Notes: a model not told the origin generated them from the letters alone. A DNA stretch of 63,697 nt, filler included, from Neolecta irregularis DAH-3 (GCA_001929475.1; 10 parts of 10 records of this genome joined end to end with filler, not necessarily neighbours in it); one strand, 5' to 3'; shown: positions 1 to 63,697, numbered from the whole stretch's first letter. Numbers and translations are program-made.

Positions 1-1324
1 GACAACATCCTCAGAGATAAGGTCATACTCATAATATGCCATGAGTATTTTGGGAACAGCTGGAATAAGTTGAGGATAGTCCAAACCAACAAGTCGCTCA
101 GTCCCGCCTAGGAGAGCTTTCTGATGTTTTTCGGAAGTGATCATCTGTAAAGTTAGCTTATGCACGGCTGAATATACTGACTTTTTTCAATAACGGAGCC
201 TTGGGTCCGATTTGCTTGAGAATATTCTCATCAAACAAAGTCTGCGCAAGAACTTGCATCGTTCGATGTCGAGTCTCGATACCCAGTTCCGTGGCTTTCT
301 TGTAAACCTCTACGTCATTGACATTCTCTTTATTCTCTACAATCCAGTGTCCAAACTGAGAAAATGAATTATCTCCAGTCTCGTCTTCGCCATCTTCGTC
401 ATCATCACCGAATGCAGCCTTGGTAGCACCCCCTTCGAGAGCCTTTGTTCGAGCCTTGACGGCATCGGCAGAAAGATCGACGGCCCAGTCAACTAATTTA
501 TCTTGGTCTTCAATCTTGAGATCGGCTGTACTTTCTTGAATCTCTCGCGTAAATTCGTCATCACTTCCAGCGGGAATGCCTTCTTCTTCAGCACTAGCAT
601 CATCGGATCCGGCAAGTTCGACACCGTCTTCCCTGTCGGCGCCGTTCCTTTTGGGTTTCTTGGTTTTTCTCTCTTTTTCAGGAGGATTTTTCAGAATGGC
701 ACCATAAAGTTTATGACGAGGGTCTAGATGGGTTCGACTCCCACAAGCTTTACAGTCTCGAACAATAGATTTGTCTTTGGTAATAATCTTTTCGTCATTA
801 GCATAGGCAACGGGTTGTCAAACACACAAATTCCGTTTCCGGATTTTTGCAATCACCACAGAGAACAAACTTGGCAATAAAAACATCCAGAAGATCCTGA
901 AGCTTGCCAGCATCGTGTGCTCCATTGACAATATATCGATCGCTCTCAGCATTGGTGGAAGTTTGCGCGCCAAGTTCGAATCCGAAAAATTTCGTTACAT
1001 CTTTTGCATCAGTACTGTCATCAAATAACGGTCTTACAGATCGGAGATCGACAGAGGGATCTGCTTACTTCAGACATATTGGGAATAACGGTCTTGATTC
1101 CGTTTCCCTTACCCTCGATCTATGTTGTCATGAGTATACGTAGCGTAAAAGGTGGAACCTTTGATTGAATACGAGGCATCTTGTATCGGTAAAAGGTGTC
1201 ATTGACATCTCGTCGAATGTCTTGGAGACATTAGATTAATCTCACCCAAGTCTAAGGTAACATACTAAGTAAGCTCTGCATCAAGTTAGCCAGTCTGATT
1301 AAGCGGAACAAGACATACACCCAT
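1..1324 (-). CDS. TIF5: Translation initiation factor eIF5 (multi-exon; 3' end runs off the window)
   Basis: Spliced minus-strand reading gives [83 protein letters not shown], the eIF5 N-terminal zinc-finger domain, followed by an acidic W2-like region. Confidence 0.93.
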
Positions 1325-3017
1325 ATTTAGTAGCGTTGGATTTTGTTTTGATATTTATTGATGAATCGATTATCGAGTAGAAGAGTGTTTTAGAGACGAA
1401 AGCATAAACAGAGCAGTTTGTTTTAGCAGGGGCTACTCCTAGAAGAGGCTTTGCGATGTTTCGAGCGTATGTGCTGATTTCTTCTTTTTGAAAAATTTGG
1501 GGGAAAATGCATGTACTAGCTGTCGATATTCTTTATGGCGGTGTATTTGTGCTTCAGATTACGAACAGCAGTGGGTTACTTGGATTGTATGCAGTTGTAA
1601 GCACAGAAGATGGGAAGAGAAACGGAGGTTGCAATATTTTGGGCGCGCCTTATATCTGTTGCAGATGGGATCAGTGTAAATTATCCTTAATTGTTCTCAT
1701 TAAGGAAGCGAATCAGCCTAATTGATGGGATTTCTCTACATTTCTCTTTTCGGGCGGGTTGAACGACATTAGACGCAGCTTGGTAGTCGTTCTGTACAGC
1801 AAGGGGTTTTATTTATTGCTTGGCTAAGAATGTCAAAACAGTCTGACAATTCTTAATCAGCCTCGCCAAACAAGGAGGAAATCGAGGATAGTGCCATCCG
1901 TTCTATATAGCAGGTGTTCTTGCATTGTACAGTCCACCGCAACAGCCGATAACCTAGATCTGAGTGCTGAGACCCGAAAGCAGGCTCAGTATGAAATTTA
2001 TACACTAGCGAGACCACAGAATTGCAAATGCATTTATATACATAGGCGAAGCTTCTATAGCGTAAGGCTCAGACACGTGGCACTCGGTCTCCAAGTTACA
2101 TAAAACCTCCTTTAATAAAGAAATCAAGGGGTTTCACGAGAACATCGTAACAGCGAGTGATTAGTTCCAAAGACAGTTCCACGTTCAACAATGCACCGTG
2201 TCAGGCGATATGTTTTCACGACGAACACTAGAACTTCCATCACCGATCAGCAGATTCATTTTTGACAATATTTGGCTCTGGGTGTTGATAAGATTGCAGT
2301 CCTGATTCGTAGTTCTTAAACGAGGCCTGTGTGAGTTTGGAGAGGCGACATGTTGCACTAGCAGAGGAGCCAGTTGAGACAGGATGCATTCAAGCGCAGG
2401 GGCCGTGTGCTAGAACGCATTGTGATGGATGCAACATGCAGTTGTGTGAAATTTGATGTATAGTTGAACTATTCTATATGGACCGGGAAACTGCGTCCGA
2501 GCGCTATAACTACGAAGGCAGATATAATCATAAGGAAAGCTAGTGCTGCTGGTGAAACTGGATAGGCGGTCAACTATTCTAATTCGACCCAAGATATGGT
2601 GTCCGGATTCTATAAATATGAAGGGAACAACCCTGCATGGAGGGATACTGAGATGTTGATTACACAAAGGGTGCGGCACGAGTGGCGGCCGATATCGGGA
2701 TGGATTTTAGTTTTGCACCCCAACAGAAAACCGCAGATCAACATTTCTGGGAAATCGAGGGCCTAGTCTAGCCAATTGAGCAAGTCGGAGAGAAAGTTCT
2801 GTGTGGAAAAAAGTTCCAGAATCACGAAGGAACCCCTAAAACCGCGAAGAGATTTACTATTATTCACAGACGAATGTAAGTATGATTTACAAGACAACTA
2901 CCGCCAGCTTGTATCTGGAATAGGCGTGACGTATGGCCCACTTGGTCTCTGGCCACTTTTGGGATCGTAAAGTTGGGAGACGCGTCCATTATGGCAGACT
3001 TGGCAAAACAGACGAAT

Positions 3018-3438
3018 TTAGCCGTCGTTCTGCTTGAGGGAGCTGTAGTAAAACATCTTTTTGAGGCCGGAGGAGGCTGAGAGGGCAGCGATTGGGTAGC
3101 TCCACTGCTTTTCGTAGGAGGGCGGCGGGCGGGTCCTGGGGACTGCGGGAGACAAGGGAACGACGAGGGCGGGGCTCTTTGGGCTTTTTGGCGCATAGGC
3201 ACTGGTGACGAGGCAGGGCAGTGCACCGGAGGAGCGGTCTCTGGACGGCGGCGAGCCCGAGTCTGAGTCCGTGTAGGCGCGGGAATAGGCGGGCGCATCT
3301 TGGCTGCGACAAGTCTCTGAGCAGTAGAGCACGGAGCAGTTTGGAATAAAGATCTGGCGGTCGCAGACTGCGCTGGGCGGGTTAGCAGGCATAGAGCAGC
3401 AGCGGATACCAGAACTGCAAGAAGGAGGGCTGAGCCAT
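3018..3438 (-). CDS. ecl1: Ecl1-family (extender of chronological lifespan) zinc-binding protein, 1 intron
   Basis: Spliced MAQPSFLQFC|AVCDRQIFIPNCSVLYCSETCRSQD matches the Ecl1 CxxC...LYCSxxCxxxD motif; the GTATCC..GCTAAC..CAG intron is visible. Confidence 0.8.
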
Positions 3439-3563
3439 AGCATACACAGATGCGAGGGTGGTGGTTAAATAGCGATTCCAACAGCGAGCGGTGCGATAAG
3501 GGCTGATAACAACCCGCAGCCGGAAGCGAGACCAGCCCTATCACAACAAAGTACTTATCCGGC

Positions 3564-4854
3564 CTAAAATGGGCCCGGCACTCCCCCAGCCCTCCTGCCG
3601 TCCACAAAAATGCAAAACGCCAGGCTGTATGCAACCTGCCCTTGCAGAATGCCGCGAATTGTGCGGTACTCACTTAGCGAATGGTAGCCAATGCCAGACA
3701 TCGGATCGCGGTATCGAGCCTCCCGTCCGCTAATAGGACAAACGTTGCGTTTAACTTCTGGCACAAATTAGCTCGACATCCAGCCCAGCGGGCCACAATA
3801 CTCGTCGGTTTGGATGTCGTGTCAAACAAAACTTGCTTGACAGTCGAGGGATCCCGCAGAAATGCAGGGTCAAAGTTGTCCAGGATCACCGTGCTGCGCT
3901 CGTAAAGGTCATGCCACTGCTCCTGCTCCTCTCTTTCAGAAACACCTCCCATTCGATTTTCGCCAGCTGCCACTTGCTCTTCCGTGCCACCCCCGGCCAG
4001 AGTATCCTCGTGAGCTGGCGGCATAGGTGTGTACTCGGTGATTTTCGACGACTTCCACGATATAATCGGCTCGTCAATTACCCGTTTCTTGGACAGGATG
4101 GCATCCCGGTCCTGCTTCCGCATCGCCTCGAGCTCAACGATCCGCTTCAGCGAGGCCACATTTTTCCTCTCGGTTACAACAGCCTGTGCTAGTCGCTCTT
4201 TTTGTGTCATTTTCTTTTCAATGACTCGTTCCGGGATAACCATTTTAGACTGTAGGGTAAGAATATGCTTCATTCTCGCATACCCGGCGCTCCCTGTTTC
4301 TCTTCAGCTTCTCATCCAGCACTTCTGCATTTTGGACTGTGGCTCCCCTCGAGCTCCGACGTCGATTCGCACGGTCCTGTACTTGATGCACCCGGAGACT
4401 TGCTTTGATCTGTGGCCTTGCTTCGTCCACTTGCTTCGATCCTGCTGCTGCTCGCGGTCTCACAACAAATTCCACAGCTTTCCGTTTTTTCGCCTTTTGT
4501 GCTTCTTTGACTTCCTGAGCCAGCTTGCGCTCGCCTTCATCTTCTGCCACTTCATCATCCTCTGCATCATCGAAATCTGATTCTACTTCGTCTTTAAATT
4601 CATCTACCTTGTCAATAGATAGAAACTCTGCTACGTAGTATAATACCCACACCAGCGAATTCTCGGTCATTTTCATCCTCCTGAAAGATCTCTTCCACTT
4701 CGAGCTGCTGACTGAGTATATCATGCAAGCGATTCCCAGCCGTCGACCGCCTCTGACGTCCGTGCACAAGGGCTTCAGGGAGTTTGATATCTGTTTCTTG
4801 CAAATTGGTTTCTGAATCTGAATCTGGGTCTATTTCCATCTCATCACCGCTCAT
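3564..4854 (-). CDS. VPS72: Vps72/Swc2/YL1 subunit of the SWR1 complex (multi-exon)
   Basis: N-terminal RQRRSTAGNRL, central MTQKERLAQAVVTERKNVASL, C-terminal YL1_C motif CPISGREARYRDPMSGIGY. Confidence 0.88.
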
Positions 4855-5250
4855 ATGGACCCTATGTGTTGTAGACGAGCTTGTAACTTGAATGATCTAT
4901 GGAATGTATGTAAATGAGAAAGGAGTTGGTTGATTTGTCGATCAAGTCGTGCCCCTACTACCAGGCGTGAGTCCCCAAAATCATTCAAAAGTCTCCACCA
5001 ACCCACTCTCCCCGTAGCCTTCCTGTTTTCCACCGTGCCGCCTCTTGGACAGATCTCGTCCTGCTGTTCTTGTTTAATTCCTGTCCAATTCCCTGTTACG
5101 GTTCCGTTTAATCTGATTTCAGGAGAAGCATTTCGTACTGGTGCTCCACCCCTTTTTCTCCCAGATCTAACTTTACTAGTCGTCGAGAATACGTATATCC
5201 TCGCCAGAAGGGTTTCAATCTTCAGCCATACAAACTTGAGTTAATCAGTA

Positions 5251-8200
5251 ATGAACAGTGACCGTGCCACTTCTTCAATTGCGCCAGAGACCTCCATCAG
5301 CGCCTCGAGTCAAGCTCACCAGCCCCAAATTCACCAGACCCCGCGAAAGGATCTTACCCCCATCAGTGCTGAGCGAGACAACGGAGCAGGCCCTCCACTA
5401 AATGAATCTAGATTCGTTCCTGTAAAGAGGTATGCGTGTCATGAAGCAAGGAGCCTATGCTGACGTGTTGCCACAGCAGAGCAAGAGAACTTCAGCATCA
5501 AGAAGGTGTCTTTTGGAGCCCTCAGACCACCATCGACAAGAACATTTCGTCCCTCTCGCGAGAGATCTCCAATCTCCGTGTTAGTGATTCGAGTCCAGAC
5601 GGATCCTCAAGAATGTCCGTCTCCAGCCGCATCAACCGATCCCGGGCCGGAACGCTGCCTTCAAAGTTTCCTTCTCTCTCGTCTGGTAGCAGCACTCCAG
5701 TCACTTCTGCTCGACAGACGCCCTTGCAGACTCCCATCGACGGAATCGCCGAAGAGTCAGAACAAAGCACAACCGGCACCCGGCACCGATCCGGATCGCT
5801 GCACCTTCCAGGAAAGCAGTCTTATACAGCCAATGGCCCGTTTGGACCGCAGCTCTTCTTTGCCAATCGCTACAATGACCGCTCCAACCTGCCGTCCTCG
5901 CCTGCTCAGTCAAACTTCTCAAAGGACGACGAACACACACCCATGCGTCTCCTCAACTACCTGGGCATTGGAGAGACTCCTACGCCGCCCCGAGCGGTTT
6001 TGCACAACGAATCCACCGGGGCAAAGGTCACTTTCCAGGAACCAGCCGGCATCATCGCAGCATCGACAAACCAGCCCCGCCAAATTTCTCGATTCAGATC
6101 ATATTCCACCTCTGCAAAAGAGAATTACGAAGACGACTATGGATATGAAAACAATTATCACAATAACTTTAATCTTGCCGGTGGGTACGGTCCCTCGCGC
6201 ATGCGTTCCCGTACTGTAGGAGTATTAGATTCTCCACCGGCTCAACGAAAAGAATACGGAATGCGGTCTGCGGTAGATGGACAAGCTCAGTCCTCGGATA
6301 TGCAGATTAATGGTACACCCACTCAATATGGGTACGAAGTTCAGGTTTGACTTTCCTTCTTGTCGAGCTACTAAAGATTAGCCGGCCGTCATTTCTCATA
6401 TAATGGCCTCAAATCACGACATTTACAACGGTGATGAATTTTCGGACAATACAACGCCAACTCGAGCCCTTTGGCTCGGCAATATCCCGGCGTCCACGAC
6501 TCCATCGACTTTAACAGTTATGTTTAGTGCATACGGCAAAATCGAATCCGCGCGTGTCTTGACACATAAAAACTGCGGCTTCATCAATTATATGCATTTA
6601 GAATCAGCCATAAATGCAAGAAATCAATGTCAAAACAGAGAGATATTCCCCGGAAGCGGGCCAATTAAAATTGGTTACGCCAAGGTAAATTTTATTCTCA
6701 GAAAAGAGCTAAGTATAAGGAACCTCCAGCTGTGCAACAGTCATCTGCCATTCTAGCTCAATATACCGCAGATAATGACGACGAAAATGATGATTCTGGA
6801 TCTGTCTCGGCTGCTGATATGATTCCTGAAGTTCAAAAAATAGTCGAGCAACTCGGTGCTACCGGGGAAGAAATATCGGATATTATTGAAATGCTTCGAG
6901 GTGAACGAACATATATCAAGGATATCCCACCTACCGTCGATCCATCTCCATCTCGAATCTTTGACGCTGCTCGTCTTCGTGATTTACGAAAGCGCATTGA
7001 TAATGAGAGTCTGATGCCCCATGAGCTGGACAGTATCGCACATGAAATGCTTCCTGAAGTCGCCGAGTTATCCAGTGATTATCTCGGCAATACTGTCGTA
7101 CAAAAACTGTTTGAGAAATGTGAACAATCGACCAAGGTGCAAATGTTGAAAGAGATTTCTCCTCATCTTGCATCCATTGGTATCCGTATGTATTTCCAAT
7201 ACGTTCTCTTCTTTGACCATCAAGATAAGAATGGTACCTGGGCTGCCCAAAAGATTCTTGCGGTTGCAGATGATGACGAGCAGATCGAAATGGCAGTGCA
7301 GGGAATTCAGCCATTTGCTCCCACCCTTTTTCTCGACCAGTTTGGTAATTATGTCGTCCAGTGTTGTCTTCGCTTCAGAACACCTTGGAATAATTTCATC
7401 TTCCAGGCAATGGTTGATAAACTCGGAGAAATCGCTTCCGGTAGGTTTGGCGCTAGAGCTACAAGAGCCTGTCTAGAGAGTCAAGACGCAAGCAAGGCAC
7501 AGCAAGTATGTCTGACCTTTTTAAATGGTACTGACCATCACTAGTATCTACTTGCTGCCGCAATTACTCTGAACGGCGTCAAACTTGCGACAAACGGTAA
7601 TGGTGCCCTATTATTAACATGGTTGCTCGACACGTGCACGTTCTCGAATCGATACAGAGTTTTAGCTCCTCGACTTGCGTCTCATCTTGTTAATTTGTGT
7701 ACGCACAAATTAGCCTCCCTTACGGTTCTCAAAGTCGTTAATCAAAAGCATGAAGCAGATGCTCGAGAAGTTATCCTAAACGGACTCTTTTCTCCAGAAA
7801 AAAGTGAGGATCTCGAAATGATTCTATCAGATCCTAGTCAAGGACCTTCTGTGATCTTCAAGATCTTGACAACACCGTTTTTAGAAGGAGAATGGCGAAA
7901 GCGAATTGTTTCTGTTGTTCGTACGATTGCTCCTACAATCAAATCACAGTCGTCTCAGCAACTTCGCAGATTGTTGGAAGAAGTTGGTCTTTCCATTCGA
8001 GGCGCCACGGCTAGAGTTCAATTCGAGCAAAACCATCGACCATACCAGAGTCCCCCTCAAGTAACGGCACCCCGAGATTTCACTCCATCATCTGTTAACC
8101 CTGCTATGTTTTACGGAAACCAGATGGCTGGACCTTCTCGAGATATGCATGAGATGAACGGGAATGCTCCCCAACAGATGTTTTCATCAATGCAAGATCC

Positions 8201-8441
8201 AGGTCAGCTCGCGATGCTGCGCGCCATGCAATATCAGCAAATGAATGGGCTTAATCCATATATGCAACAGCAGATGTCATCGTATGGTGGCCAAAATCAC
8301 CAATTCGCGGTGCAAATGTCATCAAATATGAACAATCCAAATCCAAACGCTCCCACTTTTCAGCCTATGTATTCACAATCCCAGCATCCTATCTTCGCTT
8401 CCGCTCCGATTCATGAGCAGGACCGACGACAGGCACGATAA
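5251..8441 (+). CDS. PUF2: Puf1/Puf2 (Jsn1)-type RNA-binding protein with RRM and Pumilio repeats (multi-exon)
   Basis: RRM (TRALWLGNIP..ARVLTHKNCGFINY), Pumilio repeats (SSDYLGNTVVQKL, KNGTWAAQK, DQFGNYVVQCCL) and a Q/M-rich tail. Confidence 0.88.
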
Positions 8442-9156
8442 ATGTAAGGAACAAGTGCCGATTAACTCTTTGAGGTTTTTTTATTTCTTGTTTTTTTTAT
8501 CTATTATCAACATCGTCCATGATTTCTCTCTGCTTCTTCAAAAGGCTTGAATTTAGAGACGTGGGGGAGTAAATACTATAATCATTAAGGCTATCGAGAC
8601 AAAAAAGTGTAGTGTGATTTTGTGGGACCGGAAAGCTGGACAGAAATTTGGGGTTTCGCAGTTGTTTTGGTTTTGTTTTTTGTCTCATCTTTTTTTTCAT
8701 TTCCTTTTTTATCTAGTTTTGTCTTGTCTTTTTGTCTATTTCATAGTACTTTTATCCAATGTTGTGCGAGTAACTGGTTCATTCAATGAACTGAAATCAG
8801 TCATTCCATAAAGAATATTAGAATTGTCTACTCTACTTCAATCACGTAACATTTCGTATAGCACGTCTTTGTAAAATGTTTTGATCTCGGGGATTGGAGG
8901 TACAGAAACTTAACAGCTGAGGGCTATACATTTTGATGTGGCGATTGAAAAATATTGGAAATCGATCACAAATGTATTGTGTATGAAGGCCACTATTTGA
9001 ATGAAGCATTCTACTTTGAAAATATCAAGGATCTTTCTGCTGTGAATGATAACATGGCCGCATGTAAACAAGGTGTATATGTAAAAACTCTATTGGTAGA
9101 TCTCAATGGACAACACCCCATCCAGTCCCCTATTTTGAATCCATAAATAGCCGCAT

Positions 9157-10423
9157 TTATTTCTTTACCCAGGTTGAGGGTTCGAGAAATCCAAGACGTC
9201 GCATCCATTCGTCATCAAGAAACTTTGTCATGTAGTTTCTAACCGAATCGGGGAGGATTACAACTATGATGTGAGTGAGAGTGGGGAGGAAGTATGGAAT
9301 ACCGCAGACTTGGCCTTTCTTGAGTTTCTTTGCAGCTTGCATTGCACCGGCCATAGCACTCCCAGAACTACCTCCAACAAGAAGACCCTCTTCGCGGATG
9401 AGACGTCTGGACATATTAAATGATTCCTTATCGCCAATTTTAATCCACGAGTCCACTGATGATCGATCTAGGACGCCTTTGACAGCTTAGTATTATTTCA
9501 TACCAAAATGATATACCAGGAACAAAATCATAGCCAATGCCTTCGACATGATACGTACTTGCTCCACTAGAATTCAGCTCATCAGGCTGCGCTAGAATCG
9601 AGCCATAAGGATCAACGCCTACGACCTGACCGTTAATAAAAGAGTTGCAACTCGCGATATACCTCCAAACCGGGTACTTTAGCCTTCAACGCCCGAGAAA
9701 TGCCTGTGATAGTCCCTCCTGTTCCAGCACCGGCCACTAACATATCAATCTTTCCGTCTGTCTGATCCAAAATTTCTTGTCCGGTACCGAGCTCATGCGC
9801 CAGAGGATTATTCTTGTTTACATATTGATCCAAGACAATAGCACCGGGAATTTCCTTCTCTAGCCTTCTTGCGACCCCTATATGGCTCTCTGGGCTATCC
9901 CAAGCAGCTTCCGTTGGAGTTCGAATAATTTCAGCCCCAAGAGCTTTCAATATGAAAACTTTCTCAGAGGACATTTTCTCTGGCATGACAATGATTGTAC
10001 GATACCCTTTTACTGCAGCAACCAATGCTAACCCAATACCGGTATTTCCAGAAGTAGGCTCAATAATTGTTGAATCCTTGTCGATGATACCTTTTGCTTC
10101 GGCATCTTCAAACATGCGCTTCGCTATTCGATCCTTTACGCTTCCTCCGGCGTTGAAATATTCGCACTTGACCAAGACATCGCATTCAATTCCTAAGGAT
10201 TGTGGTATCCTATTCAGCCTGACGAGGGGCGTGTTCCCAATGTTTTCCAGAATATTGTTCAAGATTTTTGGTTTGGAAGATCTGTTTCATTTGGTATCAG
10301 CTTGATATAGTCCACATGATGGTTTCCTCACAGTTTTTCGTCATTAAATTCCTCTCTCGGGACCTGCTTATGGGTCTCGCAATGAAAGCCATTGGAAGCA
10401 GCTGACAGAGTATTATGCACCAT
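9157..10423 (-). CDS. CYS4: Cystathionine beta-synthase, catalytic domain only (multi-exon)
   Basis: [16 protein letters not shown] (PLP lysine), [51 protein letters not shown]; the stop follows about 13 aa later. Confidence 0.88.
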
Positions 10424-10647
10424 TTTTGAGGGAGAACGGGGTTGTCTGGTCGACACCTTAACCTTAAACACATGATCTGACACTGCCCTCGAACGGATAC
10501 TAGAACACCAACCTCACTTCATCAATACCACCATCCATCGTGTGTCTCTTTGGGTAAATATCGTCTTAGTTTTCGAAAAAGGTTTGGCGATTGGATGGTT
10601 CAGGCGGAACTACAATACCAAAATTGTGCCTGTCCGAGGTGTCAAAC

Positions 10648-12881
10648 ATGTCGCTTCTCCAGAATCCAGAGTATGTCTCTAATCAGTATGATGACTTATA
10701 TCAACCAGCTTCGTGATTCATCGTCTCAGGACAAGATACCTTCACCGTGCGACAGACGGGGCATCACAGCGGGTTATAACCATCACCCCAATATCTTCCC
10801 ATCGAGCAATCTACAAGTCTGCCGGGTGGCAATTTGCAGACATTAAACGGTCATATTCACCGCCAATTACTATTGATGGAACTGGTGTCGATATCGAGTA
10901 CCATCACTATAACAAAAGCGCTGCACATACCCCTACTACTGAAGGAGAAGTTCGATTTGATCTGCCAAAGACTACTTCTTCCGAACAAAAGTCCATTAAC
11001 GAGAATTCAGATGGCAGCGATGATGACTCTGAATTAGAGGATGAAATCGCGCAGTATCCATCTCTTATGAATAACAAACTCATCATGATTAGAGCCACTG
11101 GAGAGCTCATGTTTGCTAAAGTACCCGTTCGACCTCGGGGAGATAGTGGATCCAAAAGAAAAGCCCATGAAACTGGTACTAGCATTTCTAGACCAGCTGC
11201 ACTTAAAGCTCTGGATCGGGAAATTCAAAGGATCCGAGATGATTGTAGTCAAATGGGATCAACTTCAAGCACTATTACATATCGACTTCAAAATTCACCA
11301 ACGAGCTCTTCACTCAAGGGAAGCTCAAGTATGATGTTTCACGAGTTTGATAGTACAAGTTCAATTGATCCAAATGATAAAAGCACCACTATCGGATTTA
11401 AACCTCCCACCTTTGAGAAATTGGCAGCAACATCAACCCCGTTAGTTCCTGACCAAGAACCAATATCCGCATTGACTCTCATGATCCAGGAGAAGAACAA
11501 AACACAGGAGAATCCACTCGTTGAACAATATGCCAAATTTTCGGGCAAAGGCGAGGCACGACCACTTACACTTCGGATCTATCGCCCGACGAGCAAACAA
11601 CCAAACACATCGTTTGAAGTTATCCTCAAGCGAGATGCCACCGTCGCCGAAGCTATTGGTTTCAGCTTGTTGAGATATCGGGAAGAACAGAGGGAACCGG
11701 CTCTGGAGAACGCTCTCTGCGATGCAAATAAGTGGACTTTGCGAATTGTGGAGGATGATGGAGAGATTGATGTCGACTTTCCCGGTAATTATTCAAATGA
11801 TTTCGTTTAAACACTGATTGAATAGCCCTTGACAGAACAAGAGGTATCTCAAAGTACAGCTTCGACGAGTTCGCTCTAGTTGAAGCTACCTCTGCCCAAG
11901 GCAATCTCCGTCCTTGGTAATATAACTAACCTCTCAGTCGAAGAGAACGAGTTACTCACACCCCGTCTCAAATCTTCTGAGCGTTCTTTCGAGACTCAGA
12001 GTCTCATGGTTCAGCCTGCAACAACGATTACTTTATCCCCTGCTTCATCTGCAGTTCAGCCTCGAAAGGCGGGAAAGCCGACCGACTCAATATCACAACT
12101 TCTTCGTATCCATTTCAATGCAACAACACCGCTTGCAGCACAGACGACGACCATGAACGTCATCGCTGAAACGTATTTGGCTGATGTTCTTGATCAAGTC
12201 TGCAAGAAGAAACAGCTTGATAAAGCTTTGTATGCATTACGTATATTGGGCACGAATATCATTGCCCCCATTGATCGCACCGTACAGAGTTTACAAGGAA
12301 AGTTAGAACTGGAATTGGTCAAGAAAGACCGGCAGTTTGGAGGGAGCAGTATAAATCCTCATAGTATGCTGCAAATCTTGATCTGATGCTGATGGTAAGC
12401 ACCAATTGGAATTGAAGAGAAGTCCATGCGAATCGTTCCTATGGATTTTATCACGAACACCTCATACCAGAAATGGACTGTCTGGAGGAGAGGTCACTTT
12501 ATGGGGTTCGTCTCCTGAAAAAAACCTGTTTTTAATGGCATAGGCGGCATGAACGTACTTTGGCTATTGACGGTGACTATATACACATCATGCCGCCGGA
12601 TCAAAAGACTATGTTTGAAGCTCCAAAGACGGTAAGTTATTATACTGAGCTTTGTATTCAACAATATAGTCGAGTATATTTATCGGCAGCATCATTCAAT
12701 GTAAACAATCTCGCAAAATACCCTCCAATTTTAAGGCATGCATCTAAGTTCTATATAGCATTCCTAATTCCAGATTATTGTTCTCAAAGCCAGAGAGACA
12801 AAACGTTATGATTTCGAAAGCTACGAAGCAGCTGAGATCGCCACGAAAGTTCGGGCTTTGAGACGAAATTTTCCATCGTAG
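10648..12881 (+). CDS. sin1: TORC2 subunit Sin1/Avo1 (multi-exon)
   Basis: N-terminal MSLLQNP..IHRLRTRYL, CRIM domain (ATVAEAIGFSL..WTLRIVEDDGEIDVDFP), PH domain (YQKWTVWRR..HERTLAIDGDYIHIMP). Confidence 0.9.
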
Positions 12882-13574
12882 CGTCCATTTTATCATTTAA
12901 CATATCTGGAAGGGCGGAAGAAGGGGCGTTGGTCGGCCATTCTGCTTTTTGACATATTTATGCACGATTCATATTTGGCATAGCGTCTCAATATTTGTTT
13001 TTCTCGTTTCGTCTTGAGCTTTCCAATGGTGTATTTAGATATGTTTTTTTTCAACCCTCTGATCGCTAGGTAGTATAAGCAAATAACCCTAGGGCCTCAT
13101 GGAAACTGGGCCTGAATGTAGCAATTGCTGCCAATCGTATATATGAAGGCGCGAGGTCGTCCGAACGGCGAAATATGCTTGTTGCCTACCATTCTCTCTC
13201 GCTTGTAAACAGTAGGTTTGCACGCGAACAGACCTAAATCTTTTGATGGCAAGGCAAATGTTAGCAAGGAATGTTATTGACTATGTATATAATGGACAAG
13301 ACCAGCTCATCTTTACGCCGGTGGTCTCTCCCTCAATAAAGTTTGGTTCATAATTGCCTATCGTCACACAAGATCTCGTGTCCGGATACCTTTACAATAT
13401 CTATTTACACTTGTGCTGTATTTCACTGCCTTACCTTCTCTTTGGGTTTATATTTTTTCATATCAGTTAATCGATGTGCACAAGGACATCTCTAAGCCGT
13501 CCAAAAGTTTATGGATAATCAAATAAGTTCCAAGATAGATATTTGGATGAGTTGTGAGGAAATTTGACGTAGAC

Positions 13575-14559
13575 ATGACCTCCCAAACTTCTCTAGATAT
13601 TGATGTTCAACAATTCAGCCATCCTATACCGCATACAATTTCTACAACTCGGAATCTGAAGAAGATTGAACTTCATAGTTGGACTATAGAAGCTCGAAAG
13701 AACCCAATATGCTCAAGCAAAGAAATCGACACTGCGACGACTAGACTTGGTATCCCTGTTCCAGAGATGATATTTGGCAATAATATGGTTCGTATCACAC
13801 ATAAAAATGGATGGGAAATAAAATTCACTGCGTTGGATGCGCTGGATCTAGTTGACAAGACAGATAGCAAAATGTTAAAGGTTCATTACTCAGAGGTGCT
13901 TCTTTTTGTTGAAGTCTACTTACCTTATCACTGTAGAAATGGAATAAATGTCGGTATGTCTAGCTCATTATCCCAACCTGAGATTAGAGAAAAGGCGAGT
14001 GAAGATATCAAAGAGATTGTGAAGCCATTTGATTGGACTTATAGTACAGAATATAGCGGAACGTTGAACGTATGTTTATCTCTATACACTCGTGCTAAGT
14101 GAAGGGTGTCTTGAACCGAACAGATGAATCAATTCCCCTGGTCCGGCTACGTCGTCCGGATCCAATTCTTCTCTACGACGAAGTGGTTTTATACGAGGAT
14201 GAACTTGCGGATAATGGAACTGCCTTGCTTTCAGTTAAAGTACGAGTCATGCCCGCTCGTTTGCTTTTGCTCTCTCGATTCTATATGAGACTAGATGATG
14301 TAATCTTTCGAATTCGAGATACAAGGATTTTCGTTGAGTTTTCGACAAATGAGGTCATTCGTGAATATGTAGAGAAAGAAGACATATACGAGGACGTTAA
14401 AAGGGTATTGGTGGTCCTTAGTAGATTGCTCAAGTCATACAGAAAGTTCCTCCTGGAAGAGATACTGGTGCATTTTTCAGAGATCCTCAATGGGTTTCTG
14501 AAAATTTATCAGTCGTAAAGGAAAGAAATGAAAGTAATCGGCTCGAATACGCGTTATGA
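13575..14559 (+). CDS. TIP41: TIP41/TIPRL, PP2A-Tap42 regulator (multi-exon)
   Basis: IPVPEMIFGNN, KPFDWTYSTEY, LYEDELADNG, FYMRLDDVIFRIRDTR. Confidence 0.92.
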
Positions 14560-14868
14560 AAAGGCACAAAGGGACTACAATTTCTCGAACTTTTGCTCTT
14601 GGTCAATGACTACATCCTTGCAGCTTCATGAAGTACCATTTCTGCTTTTCCGGATCCACATTTGACAAGATATTTTTCAGTCGTTAATATAGTGATCATC
14701 CTATATGGATCTAAATAAATTGAAGCTGGTCTAGTTCTTTGAGGAACTTCATGGCCCTAAGCCTTGATCATATAAAGAGTAAGCCTTAAAGTCAAGATTA
14801 CCGACCTACTCGTTTTGGCAAGACCTCTCAAACTTATAACCTAGTATGATTGCAATGAATCTTGTTGA

Positions 14869-14968
14869 NNNNNNNNNNNNNNNNNNNNNNNNNNNNNNNN
14901 NNNNNNNNNNNNTTAATTAATTAANNNNNNNNNNNNNNNNNNNNNNNNNNNNNNNNNNNNNNNNNNNN
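14869..14968. other. Artificial contig linker; also at 25165-25264, 44931-45030, 48589-48688, 50229-50328, 53108-53207, 55114-55213, 57948-58047 and 62388-62487
   Basis: The same 100-nt N44-TTAATTAATTAA-N44 spacer (stops in all six frames) occurs nine times. Confidence 0.98.
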
Positions 14969-15994
14969 GCCGTCCATAGATAAGCTAACAGTCAGTCTTG
15001 GAGGATACCCGTCACTATTCTATAGACATGACTATTTAAAAGGATAATAAAAGTCAACCCCAAACTCTCAAGCCAACTCTTCTCCAACCCTTCATTTCGG
15101 CAGAACGGCAACAATCCGTCGGTCCAATCCCATTTCCCCCAAAGGATATCACCGACATGTTTTCGAAAACCAAGAAGCAATCAAAGAATAGCAAATACAC
15201 GGTTCTCCTTCCCTATGGAGGAATTGGATGCCAGTGGTGGGGGACAGATGTCCGTGAGCATACAGACTCTCGATANNNNNNNNNNTTTAGCACCGACATG
15301 TTTTCGAAAACCAAGAAGCAACCAAAGAATAGCAAATACACGGTTCTCCCTCCCTATGGAGGAATTGGATGCCAGTGGTGGGGGACAGATGTCCGTGAGC
15401 ATACAGACTCTCGATAGCGAAGTGAAGATATTTTTCCCATGCTTGGATTTTATGATGTCGGCACAACGAGACCGAGATCTCAGTTGCCTTTTCCGCTGTT
15501 AAATTAAGCGAGCAGGAAACCCCGGTTTCGGCGGGTCCTGTCGTGTCATATTTATGCGTGATTGGTCCGAAGAAGTATCAAAGATGGATGTTGGAGCCAA
15601 GAGTTTTGCTATGAATAGAGAATATTGCTTGTTTCGGTCGAAACATCTGAAGGGTCTGAAATGTCTGATTGCGAGGATCCATAGTTCGCGTTGACATATA
15701 CACATGGCCTTCCCTGAAACGCAAGACCGTTTGCATTTTCCTGGAATATCATTGACCGAGGGGGAAGTTTGTACATTTGTCAACACGGGTTTCTCCAAGC
15801 TTGGCAAAGTTAGCTTTGGGAAAGGGTTATGGTTTTGAAAAGTTTGTAGAATTTTCTCATAGTCTCCCTTCAAAGATGGAAAAAGGCGTTATTTTTTCGA
15901 AATATATATCTCAGCAACGCATAAAAGAACGCTAAATGATCATTGCTCCAACAATTTCCCATATGTACCGATTACTTAATAGCATTTACCTGGC

Positions 15995-16731
15995 TCACTT
16001 GGCGACAACTGCATCATCATAAGCCGGTGGAGCGTCCATTGGTGGTGGAGCTTCGTTCTCCTGTGTCCTAGAAATGCTTTCAGGTATTAGACTCGACTCA
16101 TTCTGACCAAGGACGGCATAAACAGGAAGATCTTCCAGATGGTGAATTTGAGAGGCGTCTCCTCCCATCGCATGTATTCGCTCCTGTAGCTCGCTAAACT
16201 TTGTCTGGAATTCAAAAGCACCGCCGTTATTGAACGTAAACTTGGTCTAACTAGATCAACTGAACGCACGATATAATGGGACTACAATGGCCATAACTGA
16301 AGGAAGTCCTCCGTTAGCAACCGGCTGGACAGCGCATTCATAATAATTCGCTCCAAGCCACGCTTCGAGATGTTAGTCTGTGCGTAGGATCGAAAGGTTA
16401 CGTTGATATAGCCTTCCATCTTGAATCCGGTGAATTTGAGTCGAGAAATCTGTGAACGTTTCAGGTGTTTTCTTGGCATTTTGCTCTGAAATATAAACAA
16501 CCTGTATACATTATCATAAGCCAACTAAGGAGAAATTACCCTGCGGTTTGACAGAAACAATGCACCGTTCGAGGACTGTATTGAGATATTGATAGCATGG
16601 TCGGCAGGATAGCTTGATCCAGTTTTAAGCGAAAGGTGGACACCCGAACGTTCGTACAGAAACGTCTCTTGTGGATCCAGGGGTATTGGTTTGCGGTTGT
16701 TCTCTTGAATAGAAACCCAGTTGACCGACAT
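15995..16731 (-). CDS. WBP2-like (WW-domain binding, GRAM/PH-like) protein (multi-exon)
   Basis: MSVNWV..ETFLY..GALFLSNRRV and a C-terminal HLEDLPVY..EAPPPMDAPPAYDD (PPxY motif). Confidence 0.7.
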
Positions 16732-16934
16732 TTACTGGTTTATTGAAGACGTGTTTTGAGGTTGGGGAAATTTAAGGGAACGAGTTTTTTTGTGGTTGAG
16801 ATTGAACCTTAACTACCTGATCTGACAATATAACATACATGGCATTACAAATTTATAACCAGACAACCAGGAAGAAATCAGGTATATTACAACCTCAAAA
16901 ACGCCGCATTCCTATCCAATCATCACCTTATCAC

Positions 16935-19900
16935 CTAAATAGCCCTTTTCGCAAACCAGTTCTTGATTTCTGTCGTATTCCAGTCCATTTCCTGATCTGT
17001 ATAATATGATCGAAGAAGTCGATTACGACGGTCTGTTATCGAAATATACTCTGCCCGTAATGCCTTCCAGACAGTCGGAAGCATATCGCCTTGTAGAGAT
17101 TCTTCTTCGTCGCCAAAATGTTTATCGACGCGCTTGTACAAAGCCTCAATGCCTTTTTTGACCTATTTAGATAAGAAGCGATCCGACAATCAGAGTGAAT
17201 ACTTCCTTATGATCGTAATTAGACATCAATTTCCGGAATGCCGACCTAGAAAATGTGATATGTGTGCTCACGTCTACGGTCGGATTTGACCTAGCAAAAG
17301 CCTCCGCGCCTTCCAAAAAGTCCTGTGGTACATTAGCGTATATCCGGCCATGACCAGCACCAGTAGTTTGCCAAGAGGCCGCCTTATAACAATTCGTGTG
17401 TAAATCCCAAGGTGTTCTGCCCATAGATCGCGCGCCTTCTGGTCAAATTCTTGTAGGGATGGGTTTCCATGTGATTCTATTTCGACCTCATAATAATGCA
17501 TATTCATCATCATCATGATATGATAATACAGCTGTTCTTTATCCTCTGGGTCAACATTCGTAGAATTATTCGCCTTGGCAATTGCTTGAAGAGACTCAAA
17601 CATGGTGGTGTTGATCTTCTGGTAGGCTTCATCTATTGTTTCTCGGATATCCAGTATTTGATCGCCTACATCTGGTTGAATCATCTGCGATTCAATCCGA
17701 CTCACGAAGGACTATAAATAAGTACAGGTCATTTCACAGAATATACAGGAAATATACGAATGAAGCTAACGACTCCACGTCGTTTGAGACTCACTTTGGT
17801 ATCTTCAATGGATCTAAGCTGTTCCACTAAAAAGCGTTCGAAAACACCTAGGAGTCGATCATGTAATCGGTTCAGCATGCGCAAGAGAAAATCTTGATCT
17901 GTGCCAGCCCATTCTGTAAGATGGATCTCAATAGTTTCAAGGATACCAACAACCTGACTAGAATTTAAGTCACTCAAGGAGGAGGAAGGTTATACATTTG
18001 GTCTTGCTTTACTATATGATCGACCAGCCCAGTAAGCTCATTAGGAAGAGTATCAAAGATTCTTTCCATGATTGATGCTACAATCTTTGCATTCTGTGAG
18101 TCCGGCTCAACAGGCCGTCGAATCATCAGATCGTTCGCATCATAATTCTCAACAACATGATCTTCCACGAAGTCAATAAAGCTTCGCGTATCTCGAGACG
18201 ACATATGGAAGAAGTCAACGATAAAATTCTGCTCTGGCGTGATGAGTGGAACCAGATGATCAAGAGCCGCTTTAAAACAAAAGGAACCGATATTATCGGA
18301 AGATTCGATTTTTTTATTTTTCCCGCGGAAGGTGCGGCCTCGCTTAATTGTAGCAGAGCGGACAGCAGAAACCTTCTCAACAACCGCATTATCCTTTTCT
18401 TCCGCGGCAGTAAAAACTAAAACAATGAAATCCAGACTAAGATGACAATAGCATACAGGTTTCAGCTTCTTCTGGTGTAGCTTTACGTACAGCGGCTTTC
18501 CAAGCGCCCACAAGCTCTTTCGTATCCGTACTAAAAAGCATTTGGCTGGGTTGGATATATTTCTAAGCGTTATATGGGCGGCGAAATGCAGGAATCTACG
18601 ATTTTAAGCTTCTCGTAAGAATCCCAATGCGTCATTCTGGCGTAAAGAATAAGGCCAGTATACCGATTCAAATAAGTATATAGCAAGTCCCGCGGTGCAA
18701 TTACAGGATGGCCCTTGTCGGGATTTCGAGTGTTACGCTTCGCAAGATTCATAAATTGTGCCTATCAATCAGCTAAGGTATCGCTTGATTCTTGCCTGAA
18801 ATCGCATTCCCAGGTTATTAACCATCCGGTTCAAAAATCTAGTGCTTTCTGCTTTGTATTCATCTCGACGTTCTTGAACAGCTCTCATTGAAGCCAAATT
18901 CATCTCGGAGCTATCTTCTGCGATACGGATGGCCTTATAGAACTTGACAAGAATTTTTTCGCTCTCATGAATACCGTCGGGATCATCAGAGCCTTGCTGT
19001 CCTGCAAGGGCTTCAATATCACCAACTGGGATTGCAATTGCTTCCTGATCTAGTTTAGCAGTTGATTTTCCGCTCCAAAATACCAACAACCCTTGCAACT
19101 CTGATTTCAACCCTTTCTGGTTCGCTGTCTGAACCTGAACGCCTCTATTTTGGCCTTCAATATGACTGATATCTTCTGACAAGCTACTCAGCTCGACTGC
19201 ATACAACGTCAGAAGTGAGTCCATCTTATCGCACTCCACGATCGCACAGCCTAGCTTCTCGATCAATCCTGCCATTCTGTCATCACCTTCGACGATTGCA
19301 TGAACATTCGCAGCTTCAAGCGCCATCAATTCATTACGCAAATTCTCTTCAAGGCGGTCCGCATTACCCATGCTTGTCCAGTCAAAGCCCTCAAGAACAT
19401 CCTCGACTTCTTTTAATAGGTCACCACTCTCCTCTTCATATGTCGAAGCAGCCCACTTAGACTTCTGCTGATCGAGAAGGGATTTGGTCCGACTAATCGT
19501 AGTACCTTGAGAAGCTAGTTCCGCTGATTCTGCGAGTACACTATGAGAATGGGTGCCTCCACCAGAAGGTAGTGCATTATTCGATGACCCAGGAAGGAAT
19601 TGTTTTGGCTTCATGCTGTAACGACTGATGAACATGGGATCAGGAACACAATCGTCATCTGGGAGACCAAATTGCACAGAATCTAGCTGTTCTTCTGGTG
19701 CCACAGAATCGCGATGCAGATGGGACCCGTCATTATTGCTGACAACTCCCACGCCTGAAGGTGACTCAAGATCGTGACTTCCAAAAGTAGATGTTACTGG
19801 AGTCTGGCCACTCTTAATCATCCAGGGTGCAGGTACAGAATCCAGCGGTAGAGGAGTATCTGGAGCTGTCGAACCAATATCATCAAAACGATAGGCTTTG

Positions 19901-21701
19901 GGATCTGAATTGGAGTTGGAAGTTCCTCCAAATGAAGTCCCCTTTGGCCTGTCCTGTCGAATCGAGAATCCAACAAATAATCCATCGCCGTCTGAAGCAG
20001 TCGAAGGAGCGTTTGGGGGTTGTTGTAACTGAGTGGAACAATTAATGGCATTTGCGTTCGGAGGGCTAGGTGTTGGTGCAGGCGTTGGTCGCACTGATCC
20101 TGTACTAAATGGGTCGACGTTGGCCGGACTAATCGATCGGGTGGGTCTCGCAGAAGGATTTCCTGGGAACAACCCACCAGAGCGAGAGGACGGATGAGTT
20201 GAGCGTGGCTTTTCTATTGGATCCGTAGTCCAATGACTTGGGATATTGGTTGAACCTTGATTATGTCTTGCGAAAGATTTATCATCTCTAATATATGCAG
20301 CTTGGCTCTTCTCTGAGGGTCCAGGACTAGGATCTCGCGGCGTTGATTTTGAGATGGGTACGTCTCTGGGTGTAGGGGGCTGGATGCGAGACTGGAAATT
20401 CTGACCCGGTTTTGGGGAGACCGATCGACTTGTTTCGAGAGGTCCACCGGCTTCATCGGGTTTAGATATTCCTCGACTTGGAATTCCAACAAGCAAAGCA
20501 GATTGATTTGAAGACTTACTGTTCTCCCGTTCTTTGGGTGTAATTTGTTCATCAACCATAGCTCGAGGTCTGCTTAATCTCCGAGGAGAACCTGAACGAC
20601 TTCTAGGGTATTTGTCGTCTGGTGTTGTAGGCTTCGACAAAGTGTTTTTAACTGGCAACGAAAGGTTTCCTTCACCAGGAATAGGTAATCCGTTTCGAGC
20701 GAGTGGTTTGCTTCCACTTGTAAATGGCAAAGCCGGAGAACCATTCGGATCTGGTGAGCCGTTTGAGGGAGTAACTGGTCGGTTTTTGGAGGATGGTCGC
20801 CGGTCATCAGTACCCAAGAAAGGAGTGCCTGTTTGCAAGGGATTAAGATCCGGATGAGGATCCGCAAGAGGCATGGGATTAAGTGACCTTGCTGATGGTC
20901 GCCGACTGGCAGTTGGAGATTTCTGAGATGAGTGAGCTCCAGGTGATCCTCCTCGAGAACTACTGAATGATCCCGAGGCCTTTATTGGCGGTCTTCGATA
21001 ATGCGAAGGTGTTCCGCTCATTGGCTGAGCTGGTTGTGGAGGAAGGCCCTTGCGAGCTATGGTCAACACAAGTTCTGTCGGATTTCGGTACGCGAAACTC
21101 CAAAATCGAAACCAATCAATTCTGGGTATTTCCCATTTGTGTACTTGGTGTATATTCGCACTATTCCAGAGACGAACATATTCTTCTCCTTTTGAGACTC
21201 GACGGCCCAGTAATACGATTTCTGGAAAGATACAGTGAATCCACGACCTTCGTGATTTTTGAATGATTTAAGGTCCTTCGAAATCAGACTCAATAAACTT
21301 CGTTGCGCTACCTCTAGATTCCATGTCTTTCCGATCGAGAATGTCCCATTGCTATTGGCCCTGGATTTATGGATCCGAACTTTTCCGTTTCTTTTCACTA
21401 GAAATCAAACTTAATAACCACAATCAGATATGGAGTCTCATACCAGCCACGATGATAAACCGCATCTTGGGATTTCGTAATGAGGTCCCCGGAGGTGGAA
21501 CAGCCGTAGGGTCAACGCCATCTTCTGTGATCTTAACATGTGTGATGTACGTTTCTAGTGCTACAACAATTAGGGAAGCTGTTATGGATGATTTGAGCTA
21601 TTCATACGAGTGCCATCCTCATCTCTCTGTGAAAACAATGAGGCGATCAGCCGCTCTTTTGGCTCTGCATTCCGGTCCAATATGGGCTGCTGAGCCGCCA
21701 T
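16935..21701 (-). CDS. SEC3: Exocyst subunit Sec3 (multi-exon)
   Basis: PIP2-binding PH domain (VRIHKSRANSNGTFSIGKTWNL, YYWAVESQKEK), a P/S-rich linker, coiled coil LMALEAANVHAI..GVQVQTANQKGL, and Sec3_C EQNFIVDFFHM..YKRVDKHF. Confidence 0.92.
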
Positions 21702-21880
21702 TCTAGGGAAAACCGAAGCGAAGGCTGGAATATCGCTATTCAAAGCCGATGTTTCCAGTTATCGCGGTCGTTGTTGCTCAGCGATGATTTTTGGTGGAGA
21801 GTAATTGGCGGCATTTAAACAATGTCCGTAAATTAATTTATAGTACCCCTTTCCGAAAAAGTTCCTATCGTATTCCGAAA

Positions 21881-23350
21881 ATGAGATCAGTACCAGATGA
21901 TCTTCTACCTCTCATATGGCATTTCCTTGATTCAAACGATTATAAGAAGGCAGCAAAGGCCTTTGCAAAACAAGTTGGTCGAGATCTTCAATCAGATATC
22001 GCGCTTGAAAGCTCCCTTGTTGATATCTACAATAGATATTTGGAATCAAAGAATAATGATGAAAGTGCCGGATCTTCAAAAGAAAGCAGCAGCTCCGACG
22101 AATCCACCAGTGAAAGCGAAGAGAAAGCTAAAGAACAGACTGCTACTGAAAAGAATCTTCTGAAACACAGTAAACAGATTCCTAAAGACAAACAATCTTT
22201 TGAACACGGGAATACTTTACCTGCGGGAAAGGATTTGAATGGTAGCTCGGGACTTAACACAATAAAGCCACGCTCTGTATCTTCAGCAGAACCCAGTTCT
22301 TCCGAAAGCCAATTGACTTCTTCGTCTAGTGAATCTGATTCCGAGAAGGAAGCAGCGCCAGCGAAAACAGAAAAGAGAGTTTCAAATCGGAGAGACGGCA
22401 AGGAGACAAGCGCATTTGACAAAGTTTCTGGTAAGAAACGGGTGCGAGACGAATCAAGCTCGTCGTCAACTGAAAGCACCGGCTCCGATTCGTCCAACTC
22501 AGAAAGGTGTGAAACGACTAGTAATGGCTGTCTAATAATGAGCGAATCTGAATCCGAGGAACCAGCGCCAGCCAAAACAATTAAGAGCGTTTCAAAACGG
22601 ACAGACGCCAAGAAGAAAACTACATTTGATAAAGCTTCTAGTAAGAAACGTGTGCGAGACGAATCAAACTCTTCGTCAAGTGAAAGCAGCGGCTCAGATT
22701 CATCCGACTCAGAAAGGTGTGAAACCACTAGTGATGGCTGTCTAATAATGAGCGAATCTGAATCCGAGGAACCAGCACCAGCCAAAACAATTAAGAGCGT
22801 TTCAAAGCGGACAGACGCCAAGCAGAAAACTACATTTGATACAGCTTCTGGTAAGAAACGTGTGCGAGACGAATCAAGCTCTTCGTCGAGTGAAAACAGC
22901 GACTCAGATTCATCAGACTCAGAAAGGTATGAACCGATTAATGATGGCTATCTAATAATGAGCAAATCTGAAGCATCCGAGAAAACACATTTCATGTCAA
23001 GTTCTTCTGCTCCAAATCAGAGAGCAACAAAAGATCCTCCATCTAAAAAGATTAAAATCAAGAAGCAAGGTAGTCAATCAACCTTACCATCCACATTACC
23101 AACACCCATCGAAGACGGACGATTAAATGTCCCTTTTTCCAGAGTTAAAAAAGATGAAATTACTTTTGCCGATGAATCGCTTCGAGATAATCGATTCAAG
23201 GCACCTGAAGATTCATACGGTGCCAAGGCCAGTCGAGATCTCATTGTTACGCGCGGAAAAGGATTTCGAACAGAGAAAGGCAAGAAGAAGAAAGGTAGCT
23301 ACAAGGGTGGGAAAATTGATATGGAAAGCAGAAGTTTCAAGTTCAGCTGA
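21881..23350 (+). CDS. SRP40: Srp40/Nopp140 nucleolar phosphoprotein
   Basis: N-terminal LisH-like segment (LLPLIWHFLDSNDYKKAAKAF), S/acidic-basic repeats, and SRP40_C (SYGAKASRDLIVTRGKGFRTEKGKKKKGSYKGGKID). Confidence 0.92.
   Translation: MRSVPDDLLPLIWHFLDSNDYKKAAKAFAKQVGRDLQSDIALESSLVDIYNRYLESKNNDESAGSSKESSSSDESTSESEEKAKEQTATEKNLLKHSKQIPKDKQSFEHGNTLPAGKDLNGSSGLNTIKPRSVSSAEPSSSESQLTSSSSESDSEKEAAPAKTEKRVSNRRDGKETSAFDKVSGKKRVRDESSSSSTESTGSDSSNSERCETTSNGCLIMSESESEEPAPAKTIKSVSKRTDAKKKTTFDKASSKKRVRDESNSSSSESSGSDSSDSERCETTSDGCLIMSESESEEPAPAKTIKSVSKRTDAKQKTTFDTASGKKRVRDESSSSSSENSDSDSSDSERYEPINDGYLIMSKSEASEKTHFMSSSSAPNQRATKDPPSKKIKIKKQGSQSTLPSTLPTPIEDGRLNVPFSRVKKDEITFADESLRDNRFKAPEDSYGAKASRDLIVTRGKGFRTEKGKKKKGSYKGGKIDMESRSFKFS
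22331..22970 (+). repeat. Intragenic tandem repeat, 210-nt (70-aa) unit, about 3 copies
   Basis: AGAAAGGTRTGAA anchors recur at 22501, 22711 and 22921. Confidence 0.92.
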
Positions 23351-24531
23351 TAGATGGCACAGCGTGATATATATGAAATTATCTATTAGGCCATTATGGA
23401 GAAGCTGATGTAATGCAAAATTCGCCCTCGGAGAGAAAAAGAAACACCGGATTCTTTTTAAGCTATCACATAGCCTACACGAAAGGTTAGTGAATTATCC
23501 CGGTGTTAGATCCTTGAATGGTTACTGGCATCTCAAAATATGATAGCCATCCAAAGAAGCTAGCTGGATTTGTGGTGATTACTAGGCAATCCATAGGTCT
23601 GCTAATCCGCTAATACGTAGTGATTTTAGTAGTGATTGATTTCAGCATTTTGTTGTCATACCTAGCAATTCTTTTTAACCTGCAGCGATCTAATAGCTAA
23701 TGTCATACTTTAAAGACGATCTATTTTGTATTCATCAGTATTAGGAATCAGAATGCTCCAGGTCACGAGTTCACTTGCTCATGGGTAGTCTGACAAATTA
23801 CTGAGATTGTTTTCGAGAGTGACCTTGCATCTCCATTAACTCGCACTCTATTGTTCCCTGTATCATGTCATTCTTTCTCATTTGTGTGGTCTGCCGTATC
23901 GACCTAAGAATTCGTCTTTGATGTTTTCACTGGTTGCCTGTCTCCCAAGTTGCTGTCTTTATTCAAACATAGAGCATTCTTTAGAAGAATTTTGTCTCTT
24001 TCGGGGATATCACACTTTGAAAGAAGTGGCCCGAGTAATCAGTGCAAGAGATCAACGTGGCTTCGTTCTTGGAATGTCTAACATTCGTAGGAAGACAAAC
24101 TAGTATGAATTGACAAATCTCTTCGACAACTTTTGGTTGATCAAGAGACCTGGACTCTACCCAGAGAAGTTCCTTATTACACAAGGTTGACTTAGTCATG
24201 TCCCTGCTCGTATCAAGGTCCAATGCAAAAAGAATCTTTGAAGACATCGGCGAAGCAGTCATTTTTAGTTTAGTGTTAAACATGTCCTCGTTAGGACTAT
24301 AATTAGTTCTCCAACCTATCAAGCTTTCCTTAAGTTTGGAGATTAGAACACGATTATGACTACAAAACTGACTACAAAACATGTGCCTAAACAAAGTCAC
24401 CTGTGTCGAACTTTTCATAAAGATCAGAATCTATAGATATGGCTTTACTGCAATAAAGAATGCAGTAAGACAATTTAAATAAACAAAATGTCATTAATAT
24501 TGGGATGGAATTTTCAAATATGCCAACCCTT

Positions 24532-25164
24532 TTACACGGGATTCCCATCCTCAAATATGAGTAACGGTTCGGATGGTGGGATATACGACATCAGTTTTTC
24601 GGCATCGTAGGTTGCTCGAGGACTGGGGGCAAGTCGATAGTTTTCACGGTCTCGAACTTCTTTGTGTTCCTGACAGATGGACTACATCGTTAAGTCGAGA
24701 CCAATTAAATGAGAGTATACGCATGGAAGACAGCAGCAGGCTGAAACACAATCAATATATTTGGTTCCTTTTATGGTATATCGTTGTCGAATCGCAGCTA
24801 AAATGTCACGGGAGATGATAAGACATCGATACTTCGATTAAGCCAATTCAAAATCCAACCGCATCCTGTACAGTGCTGGATACAGCACCAAATGCCACAT
24901 GCACTTGAAAAGACTAAAAGTCAGTAATTTAGCGCAGAAGGTGACATACAAGGTCCCAACTGCGACTGATCAGGGTAATTCAAACGGTGTCTTGTTCGTC
25001 CATAAACAACACAAGGACAAAAACAACCCAAGATACCTGTTGATAAATTAGAATATTAATGACAGATTTGACATCATACAGACATTAATGTCGTCAAAGC
25101 AGCCAAAGAGCCTATTCTTCCACTCCTGGCCTTGAACATTTTGGTATTGAGGAGCTTGAATTGG
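24532..25164 (-). CDS. PLAC8-family cysteine-rich protein (at least 5 short exons; 5' end cut by the linker; absent from the ORF track)
   Basis: Spliced reading: QEWKNRLFGCFDDINVC|ILGCFCPCVVYGRTRHRL..CGIWCCIQHCTGCGWILNWLNR|TAIRQRYTIKG..DCVSACCCLPC|SICQEHKEV. Confidence 0.88.
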
Positions 25165-25494
25165 NNNNNNNNNNNNNNNNNNNNNNNNNNNNNNNNNNNN
25201 NNNNNNNNTTAATTAATTAANNNNNNNNNNNNNNNNNNNNNNNNNNNNNNNNNNNNNNNNNNNNTGCACTGCTCGCAGAATAATCAATATATCGTTTTGT
25301 ATGAATCAACCAGTTTTCACAAGTCTATTGGCGAATTCATCGTTATCAGCAAGACAATTCAGTATTTCTGTACGAAGCTCTAGCTCATTGTCTCGATAAA
25401 ATATTTAGCTAGTTTCATCAATTGGACATCAAGTCAGATAGGAATGCCGATCGACAAATAATATTTACTGTTCAGGTGAATGCANNNNNNNNNN

Positions 25495-28400
25495 GCCGCC
25501 TCTTACCGCTCCCGCCGCTCCACCAAAAGCACCGCCCCTTCGCCCCCATCGCCCACCGACCCTGTCCACCTCCTGCGTCTGATGCGCGAGCTCAAGGGCC
25601 GCAAGGACGGCTGGCTCGACTGGAAGAAGGCCGACGACTGGCGACGGTACCGGCGTTGCAGCTCTGCGCTAACCCCCCCCGCAGCGGCTTCTGCTCCATC
25701 GACCAGCTCGAGGCCTCGCTCGCAGTCCGCAGGGCGCCCGACGGCCACCTGGTCGACACGCTCGCGCCCGACCTGCGCACCTGCCAGGTCCGCACGCTCG
25801 ATCTCGGCAAGAAGGGCGTCGCTATCGAGATCGCCCTCCCCGGCAGCCCGGGCACGCCCCAGAGCCTGGTCATGATCCGGCCAAAGCCCGGAAAGGACTT
25901 CCAGGAGTGGCTCGCCGCCCTGCTGTGCTGGCAGCCCGTAAAGATCCTGCCCCAGCACTCGCGCCTGTTGGCCTCGCCCGCCACCATCTCGTACCCGGCC
26001 GTGTTGTCGCTGCTAATCGCAGCAGCATCGCATCCGCGTCGCCCATATCGGTGGCAGACTCCTGGACAGACTCTAATCCCGCAATCATAAAGGTCGGCCG
26101 CATGAATCTGTGGGACCACAATGCCAAAACCACCCGCACCTCCAAGCACAATCCGTCCTGGAAACGCGTCTCGTGCATCCTCAAAGACAACGGCGATGTC
26201 TTCATCTACGCGGAAGCGGTACGCACCCCCCGCCGCTCTTGCTGACCCCAGGACGCCTCCCTCGTCCACCACATCCACCTCACCCACTGCACCCGCACCG
26301 ACATCCAGCTGCTCGATCCCTCCCTCCTCCTCCACACATTCGCCTTTGCCATCTACCCCTCCGTCGCCTCCCCCGAAGACAAGCCCCAACTCCCCATATA
26401 CCTCTCCGTCGACAACAGACCCCTCCTCGAAGTTTGGTTTGTCCTCTTGCGCTGCTACACCACCCCTGAACTCTACGGCCCCCCAAATGGCGACTGGGTC
26501 GACGGCTTTAGAATCTCACGCACCCTCTACTTTCGCATCGTCGACGGCCGCCATATCGGCAAAAACACCTGGTCCGTCGAAAACGAAGAACGCGCCATAG
26601 ACTCGTACTGCGAGGTGCTCCTAGACGGCGGCGTCCGCTCGCGCACCTGCGTGAAAAAGGGAACCTCAAAACCATTTTGGAGAGAAGACTATTTATTCAG
26701 TGATCTGCCTCCTTTACATTCCAATTTGCTCGTCGTTATTCGAAGTTGTAATAAACGCGGAAAAGATGTCGCTATTGGACAGGTTGACTTGAATCTCTCA
26801 GAACTGAAGAGAGATGAAACGTTTGAAGGTTGGCACCCTGTTCGTTATCATAGAGAGGGCGTCCAAGAACACGCAGGTGACCTGTGTTTAAAAATCAGGA
26901 TCGAGGAACAAGCCGTTTTAATGAGTTCAGAGTACGAACCTTTAAGAGAAGTATCTTTACCCTTTGTAACAAATTCTTATAATCTAGATGCTTCAAAATT
27001 TTGAGCAACACCTAACTCCCAGCCTTCCTAAAATAATCACCGATCTAGAACGACTCGCAGATATCCTCTTGCGAATCTACCAAGCTTCAAATATAGCCAT
27101 TGATTGGCTAATGTATCTTGCCGAAGTCGAAATCCTCGGCCTCGAACGCAACGATCGGCCAATTCTCAATTCTCTTATCGTCGAACCTTCAGTTTCCAAT
27201 GAAAAGGCTACTAAAGCAGCTCAAATGGACGCAAATATCCTCTTTCGAGGAAATTCCTTGTTGACAAAAGCTGTTGATAGTCACATGAAACGCGCTGGAG
27301 CAGACTATCTAGAAGAAACCCTCGGTGACATTCTACGCTCTATCGCCGAAGAAAACGTTATTTGCGAAGTCGATCCAATGAGACTCTGCATCCCCGAGGA
27401 CTTGAAACAGAATTGGCGCATCTTGATGGCCCTCACTAGACAAGTATGGCAAGCGATTAAAGATTCAGTTCAGCGCTGTCCAGTGGAACTACGCAAGATT
27501 TTTGGACATATCAGGGCCCAAGTAGAAGAACGCTATGGAGCGATGTTGTTGACTGTTCGATATACCTCTGTCTCTGGGTTTTTATTTCTTCGATTCTTTT
27601 GTCCCGCTGTGTTGAATCCAAAATTATTCGGATTAATGAGAGGTATTTCCCCCTGTTTACTGCTGCTAAATTCCAGAACATCCAGATAGTAGAGCCCAGC
27701 GAACTCTTACCCTCGTTGCCAAAAGTCTGCAAGGATTAGCCAATATGTCTCGCTTCGGCGTCAAGGAACCGTGGATGGCCCCCATGAACGAATTCCTCGA
27801 TGAGAGTATGCGGGATTTCAGAAAATTCATAGATGGAGTGTGCACACCTCCCACCGTGCTCTTTGTCACCAATCCTGCTCAACCAATTTATCTGGCACCC
27901 GCTCAAATTAAAGCTAGACTACCACAGCCTTCACGAGAGGGAATTCCGACACTTCCTTATCTAATTGACCAACCTCGCGATTGCGCTGCTTTAGTCTCCT
28001 TTTGGCTTAAATGGTACACCGAACAATCCATGACTTCGAAACCCAAACTAGACGGTCCCCTTTTGAAATTTCATCGTTTATGCTGTAATCTTGATAAGCG
28101 GACACGCGCATTAGTCGAAAGCGCGGAAACAGCAGCGGAAAAATCAAGTGTCGGGTCATTCCCTGCATACCCTCCAACTAGTCTTCCCTGGGACAATCAA
28201 CAACAGCCAAAAAATCATGATCCAGGTTCATTACCCCCGCCAAGTCTATCTAGTCGTCCAGGAACAGCAGATACAACATTAACAAATCCGCCATCGACCG
28301 AAAAACCACCAATCGAAGACCCGGTTGAATCAATACCATTGACAGTACAATCTACTTCTTCCTCTTGTTCGACTACAGCCCCACTTCCTGCTATCCTTCC

Positions 28401-28497
28401 GCCCTCAACCTCCACCGTTGTCAAAAAATCAAAACCGGGTTCAAGTCTTAGTCACGTATTGGGTGGCTTTCGTCTAACGAAAAGTAAACATACCTAG
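25495..28497 (+). CDS. BUD2: Bud2-like Ras GTPase-activating protein (PH-like, C2 and RasGAP domains; 5' end in a gap)
   Basis: C2 domain (SYCEVLLDG..KPFWREDY), RasGAP motifs LFRGNSLLTK and SVSGFLFLRFFCPAVLNPKLFG, FGVKEPWMAPMNEF. Confidence 0.82.
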
Positions 28498-29572
28498 CTC
28501 TCACACCACCACCATATCTTCCTTCCATCTTCCATCTTCCATCTTCCACGGTCCTAATTCCTTTCGCTCCCTCATCTCTTTGACTGTCCATTCTTGTACA
28601 GCAATTCTTTTTACCGAATGTCACTTTTGCTTGCCTATTTGTTTGTTTCTTTGTCTGTTCGTTAAGGAAGGGCGCAAGGAAGAGGGAAGGAAAGGGAGGA
28701 GTCCGTACGTACGTATGTGGAGGGATTTTATTACCCGTTCTTTCATCATCGGTCCTATATAGTTTTTCTATATTTACCTAAATTAACTATATAAGTTATA
28801 CCATCTATATTTATCTTGATACCCTTAGGTTATACGCCTGGATTGTATATTTTATTATTGTACGTTGTTCCAGGATGGAATTTGTCAGGTTACTCGTTTC
28901 ATTCAGTCTTTGTAAGATCGGATTTAACATAATTTGTGATAAAGAGTCAAGGGACGGCCGTATATATTGAGACGGTATGGTGAGGAGCATTGCACTACTG
29001 TGTGAGCGTTGGGTGTCCAGACTGACACTCAAGAGACTTGGGTGGGAGTTGAATACCGCGATCCTTTGGATAAAGGCAACTACATATATTGTACTCAGTC
29101 TAGCTTGCCCATCAAGCTTATAGAAGAATGTCGCCTCCTTATCTCGGTTGGCTTCCCTCATCATCTGTCTCGGGTGGCGATGCTTGTGATGGTCCTGTGA
29201 ACCCTAAACCGTTGAGGGAACCTTGGAGGCTTGGGATGGGTGATTCCGCTCCCTCTTGACCGTGGGTATGATTGAGTCCCCACACGCTCTCATGCACTGC
29301 TCGCAGAATAATCAATATATCGTTTTGTATGAATCAACCAGTTTTCACAAGTCTATTGCGAATTCATCGTTATCAGCAAGACAATTCAGTATTTCTGTAC
29401 AAAGCTCTAGCTCATTGTCTCGATAAAATATTTAGCTAGTTCACCAATTGGACATCAAGTCAGATAGGAATGCCGATCGACAAATAATATTTACTGTTCA
29501 GGTGAATGCAAATACGAATATAGCAAGGAATGTAATAGTATAGCATTCATAAATTGCGGTCAAAGTCTAAAA

Positions 29573-30900
29573 CTATTGAAACATCTTTGAATAAGCAGCC
29601 TTTTGCTTTTTCAAGAGATCTGCTTTGCGCTTATTCACTGCTGCAATCTCCTTTTGAACTATAGGATCGTCTGGAGTGAGTCTTAGACATTCATTGAAAG
29701 CTAATAATGCCTGTTCATCTTCCTAATCCCATTTCAGTACTGAATCTCTCAGAGGAAGGATTACCCATAGTTTAGTCAATGCTAGACCTCTTCGGTAATG
29801 TAATTTTGATTTATCCAGGTCATTTAATCCTTCAACAGCTAGCCCTGAACTAGCATACGTTTCCCCTTCTTTATACAAATTCGCTTTAATCGCCATCAAC
29901 GCCGAGTTTGCGTAGAGACTAAATTTTAAACTGCACAGCTGGCGCCATGTCTCCTCGTCAATCGAATCGTCTTTCAAGGGATGTTCGTTAAGATATCGCA
30001 GTCCCTTGGAATAAATATCCAACGCACTTTCAAAATTTCCGTTTTTAAAGTGAGTTGTTCCCCGGTCTTTCAAATCTTGGGCGATTTTGATAATGGCTTG
30101 CGGAGATTTATCACCAGTGTAATCTTCAGGGTAATCTTCGTATATGTCATTATCATCTTCAATGATATCTTGATCGGAGAATTGGCCGCTGTTGGTTATT
30201 GTTACCTTTTGAGAGGGTTTGTCTTGAGAACTCGTTTCGAGATTTTCAATACGACGGACAAGGGATTTGCCTTTCAGGACTTTACCAAAGATGACGTGTT
30301 TCTCATCAAGATGAGGAGTCTAGTCTGGTTACATTACAGTCTCTACAAGACTTACCTTTGCTGTTGTAATAAAGAATTGAGAACCATTTGTTGCTGGGCC
30401 TGGTCCCGTCAATCAGCAACAGGAAAAAGACAGATACCGGCATTGGCCATGCTGAGAAGGAATGGTTCATCATGCTTCAATTCAAAATTTTCATCCTCGA
30501 ATTTCTCGCCATAAATGCTCTCTCCACCTGTTCCATTTCCTGCAGTAAAATCTCCTCCTTGAATCATAAAACTCTAGAGCCAATCAACACTGTATCGCTG
30601 CAATCAGTGTGTATACCTTGATGACACGATGAAACACGCTTCCTTTATACCATAATGGTTTTCCAGCCTTACCGCTATTAATCCATTACCATGGTAATGA
30701 CATACCTTTCCGATCCCATTTTCTCCCGTACACAATGCTCGGAAATTCTCGGCAGTTTTGGGAACAATATCGCTAAACTAACATTTGGAAATTAATAAAC
30801 CTGCTGAGAAATGAAATACCAATTCCATGGTAACTCTGCCGCGGGCTCGGTCTTCAATGGCAATATCAAAGTACACAATTGGTCTTTTGACAGCGGACAT
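29573..30900 (-). CDS. CPR6: Cyclophilin-40 (PPIase plus TPR; multi-exon)
   Basis: [58 protein letters not shown], then TPR region [13 protein letters not shown]. Confidence 0.92.
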
Positions 30901-31219
30901 GGTGGAGCGTGGGTTTCAGTGTGCAGAGTGGCTTAGAATTTATAGGTTATTCAATTGGACAAAGAATTTCTTTAAAGTTCTTTGATGACGTCCACCCCAC
31001 CCGTCAACCGCACTCATCAGCCTTGTCTCGAGAAAGTCAATTGGAAATAAATATGTAATTTTGAGCTTTGATGACTGTTGATTGACTGCTCTGCAATTCG
31101 AATCCATCTTGAGATACATTGTCTTAGTCTCAAATAGCAATATCTGAAGCATTTCTTATCAGGACAATATCCCCGTCATTCATAGTTTATTCATTACTCG
31201 TATCATATCACAATGGATA

Positions 31220-31350
31220 AGCTCAGCGCCGATTTACCCGACACCCCCCTAAACCCGACACAATATATGGAATTCTTATTATATATTTATATTGTGTCGG
31301 GTTCAGGTTATTGTGTCGGGATTAGGGGGGTGTCGGTTCGGCGCTGAGCT
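31220..31350. mobile_element. Palindromic MITE, probably pogo/Fot1 (Tc1-mariner) derived
   Basis: Ends AGCTCAGCGCCGA..CCGACACCCCCCTAA and TTAGGGGGGTGTCGGTTCGGCGCTGAGCT; TA on the left, TG on the right; terminus resembles the transposon end near 35210. Confidence 0.7.
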
Positions 31351-32030
31351 TGGTCAACACTACTATTTCCGGTCCTGTGATCTCCGTTCTCAGAATGTCC
31401 GGTCAGCTTGTATCTAGACTCGTTCTGGAAGGTACCGTGTTATAGGTCGTCTATGTAAATTCAGGGGATTTGTTTGTCGGTATTCTATTCATGAATTCGT
31501 TACCAACCTTCCAATCCATCACATCAGGTAATTATAAAGTTCCAAATCAAGATGTCGGTCAATTTGAAATTAAAGCATTGGAAAGCCGCCAAGGCGATGA
31601 GCGACAGTATCAGGATAGCCATCACAACGAACATCGACACAGTCTGTATCGCACTCTGTCTACAAAAATATTCGCCGTCATATTAGCAGATCAGATTTTG
31701 TCCCATGACTCGCAACTTCAGCTACAAATAATCTTCAGATCGTTCTCCTTTATTTCTCTGGCAGTAGATCGCTAGCGGCCGGCTAACCTCTTGGTTAGAT
31801 GGGAACTTGATTTTAACCCCTGGTTACAGTGGGATCAGGCAAATTTTGGGATAAATCACGCGGCCAATTTTAACCAGTCTACCGTTACAGCGGATGCAAT
31901 GGAGTCTTTTGAAATATCACACATCCAATGCTTGTCAAATAGGATCAGCGCCAAAAATATTTGGGCAAATCTTCTCCAGGAGGACATATCAAACATCTGA
32001 GCTGCACAAGACCGTCTTCATGTATTGACG

Positions 32031-34778
32031 ATGATGTTTCTTCAGGTTATAAATCTGTCGCTTCTGAGTCTCGTTAGTTCTACAACACATGTCCATCATC
32101 AACGCGAATTGTATGAACAATCTACCAAATTTATTCTTTCTGATAAGTGAAGACCAGTCTATCGAGACCCTTCGAAATCCATCGACCAAAGAGTTGAAGA
32201 TCTTTTATCTCGAATGACAGACCAGGAAAAGTTATCTCAGCTCATGCAAGGTATGTGCAATTCTCCAACTTTACGCCTGATATCGTTTTAGGGGATCAAA
32301 TCAATTGGTACAATGATACATCAGGGGCCTTCAATAAAACTGGCTTGATCGACAGTATGAACAGCAAAGGCGGATCTTTCTATGGTAATCATCTGGACAA
32401 TCTGCTGTCCGCTTATTGATTCAGTTGGCGAATATCTTAAAACCATCGACATGTACGCCGAAGCTATCAATTACGGGCAACAGTATCTCATTCAGGATAC
32501 TCGGCTTAGTATTCCAGCGTTCGTGCAGTCAGAAGGCACGAAATAGATTCTCAAAATAGTATTGACGGGTTAGGACTCCATGGTCTTGTGATGACCAATG
32601 CGACTATCTTTACCTCCCCAATCGGTCTAGGCGCGACTTTCAATCCTCAGCTTATCGAAAAGATGGCAGAGGCAATTGCAGAAGAAGCGGCTGTCGTGGG
32701 AATAAACAATCTCTTTTCGCCAAACGTTGATCTGGCTCGAGAACTGCGGTTTGGGCGGACAGAAGAAACGTTCGGAGAAGACCCATATCTGACTGGAGAA
32801 ATGGTATGTCTCTATTTGACATGAATGCCTACCAATAGGCTTATGCTTATGTTGTTGGCTTACAAAGGTCACGCAAGGTAGCTGCTATGCCAAAACATTT
32901 TGCAGCTTTTTCTTCACCTCAAGGAGGATTGAATCTGGCACCTGTCCCAGGCGGTGAGCGCGAATTACGAACGTGTGTAATGAATTAAAATTCGTGCAAT
33001 CTGACATCCTCAGAATATATCTACCACCTTTTAAAAGAGCGATCATGGACGCCGAAGCTACCATGATTATGAGTGCGTATTCATCGTGTGTTGCATTACT
33101 CTCCACATGCTGAATGTTTAGATACGACGGCATCCCATCTATTGCGAATCACCATCTACTGACAGAAATCTTACGCAATGAATGGGGCTATAAATACGCC
33201 GTGATGTGCGATTCAGGCGCGACTGATCTTCTGAGTTCGCAACATGGGCTCTGCGCCACTGGCGACGAGGATTGTATCGCGACTATATCGTTGAATTCTG
33301 GAGTCGATATCGTGAGTAGATGCTTTCTTAATGATCTCAAAGTGATAGGAAATGGGCGGGGGAAGTTTCAACTACAAACAAATTCCTCGACTCGTATCTG
33401 AAGGCAAACTCGAACAGAAAGCATTCGATGATGCAGTCCGGCGAATTCTAAGCGCAAAATTTAAATTGGGTCTCTTTGATACAAATCATAAAAATACCTC
33501 TTTTAGTAACTCGACGGGCAACTATTTCAAAGTTATCAATACACAAATGAAGAAAGATCTTGCCAAAGCCATTGATAGTGAGGCCATGATATTACTTGAA
33601 AATAATGGTGTTCTCCCTCTCGACAGTTCATCTTTAAAATCAATCGCTCTTATTGGACCGTTTGCTAATGCCAACAATTATGGCGACTACGTTGTACAAG
33701 GTTCGAAGTATCGAGGGATAACTCCCCTGGATGGAATCCAAAACCTCATAAAAACAAAATTTCCTAACATTGAAGTCAAATACACGGAAGGCTGTAAGCA
33801 ATGGAGTAACGATCAATCGGGCTTTGCAGCTGCCGAGCAGTTGGCACAGGAAGCCGACGTAGCGATTGTCTTTGTAGGTACATGGAGTCGTGATCAATCG
33901 GAGCTATGGGCTGGTTTGAATGCAACTACCGGGGAACACGTTGATCAATCGAGTCTGGATCTTGTTGGCGCCCAGGCTGACTTGGTTCGAGCGGTTTCTG
34001 CAAAAGCCAAAAAGCTTGTTACGGTTTTGACATCTGGTACTGCGATCACAGAGCCTTGGATCACAAATGTGACACACGCACTTCTGCAAACTTTTTATCC
34101 TGGAGAGCAAGGTGGAGCTGCTTTGGCTGATATCTTATTTGGGCTCACCAATCCTAGCGGTCAGTAGAACGCTCATCAATTTTGGGCTAATCTTTGATAG
34201 GAAAACTCCCCATCTCTCTGCCTCGTTCAGTTGGCACTACGCCTGCATTCTATAATTACCTCAAAGGAGCACGGCCTATCTTTCCTGGCTTCATTCAAAC
34301 AGACGGGGCTTTAAATTTTGGTCACCAATATGTTCTTAACAGCCCGGTACCGTGGTATCCATTTGGTCACGGCTTGTCCTACAGCAATTTCACTATAAAG
34401 GATGCTGTACTTTCTGCGACAAATGTTCCGAGGAACGGGAAGGTAGAAATATCGGTTACTGTTCAGAATAATGGCATCTACGAAGGAAAAGAAGTAATCC
34501 AGGCTTATGTCATCGATGTTGTTAGTTCAGTAGTTACGTCTGAGCGATCTCTTCGTGCTTTCAACAAGGTACCATAATGCCGATTCCTCCAGTCATTAAC
34601 GCACCAGGTGTCGTTGAAACCTAAAGAATCGACGAGTGTCCAGTTAACAATTGATGTGAGTGAGCTTGCTGTCTGGTCTATCAAGAACGAGTTTATTATC
34701 GAACCAGGCCAGTTCCAGATCTTAGTAGGAACATCGAGCGCGCAAATATTTACCAACAGTACTTTCTATGTAATCTAA
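32031..34778 (+). CDS. Secreted glycoside hydrolase family 3 beta-glucosidase/xylosidase (multi-exon)
   Basis: Signal peptide, YRDPSKSIDQRVEDLLSRMT, ARELRFGRTEETFGEDPYL, KHFA, ILRNEWGYKYAVMCD (nucleophile), YPGEQGG, YPFGHGLSY, Fn3-like tail. Confidence 0.92.
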
Positions 34779-34839
34779 CTTATTTAATTTTGTAATTTCT
34801 CTACTTTATTATGCATGCAGATCGATTTTTATTCACTAC

Positions 34840-35209
34840 CAGCCCTAATGCTCAACAAGCTCAGCAAGAATCAGTTATTGAAGAGCAGAAATCGATTATA
34901 AATGAGCTCCAGGACAAGAAGGCAATGAGAAGGGTAACAATTGACCCAAATAGCCAATTTGCCAATATTGAAAATATTTAACAGGCCATTGATGAAGCAA
35001 CTCAACAAAGGGCAAAATTCGTAGCTAGAGCACCAGAATTAGAAGCTAACAAAACAGCAAAGGCATTAGAACAAGCTAGTATTGATAGCTGCATGTTTGG
35101 ATGGCAGTTAGACTTTGAATAGAACATTAGGTACACAAATATATGTGTCGCAATGTTTTTGGGTAAGGTGTAGGAACCCGGGGGGTGTCGGTTCGTACGC
35201 CGCCAAGCT
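34840..35209 (+). mobile_element. 3' remnant of a pogo/Fot1-like DNA transposon (transposase C-terminus plus right TIR)
   Basis: Reads ..KKAMRRVTIDPNSQFANIENI*..SCMFGWQLDFE*, resembling fungal Fot1-type transposase tails, with an internal stop; ends GGGGGGTGTCGGTTCG..CCAAGCT followed by TA. Confidence 0.65.
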
Positions 35210-35312
35210 TACCTTAAAGGACATAATTTGTCCACTCATCTAGATTTTAGTTCCACTTCCTTACTCCTTCAGGTCTTACTAGCCTTCCTCCGCTTTAGTA
35301 GCCATCACTTCA

Positions 35313-37485
35313 ATGAGGCTCTATTTTCTCTCTTTTCTTGCATATCTTACGGTTGCCCTTGACTGTGTTAATCGAGATACATTGGGCCCACAGAAGCGTT
35401 ATTTATTTAAGAGGAAACAACCGGAAGCACCCAATGCCGAAGAAGTTAAGCTAAAAGCTTTGGACTGGGGGTAGAAACTTGAGAGGCAAAACCTCGACTA
35501 ATGAACAAAGACAACTGAATTTCCTTCATACCACTGACACACATGGTACCATTTTATATTCGAAAACCATTAATCATAAGGCTGGTTGGAAGGGCATCTG
35601 AAAGAGAAGCACTACGGCGGAGACTGGGGAGACTTTAGCTCTTTCGTGACAATCATGAAAGAAATTGCAGCATTCAAGCAGGCAGACCTATTGTTGATTG
35701 ATACTGGCGATCTCAATGATGGTTCAGTAATGTTGCTGACTGGATTGACTCTACAGGAAATGGTATGAGCGATGCAACAGCAGTGAGCGGAGAAAGGATA
35801 CGGCCATTATATACCGCACGGCCTTGTCAAACCAAGCTTGCTAACTTGAAGGAACTTCCATTCGACATTTTAACTATCGGTAATCACGAATTGTACAGAC
35901 CGGAGATTGCGCTCGATGTATATCAAAACTTTGCACCATTTTGGGGAGATCGATACCTTACCTCCAACGTGCAGATTTATGACCCTAATACAGGGGAATT
36001 GAACTACATTGGGAAACAATATCGACATTTCCAAACGAAGATGGGTGAGTAGTCTTTACCAAGGCTCGCTCATGAAAGGCCTAAATATAATGGCTTTCGG
36101 CTTTCTCTTCGATTTTGATAGAGGCGCGAATAATACCGTGGTTATCAAAATGGAAGATTCTGTCAAAGAGCAATGGTTCCTTGACGCCCTCGCAGAAGGG
36201 AATGTGGACGTATGCTCATGTGTAGTGCGATCTAAATGACAGCTCTTTCTTCTTGCTGGTCACATACCTGTTCGAGGCTCAAGTGAATGGACCAGTGCTA
36301 TCACCGCAATCCGAGCGGTTTATCCAAATACTCCAATTCAGATTTTTGGAGGCCACTATCATGTATGTTTGTAGCCCCTAGCTCCTGCCAAACTAAGCAG
36401 ATTCGTGATTTCGTTGCTTATGATTCCCGAGCTGTAGGGCTTGCTTCAGGACGATACTGTGAAACTGTCGGTTGGATCTCTATCAACGGTTTAAACAACA
36501 CATTATCATCGGATTCGGGGACTGGTCGTCCAGCTTTGAACGAATCAACAGATGACCTGCGAATTTCTCGCAAATATCTCGACTTTAATCGGTTTACCTT
36601 CGCCTTCCATACAAATTTGGATCAATTTGATACGCGGCATGGCAAAAAGATCTCTCATGAAATTACTCAGATACGGCATGAACTTAATTTGACATCCATT
36701 TTTGGCTGTGCTCCTCAGGATTATTATCTCTCACGTACCTGTAATATTTAATCGCACTAAATCTTTAGGTGTCGCATATGAGGACAAAGGTAGCTTGATA
36801 CGTCTCATTAGCCAAGAAGCCATTCCAAGCGTTGTTGTTCGAGAAGCTCGCAGAAACAACCCAAGAATATTCCTCATGAACTCAGGACTGCTCAGGTTCG
36901 ACATTTTCAAGGGTAGTTTATTGATAACGTTTTTTATTGTGACTGCTTAGGTCTATTCACACACGATGATTCATTCATTGTAGCGCCATTCAAAAATTCA
37001 TTTCAGTTCATACCATCCGTACCTTATACTATTGCGAAGGTCCTTTTTTTCTTGAAGTTCATCATCTCACTCAACAGGGCGTCCTTTCAGCTCTTAATGC
37101 TGGAAAGGTGGCGAAACGTCGAGAACCGGAAATAGGTTCTCTAGGGAACCACGGAAATCATCGGCCAATCAGTCAGCTTTACGATATTTCTCCTGGGTAT
37201 GTTACATACGATGATTTTGGCACCGACGGGGATGATACAAAGCATCCAGAACTGCCCAATTACCACGTTCCGAACTATCTTCAAGGTAATGCAAGTTTTT
37301 CTGTGAGCGAAGAACCCGACTCTGTGGATGTTATCTTTATCGATTTTATAGCCAGGTATGTTTTAGATGCTTTGAAAAGATCAGGCAAAGAATACTCACT
37401 GGGTGATATACAAGATTATCTTCCAGAAGAATTTTATTCAAGGAATGTTCTCCCAAAATATGCGCAAGAAAATTGGCCGTGCTGA
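35313..37485 (+). CDS. Secreted or vacuolar calcineurin-like metallophosphoesterase / 5'-nucleotidase (YHR202W-like; multi-exon)
   Basis: Signal peptide, [43 protein letters not shown]. Confidence 0.88.
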
Positions 37486-37632
37486 TCGATTTTCAATTGG
37501 GATAATGTAATGCATTATATGAAAGGACTCCAATAGCAAAGACCCCTTCATATTTACAGGTTGCCAACCCTGCGTTGGGAATAAGAGATTTTGTTTTTTA
37601 CAGGATAATCTGGTCGTTCATTTTTTTAATAA

Positions 37633-37933
37633 GGCTGCGTTTGGTTGGCGCTAAATTTCATAAAATGTGGCTTTTAACAAATTGGAATTTCAGGCGCGCA
37701 TTTGGTGCGCTCCACATTTATATGTCCAAATCTCACTGCTCGGACTGATTCAAGTGGAGGACAATGTTTCAAGCTAGGCGACATCTCCATGACCGAAAGG
37801 ACTTCCTTTGAAAGTAGTCAGTGATCTATGACCCCCTCTAGTCCTGGTACTTTGTGGCGCGCACCAAACGCGCGCCTGAAATTCCAATTTAAAAGCCACA
37901 TTCTATGAAATTTAGCGCGAACCAAACGCACCC
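37633..37933. mobile_element. PIF/Harbinger (Tourist-like) MITE, 301 bp
   Basis: TIRs of about 85 bp (GGCTGCGTTTGGTT.. and ..AACCAAACGCACCC) flanked by a TAA target-site duplication at 37630-37632 and 37934-37936. Confidence 0.88.
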
Positions 37934-38391
37934 TAAAATTATATTTGATTCAACGATTCAAGTTATTTTGGATTGATTAGATGAATTCTGCCATATTTAC
38001 GGCGAGAAATGGGATTATAGCTCTCCTGTATCCAATCTGAGCCCTACCGCTAACCTATTAGACGACCTTTTCAGTCCTCGTCATATGGCACACAGAGCCT
38101 TTGTAATATACTTGAACGAGGTCAAGACCGGCCGTTAGAGTGATATTCTTTCCTTCATATTGCATTCAATTTCATTGATGTTGTTCAATGTGTACGATTC
38201 TCCAACAATGTCCTATGTCCACCTCATCCCCTCAATCTACTCTCAGCATTGTTATTGTATATGAAATAACGCAGACAAGTATCATTATGACTCTATTCAT
38301 TTACTTTTTCGGAGTATATCTGAGCTGGCACTCATTAATAGCTTCAGTAAATGTACAATATGATTTGACTTATACTCCAAGTCCTCTTGAC

Positions 38392-39419
38392 TCACAGTCG
38401 CGCCCCAACTACTGTACCTCCATCAAGCGTAATCAGCGCTCCTGAGTCGTCAGTCCTAATTGCACACGGATGAAGCACCATTGACATAGGCTCCAGCTCG
38501 ACTCGCTAGGAAGATCGCTGTTCCTGCCACATCTTCTGGAGATCCAATACGCCCAAGAGGAGAAGCTGCGACAATAGCGTCCGAAAACTTTTCCAGAGTA
38601 GCTTTCTACAGCGTCAATTCGTCGTGGTTCGGCTATATGCTTGCCATCATTTTCGACTGGAATGGTCCGCATGCAATCGTGTTACTCGTGATGTTACGCT
38701 GTCCAAGATGAAAAGCCAGGTTTCGCGAAAGATGATGTAATCCCGCCTTGTGCTATTAGAATTTCTATTCAAGAAATGGGGTAAAAAAGATACCTTAGAA
38801 GCAGAGTAAGCGAATATGTGCATTCCCGAAGTTCGAATCCCATCAATGCTTCCGATATGTATGATTCGAGCAGGATCGTTCTTGCTCGCTGCACACTCAA
38901 GGAGTGGCGTTAGCATTTGAGTGAGAGTGAAAACTCTTTTGAGGTTTAATGTGAGTACCTAAATACGTTGAAGCAAATTTGATATGACGAAATACCTTAT
39001 CCCATGCAGCGTCGGGATATGTGTCGTAATCTTCACCCCAAGTAACACCTGAATTATTGATCAAAACATGTAGCTCTATTCGATAAATTCCATTGTGCCA
39101 AGCGTCAACATACTATTCTCTCTCTTCTCGATTTCACTCTTCAATCGTTCACATTCCTCATATTTCGATAAATCTGCCGGGATAGCGATAACTTGCCCTT
39201 GATTCAACGCGTTAAGCTCAGTAGCAGCTTTTTCAAGGTCTATGGCATTCCGGGAGGATATGTAGACTTTTGCCTTGCTCATTACAAAGCCATGGGCCAT
39301 CATCTTGCCAATTCCTCGGGACCCGCCCTGCTGTGTTAGATTATATAATCCGGTAGTTAGGCGCATACAGTGATTAAGACAATTTTCCCTTCGACTGAAA
39401 ACAAGGACTGTGGATCCAT
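38392..39419 (-). CDS. Short-chain dehydrogenase/reductase (RhlG-like; multi-exon)
   Basis: LFSVEGKIVLIT|GGSRGIG, NNSGVTWG, AYSASK (YxxxK), ITLDGG; C-terminal ARL could be a PTS1. Confidence 0.88.
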
Positions 39420-39507
39420 AATCCGAAGATTTTAATTTGTTAAACTGTGGAGATTTGTGGGGTCAACGACAAGGCCTAACTAAACTAATTCCACTATCAG
39501 TGCACTG

Positions 39508-39890
39508 ATGGCGAAAGTCGTCCATGATCCTCCCTCGACCACCATAGTGCTATTATCTTCGCTCGTGTCTTCGCCTGAAGACTACTATAATAAGAAATTG
39601 CGGTGTTTGGGATGGTACTGGTTTCGAAATGTTCTCTTCTGAAGTAACAAAGTATCACTGCATATGATACCAGAACGGCTGAAATGACAATGAATCACAA
39701 TTCAGCCGCTGTTCGAGTGGATATTTCCCTACTTCTTTCTACTTTGAATATTTCATCCGGCGATTGGGTTCATATATTTGGCTATTTCACGACCAAATGT
39801 GTAATTGAGGCGATCATGGTGTTACCCGCAATCGGAATCGATATTGAAAAGTATACGGCGGCGGTAAATCGAAGACATGTTTTCAAATAG
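39508..39890 (+). CDS. TEN1: Telomere CST complex subunit Ten1 (1 intron)
   Basis: KKLRCLG|..ITAYD..VRVDISLLL..GDWVHIFGY..IEAIMV..IDIEKY fits the fungal Ten1 OB-fold pattern. Confidence 0.75.
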
Positions 39891-39953
39891 AACAAATATT
39901 CACGAGCTATAGAAAAGCGGTTTGAAAATCAACTTTCTTTAACTTCAATCCGA

Positions 39954-42234
39954 CTAAAACCTCCTTCGCGAATACCGTAGTGAATGTAGTAAGGATCTAT
40001 GATTATAACTTCCTCCTCTTTCTAGAACAAATATTCTTTTCTTCACCTTCTTCAACTTCTACCGCCACGAATTTCTGGTTTGTTTTGTCGTAACCGTAAT
40101 CAAAAAACAGCTCCTCGCCTACTTTCATATCTCTCTTAGCGAACATGCCAATTCGATGTTGCCCTTCAATAAACAGCACTTTAGCGAAACAGTTTGGTCG
40201 CTTTTCGCTGTGATTTATAAATCGAGATTTTGTACCAAAATTCTGCGCATCGACGACGTGATCTCCCTGTTTAATGGATTCCCAACTGGAAGATATACCT
40301 AGGCATAGTGTGAAAAGATAAGAGCACTTCCGCTCATCATAAAGTTTTCTTTTGTAAGCTCATATTTTGGAGAAGCCCGCATACCCTCTGCGTTCACCCT
40401 CGTCGTTAGTCAGAATTTCTCCTCGATATTCGCCAAGAAAGTCACCTGCCTTGACGCCCTCTGCGACAAAGCAGCCCCATCCTGCAACTCTGCTTCTCCC
40501 GAGAAGAAGCATTTTCCCAGTATTCCTGGTCATCTGTCTGTTTGCGCATTTTGAGGAACAAGAACAGACATCCGGATCACATTCTCGATTTAGCTGAATA
40601 CAGTCACAGAATCTTGTACAAGAGCCTTTACATCGGCATCCTTTGTAACGCCGGGGACAATCAGATGGACAAGTACACCATTTTTCACAGTGACTCTTAG
40701 CCTTGACACAACAACATGTCGAGGTACACAGACCTGAATGATTGCAAGGGATATAATGTGGTCGTTGATCAGCATATCCAGTAAGTTCATAGTCCGATGA
40801 AGCTCTTCTTGGTCCTGATTTAGAGGACTTTGCTGTAGTGAGATTTATGGGAATTGTTTGTAGTAAATCGCAAATTTCAGACTGGGTTTGTAGCATTGGT
40901 GGATTTTGAAGGAGGTAAAAGTGAATCCATATAGCGTTAGTTTCATTGTAATGATACGTAAATACTTTGTTGCAGGTTATTTGCAGAAACATCGATAGTA
41001 AGCAAGAAAGCCTTGCATGTGGAAAAGACCGCGAAATTATCAGGTCCAGAAGTTTTAACTCATCTGTACTCAGCTCAAGAGGAGTGGTATGAGCTTCCTG
41101 TCGCACAATCAACTGGGAAATATAAAAAGTATATACCTCTAGGAAACAATAATTTGAGCAAGGCTGGTGATCACTGTATGGAACCCATGTGCTCAAACGC
41201 GAGACTGTTGGCTTTATCCGTGGAAGATCTAAGACAATCAATCTAGAAAGATAATCCAACTGTGCTGGTACCATGGTCATGGCAATCAAATTTATAGCAA
41301 AGGGGACACTGGAGCAACATATAGCTCTCAAATGGATCGCCATCTTTGGAACAATCCTTGGTCCTATAATAAGACATGGCTTCAGAGTGACGCATGCTTA
41401 CTGAAGTAACTCTTTTTGACGGGCTAAATGTCTATAGTATTAGCAGAAAAAAAACGTAACCTCAATAGTAGTACAATGAAACGACATCTCGTAGGCGGGT
41501 CTTTGTGACTTCAAGCCAAATCTTTTCCAATTGCCAGATTTTCTGGATCATAGGCTTGTTGGTAACTTTTTCCTTCTTGTTGGAGTTCAAGACTATATCA
41601 TAATCTGTGATATTTACGTTATATTTGTAAAGCCACTCTTCCACATGAGGCTCATACCAAGCTGCCACTATTGTTCAATTAGACTGTACAAGATATGATT
41701 GATATACTGTATTCTGTGTCAATAAGTTTTGCCGGCTTGATTGCTATTTGAAAGAGCTCGTCGAATTTAATTGCCGTGTCTTCGTCGCCGTCACCAAAAT
41801 ACGGATAGTAGAAAAGTTTTTCCTCGTTTGGAACATCAATATTATGGGCAAGTGGCGTGTAGTATTTATATCTCGGTAGACAATCGCACTTCTCGAATGT
41901 TGCAGACTTGTAGGACTTTACATACGTTTCAGATGTTCCATATCTTTTCTGAAAGTCCTAGGTACAATTAGGAAGAATGCGTGCAATGCCAGACCTGTAT
42001 TGATACTTTTATACTGGGCCCAGAGACAGCCTGAACCGGGCTTACCTTCGTGCCAGGAGGGATGGGGCGCAAACCCTGGTATTTTTGATGGCGCATGGAA
42101 TTTCTGGCAATTGCGTCCTTGGGCTCAGTACAATTCGCTGAAAGATGTGCAACATTGGCAATCTCAATGTATTCTGTTTGCAGGTCTTCCTTCAAAGATT
42201 CCAAGAGTGTTCGAGCAGCACTGGGCGTAGTCAT
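39954..42234 (-). CDS. EZH2: Enhancer of zeste / EZH2 (SET-7/KMT6) H3K27 methyltransferase, PRC2 catalytic subunit (multi-exon)
   Basis: CXC domain PCNHSGLC..CEKWCTC..C.RRYKGCRC..C.C...RECDPDVC, then SET domain AGWGCF..FLGEYRGE..GERR..SYLFTL..VVDA..RFINHS..PNC.AKV..HRIGMFA..GEELFFDYGY. Confidence 0.9.
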
Positions 42235-42421
42235 GGTCTACTTGTGCGGGTGGTTGTAAACCAACGAGCCAGGTGAAGTTGGGGACTGCCGCCATCTCCA
42301 AAATAAGCAGGCCAACTGAACCGGCTGCTGCCTACACCAGCATAGTCGCTGCCTGCGCCCCACCAGTTCGCCTGCCAGTCGCCCCAAAGCACTTCCAGTC
42401 GTCTTTCCGCTCGCGTTACCA

Positions 42422-43751
42422 ATGTTGGCCCTCAAGAAGCTTGGTACTCTGATAATCGTCGTCATGAAAGGGGTCACAGGCCCTTGGAAACATATTCACT
42501 TACCATTCAGAAAAACCTTCCAAATCGTCAAAAGATCGGCAAACAAGACCCCTACTGTATCCTTAGGATCGCCGCAGAGGCAAAACGTACACCCACAGAC
42601 AAACGAGGTGGCCAATCCCCTAAATGGGATCATGAACTCAGATTTGAGATCATGGATACTCAAGATCACAAGTCTGTCAAAATAAGCGTGTTTAACGAAG
42701 ATTCCAAGGAGCCTGATTTGATTGGACATACTGTTATAGATCTCAGCAGTATCTTGAAAAAGGGAGAAAGCGATGAGTGGTTCCAATTGAAGTGTAAAGA
42801 TCGCTATGCCGGCGAAATTTATCTGGAGATGACCTTCTACTCGGCGGTACAGACAGATTCATTAGGGATCTCAACTGAGGATAGGCCAAACCCCCAATGC
42901 CAGCAAAAGAAGCGGTACATAAACAAATAAAGCCGAAGCATCGTCCGCTACCTAACTGCCCAGAAGGAGCAATCGTGCCTCCAGTTCCACTAGGTCCACG
43001 AGACGCCGGTTACATACCACACCCTCCACGACGCGCATCAAATGGAATGTATCAAAACTCAGGTCAGCGAACGTCGAGTCAGCCAATTCGTCTTTCTGCG
43101 TCGTTCGATGCCCGTCAATTTCAGCACGTTGAACGAAGACAATCTGGAGATCTAAATATTAATTACATTGATGATTTCGATTCAGCATATCCACCTCGTC
43201 ATCCAGAAACTACTTTCCCATATGAAGTATACGATTATCCGGCCGAGCAATATATCCCCGAACCGATCTATGAAAACGAACAAGCGCATGATTTCACTGA
43301 GTATCCTTGGAGCCCAGAACATGAAGACCCGCCCGAACACTATCAGCAACCCTTCTCCATGGTCCGTTCAAATCCTGATCTTCCAGTTTCCTACTCCGCC
43401 CCTTCCCTCTCTCCTCACCGACGAAACACACAGAGTAGATCTCATGAATCTTTGTCACTCCATCCTTCCCCAACGCAGAGCTTGTCAATGAAGAGTCTAA
43501 CTCAGAATCTTCCTCCTATACCCTCAAAATACCCACCCCTTCGGCGCCCGACGAAACGGAATTCTTTACCATTCAGTCCTGCATCGTACGACTTACCGGA
43601 AGAAACGACTATCAGAAGAACAATCATGCGCTCCAGTAAAGATTCTTTACCTCATGCACCAGAGCCTCTTCAAAGACCGTTGCCCCTCCCGCCCAAGATC
43701 CCCGAAGGATATACCGATGCAGAATGGTATGCTGTTCAAGGAAACGATTAA
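42422..43751 (+). CDS. fic1: C2-domain cytokinesis protein Fic1/Inn1 (multi-exon)
   Basis: GTLIIVVMKG|KNLPNRQKIGKQDPYC..TDKRGGQSPKWD..YAGEIYLEMTFY and a proline-rich PxxP tail. Confidence 0.82.
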
Positions 43752-45030
43752 TGCAAATACGAGCAAGGTGTATTTCAAATTCAGTCTAGAGCAGTTCAAT
43801 ATGGTGTTATTAGTAGTAATTCGGCCATTGGGCACAACGTTTTAAGTAAATCGGTAATTTTGACCCCAAGGGGTCCGGAGGGGGTGGAGGGGGTGGGGGT
43901 TCATTTGGATGTTATTTGTGTAGGCAACAACTCAGTCTTAAAATTCCGCATGTATAATCAACCTGCTTTCTAAAGTGACTTTTCTCCTTTCTGAGTTTTA
44001 GCGAACATGGCTAAATCAATAGGCCGAGGTATCAAGGGATCTAGCTTTGCAGTAAAAACTCGACATAATTCTTTCGAAGCATTACGTGTTTATGATTGAT
44101 GGATTCTTTGTAGTTAATAACCTGACAGGGAATGGAATTCTCTGTTGAAAACGCTCGTAAATAGAGATCTGTTTAGTTAATTATATCATCGCCTACGATC
44201 GGATGGCCATATGGAAGGTTGATCGGTTTGGTTGCATGAGGGGTGATCCGTATTATCTTAATACGAGAATTTCAATAGGAGTAGCGGATACCACGACCTA
44301 AGAAGCTCGAATAACATTTTCATCCTTATTTCCATGGCGGTACTCAGATAGGTCGTCACGAGTGTGTTGAACCTTCGCGAATACGTTCTCGGCTTTTGAA
44401 AGGTGTCAGAAATATTTGGGATCGTGGATTTTTCCCTGAAGAAGAATTAGAAAACATGCTTTCACTCACAAGATCAATCGTGGTTGCTGAAGGGATCAAC
44501 CATCAAGAAAATGAGTCTGGAGGTCATCGTGTGATTTCAAGAACCTATCAAACGCTATGACGTCATGCTCAGCAAGTAGTTTCGTGCCAAAATAGCGTAC
44601 TGTCTGATTAAATCACCTGGACGAACTGTCGTTATACTTAGATCAGCTGAAAGACGCTGTGTCTACTCTCTATAAATGGGACGATGAAGTAGTGAGACTA
44701 ATGAAATCAAAAGGGACCAGTAGTTAATCAAAACTAGACTGGCCAGTTTAATTATTCTGGTGCCCTCTAAATGAGCAATGTGACCAGTGCCTGATCAAGG
44801 GAGAAATTAGATTCATCACTGTTTCAGATTTTAAGTGAGCTTGTCGCAACAAACTCGTATACGAGGTATTTTCTGGTTATCTGATGGGTTTTCTCTTCCT
44901 TGATTATACTACAATGACGTGGCTCATTCTNNNNNNNNNNNNNNNNNNNNNNNNNNNNNNNNNNNNNNNNNNNNTTAATTAATTAANNNNNNNNNNNNNN
45001 NNNNNNNNNNNNNNNNNNNNNNNNNNNNNN

Positions 45031-45084
45031 ATGAGATGTATATCAGGATGAGATGTATATCAGGATGAGATGTATATCAGGATG
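45031..45084 (+). repeat. Tandem repeat ATGAGATGTATATCAGG x3 at a contig end
   Basis: The 17-nt unit is directly visible. Confidence 0.85.
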
Positions 45085-45101
45085 ATGCAGATATAATATG
45101 A

Positions 45102-46303
45102 TCAATACTTCTTGGCAGAAGAAACTCCCTGAAATACACCCCCCAATTCCTCGCTTCCCACAGAATACATCAAAGAGACACTCCACAAAATCGCTCCCAA
45201 GAACGATACTCCAAACTGTCGTTAGCCCACTCTTCAAAGACATACCCAAAAGAACAGCTGAAACTCGCTCAAAATGTTCTTTGTCTCACATGCAGGTCCA
45301 GTCCAATATGTGCTCTTTTCTCCCCGAGTCCGCTCCTCAACACTCCTCGTGCACTGACAGGTCCAGCAATCCACCATTCCATGGTACTCCAAACACGACC
45401 CGTGCTCGGAACAATTGCCAGTGACCTTCTCACACACTTGTCGACTCTGGTAGCATGACCCAGATGCAAGTTTAACAGGCGTCGTAAAAACACCTTCACT
45501 TGGTCCTCGTTTACCATGCATTCCTCCAGGCGGAATACACACAACCAAAGCTTGAGAATCTAATAGTGTCGCAAACACGCCGGCAAGCAACTTGATCCCA
45601 CTCTGATACTCACTTGACTCGCCCCCGTATTTATGGTAAATATCACCTAGAGAACTTGAATGAATCAACGCACAAACATCTCCTTTGAGCGATTGAACAA
45701 GTTCCTTCAACGCAGTTAATTCTTCCAAATCTTCTCCTCTTGATGAATCAAACTTGGAGAATATATCACCAAATCGCTCTCGCTCAGCTTGAATTTCCTA
45801 GACAAATTAATACCATCCTCGGGACATCATACAGTCGCAGGAACACTCCCCATAATCGTCCCCTTTTCATTCTCGAAAATAATCCCAGATTCACCCTTGA
45901 CATCTTGAATCTTTTCAGCAAATTCTCTAAATAATTCCCCGTAAACATTCGAATATAAGAAATCTTCAATATGATATCTAGGCGAAACATCCCCCAACAA
46001 CTCTGCCAATCAGCTCTGCTGCATACAGCTATTACCCTCCGGGTCAACTACACCCTCAACCATAATCAGCATCCTCGGCCTTTTTTCATCCCAAACGTTC
46101 TCAGCCATTCCCAAACCATCTGATTGGAAATTCAAGCCCCAGTAGTCATGTACACCGAATGCTCGTAAAAGTACATGACGAGCGGTGTCAGCGGTAATTG
46201 AACCCCAAGCGGTACTGGCAAACGAACGCGGAAGCGAATATACAGAGGCCTGTAGAGCTGAAACGCTGGATACACCTAGGCAAACGATATTATATAGCCT
46301 CAT
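45102..46303 (-). CDS. DUF3844-domain type-I membrane protein (multi-exon)
   Basis: Signal peptide; CYQSRQVCEKVTGNCSEHGSC..CQC..YWTGPAC..FQLFFW, a TM helix, then YSVGSEELGGV. Confidence 0.78.
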
Positions 46304-46736
46304 GGGATTGTGGAGGGTACTTGGGATCACGTTTGGTTGCGACGCTAATGACGTCTACTACTTGAACAAAAATCTATCATAGATCACTTGGTATGAATTG
46401 TCGTGTTTTTAGTTTTGGAAGTGAATCTTTTCTCATATTATATCTCCCGCGAAATCTTCAGCATATTGTCATACCGAAATATGTAGAGACGATTTTATAC
46501 GAGCATAGGCACTGCAATTTCAATGGATATTTCTGGACGGCCTCAAATGTCTTATTCCTCCCGGAGAAGGCAAGGTCCGCCCCCTTGATCGAGACAGCGC
46601 CATCCGTCCTGCCGTATGTGGCGGTGGTATTCCGGATCCCGTCGATCTCCTTTTCACCATCAAGAAATAAGCATCGCAATAAATATCGAGTAGGAAAAAA
46701 CTATATATCAAGACACCGGAAAGAAAAAAACACTTT

Positions 46737-48019
46737 TTACAAAAGTGGAGGGGGGTCGTTAGAGTTGTGCTGTGCATCTTGCATTGTTTGATCGGCAAGG
46801 GTATCTAATCCGCGATGCGGGATAAACCCCACATCTTTCTGCAACGTTTCATAATCTTGGCTGGCTTTTTCTAAGCCATCTTGTACCAATTTTTCTCGAA
46901 GCAGTAAATCAGCCATCTCTTGTGCTAATTCATTTGCTTGTCTAGTCAATTGAGCTTTCTTCTCTTGCATCGTAATCATCATTCCGCGTAATCGGCTCAA
47001 TGCACCCGCTAGTGTAGGTAGAGCCGTAACTATCGGCGGAACAGGAACACTTGATTTTCTTGATCTTCTAGTCGTTTCTCGAGTGGTGAAATCCCCTTTA
47101 CGGATTTGTGATTGTTCCCATTCTTGCATTGCCGAATTATCAGAGTCTGATTCTTCATATTCGTCCGCTTCGCTGAATTGTTAGTCACATAAACTTTATT
47201 GTTTTTTACATGGCGTCTCGCATTTCATCTTTCCGTTTCTTTGCCAATAGTTGTTCTCCATCTTTTCGAAGAATAATGCCATGGTCCACATACTCTTCCA
47301 ATCCATCAAGTCCATCCCCTCCATATTCATCTTCCTCCCTTACTAACCGTGGACCAGCCTTTTTACTCGAAACAATAAGATCTTGGTTTTCGCTTAGCGA
47401 GATAAAGTCCGCGCCATCTTTGGCCCGGCGAGCTCTTCGATCTTTAATCGCTTTTACTACTCCAGATTCTGGTATAGAAGATGATTGATTACCGAGCACC
47501 ATCCCGAATTTTCCTTCGATATCCAACGGGTCATCTTTTTCGCTGATCGCTGGCGATTGGTATTCTTTCGGAGTTGAGGGTGTCGATGTCTTGAGCTGGG
47601 AAAGATACGATTTGGTATATGTCGGACGCGATATCGAGGCTTGTTCAAAATTCGATGGAATATCCTCCTCCTCACCTACATTCTTTCGAGAGGATATATT
47701 CCTAGAAAGTATAGATCTCTTTGGTACAAAAGACCCTTCATCTTCCTGGTTTTATTAGAGCGTTTAGAATTACTAATATACCTCTGGTCCGCCAAAACTC
47801 AACCGTAATTTCGGTGAATTATTCGCTTTATGAGATTTCCTTTTCAAACTACTAGTTGCTATCCCTGTCAAAACTTGATGTGATAAAAAAATTACCAGGG
47901 ATATCGCTCGCGGGTAGTTGTATATTACCTTTGTGACTTGAAGAATCAGTCACATCTTCATCGCTTCCCGCCGCTCGTCTGATAATCTTGGGTTTAGACC
48001 TTCGCGACGAACCGATCAT
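46737..48019 (-). CDS. NTR2: Ntr2-like spliceosome disassembly factor (multi-exon)
   Basis: IPESGVVKAIKDRRARR..DFISL..RLVREEDE..YVD..EWEQSQIRKG and a C-terminal coiled coil. Confidence 0.72.
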
Positions 48020-51000
48020 TATAACAAACGCGATATATGCATTCTTCTCTACAACTCGTCGATTATTCCTCAACCGACGATGAAGACGACGATGATGTTG
48101 ATAAAAGTGAAGTTTCAACACGAAATAAATCAGATTTCATCATCACCCGCACAAATCTTCCTCCGCTACCCGAGTCCTTTCGAGATATTTATATTGGTAT
48201 TTAAACTGTCGTCGGAAATTTATTCATTACAGTTAATCCGCGTATTGGGGATGATCCCGCTCTACATAGCGGCCGAGTACGAACCCAGCCTCACGTAAAA
48301 GGACTTTGGCCTTCGCATGTCTATCTAGAAGGTAGAATCCCCCACAGCAACCGTTGATCCCAAAGTTGGTCCTTGTAGAATGCTTTATGACGCTCTGCAA
48401 GGGATTGTACAAACACTCGCCGAGTCGACACGAAATACAAGATGGAATTCGCTTCTCTGTTCAGAATTTGGCTCCAAAGTGCCCCTTCATATAAGTCTTT
48501 CAGCTCCAATGATGCTTCACACAAATCACAGAAAATCATTCCTTGATCAAATCACCAGAGTCACTACACGAGAAAAGTAATTATCTTGNNNNNNNNNNNN
48601 NNNNNNNNNNNNNNNNNNNNNNNNNNNNNNNNTTAATTAATTAANNNNNNNNNNNNNNNNNNNNNNNNNNNNNNNNNNNNNNNNNNNNCTTGGATAAAGT
48701 CGACCGCGGGAGATCATCCATACATGAGCTCGCCTGCTCGTATCGAAGTCATAGCAATTGCGGAAGTCGGTGGTTTCGTATCCTATTGGCTACAATTGTC
48801 GTTATTTCTTTTCCGCCACTTGCTCCATTGGTAAGATATATCCGGTAATGCCCCGGATATATCCTTACAACTTGGATGGAGTCGGACGCGCTCATGCACG
48901 AACGAGTAGGATGAAGAAGATCGGGAGTAGCAGCATTGTAAGACGAGGACCCAAGTAAGAACAGTGTTGGCAATACGCCCGTCTCCACCTCTCGCTCCTA
49001 TCTCGCCCGCTTCTCCATTCTTACCCGGCCGTCTCTCCTGCCTCGCACACCTATCTCGCCTTTCGTGGCTGCTCACCACCAGACCTTTAAGGATTAGGTT
49101 CAACAACTTACGCTTGCCGTCCGTCCGATGCACCCGCCAACTGTCCTCCAGCTGCTCCTCCTCCAGCCGCTGCGGTGCTGCCCCTGCGCGCCGAGTACTT
49201 CCCCTTCTGCTCCACGCAAAACACGTCCACCGGAAATCCGCATTCTCCGTCTTCCAGTCCGTCGGCGCCTGCTCCCAGACCTGCATGAGGCCTTTGCGAT
49301 CATCCTGCTGGTGCTACACCCTGTTTCCCGCCCTGCGCAGCCCGTTTGAGATTGCTCCCGGCCATGTCCCGGCTATCCCTCAGACAGGTGCGGCAACAAC
49401 GAGACCAATGCCTTTAACTATGTCCAGGTCGGCCATGCCACAGGAACCGCTCTCCCAACACACACCTTCTCCCCGAGGCCCCCCGCCCAGACCTCCATCC
49501 CGTCGCCTCTCCCACGCCCGTCCTCTGCTACACCAACACCAACACCAACCCCGTTTATAATACTATCTTAATTCATTCATGTTTGCATTCCTTTGTCTTT
49601 GTGTCTAAAGATCACTTCAAACAAGGAACAAGATCAGTCGTACTCGTACATTTTAAAATATTCGTCATTGTTTTCTCAATGTTCGTGGGAAGACTTTTGT
49701 TTGTCAATAGCCGACAACCAAAGACACGATATAAGCAAGTAAGCAAGCAAGTCCGGCGGACAAAAATAAGCAAGTAAGCAAGTCCAAAATTTAGATTTGC
49801 TTGTTTGGACTTGAATAGACTTGACTGTTAAGACTTTTAATGAGACATTGAATATTTTCTAAATGTATCTACCAAAAATTATCTCCGTTATCCCAAGAGA
49901 TATCCATTATATTGAAATGTCAATTCCAATTACCAATATGGATTCCAGCAATCTTACCACAGCAAATTTTTCAATTTTTCAGGACCGGACACCTTCAATA
50001 TCACTCAGCGAGATTGATATTGATATATCAACCCCTGGTCCTGAACTTAATTATGATGACGACAAGAGCAGTAGTTCTACATCCCTACCTAAAACGATTT
50101 TGCATTAATGCTTGGAAAGAAAATCCCGATTGGCTTGTTTATAACAATGCTTCCTTTAAAATACTTTGGCAGGAGTATAAGAATCACCTGGGCGTTGGGA
50201 TAATATCACCAAAACCAAAGCCTTGCAGNNNNNNNNNNNNNNNNNNNNNNNNNNNNNNNNNNNNNNNNNNNNTTAATTAATTAANNNNNNNNNNNNNNNN
50301 NNNNNNNNNNNNNNNNNNNNNNNNNNNNCCCTGCCAATATTTGAATCCCATGGTAGACAACCTCCTTCCATAGGCAACCTCTCACTCGCTCCCTGTTGAC
50401 ATCCTACTGCTCTGGGTCGCGCTACTCCGTTCAAGGCCTGAAATTGTCGGGTCATCTGAGAGCAGTCTCCCAGATTAATTGCGAGGTAAAACAGCTTTCA
50501 TATTAAAATTGCTAAGAATATTTGCTGAAAACCCGTTACAGAGTAGCCTCGGTGGATATGTACTGTTGTAAGCTATGCGCTTAGAAGTACGACAAGACCA
50601 AATGTTATAACTAGCCCAAGTATCGTACTTACAAGGGACAGTTTAATCCCCCCGTCAAGCCACCATACCGTATTGGTAAGGTATTTCCTTACAACCTATA
50701 TAACCTTTTGAGATTGTTTTATTGCTATTGCAAAACGCGTCCTGAAATAAAATGATCAAACAGNNNNNNNNNNAGTCTAATCCCCCGTCAAGCCACCATA
50801 CCGTATTGGTAAGATATACCCATATAACCTTTTGAGATTGTTTTATTGCTATTGCAAAACGCGTCCTGAAATAAAATGATCAAACAGAATTTTCATCTAG
50901 ATATCAAATCCCACCTCTAAACAGACTATCACAGCCCAATCTAGTGTAAAGATACTTGAAATAATTCAATCACCGTAATAATCAAATAAACTTGAGGTTC

Positions 51001-51222
51001 AAATGCTTCATGAAGCAATCAATAAATTGACTAGACTTGAATTACAAAGAAGCATCAGCAGACCGAATTTCTGGTAACAGAATCTACGCTATGAAAATTG
51101 ATCAAGAGGGAAAACACGTGTAGAATGAAGTGTAACCGCAGAAATTGAAAAAATGTAATTAGGACCGGCCAATATATAGAAGATATAGAATCCGTCATTC
51201 AAAACATGCCATTCGTTTCAAA

Positions 51223-52539
51223 TTAAGAGGGGACAGTAAATATGGAAGCGGGGTGTTCAGCTAGAGCAGCTGAGAGTTGGTCCTGAGTGATGGTATCGCC
51301 AATGACAAATGAGTCGTCTAGCGCGAGGATATCGATTGTATGAGCGGCAGATTTGAAGTAAACAAGGAACTTTTTAGGAGTTTGAACTGGTCGTGCAATC
51401 CAGTCTGGGCTACCACCTCCTCCTGAGATTTTGCCGTTGGTTGAGGCACCGCCTTGAGCAATGTGGAGGTGGGAGGTGCACCTTTCGTTACCCGGATCGA
51501 GGACTTCGAGAATATCGAATTCGCCACAACCTGTGTCCCAGCACGAGCTTGGGCTGTACTGGCCGCAGTCTGCGATACGCGAGTTTAGCATCCAGAAGGC
51601 GGGCATGTCGTTGTTGATGGGGGAGTTTACATTGTCGTGGGGCATCAAGAGTTCAACGATGAAGATGGAATCCTCAGGCTTGAAGCCGTCTAAATTGTGA
51701 GAAGGGAATGAAGGGGAATTGGTACGGTAAGCGACTTCAGGGCCACCTCTGACAAATCCTGGACAATTATCGCCGCATTTCTGGCCCGTTTTGACGATGA
51801 TCTCGACGTTTGAGGGGATGACTGTTTGCTCGAGGGTTTGGGGGGCGGCAGCAGCACCATGGCCGTTGGCGCCCGCAAAACTGAGCGAGTTTCCAAAGGC
51901 GGAGGACCAAGTGCCCGAGCCATTGACGCCGCCCAAGTTGTTTAGGAAGACGATATTGTCAGCAGTCTGGGAGGCTGCGTTGTAGTAGCTTGATCTGCTC
52001 CAAGCGTTTCCAGAACAGGGGCCTGCGGTGGGGAGCGGCGTGGAGCTGTATGACACCGAAGCGGAGGACGTGGCGGTGACGCTGAAGCCTCTGGCGTTAT
52101 TGTGGTGATGGGAGTGTCTGCGGGCGCGGGTGTGGGAGGGGTCTCGCGTGGCAATGGAGCTCGAGAAGGCGGAGGCGTGGATGTCCAAGGAGGAGGTGGA
52201 GGCGGGCTGGCAAGACGCGGGGGAGTATACAGCGAGGGTGTTTAGCTGGAGCGGGCCGCGGAAATGCAGGCTGACTGTTTCGTTGTTGAGGAAGGGCGAG
52301 CCGGAGAAGGGGACCTGCATGCGGGACACGGCACCGGTGACCTCGTCCATGAAGGAGGGCGTCTGGAAGGAGCCCTCCTCCTGGTTGAAGTTTTCATAGG
52401 TGATGTGCTGTGTCTGGCTGCAGTAGGTATTGCCAGCAATAAACTGGCAGGCGGCGGCGGCGGCGGGGTCAGCGCGGACGGGTGCGGGCAGCAGCGCGAG
52501 AACGAGCGAGAGCGCGGAGACGGACGCAGAAAGGGCCAT
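51223..52539 (-). CDS. TOS1: Tos1/YJL171C-like secreted cell-wall glucanase-fold protein (DUF2403 plus DUF2401)
   Basis: Signal peptide, SLHFRGPLQL, IVFLNN, FGNSLSFA, DMPAFWMLN..QY..SCWDTGCGEFDILE; a 36-nt intron at 51690-51725 restores AYHGF. Confidence 0.88.
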   Translation of the reverse strand: MALSASVSALSLVLALLPAPVRADPAAAAACQFIAGNTYCSQTQHITYENFNQEEGSFQTPSFMDEVTGAVSRMQVPFSGSPFLNNETVSLHFRGPLQLNTLAVYSPASCQPASTSSLDIHASAFSSSIATRDPSHTRARRHSHHHNNARGFSVTATSSASVSYSSTPLPTAGPCSGNAWSRSSYYNAASQTADNIVFLNNLGGVNGSGTWSSAFGNSLSFAGANGHGAAAAPQTLEQTVIPSNVEIIVKTGQKCGDNCPGFVRGGPEVAYRTNSPSFPSHNLDGFKPEDSIFIVELLMPHDNVNSPINNDMPAFWMLNSRIADCGQYSPSSCWDTGCGEFDILEVLDPGNERCTSHLHIAQGGASTNGKISGGGGSPDWIARPVQTPKKFLVYFKSAAHTIDILALDDSFVIGDTITQDQLSAALAEHPASIFTVPS

Positions 52540-53010
52540 GGCGGGCGGGCGAGCAAGGAGAGACGCGGGTGGGACGCAGGGCAGCGGCAGGGGCGGCGGC
52601 GGCAGGGGTTAAATACAGCTCAGGGGTAGAGAGTGCGCGCTAGTGGCAGCCAAGATCCGGCTTGGAAGGAGCGAGGGTGTGGCGGCGGAGTAAGGAGCGG
52701 AGAGCGGGCGGTGCTTTTTTGGTCCTCTCGCTGGGGAACCGGCGCGCTTTATAGCCAGGTCACCTTCGTGTGACTGGCGCGCGCCCGTGTGTTCCTGTGC
52801 CACCCCAGCGCCTGCGACGCGCGCGACGTGCCCGCGGTGCTCCGCACGCTACCCAGCCGCCCCCGCGCGCTGTTTCCCGCCCTGCGCAGCCCGTTGGATG
52901 ATTGCTCCCCGCCTTGTCCCGGCTACCCCTCAGCCTTTAGCCATTAGACCTCTCCTCCCGTCGCCTCTCCCACGCGCCTCCCCTCCGCTCCGCTACCCCA
53001 ACACCGACTC

Positions 53011-53107
53011 CTCTCCCACTGCCTTGTCCCCTCTCCCACTGCCTTGCCCCCTCTCCCACTGCCTTGTCCCCTCTCCCACTGCCTTGCCCTCTCTCCCATT
53101 GCCTTGT
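53011..53107 (+). repeat. Tandem repeat CTCTCCCACTGCCTTGYCCC about x5
   Basis: The 20-nt unit is visible up to the contig end. Confidence 0.88.
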
Positions 53108-53278
53108 NNNNNNNNNNNNNNNNNNNNNNNNNNNNNNNNNNNNNNNNNNNNTTAATTAATTAANNNNNNNNNNNNNNNNNNNNNNNNNNNNNNNNNNNNN
53201 NNNNNNNCGGCCCAGTCGGCGCCTCTTCACTATATTCACCCATCCGCCGTGTCCATCACATTCTATCCTCGAGAAGAC

Positions 53279-54122
<844 letters not shown>

Positions 54123-55213
54123 GTTGTGCGAGGGATGAATTCATTTTCCGCCTTGTGATATCGTTTATGATAGTTCCCTTCTTTAGGCTTCCGAGTATTG
54201 GAAATACATCTGTTCTGATTTCGTATCAAGGTGTTTGTTATCCCTTCTTTCTGAAACCTGTGCGGCATGGGTTTCAAAAGATCTTGATGGCATTTGCACA
54301 TGACGATTGTGATCCCCCTTTTCACTTTTCTCGGCCTACTCTTTTTTATGGTTTACGGATCTCACCTACGATCCATTTGCTAATCGTCATATCTGGCCCT
54401 CTGGACGTCCACTGTGTCTAACATACTGCTCGGCCAGGGAATAATCAATCAACCTATCGCGTTAGTAAAACTAGCTTGATGGAGCTCATTCTCCAATTGA
54501 TGTAGACCAGACTCAGTGAAAGAATTTATATTCGTCATTTAGGGAATGCAAACCTTAAAAATATCTTGAACATGACCAAATTTGTAAATATGGAACGATT
54601 CTTCTAGTCATCGCAGAGCAAATTTCGAAACCAAGTTGCGAAGACTAATGCACTGCCACTATGAGTGTAATTAGGAAAGGCGCAGGGGCAAGTCAAAATA
54701 AAATAAAATGATTTCTATGTGGCCATTTCTTTCGTTGGTGAAGTATGCTTCACATACTAACAAAGCTCACTCGAATCATCCTGATTACCGTGTCACGTGA
54801 TCACATGCAAATCTTGCGGGCATAACTTTGAGTAAATTGCAATCAATTCACAGTTGAACAACCAACTAACGTATTCAAACCAAACAAGGACTATCGGGAT
54901 CAGAATGTAAAGGCGGAACTAACTGTCTGCCAACAAATTCAATACAAGAAAGTCCATGGGGGACCTTTGAAGAAGCATCACATGGAAGAAACTGCCAAAC
55001 CGCTAACAGCCTGCCAGAGCACTCTCCAGGTGAGGAGTAAATGTAGACAGTGTTCCTAATAACTCAAATATAATAAACCAAATTCAAATATTTGCCAAAT
55101 AGCCAAATCAAATNNNNNNNNNNNNNNNNNNNNNNNNNNNNNNNNNNNNNNNNNNNNTTAATTAATTAANNNNNNNNNNNNNNNNNNNNNNNNNNNNNNN
55201 NNNNNNNNNNNNN

Positions 55214-56804
55214 CGGGCGGCATCGCCTGCGGGGGCGGCGCAGAGCCCCACGGATTGTGGGGCGCGGCAGGCAGTGCCTTTGCCTGGCGGGTTAGCGAGG
55301 CAGGGCAGAGCGGGACGAAGGCACCCAGGGATTCGCAGGCTGCGCCCACGGCGTCTGGCCGAGCGACTGCGCGGACCCGGCGTCGAGCAGGCGGCCGTCG
55401 CTGTGACCGCCGCCGCCGCCGCCGCCCAGCTCCTGCATCAGGCTCTCGTACTCGCGGTCGGCGGCACTGGTGATCTGGGCGGCGGCGCGGCGCTGGGCGT
55501 CGGGCTTCTCGGGACAGTCCTTCATGATGTGCCCGGCCTGGCCGCACGCGCGGCACACGATGTTTGCGCTGTAGTTGCGGATCTCGGGGCAGTCGTAGCG
55601 CCGGTGGCCGATGTTGCCGCCTGCGGTCGGTCAGCACAGTCAGCACAGCCGGCACAGCCAGCACAGCCAGCACAGCCGGCAGCGTACAGTTCTGGCACGT
55701 CTGGTTCTCGTCGTCGCGCAGCGTGCCGTTGAGCGTCGCCAGCTCGCGCAGCTGCGCCCGCTTCAGGTCGTTCTGCGTCTCCGGGATGCTCGCCGCCTGC
55801 TCCGTCAGCCGCCGCCGCCAGCCGCCAGCCGCACCGTCTCGATCACGTTCTGGATCAGCTCCACCGCCCGCTTGACCTTGTCCTCGTTGTCCGCCATCAC
55901 CAGGCAGTGCAGGTCCTCCTCCAGGTTCGAGCTCGTCGCCGCGTCGCTGCGCCCCTTGCCCTCCTTCACGCTACCCTTGCCGCGGATCGCAATCTTCGCC
56001 CCGCTGTCCGTCTCCATCTTCTTGAGCGTGTTGCCGCGCGGTCCGATCAAGAGCCCGACTGAGATAGAGAGTTAGTATGTTTATGCAGGGGAATAAGATG
56101 GACGAACTAAAGTTAATTTCTGGATACTGTGCTGTTAGCCGCGTAGCCAAAACCCCCACTTGCGTCGTTCACAGGGATGTAGATCTTTTCTTGCGTCTTC
56201 GTCGGCCGGCGGTAGTCCGCCGGCGGCTTGAAGTCGGGGATCGTCCGCATCGCCTTCTCAATGAGCCGGTGGCGCTCGTCCTCCAGCTTCTTGCGGTACC
56301 GCGACTCGCGCGTATTGATTCGCCGCCCAAAATTGTCGTACTGCGGCGGTGGCGACACAGACCGGCTGCATATCAGCCACATATGCAATACAACTCACCG
56401 GTCCTTCTCCGGCGGCGTCACGTCCCCGATCCGCAGCTTCTGCCCAATCTCCTCAAGCCGGATGTGCAGAGCATACGCTTCGATCTGCTCCGTCGTCATC
56501 GTCGACGTGATCGCAGTGGGCAGCCCGATCAGCCCCAGCGCCTTGTTGTCTTCGGCCGCGCCCCAGCGATTGCGCTTCTTCTTGACCCGGCCAGAACGCA
56601 CAGGCGACCGTCCTCGGATTTGCCCGTTGGCCGCCACTGCCGGCGGAGGAGGGGCCGCGCGAGTCTGAACGTGCGGCGCAGGTGCCTCGTCCATCTCGTC
56701 AAACCCTCGACGACGGCCCAGCGGAATATTGTTCGTTCCTGTGATGCCTAACTGCTTAGTACTGCGCACAGGAAAGGCCTGCCTTGGGATGCGCGCCAGG
56801 ACAT
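55214..56804 (-). CDS. MSL5: Branch-point binding protein Msl5/BBP/SF1 (multi-exon; 3' end cut by the linker)
   Basis: [25 protein letters not shown]2 (YPEINF|..[34 protein letters not shown]) and two zinc knuckles. Confidence 0.95.
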
Positions 56805-56999
56805 GGTGGTGGAGGCAGGAAGAGCAACCACCCACGCAAAGTTTGCTCACCGCTTTCCACACCTCGCTTTGTTTCTGTCTTTTATATTGTCCTAGATAAT
56901 ATTCGTATATTACATCAAATATTATGTATATCATCTTTTCTCCATCACTTTTCCCCATCCATATTCTGACTTTTTCCCTAGCTTCCTCCCCTATCCATC

Positions 57000-57336
57000 A
57001 TGTCCTCTGGCTTCGGCATCCACAACGCCAGCCCCCCGCGGTGCCATCGTTTTTTCCAAGAATTCACAGCTTGCTTTGCCAGTCGCGACAATCCAAGAGA
57101 TTGCCAGCCATTCCACCAAGACTACTTTGAATGTCTCCACGGAAGAAAAGCTGTACCTACCTACCTCTGCCTTACTCATCGCAGAAAGGACGACATTTGC
57201 GTGTCGTCGAAGAAACCCTGAGAAGCCAAAAATCTACAAGAGACCGCATACAGAATGCCTTGGATGGCCACAGTGGCTTGGTATCGTCCCGTAATTCCTT
57301 CTTGACTCTTAGGGCTTAATTGATCGCCCCGAATAG
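57000..57336 (+). CDS. NDUFS5: NADH:ubiquinone oxidoreductase subunit NDUFS5 (twin CX9C)
   Basis: MSSGFG..RCHRFFQEFTAC..DCQPFHQDYFECLH; the last exon and stop are uncertain (57319 or 57336). Confidence 0.82.
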
Positions 57337-57347
57337 TATCTTTTGTT

Positions 57348-57449
57348 GATCCGTGCTGTGCGTTCTGTGGTATCACTGTATATTCAATGTTGATCCGTGC
57401 TGTGCGTTCTGTGGACCTGTATATTCATGATCCGTGCTGTGCGTTCTGT
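57348..57449 (+). repeat. Direct repeat GATCCGTGCTGTGCGTTCTGT x3 in the NDUFS5 3' region
   Basis: Three copies with variable spacers. Confidence 0.8.
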
Positions 57450-57570
57450 ACTTTCTCATCTCTGATTACCCTAACCCAACCCAACCGTAATTGTAGGTTA
57501 TTTAGGTGAACAGATGTGGATTTATTACTATCAGAAATTGTTCACATCTATAGAAACTGTATCCTATTCA

Positions 57571-57947
57571 TCAAGCCCATATTTCTCTTCTACCCGGAAC
57601 AGGCAGCTTCGTTAGGACCCATTTTTGCATAATTTCTTTACTGAATTTGGCATTGTCCATCTGCAATTAGTAGAGCTTGCATAAGTATCTACCTCTCCAC
57701 ATGCCTTTGCAATCTCACCAAGTTCGCCCTTGACGCGTTCCAATGCATTTAAAGTGCTAGTCTCTGCTGCGCTGGGATCTAGCTCGAGCTTGCCGTTAGA
57801 TAAACATAGCTATTCAAGTACAAGATCTGATAAAGAGGACACCGCCGTTCGTCGTCTATAGCAGATTGCATCTCTAGTGTAGGAAATAGGTTTATAGGAC
57901 GATTCTTTATTCAGCCATTTCCCATCGTTTATAAGGCTGACAATTCC
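57571..57947 (-). CDS. 3' exons of an unidentified spliced gene (5' end cut by the linker)
   Basis: Open exons joined by GT-AG introns: ..DGKWLNKESSYKPISYTRDAICYRRRT|LCLSNGKLELDP..GEIAKACGE|MDNAKFSKEIMQKWVLTKLPVPGRREIWA*. Confidence 0.5.
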
Positions 57948-58232
57948 NNNNNNNNNNNNNNNNNNNNNNNNNNNNNNNNNNNNNNNNNNNNTTAATTAAT
58001 TAANNNNNNNNNNNNNNNNNNNNNNNNNNNNNNNNNNNNNNNNNNNNATAGTTAGGTATGGTAGTTAGCAAGCTATTTAAATAAGGAAGGTCCCTTATTG
58101 ACATGTGCTTGTGCGACATCACATGTAACGTTGCACAACATTGTGTTAAGTTACACCACTATGTACCAAGTAACACTATGTAGGACAAAGATAATGAAAT
58201 GTAGTAAGCATATCTAGGGTCATATGCTTACA

Positions 58233-58521
58233 GCGAACCTCACTTCAAGTACCCATATGCCTAAAGGCATCTAGGTATTGTGTAATCCAATAATAAAAAT
58301 ATATAGGGGGATCCCTGAGCCTGGATCATTCTCTGAGACAGGGGCGCCTATGACACAGGGGCACCCCTGGGCCAGGGGTGGACTATTAGCCAGGGGCAGT
58401 ACCTGAGACAGGGGCCCACTATTAACCCGGGGCAATTCCTGAGACAGGGGGCCTATAGGATAGGGGCAGCTATGGCTATATAAGCCACTATAAGGAGGCT
58501 TAATTAGCCATCATCCTTACA
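58233..58521 (-). repeat. Left copy of a ~285-bp repeat (solo-LTR-like or long TIR), inverted relative to 61308-61592
   Basis: Its reverse complement aligns end to end with 61308-61592; starts TGTAAGG on the minus strand; internal GAGACAGGGG subrepeats. Confidence 0.85.
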
Positions 58522-58738
58522 AATATAAGGTCTTTGTTTAAGTGTTTACCACCACAGTACCTTAAATCTATGGTCTACTTTGACCAACCAGACCAAGCAA
58601 TCTTGTGGTCTAGACCAACCATACCAGAGGTCCTGGTCTGGTCAGTCTGGTTGATTAAGAATACTGCCTGCAAGCTCACCTATTCTCAAAATTTAATTTT
58701 TATATTTTTTTACTATTTCTAATTATTTTTATTATTAT

Positions 58739-60856
58739 TTACTCTTCTGGGGTAGTATCAATTGCTAGATGAATTGGATTAAATATACTGCTACCTGGTC
58801 CAACAGCTACTGGTGATTTAATTTGAAGTATATTTGCTATTTTGAAAAACTCTATGGTAATCTAAAAACTATAAGCCAATCAACTTTTAGGTTAAATGTA
58901 CTAAATTCTGTCTAGTTGCTCTTAGTGATTCCTTGATAGTCCAGTTTGTTTGGTGCCAATATCTTATTACAATTTCTATTGATAGATTTGGATTTATAAT
59001 ATTTGTTTGTATTTTTAAAATACCTTTGAAATGATTTGGATACTTTTGAAGGAATATAGTTAGATGTTCTTTTAGTTTGCTTATTTGCATAAAGGTTATA
59101 GGTGAACAAATTTGAGTAAATACTTCTCCCAGATTATGTGATTGTGTATAATTAATTACATTATACATCTGGATAAATGTATAGCTAATTGAAATATAAG
59201 TTCCATTAGTTTGTTGTATAATAATACTAAATAAGTTAATTTCTATAATATATCCTTGAAAAAAGTTTTCATTATAAATTTTATCATATGCCCATGGAGA
59301 ATGAATTGTTGTGATAAGCTCAGATTTATTAATTGCAATCATATCTCCTATACTTCAAAATTAATTATTTTTACTTTTCAACATAAATAATTTACCAAAA
59401 ATTTGTCATTTGAAATAGTTTTAAAATAGTTTGAGTAAAAGGATTAAGGAGTAATATAATAGTAATTAGAGTTAGTCCAAAATATATCAAATGCAGCCAA
59501 TTTGACTTAATCCAAGCTAAAAGAAGAAGGAAAGTTAGAATTATAATAATCTATAATTTTAGAAAAATCTTTTATTTTTCTTATCAACCATTAATCCTAT
59601 TGTAATATAGTAGATTAACTGTTTAAAAAGGGTTGGTATTTGATCAATATCCAAAAGAGTACAAAATTTATTATAGTTATTGCTAGTATATATCTTCAAA
59701 ATTAGAGACTAATAACCTCCATAGATCTATACTATAGAGTTAATAAAATCATCTTTAGTAGCAACAAGAAGTTCAATATTTTGTTCATAATACTTTAGTA
59801 ATTAATATAAGTCATTGAAAATTATAAATACATCAGTAAGATATTTAAAGACCCTGGAACAATTCTTTGGATTTGGAAAACAGTAAGTTAAATTTGGTGA
59901 AGAAAGAGTAATATTCCTAAATATAAGAAATAGATATTGTTAATTTGAAAATCAAATACCTTTGTCCTTGTTCTTGACAGAGACCAAGAAAGCAAAAAGA
60001 AGCAAATCTTTTTGCTCCTTCTTTTGTTTGAAGAAGTTTTTCTACTATTACTTGAGTTTTATTAATATTATTTAAGTTAAAAGTAGTTTCTTTTATATTG
60101 TAGTCTTGTTCCAATTCAATTAATAATTCTTTCAGTTTTCCTAAGTGATTGGGCATATATCTACTTTGTGAAAATTTCTTTTCAGATTGCTGTAACTGAA
60201 TATTAATATATAAGAAAATTTGAGTTAAAACTTGAATTTGGAAATAATAGTATACTAGTTCAACCTTTGAAGATCTCTTTTGAAATTTAAAAACCCTAGA
60301 AAACTTCAGAAATATATGTTAGAAAAGAAGCTAAATACTGAATATGTATAAATAATCTTAATAAAGTAGATAAAGTAAGAAGACATAATGCAATAAGTAC
60401 TTCTTTCTGATTTAAGAAAAAACTATATACCTTAGTTGAACCACCTAAATAAGTTGAAAAGAGAATTGAAATTTGTAATTCAGGATTTCTAACTATTCAG
60501 AACATATATATATAGGTTTATATTATATACCTTTGATATAATAATATTAAGTAGAATGCTAGGTACCAAATAGAGCATGCTAGTTGTATTCTTAAATTTT
60601 TGGCAATATATTTATATCTTTGTTGATAAGCATTGCCTTTCAAGGCCTTGCAAACAAGAAATGGAATAATAAAGGTTGTAAAAAGCATTATAAAAGGGAA
60701 AGAACTAACCAAGTAAATAAGTTTGAGTATTACCATAGCAGAATGATATTCTTCTAATTTATAGATTATTTTCTCATAGACTATATGCAAAGGAACTAAT
60801 AGAAGAAGAGGAATAAAATATTCAAGAATCCTACAAAATGAAAGGTAATACTGCAT
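58739..60856 (-). pseudogene. Degenerate MscS-like (Msy1/Msy2-type) mechanosensitive channel pseudogene
   Basis: N-terminal TM segments; IVEKLLQTKEGAKRFA, CFPNPKNCSRVF..ATKDDFINSIV*, GYIIEINLFSIIIQQTNG..INYTQS..ISKLKEHLTIFLQKYPNHF..YWHQTNW align by eye to the fungal MscS-like core; multiple stops; GT-AG introns retained. Confidence 0.65.
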
Positions 60857-61592
60857 ATGAAATTGCTTTCTAGATGTAGAGAATCAAAGAATCAAAGTGA
60901 GATAATTATCAATGTTATGATAATCTTACTAGAATTAAAAAACTAGTATATAGTATGGTGAGTATAAGGAGATTACTCTAGTGGTTAGTATGAATACAAT
61001 ATATAATCTAGTGGTGGAAGGTTATGGAAGGTAATTGAATAAGCTACTATATTATGTAACCACTAATTAGTGGCCTTATTGTATTATAAGTAGATAGGCT
61101 GACCTTGCTAGGAACCTTATCTTGATATAAGAGTACTAATGAATCAGGTATATAGAATAAAGGTCTTCACACTAGAGTACTGATGAGTTAGCCCTTCAAA
61201 GATATATGGTATCTCTAGACAGCTAGGATCCACCAAAGGTAACACAGGCCTGATCAGGTTATACAAGGAGTACTAGTGGATCTTGTGTAACACTCAAGGC
61301 TGTGTTGTGTAAGGATAATGGCTAACCAGGTTTCCTTACAGTGGCTTATATAGCCACAAGTACCCTTATCCTACTGGCTCCCCTGTCTCAGGAATTCCCC
61401 TGGTTAATAGTAGGCTCCTGTCTCAGGTACTACCCCTGGCTAATAGTCTGCCCCTTGCCCAGGGGTGCCCCTGTGTCATAGGTGCCCCTGTTTCAGAGAG
61501 TGATCCAGACTCAGGGATCCCCTATATATATTTATTATTAGATTACACAGTATCCAGATACCTCTAGGCATATGGGTACTTGGGAGTGAGGT

Positions 61593-62034
61593 CAGTGTTA
61601 GGGATGGACTGTGCCAGTGGCTTGGTCCTAGCACCCTTGGGCATTAATAGGAAGTGTGATCAGGGTAGTATTGGCAACAATATGAAAAGATATATCATAT
61701 ATTATATATTATGTAATATGATATATAGTCCTTTTGTATAATAATGTAACTATTTAATTTTTGTCACATCATATAAGATAAACTTTTTGATTGTGTGATA
61801 ATATTATAACATTTTTATACTACCAAAAACACATAGTTCATATTGTTTCTAACACAAGGTTACAAAATGAAAAAATATTATAGTATATCATAAAATACAA
61901 AAACTGATGTCAGATTTTCATATTGTTGCCAACACTGGATCAGGGGAGTTACCTAAGCTGCCTGTCTTCCAATTGTTAATTCAGGCCCATGGATATGATG
62001 CCTACGCTACTGGTACAGTCCATCCCCAACACTG
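61593..62034. mobile_element. hAT-family MITE (outer), 442 bp including a nested insert
   Basis: TIRs CAGTGTTAGGGATGGACTGTGCCAGT and ACTGGTACAGTCCATCCCCAACACTG; perfect 8-bp TSD AGTGAGGT at 61585-61592 and 62035-62042. Confidence 0.9.
61666..61937. mobile_element. hAT-family MITE (inner, nested), 272 bp
   Basis: TIRs TAGTATTGGCAACAATATGAAAA and TTTTCATATTGTTGCCAACACTG; perfect 8-bp TSD GATCAGGG at 61658-61665 and 61938-61945. Confidence 0.9.
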
Positions 62035-62241
62035 AGTGAGGTTCACTCAGCATGTCACATAATCTGAGATCAGGAGATGCTAGTTATGCACCTTAATATT
62101 GTCACTATTAATTAAGCAACCAAGCCAAGGAATAAGGTTGCTAATTAATAGATATTGCAAGTACCCAAAGGGATACTCACAAGATTTTTTACCAGACTCA
62201 CCAACATACCCCCAGAAGATAGAGGAACCCAACAGCAACTC

Positions 62242-62387
62242 CAGTGTTGGCAATAATATAAATAATACAATATTCCCAATATAAAAAGGTGAAAATATTA
62301 TCATGATATCAAAAAGTATATATTATATCATCACAATATATATTTAAAGGTCAAAATATTATCACAATATCAAAAATTCCACATTAT
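62242..62387. mobile_element. Left end of another hAT MITE related to the inner element (truncated by the linker)
   Basis: Begins CAGTGTTGGCAATAATATAAA, then AT-rich ATCACAATAT subrepeats like those of the inner MITE. Confidence 0.6.
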
Positions 62388-62706
62388 NNNNNNNNNNNNN
62401 NNNNNNNNNNNNNNNNNNNNNNNNNNNNNNNTTAATTAATTAANNNNNNNNNNNNNNNNNNNNNNNNNNNNNNNNNNNNNNNNNNNNAATAACATACTAT
62501 GTCTAACGGAAAAATGCTGGTAGTCTAGTAATAAGTCCCGAAATTAGGGGACCGGACATTTCAAAAAACTGCAAACGTGATGGAGATTAAATGGTCTGAG
62601 ATACGTGATCATGGCATCAAGANNNNNNNNNNATCTCTTCAACAGCATCAGTTCGTTCATCAAGTGCTCTACAAATTAGTCATTCTGAATTACTGANNNN
62701 NNNNNN

Positions 62707-63697
62707 TCTCTTCAACAGCATCAGTTCGTTCATCAAGTGCTCTACAAATTAGTCATTCTGAATTACTGAAAAATTTACCGTCTATCTGTAAGAGGTCTAC
62801 CCACCCATCCTCGTAGCAATCTCCTTCCAAACTTTGTAATGGTATGATCCAAAACCCAGAATAAACTCCCCCTGTCAGTAAAATCGGTTTGATTGCGGTA
62901 GATTTCGAGATTCGATATTGTGTTCCCATTCAATAACATACTATGTTTAACGGAAAAATGCTGGTAGTCTAGTAATAAGTCCCGAAATTAGGGGACCGGG
63001 CATTTCAAAAAACTGCAAACGTGATGGAGATTAAATGGTCTGAGATACGTGATCATGGCATCAAGACATACACTGCAGAGTCAGAAAAGATGGCACCAAG
63101 GTAGCATTTACAGGATACTTTCTGGGTACTCCAGGATTGTTTCGTTTGAATCTCGAATTAATTGAACTCCCAGTTATCAAGTTGTACCTTTATTATAAGA
63201 CATTTGACTGGATTCTTCATCTGTGTTGGTGAAGAATTCCGAAACTCGTTTGACAGCTTCTTCAAATGAGGCAGGGTTTTCAATTCGCTCAAGTCTGACC
63301 TGATCCCCCAAACAGCTTCTTAAAAATTAGAATTATTCTGGAACCCTACATACGAGTTTTCAACGAGCTGTTTAACCAATTTTTCTGTCGTATGAGATAG
63401 AATTCCAAGCGTAATCATTTCACACGGCTGTAAATGCAAAAGACGTGTCTCCAATTCCGATCTCAGAAAACCATCTTCAAATTCATCAAATATGATATCC
63501 CCTGTAGAGGGCTGAACAGCCACAAACGAAATCATGACCTTATCCGCCTTTGAAATTTCAAAGAGTGTCATTAAATAACCGGTTGTTGGAGCCAAGGATG
63601 TATCGTCGACAGACACATCATCGATTAGAGTTCCTTTCGTATATAAATTTGTTAGTTTTCGTTCGAAAAGCTTATTCTTGGTATCGCTCGAAGCCTT
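62707..63697 (-). CDS. MSH3: DNA mismatch-repair protein Msh3, internal fragment (62488-62696 are duplicated pieces)
   Basis: [89 protein letters not shown]. Confidence 0.9.

Follow-up and report, generated by a model that had tools for sequence, protein, structure and literature searches.

The window analysed here is a 63,697-nucleotide stretch (linkers included) of the Neolecta irregularis DAH-3 assembly (GCA_001929475.1), made of ten scaffolds joined by N linkers. Positions 58048-62387 are one entire 4340-bp scaffold, marked as separate by the linkers that bound it (N...TTAATTAATTAA...N). Neolecta is an early-diverging ascomycete of the Taphrinomycotina and a relative of fission yeast. The other nine scaffolds (59 kb of the window, 44% GC, normal CpG) bear N. 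irregularis genes with 100% identity across exons, which names the host, and a blastn comparison of the 4340-bp scaffold with these nine found no similarity. The scaffold carries a predicted gene, an inverted repeat whose arms flank it and two nested MITEs, and it has lost nearly all of its CpG:

58048-62387, no strand: whole isolated scaffold, 31.4% GC, 6 CG against 106.6 expected
58237-58530, plus strand: left arm of the inverted repeat, about 49.7% GC, 2 CG against 18 expected; blastn alignment of 287 bp at 87.1% identity
58430-62004, no strand: CG-free stretch of 3575 bp, 0 CG against 78.7 expected by composition, 79 GpC
58887-60856, minus strand: predicted intact gene, 8 exons, 560 codons, no internal stop
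60856-60531, 60488-60339, 60295-59960, 59916-59832, 59792-59733, 59693-59589, 59550-59396 and 59352-58887, minus strand: exons of the gene model
61300-61592, minus strand: right arm of the inverted repeat, 48% GC, 0 CG against 16.9 expected
61593-62034, no strand: MITE-B, 442 bp, inverted ends CAGTGTTRGGGATGGACTGT, 25 of 28 positions identical
61666-61937, no strand: MITE-A, 272 bp, 21% GC, inside MITE-B, ends TAGTATTGGCAAC and CAGTGTTGGCAAC, 21 of 25 positions identical
61837-61855, minus strand: degenerate MITE-A end motif, from a motif search
62240-62262, plus strand: further copy of the MITE-A end motif, any partner of which would lie past the scaffold end

The predicted gene and the mobile elements

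The earlier note described the coding region as a pseudogene with TAA and TAG stops. Each interruption of the frame, however, sits in one of seven short predicted GT-AG introns (42, 43, 43, 39, 39, 38 and 43 nt), and the spliced model is free of stops; the region is better read as an apparently intact gene with ultra-short introns. In a decoy splice test, 9 of 256 donor/acceptor pairs bridged the frame equally well, the other eight being much commoner AT dinucleotides. Three open frames of at least 133 codons were observed, against 1 in 1000 shuffles. The host introns are also ultra-short (34-41 nt in the ten introns of a GH3 gene, 36 nt in Tos1), and the layout GTA...CTRAY...YAG is common to them and to the 38-43-nt introns of the model. 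The exons have 25.4% GC and the introns 19.5%, and GC at the first, second and third codon positions is 0.33, 0.26 and 0.17, compared with host ranges of 0.43-0.56, 0.45-0.52 and 0.36-0.67. Alternative genetic codes were tried and rejected: under the ciliate code (TAA and TAG as Gln) frames are, by estimate, no longer than chance at such AT content, and the long standard-code frames have CAA and CAG as their sole Gln codons; under the mitochondrial code, reading TGA as Trp hardly extends the frames.

The product of the gene model is a predicted membrane protein with six hydrophobic segments, two of them directly upstream of a marginal match to PF00924, the MscS beta-domain (score 20.6-20.7 bits, cut-off 20.2, E about 5e-4). 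Its language-model neighbours include PF00924 clusters, and we consider it possibly MscS-like. It resembles eukaryotic MscS-like channels, such as plant MSL and fission-yeast Msy, in having hydrophobic segments followed by the beta-domain, here barely over the cut-off. It differs from them in its lack of relatives: phmmer, run with the largest open frame over 1.84 billion cluster representatives, returned no match, not even the frame itself, so that seemingly no predicted protein in that library covers it, and searches with the open frame or its read-through found no homologue among longer proteins, viral contigs or metagenome contigs and no meaningful match among PDB sequences. A single-sequence AlphaFold model has a pLDDT of 35 and is unusable as a fold.

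The left arm of the inverted repeat contains G-rich subrepeats (YAGGGGC roughly every 18 nt, in 35-36-nt units) and a TATATAA motif, and its homology extends outward to about 58222. MITE-B splits the right arm at its outer end, where arm homology picks up again at 62043-62060; its 8-bp target duplication is perfect (AGTGAGGT, at 61585-61592 and 62035-62042), and the empty site is preserved in the left arm, as comparison with 58222-58252 reveals. MITE-A likewise has a perfect 8-bp duplication (GATCAGGG, at 61658-61665 and 61938-61945). Its end motif matches four times in the window, every time in this scaffold, where 0.09 matches are expected by chance, and one end reads TAGTA where the opposite end has CAGTG, as previously pointed out. 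Target duplications of 8 bp and inverted ends starting with CAG are traits of the hAT superfamily. Both nested elements share them and are putatively hAT-like MITEs; they have no transposase, and the superfamily is assigned by duplication length and end sequence only. Metagenome contigs gave no match to a 26-mer from the repeat arms.

CpG loss and base composition

The observed/expected ratio (o/e) of CpG is 0.056 in the scaffold and 0.75-1.10 across the other nine, which bears out the near-total loss proposed by the earlier note. The six CG dinucleotides lie at 58114, 58129, 58234, 58345, 58428 and 62005, leaving none from 58430 to 62004. The reverse dinucleotide is unaffected (GpC o/e 1.00). 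All 529 host windows of 500 bp have a CpG o/e of at least 0.49 and at least 9 CG. The possibility that CpG is equally scarce in host DNA of the same AT content is countered in part by the five AT-richest host windows (33-36% GC), whose mean o/e is 0.72; all host windows have at least 33% GC and none matches the 23-25% GC core, so this comparison cannot be run in full within the window.

The loss extends over every part of the scaffold. Observed against expected CG counts are 0 of 50 in the core, 2 of 18 and 0 of 17 in the two arms, 1 of 12 in the MITEs and 0 of 26 in the coding sequence. Within this scaffold, the unrepeated exons and introns of the apparently intact gene are thus no richer in CpG than the MITEs and the repeat arms, and the loss is not limited to repeats, contrary to the earlier suggestion of a repeat-targeted system. 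There is no compensating gain of the expected products: the TpG/CpA o/e is 1.04 in the scaffold and 1.06 in the host scaffolds, which counts against simple deamination, since deamination would predict an excess.

The scaffold departs from the host beyond CpG, in most dinucleotides. The TpA o/e is 1.08 compared with 0.73 in host scaffolds, CC/GG stands at 1.53 compared with 1.00, and GA/TC at 0.87 compared with 1.16; for GC, CpG, TpA, CC/GG, GA/TC and codon-position GC alike, its values fall outside those of the 59 kb of host DNA. GC content is also graded within the scaffold, from 48-50% in the arms of the inverted repeat to 27% in the core between them and 24.6% across the gene span.

Differences between the repeat arms and the mutational process

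The two arms record changes that followed their duplication. Alignment columns 47-330 contain 29 transitions, as against 9 transversions, and 3 gap columns, in agreement with the earlier description of mostly C/T or G/A differences. The sequence GGGGTGGAC at 58375-58383 stands opposite GGGGCAGAC in the right arm, so that positions 58379-80 read TG in one copy and CA in the other; the arm alignment confirms this site, to which the earlier note had also drawn attention. The left arm retains three CpGs, two of which, at 58234 and 58345, are CpA in the right arm (a small sample); the third, at 58428, faces AG, a transversion. Because arm CpGs face CpA and one site reads TG/CA, decay went on after the duplication. 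The CpA counterparts, the TG/CA site and the normal GpC together indicate that CpG was lost by transitions. The differences between the copies do not themselves show the CpG bias of the system that the earlier note inferred: by present-day context, the 27 scored transitions comprise 12 at CpA, 9 at CpT, 5 at CpC and only 1 at CpG. The corresponding per-site rates are 0.39, 0.21, 0.09 and 0.5 (one of four CpG sites), and are to be read as coming from two copies with no outgroup and with G-runs that may be constrained.

Some of these features recall RIP as known in Neurospora and other Pezizomycotina. A classical or RIP-like premeiotic process, in which the inverted duplication triggers C-to-T changes in its arms that leak into the DNA between, would account for the bias towards C-to-T and G-to-A changes between copies, for CpA as the commonest context and for the highest rate among CpA, CpT and CpC being that at CpA. 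It would also account for the CAGTG-to-TAGTA change at the MITE-A end, which amounts to two CpA/TpG-to-TpA changes. TpA is raised, as in RIP: the TpA/ApT index of the scaffold is 1.05, above the usual RIP threshold of 0.89. In 1-kb windows the composite index ranges from -0.23 to +0.12, above most of 100 host windows (mean -0.60, maximum -0.07). Over the whole scaffold, however, the composite is -0.12 and hence not positive, values above 0 being counted as RIP in the relevant passage of PMC12210899, and the (CpA+TpG)/(ApC+GpT) index is 1.17. The distribution is likewise the reverse of leakage: the arms that would be the trigger are the least AT-rich part, while the unique core is far poorer in GC. 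The gene between them carries no nonsense mutation, and 38 CAA/CAG codons, prime targets of RIP, survive in it. Furthermore, RIP was undetected in the three Taphrinomycotina genomes, Neolecta not among them, whose analysis is described in the relevant part of PMC7882544. With CpG loss reaching beyond the repeats as well, we regard this process as very unlikely, and the label 'RIP-like' as unsupported.

A fungal process centred on CpG, of the kind that the earlier note proposed, has a precedent in the TpCpG hypermutation of Pucciniomycotina transposons described by Horns et al. 2012 (PMC3318451, in the portion concerned). That process is defined on basidiomycete repeat families, whereas here there are only two copies and unique sequence is equally hit; the host, moreover, belongs to the ascomycetes, and its other scaffolds are spared.

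CpG might instead be avoided without methylation, either in organellar, plasmid or viral DNA with a signature of its own or through selection against CpG. Low CpG, high CC/GG and unsuppressed TpA occur together in some mitochondrial genomes, which the scaffold recalls in all three respects. The seven introns of the gene model are nonetheless of the spliceosomal GT-AG type and point to a nuclear gene. Reading TGA as Trp brings little, against a mitochondrial source, and scans of the scaffold for Rfam families and tRNAs found neither, against an organellar one. The want of relatives of the largest open frame in viral contigs, and of any DNA match to the scaffold among plasmid records, speaks against those origins. 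The CpG-to-CpA/TpG differences between the arms, in turn, imply mutation beyond mere avoidance. Such a non-methylation explanation is therefore, in our view, very unlikely.

The pattern is best read as decay of the methylation type. In the genome or compartment from which the scaffold derives, CpG would have changed to TpG or CpA much faster than other sites mutated, and deamination of 5-methylcytosine at CpG would leave such a pattern. The decay would have hit all 4.3 kb, including the gene, its introns, the flanking 0.3-kb inverted duplication and the two nested MITEs, an extent that points to a regional or genome-wide mutational regime and not to homology-triggered, repeat-targeted RIP. As with 5-methylcytosine deamination in vertebrates and in methylated transposon regions of fungi with DNMT1 or DNMT5, the loss is selective for CpG and spares GpC, CpG in one paralogous copy stands opposite TpG or CpA in the other, and transitions dominate. 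The depletion is far deeper, however, with zero CpG over 3.5 kb that include exons and no TpG/CpA excess; human DNA is depleted of CpG about five-fold, as one passage of a review puts it. We infer that CpG methylation caused the loss.

Foreign or native origin

Of the mutation system that the earlier note attributed to this fungus, the loss of CpG by transitions is supported, and the repeat targeting, the likeness to RIP and the attribution to N. irregularis are not. The 59 kb of N. irregularis scaffolds have no CpG loss, and both the GC content and most dinucleotides set the scaffold apart from them; its membership of this genome is unproven. With the loss taking in the apparently intact gene along with the repeats, and the scaffold apparently unlike the remaining genome, the data do not demonstrate a repeat-targeted defence in N. 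irregularis.

Several observations suggest that the scaffold came from elsewhere. A gene that stays open and can be spliced at 25% GC, and at 26% GC in second positions, would have been shaped over a long time by selection in an AT-rich setting. Set against an assembly of 44% GC and normal CpG, such an AT-adapted gene makes it most likely that the scaffold belongs to another AT-rich, fungus-like organism in the fruiting body and not to the main nuclear genome of N. irregularis. Its composition lies outside the range seen in the host DNA of the window, and nothing in it resembles the other nine scaffolds. The sequenced material is compatible with this origin: the relevant text of the genome paper states that uncultured N. 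irregularis was sequenced from wild-collected fruiting bodies, giving an assembly of 14.5 Mb and 44% GC (PMC5309816). On the other side, the 38-43-nt introns with their host-like layout favour Neolecta or some fungus whose introns are built alike, and the searches found no homologue of the predicted protein in any taxon, so that no donor can be named. The literature covered on Neolecta together with RIP, DNMT5 or contamination makes no mention of repeats, of CpG or of contaminant scaffolds in the assembly.

We give about an even chance to the reading that we prefer, namely that transitions have eroded CpG specifically, in the manner of methylation, in the DNA of another AT-rich, fungus-like organism. 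Against it stand the missing TpG/CpA excess and a gene model that is a prediction from sequence; exons so free of CpG are, moreover, not known to us from any fungus.

The main rival, possible but in our judgement less than probable, places the scaffold in an AT-rich, transposon-bearing and cytosine-methylated compartment of the Neolecta genome itself, for example pericentromeric, subtelomeric or accessory, which loses CpG while the gene-rich bulk stays unmethylated. The intron size and layout match the ultra-short introns of the host, the scaffold came through whatever filtering the assembly received, and third-position T/(T+A) is similar, if weakly telling (0.55 and 0.53). Fission-yeast-type centromeres have an AT-rich core flanked by inverted repeats, and the scaffold resembles this layout. 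Proteins with DNA-methyltransferase domains have been reported in N. irregularis, their class not stated in the passage concerned (bioRxiv 10.1101/2023.05.12.540427), which makes a native methylated compartment possible, and the corresponding part of PMC7882544 reports DIM-2 and RID homologues in two other Taphrinomycotina. An intact 560-codon gene at 25% GC nevertheless fits poorly into a genome of 44% GC. None of the 529 host windows falls below 33% GC or a CpG o/e of 0.49, most dinucleotides are unlike those of the host, no match exists anywhere in the other 59 kb, and the largest open frame matches nothing, even itself, among the 1.84 billion representatives. That N. irregularis has such an AT-rich, transposon-bearing compartment, with CpG brought near extinction by methylation and its genes still intact and spliceable, seems to us rather unlikely.

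In either case, foreign or native, an intact gene with ultra-short introns is the better description of the supposed pseudogene. For a foreign scaffold, the outcome is a clean-up note on a public assembly made from wild material and a warning against deducing a genome-defence system from a single odd scaffold. Were the scaffold native, fission yeast would have a relative that retains a working regime of CpG-directed methylation and mutation, one that shapes a separate compartment of the genome. With such a methylated compartment, methylation-driven mutagenesis would be traced for the first time in the Taphrinomycotina, in a form extreme among fungi, and the find would inform the dating of the loss of RIP and DNA methylation in this group.

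CpG content of the AT-rich scaffold

Linkers of the form N...TTAATTAATTAA...N separate the ten scaffolds, and 58048–62387, the region singled out in the earlier note, is exactly one of them (4,340 bp; hereafter the odd scaffold). It contains 6 CG dinucleotides against 107 expected (observed/expected (o/e) ratio 0.056), compared with o/e ratios of 0.75–1.10 across the nine other, or host, scaffolds. Between 58430 and 62004 (3,575 bp) there is no CG against 79 predicted by composition, and 79 GpC are present. None of the 529 host windows of 500 bp has a CpG o/e below 0.49 or fewer than 9 CG, a comparison that is incomplete at equal AT content because the core, the DNA between the two arms of an inverted repeat, is more AT-rich than any of them.

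Features of the odd scaffold
58237–58530 (+): left arm of an inverted duplication of ~0.3 kb that flanks the predicted gene (copies of 287 bp, 87% identity)
58887–60856 (−): predicted gene, ATG at 60856 to stop at 58887, 560 codons, seven introns, no internal stop
61300–61592 (−): right arm of the inverted duplication
61593–62034: MITE-B, 442 bp, a later insertion into the right arm, flanked by two identical 8-bp copies of AGTGAGGT
61666–61937: MITE-A, 272 bp, inside MITE-B, flanked by two identical 8-bp copies of GATCAGGG

The inverted repeat, its MITEs and the predicted gene

GC content in the arms is 48–50%; they contain a TATATAA motif as well as G-rich subrepeats of 18/36 nt, and the empty MITE-B site is preserved in the left arm. 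Target duplications of 8 bp and CAG-type ends are marks of the hAT family, which suggests that both MITEs are hAT-type elements. Between the arms there are 29 transitions and 9 transversions, a site at 58379–80 reads TG in one and CA in the other, and the end of MITE-A has TAGTA for CAGTG. As the CpG counts, host-window comparison, arm differences, TG/CA site and MITE end all checked out, the descriptive core of the earlier note is correct, far beyond chance. Each arm also carries about nine YAGGGGC motifs, ~18 nt apart (35–36-nt units), followed by GGCTATATAAGCC (58300–58500 and 61330–61530). The motifs point inwards, which places the right arm ~450 bp upstream of where the predicted gene begins; the array looks like a set of candidate promoter/enhancer or transposase-binding sites.

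Within DNA of 25% GC, the minus strand stays open three times, for 157, 135 and 133 codons; runs of at least 133 codons arose in 1 of 1,000 shuffles of the core. A gene path allowing only GT–AG introns of 30–50 nt uses predicted introns of 42, 43, 43, 39, 39, 38 and 43 nt, six of which have donors beginning GTA and all of which show, by eye, a CTRAY-like motif a few bases upstream of the acceptor. In a decoy test, only nine of 256 donor/acceptor dinucleotide pairs bridged the gene with at most seven such introns; apart from GT–AG, these rely on AT dinucleotides whose frequency is two to four times that of GT. Because this path has no internal stop, all interruptions of the straight reading frames fall within its introns, and the shuffle and decoy tests agree, what had been called a pseudogene is better read as a predicted intact gene. 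Four hydrophobic segments lie near the N terminus of the predicted product, and another two immediately precede a match to the MscS beta-domain; this match barely passes (20.6–20.7 bits; Pfam cut-off, 20.2). Its language-model neighbours include PF00924 clusters; sequence and fold searches gave no confirmation of MscS family membership.

Cause of the CpG loss

The earlier note proposed a repeat-targeted, CpG-biased mutation system, methylation- or RIP-like. CpG is, however, equally absent from every part of the scaffold (observed/expected: coding sequence of the apparently unique predicted gene, 0/26; core, 0/50; arms, 2/18 and 0/17; MITEs, 1/12). The composite RIP index is −0.12 (−0.23 to +0.12 in 1-kb windows), with (CpA+TpG)/(ApC+GpT) at 1.17; PMC12210899 gives an index above 0 as the criterion. 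The duplicated arms, the would-be trigger, are the GC-richest part and the unique core the AT-richest, and the predicted gene retains 38 CAA/CAG codons with no nonsense codon. These four results argue against RIP or repeat targeting. Per site, transitions in the arms do strike CpA most often (12 of 27 transitions; rates of 0.39 at CpA, 0.21 at CpT and 0.09 at CpC), and the index is clearly higher than its mean in the host (−0.60), but with two copies and no outgroup these signals are only suggestive. RIP proper, or a cause other than methylation, is an unlikely explanation. The scaffold fails the tests of Neurospora-type RIP, and in PMC7882544 RIP is undetected in three Taphrinomycotina genomes, Neolecta not among them.

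CpG has been lost selectively, with GpC normal, and at 58234 and 58345 CpG in one arm faces CpA in the other. Together with the TG/CA site and the 3:1 transition bias, this is the pattern classically left where 5-methylcytosine deaminates at CpG, the most likely cause here; contrary to a simple deamination model, TpG/CpA shows no excess (1.04). With 2 and 0 CpG now against 17–18 expected in each arm, the arms' ancestor was already CpG-poor; given the replacements since duplication, the decay is old and still running. The mechanism would resemble methylation-driven decay in vertebrates and methylated fungal transposon regions, although the loss here (o/e 0.056) goes deeper, also beyond the roughly five-fold depletion of human DNA stated in PMC13297926. 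TpCpG hypermutation of Pucciniomycotina transposons (PMC3318451) is alike only in its CpG-centring.

Host scaffolds and the origin of the odd scaffold

The host scaffolds carry ordinary fungal genes (Sec3, SRP40, Sin1, GH3, Tos1, Vps3844, NTR2, SF1 and MutS domains), and two Neolecta irregularis DAH-3 proteins align to them with 100% identity across exons. Ultra-short introns occur in the GH3 beta-glucosidase gene (32031–34775, +; ten of about 34–41 nt, 39% GC, 11 CG in 399 nt) and in Tos1 (51223–52539, −; one of 36 nt, in frame, through which an ORF scan reads straight). Local GC reaches 57–67% (52001–53000, 55001–57000). GC3 is 0.67 in Tos1 against 0.36–0.38 in other host genes, and therefore varies widely; no host gene approaches the 0.17 of the predicted gene. 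A 64-nt stretch (92% identity) common to two otherwise unrelated scaffolds (49321–49383, 52870–52933), both with normal overall CpG (o/e 0.95 and 0.89), may be a short dispersed host repeat. By eye, the last scaffold (62488–63080) has self-repeats around 10-N gaps: 62488–62622 is near-identical to 62935–63070, and ~64 bases are present on both flanks of the N run 62697–62706, probably a scaffolding or gap-closing artefact.

We lean slightly towards a foreign origin for the odd scaffold. Its GC content is 31% overall and 25% in exons, against 44% for the 14.5-Mb assembly (PMC5309816); GC1/2/3 of the predicted gene is 0.33/0.26/0.17, outside host ranges of 0.43–0.56, 0.45–0.52 and 0.36–0.67; and TpA, CC/GG and GA/TC are also unlike the host. 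An open, spliceable predicted gene with a GC2 of 26% reflects long adaptation to AT-rich DNA and fits poorly in a 44% GC genome. Within the window the scaffold has no similarity to the nine others, and N. irregularis is uncultured, its DNA having come from wild-collected fruiting bodies (PMC5309816). Searches of 1.84 billion cluster representatives, longer proteins, PDB sequences, and viral and metagenome contigs returned no protein homologue, so no donor can be named. A native compartment of N. irregularis, less probable given these compositional misfits, would account for predicted introns of 38–43 nt laid out like the host's unusually short ones (34–41 nt in GH3, 36 nt in Tos1), and DNA-methyltransferase-domain proteins are reported in this species (bioRxiv 10.1101/2023.05.12.540427).

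The earlier observation is thus real, and most of what was inferred from it is not upheld: the step to "this fungus" is its weak point, with the owner of the DNA uncertain and host CpG in its own, far higher range. What the odd scaffold shows is a regional or genome-wide CpG-decay regime of uncertain ownership, not that N. irregularis has a repeat-targeted defence. If the DNA does belong to a native compartment, such a regime would be new for the subphylum Taphrinomycotina.

Follow-up and report, generated by a model that had tools for sequence, protein, structure and literature searches.

A 4340-base orphan scaffold of Neolecta irregularis (positions 58048-62387 of the window, by which we mean the whole 63.7-kb stretch of DNA analyzed) carries an eight-exon gene predicted to encode an MscS-like membrane channel, two inverted copies of a repeat that enclose this gene, and a nested pair of hAT-like MITEs that splits the outer end of the right-hand copy. 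The window itself strings together ten scaffolds, with an artificial linker of 100 bases (44N+TTAATTAATTAA+44N) at each junction, and the linker motif occurs 9 times in it against an expectation of 0.02. The linkers bounding the scaffold under study lie at 57948-58047 and 62388-62487 and the DNA past them is unrelated; as the scaffolds so joined are unrelated, neighborhood arguments across any linker are void. This scaffold has a G+C content of 31.4%, as against 39-57% in the nine other pieces. A circular molecule was ruled out because the scaffold ends have no sequence in common, and an assembly hairpin artefact was rejected because the arms of the inverted repeat mismatch at 13% of their positions. 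An Rfam scan returned no matches; a tRNA scan found no genes, so that nothing points to a tRNA-derived SINE. A fraction of 0.84 of words sampled from the stretch was present in sequencing run X1 and 0.15 in run X2, with no RNA run among these.

The gene occupies 58887-60856 on the minus strand, with exons at 60856-60531, 60488-60339, 60295-59960, 59916-59832, 59792-59733, 59693-59589, 59550-59396 and 59352-58887 and a TAA stop at 58889-58887. The spliced frame of 1683 bases comprises 560 codons and the stop, without an internal stop in the standard code, and its predicted product has 560 residues. The seven introns, of 42, 43, 43, 39, 39, 38 and 43 bases, are all of the GT-AG type, and every in-frame stop of the gene falls inside one of them. 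Thus, the initial annotation was right in placing an intron-retaining gene between the two repeats and mistaken in calling it decayed. The best splice chain with at most seven introns reaches 1712 bases on the minus strand compared to 293 on the plus strand, while 100 block shuffles gave a median of 253 and a maximum of 503 bases, none of them near the real value. The gene therefore reads as an intact, undecayed frame. The standard genetic code fits it: all 38 glutamine codons are CAA or CAG, and under the ciliate code the frame overruns the TAA, with all five re-read stop codons sitting in the 43 residues past it. The spacer 3' of the gene (58522-58700, minus strand) contains nested short inverted repeats (CAACCAGAC.../...GTCTGGTTG) and has strong single-strand structure, with a fold energy of -28.2 kcal/mol against a shuffle mean of -16.3 (z -3.8; none of 200 shuffles as good).

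The 5' ends of the introns are GTATAT, GTATTT (three times), GTATAG, GTTGAT and GTAAAT, with a G at position +5 in none of the seven. For comparison, five introns were read by hand from conserved genes (NTR2 and a Rab-type GTPase) of neighboring scaffolds; these measure 37, 42, 39, 38 and 40 bases, begin with GTAAAA, GTATAT, GTATCT, GTTGGG and GTAATA, and likewise lack a G at +5 (0 of 5). A motif count for host introns showed a weak enrichment of GTATGT and GTATAT, an ORF-pair search yielded ambiguous candidates only, and an unrestricted splice-chain search threads any normal-G+C DNA with up to 73 "introns" and is uninformative there. Introns of the host genome have an average length of 42 bp, and a gene contains 4.3 of them, as given in supplementary file 1 of PMC5309816. 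Judged by length and 5' ends, the introns of the candidate channel gene match the mini-intron style of the host.

The assignment of the predicted protein to the MscS superfamily depends on its last exon. Residues 2-70 of the exon-8 frame (59145-59351, minus strand) match the PF00924 profile (MS_channel_2nd) at E 2.6e-4; the score of 21.5 bits exceeds the curated cut-off of 20.2, which bears out the family proposed in the initial annotation. Of 30 feature hits in the ESM Atlas, 15 fell within the PF00924 set. Comparison of the protein with six Escherichia coli MscS-family paralogs using hhalign gave an alignment of 76 columns with P 0.0013 and a probability of 17.9%, and 40 shuffles reached a probability of 0.6% or less; in contrast, with a profile built from the six paralogs alone hmmsearch ranked the protein 281st of 475 reported among the 501 sequences searched (the protein and 500 shuffles). 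A hydrophobic stretch spans residues 340-401 and the beta-domain match begins near residue 407; a pore helix may hence lie directly N-terminal of the beta domain, as far as hydropathy can place it. In the hhalign alignment the channel signature, printed in PMC9367656 as PNX2(phi)X4(phi)2XNX2R, is altered from P-N to S-Y and from R to Q, with the later N kept.

Searches for pairwise relatives of exon 8 returned nothing, in agreement with the strong divergence from known fungal channels noted earlier. There were no phmmer hits at E 0.001 or better among 1.84 billion representative proteins; a word-index search for longer proteins gave 224 candidates, all of them weaker than E 0.001; a search of the PDB recovered just one unrelated chain (E 0.72); and three pattern matches in viral contigs yielded no confirmed relative. 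The Pfam profiles gave nothing relevant for five other exon frames of the gene, and a single-sequence AlphaFold2 model of exon 8 had a mean pLDDT of 33.8, too low for a fold search. The putative MscS assignment holds at the profile level only. A literature search found nothing tying Neolecta to mechanosensitive channels.

Like Msy1 and Msy2 of fission yeast and MscA and MscB of Aspergillus nidulans, as described in PMC9367656, the candidate combines a beta-domain profile match with an intron-bearing nuclear gene. It also appears to share with them extra N-terminal membrane helices and a hydrophobic pair right before the beta domain, the latter predicted here by hydropathy. It differs in its length of 560 residues, compared to 840-1011 in the fungal MscS-like channels of that account, in having no detectable pairwise similarity in exon 8 where those channels exceed 22% identity to E. 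coli MscS (PMC9367656), and in its 25% G+C and its retention of just the middle N of the signature printed there.

The two repeats flanking the gene are, as had been reported, inverted copies of each other: BLASTN aligns 58237-58521 with 61592-61308 over 287 columns at 87.1% identity (E 1e-93). The left arm (58225-58521, minus strand; G+C 50.5%) has its outer limit near 58225 as judged by eye from the alignment, and the main part of the right arm (61308-61592, plus strand; G+C 48.1%) is interrupted by a MITE, beyond which about 10 bases ending in ...AGCA resume it at 62043-62052 (plus strand; by eye). At the inner end, which is 58521 for the left arm (minus strand) and 61308 for the right (plus strand), each arm begins with TGTAAGG, again as first observed; at the outer end each closes with ...AGCA, giving TG...CA termini, of which the outer end was judged by eye. 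Within the left arm Tandem Repeats Finder detected a sub-repeat at 58333-58450 (period 36, 3.3 copies, 75% matches, score 120), and this stretch has a counterpart in the right arm. Arm against arm, 242 columns are identical, 27 are transitions, 5 are transversions and 3 are gap columns; the 13% divergence and the 27:5 transition bias indicate that the arms are old. BLASTN found no third copy in the window, a 25-base stretch of the arm had no exact match in metagenome contigs, and reading frames of the arms and flanks had no Pfam match. Outward of the right-arm end there is no homology (local alignment score 17, shuffle mean 18.3). Neither arm is flanked by a clean duplication of 4-6 bases, the bordering sequences being TGTTG and TGTCA on the right and ATATT and TATGA on the left; such duplications could have decayed after insertion. 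Around the whole arm-gene-arm unit the only direct repeat is the 4-base GTCA at 58219-58222 and 62054-62057, found by eye, which is weak evidence with a chance level that is not negligible.

The outer MITE (61593-62034, 442 bases) has 20-base terminal inverted repeats with 1 mismatch (19/20) and a perfect 8-base target duplication, AGTGAGGT, at 61585-61592 and 62035-62042. Nested within it is the inner MITE (61666-61937, 272 bases, 21% G+C), with termini TAGTATTGGCAACAATAT / CAGTGTTGGCAACAATAT, terminal repeats matching at 16 of 18 positions and a perfect 8-base duplication, GATCAGGG, at 61658-61665 and 61938-61945. A third copy from the A+T-rich MITE family (62242-62387, plus strand) is incomplete: it starts with CAGTGTTGGCAATAATAT and is cut short by the scaffold edge. 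An exact 14-mer copy of the MITE terminus CAGTGTTGGCAATA is present at 48962, within a scaffold of normal G+C, and a 20-base MITE end had no exact match in metagenome contigs. The 8-base duplications and CAG-type termini are hAT traits, and form the basis of the superfamily call for both elements. As in hAT-superfamily MITEs, both complete elements are small, lack reading frames and have 18-20-base terminal inverted repeats and perfect 8-base duplications; no autonomous hAT transposase was seen in the window, where none of 53 scanned reading frames from other scaffolds matches a transposase family.

The gene coincides with an A+T-rich island of 25.2% G+C and sharp edges (58651-61100), which consists of the gene and about 240 bases on either side. 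In a 200-base sliding scan one interval alone outside this scaffold falls below 30% G+C. The channel coding sequence has 25.4% G+C, with 33, 26 and 17% at the first, second and third codon positions. Compared to ten reading frames of other scaffolds, this scaffold shows a GC3 of 16-24% against 36-68% and a GC1 of 32-35% against 43-56%; TpA/ApT is 1.05 for the scaffold and 1.02 for the gene, against 0.65-0.81 in the nine other scaffolds. Flanks and spacers have 36-43% G+C (36-39% outside the arms), making the coding block the most A+T-rich part. In A+T-rich genomes coding sequence is usually less A+T-rich than non-coding sequence, the reverse of what is found at this locus, and flanks of higher G+C than the coding block fit with a host of normal G+C.

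Such a composition calls to mind repeat-induced point mutation (RIP), for which the index thresholds are a TpA/ApT above 0.89 and a (CpA+TpG)/(ApC+GpT) below 1.03, and which would be expected to turn CAA, CAG or TGG codons into stops. On the first index the gene, at 1.02, falls on the side of RIP; on the second it stands at 1.17, not below 1.03. CpA is not depleted, the frame has no internal stop, and the repeated arms, at 48-50% G+C, are less A+T-rich than the unique gene at 25%. The A+T richness of the gene is not classical RIP. The genes of the A+T-rich isochores of Leptosphaeria maculans are comparable in that an intact, fast-diverging gene lies within repeat-rich, A+T-shifted DNA; however, in L. 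maculans it is RIP extending beyond the repeats that causes the shift, whereas here the repeats exceed the gene in G+C and CpA is retained. A literature search on Neolecta and repeat-induced point mutation found nothing relevant, and a survey of three other Taphrinomycotina found no RIP in them (PMC7882544), with Neolecta outside that survey.

Taking these features together we favor, tentatively and with a little less than even confidence, the reading that this is a resident fungal locus with an intact, diverged MscS-like gene, whose arms are two old, independent repeat insertions. The locus would be nuclear DNA of N. irregularis, repeat-rich and assembled solely as a 4.3-kb orphan scaffold. 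Its gene would encode a strongly diverged MscS-like membrane channel, in the long form found in eukaryotes. The predicted layout comprises several membrane helices at the N terminus, about 175 residues of hydrophilic loop and paired hydrophobic segments directly ahead of the beta domain. The gene would be spliced by the mini-intron machinery of the host; we infer that it is probably expressed and works as a channel. The arms would represent copies of a dispersed repeat of about 295 bases that inserted separately and came to lie in opposite orientation around the gene by chance. They resemble solo LTRs in their length, TG...CA ends, 36-base internal tandem sub-repeats and status as old, diverged copies, and may be such elements, but differ in that neither is flanked by matching 4-6-base duplications; the solo-LTR reading is unproven. 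Further insertions would have come later: the right arm took up a hAT-like MITE, this element received a second MITE, and a third came to lie where the scaffold ends. Several observations go against this preferred reading. The outlying composition at every level would fit foreign DNA, the assembled material was collected in the wild, and an A+T-rich island wholly inside the arms is not expected if these inserted as a pair by chance. In addition, neither arm has a clean target duplication, the channel signature is retained in part only, and the profile of the six E. coli paralogs did not separate the protein from its shuffles with hmmsearch. Nor does this best reading account for the 25% G+C of a single gene-sized block when the genome stands at about 44%.

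The confinement of the island of 58651-61100 within the arms, with DNA of 36-39% G+C outside them, suggests an unlikely though credible alternative, in which a single mobile unit (of foldback-, MULE- or Pack-type, or a two-copy composite) has the arms as its long terminal inverted repeats and the channel gene as its cargo, and the history of its A+T-rich interior differs from that of the surrounding DNA. Pack-MULE and Pack-type elements and foldback composites share with this locus long inverted ends around a host-like gene that keeps its introns, and arms of about 295 bases with 36-base tandem sub-repeats resemble foldback-type ends. The elements of this kind in plants and Drosophila carry gene fragments, occur in several copies and have clear 9-11-base duplications. 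Here the cargo is whole and intact, one copy is known, with no second in the window or by exact-match scans of metagenome contigs, a transposase is absent, and the arms are 13% diverged. The GTCA just beyond both outer ends, located by eye, would serve as the flanking repeat of such a unit; nevertheless, by our estimate a 4-base match with a few bases of leeway at each boundary arises by chance about once in 30 tries.

We consider it rather improbable that the scaffold derives from another eukaryote with A+T-rich coding sequence, living in or on the wild fruiting bodies. The outlying G+C, codon-position G+C and TpA/ApT would agree with this, as would the failure to find any protein related to the last exon in a set of 1.8 billion representatives. 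The assembly was made from wild-collected fruiting bodies, and decontamination goes unmentioned in the main text and three supplements of the genome paper that were searched. On the other side stand introns of 38-43 bases, of which five of seven start with GTAT and none has a G at +5, like those of the host; non-coding flanks that exceed the coding sequence in G+C; and the 14-base MITE terminus common to a scaffold of normal G+C. Furthermore, the standard code of the gene excludes as its source the common soil ciliates that read TAA and TAG as glutamine.

Less probable again is a more speculative proposal, that the arm-gene-arm unit is a eukaryotic cargo element that imported a complete, working and compositionally foreign channel gene, with the 25% G+C island as the footprint of the transfer; in a variant of it, a gene-scale mutation process that drives A+T without targeting CpA, and is survivable under selection, would have shaped the block. 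It is quite improbable that the arms were born together as an inverted segmental duplication around the gene, and not as insertions of a dispersed repeat. Just two copies are seen in the window, and they lie at roughly equal distances from the island (130 and 208 bases), as this would have it, but the TG...CA ends and internal sub-repeats suggest a discrete element, and the homology ends abruptly on both sides. Finally, the suggestion that a host channel gene was captured or duplicated and has degraded through C-to-T changes of the RIP type is very improbable and largely refuted: the low G+C, the TpA/ApT of the gene, the transition bias between the arms and the lengthening of some frames when TAA and TAG are read as glutamine speak for it, yet the frame is intact, the CpA index and base composition of the arms run the wrong way, the 38 CAA/CAG codons remain, all three codon positions are shifted, suggesting long-term evolution rather than a burst, and the capture or duplication put forward in the initial annotation is unsupported, with no paralog or relative of the last exon found. 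The locus is apparently an oddity of uncertain origin and not a decaying captured gene.

If the scaffold proves to be contamination, a reference assembly built from fruiting bodies collected in the wild contains foreign DNA that was not screened out. If instead the locus is native, a compact fungal genome of about 44% G+C keeps an intact, gene-sized block of 25% G+C (GC3 17%) that neither classical RIP nor the overall base composition of a contaminant would explain, nor any standard process. In that case the gene would also be an extreme outlier among the MscS-like channels of fungi, which have been little studied.

The window is interrupted by nine 100-base artificial linkers (14869-14968, 25165-25264, 44931-45030, 48589-48688, 50229-50328, 53108-53207, 55114-55213, 57948-58047 and 62388-62487), each formed by the motif TTAATTAATTAA with 44 N on either side, an arrangement found 9 times against 0.02 expected. 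The linkers divide it into ten pieces of 1.2-19.7 kb, and since these are unrelated scaffolds, repeats or apparent neighbours across a linker are artefacts; the repeat families D1, I2, I6 and I7 are merely the linkers. The scaffold with the MscS-like gene (58048-62387; 4340 bases) has 31.4% G+C and the nine other pieces 39-57%, and DNA beyond 58048 to the left or 62387 to the right is not a true neighbour of this locus. The other pieces carry fungal or eukaryotic genes, coding for a Tos1 cell-wall protein, NTR2, Vps3844, a Rab-type GTPase, SF1, Sec3, Sin1/AVO1, TIP41, YL1, a PUF-repeat protein, GH3 and RasGAP; the genome is described as 14.5 Mb with 44% G+C and 12.8% repeats (PMC5309816). The last scaffold holds a 135-base stretch twice (99% identity, 444 bases apart; 62488-63066) and a 73-base unit in tandem across two 10-N gaps (62624-62769); both duplications look like products of scaffolding or gap closing, not biology.

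In a part of the locus with about 25% G+C the minus strand holds stop-free frames of 121, 66, 133, 45, 49, 52 and 155 codons. Joined by hand across GT-AG introns and then checked by script, these give a predicted gene of eight exons (58887-60856, minus strand) with 1683 coding bases, that is 560 codons plus TAA, zero internal stops, and introns of 42, 43, 43, 39, 39, 38 and 43 bases. As a control we computed the longest open chain obtainable when up to seven GT-AG introns, each 36-45 bases long, are allowed: it reached 1712 bases on the real strand versus 293 on the opposite strand, a median of 253 and a maximum of 503 in 100 block shuffles, and at most 653 in a separate set of 12 shuffles. 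The gene is thus intact; the initial annotation was right that it retains introns, but its description as decayed does not hold. A ciliate code was ruled out: all 38 glutamine codons in the gene are CAA or CAG, and when the last frame is continued past the TAA, all five stops re-read in this way lie among the 43 residues beyond it. The genetic code is the standard one, and five of the seven introns are required under either code.

The frame of exon 8 (59352-58887) scores 21.5 bits (E 2.6e-4) with PF00924 (MS_channel_2nd), a little over the curated cut-off of 20.2; this family had been foretold from the sequence alone. By language-model features, half of the 30 nearest Atlas clusters (15) belong to the PF00924 set, and when hhalign compared the C-terminal 230 residues with an alignment of six E. 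coli MscS-family paralogues, 76 columns aligned in the register expected (P 0.0013, probability 17.9%; 40 shuffles gave at most 0.6%). These three sources suggest, if weakly, an MscS assignment. Hydropathy shows hydrophobic segments at residues 5-162, then a hydrophilic loop (163-339) and, immediately before the beta domain, a hydrophobic stretch (340-401), a layout similar to the long form of fungi and plants that PMC9367656 presents for Msy1/2 and MscA/B; of the signature motif printed there the middle N alone is kept, P-N being replaced by S-Y and R by Q. The exon-8 protein has zero pairwise relatives among 1.84 billion representative proteins, none by word-index search and none in the PDB, and hmmsearch with an E. 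coli-only profile ranked the protein 281st of 475 reported among 501 searched. A single-sequence structure model was unusable (pLDDT 33.8). We give no Msy1/2 orthologue label and file the predicted protein at the superfamily level, as a putative, very diverged MscS member.

The inverted repeats around the gene, hereafter the arms, are real: BLASTN aligns 58237-58521 with 61592-61308 over 287 columns at 87.1% identity (E 1e-93). In the arm-to-arm alignment 242 columns are identical, 27 show transitions, 5 show transversions and 3 hold gaps. Both arms start with TGTAAGG at their inner ends, as previously noted. BLASTN detected no third copy in the window. Within each arm a 36-base sub-repeat recurs in tandem; at 58333-58450 there are 3.3 copies. 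The right arm is interrupted at 61592 by an element of 442 bases (61593-62034) whose 20-base terminal inverted repeats differ at one position and which is flanked by a perfect 8-base duplication, AGTGAGGT. It encloses an inner element of 272 bases and 21% G+C (61666-61937), which has a perfect 8-base duplication too, GATCAGGG; a third, incomplete member of the inner family begins at 62242 and is truncated where the scaffold ends. Such duplications together with CAG-type ends mark MITEs of the hAT superfamily, to which both elements presumably belong. A MITE terminus, the exact 14-mer CAGTGTTGGCAATA, recurs at 48962-48975 on a 1.5-kb scaffold of normal G+C with no Pfam match, where a larger hAT-family element that runs off the scaffold may have its end; a 9-mer seed is expected by chance 0.4 times in the window, and for five more matching bases we estimate odds of about 1 in 1000. 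Past the outer MITE the right arm resumes for about 10 bases (62043-62052) and ends in AGCA, and farther out arm homology stops (local alignment score 17, below the shuffle mean of 18.3), so that each arm is about 295 bases long and has TG...CA ends. Both arms also have open frames from inner to outer end (58271-58510, minus; 61319-61567, plus) of 79-82 codons despite 13% divergence; they match no Pfam family and are probably a by-product of the G+C-rich sub-repeats, which are 12 codons long. The spacer downstream of the gene (58522-58700) folds far better than its shuffles (z -3.8; 0 of 200 as good) owing to nested CAACCAGAC/GTCTGGTTG inverted repeats, and could represent a further small element or resemble a terminator in structure.

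In their TG...CA ends and internal sub-repeats the arms resemble solo LTRs, whereas the pentamers flanking each arm differ (TGTTG versus TGTCA; ATATT versus TATGA). We tentatively favour two independent old insertions over ends of one cargo-carrying unit, which appear unlikely and for which the sole flanking direct repeat is the 4-base GTCA. Chance insertions of the arms do not explain why an A+T-rich island (58651-61100; 25.2% G+C) sits wholly inside them; the spacers have 40-43%, the arms 48-50% and the outer flanks 36-39%, and the 59 kb of other scaffolds contain just one other 200-base window below 30%. The arms are less A+T-rich than the unique gene, the reverse of what RIP spreading from repeats would give. 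TpA/ApT is 1.05 on this scaffold and 0.65-0.81 on the other nine, and (CpA+TpG)/(ApC+GpT) is 1.17, which by the usual thresholds is no indication of RIP. The survey in PMC7882544 records no RIP in three other Taphrinomycotina, with Neolecta outside its coverage. G+C at the three codon positions of the gene is 33, 26 and 17%, against 43-56% at the first and 36-68% at the third position (GC1, GC3) in ten frames of other scaffolds. The upper GC3 value comes from the Tos1-type gene (51223-52608, minus strand), the nine other host frames having 36-44%, so that host codon composition varies widely in the G+C-rich direction too.

That the scaffold is a contaminant would fit its outlying composition at all three codon positions, the zero homologues found and wild source material, since the fruiting bodies used for the Velvet assembly had been collected in the wild (PMC5309816); the main text and three supplements of that paper do not mention contamination, and the supplements report no screen for foreign DNA. 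Against this, the introns of 38-43 bases (mean 41) agree with the published 42-bp average, at 4.3 per gene (PMC5309816, supplementary file 1). In length and 5' end they also agree with five host introns in conserved genes, NTR2 and the Rab-type GTPase (47169-47205, minus; 53519-53560, 53594-53632, 53827-53864 and 53947-53986, plus; counted by hand), of 37, 42, 39, 38 and 40 bases. G at +5, usual in fungal introns, is present neither in these five (GTAAAA, GTATAT, GTATCT, GTTGGG, GTAATA) nor in the seven of the gene (GTATAT, GTATTT three times, GTATAG, GTTGAT, GTAAAT), several of which have a CTAA-type motif about 7 bases upstream of AG. Moreover, no other part of the scaffold is as A+T-rich as the coding block, the opposite of A+T-rich genomes, and the MITE end is shared with a scaffold of normal G+C. 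Contamination is improbable, and the locus, with its intact and very diverged putative MscS-superfamily gene, is probably native to Neolecta.
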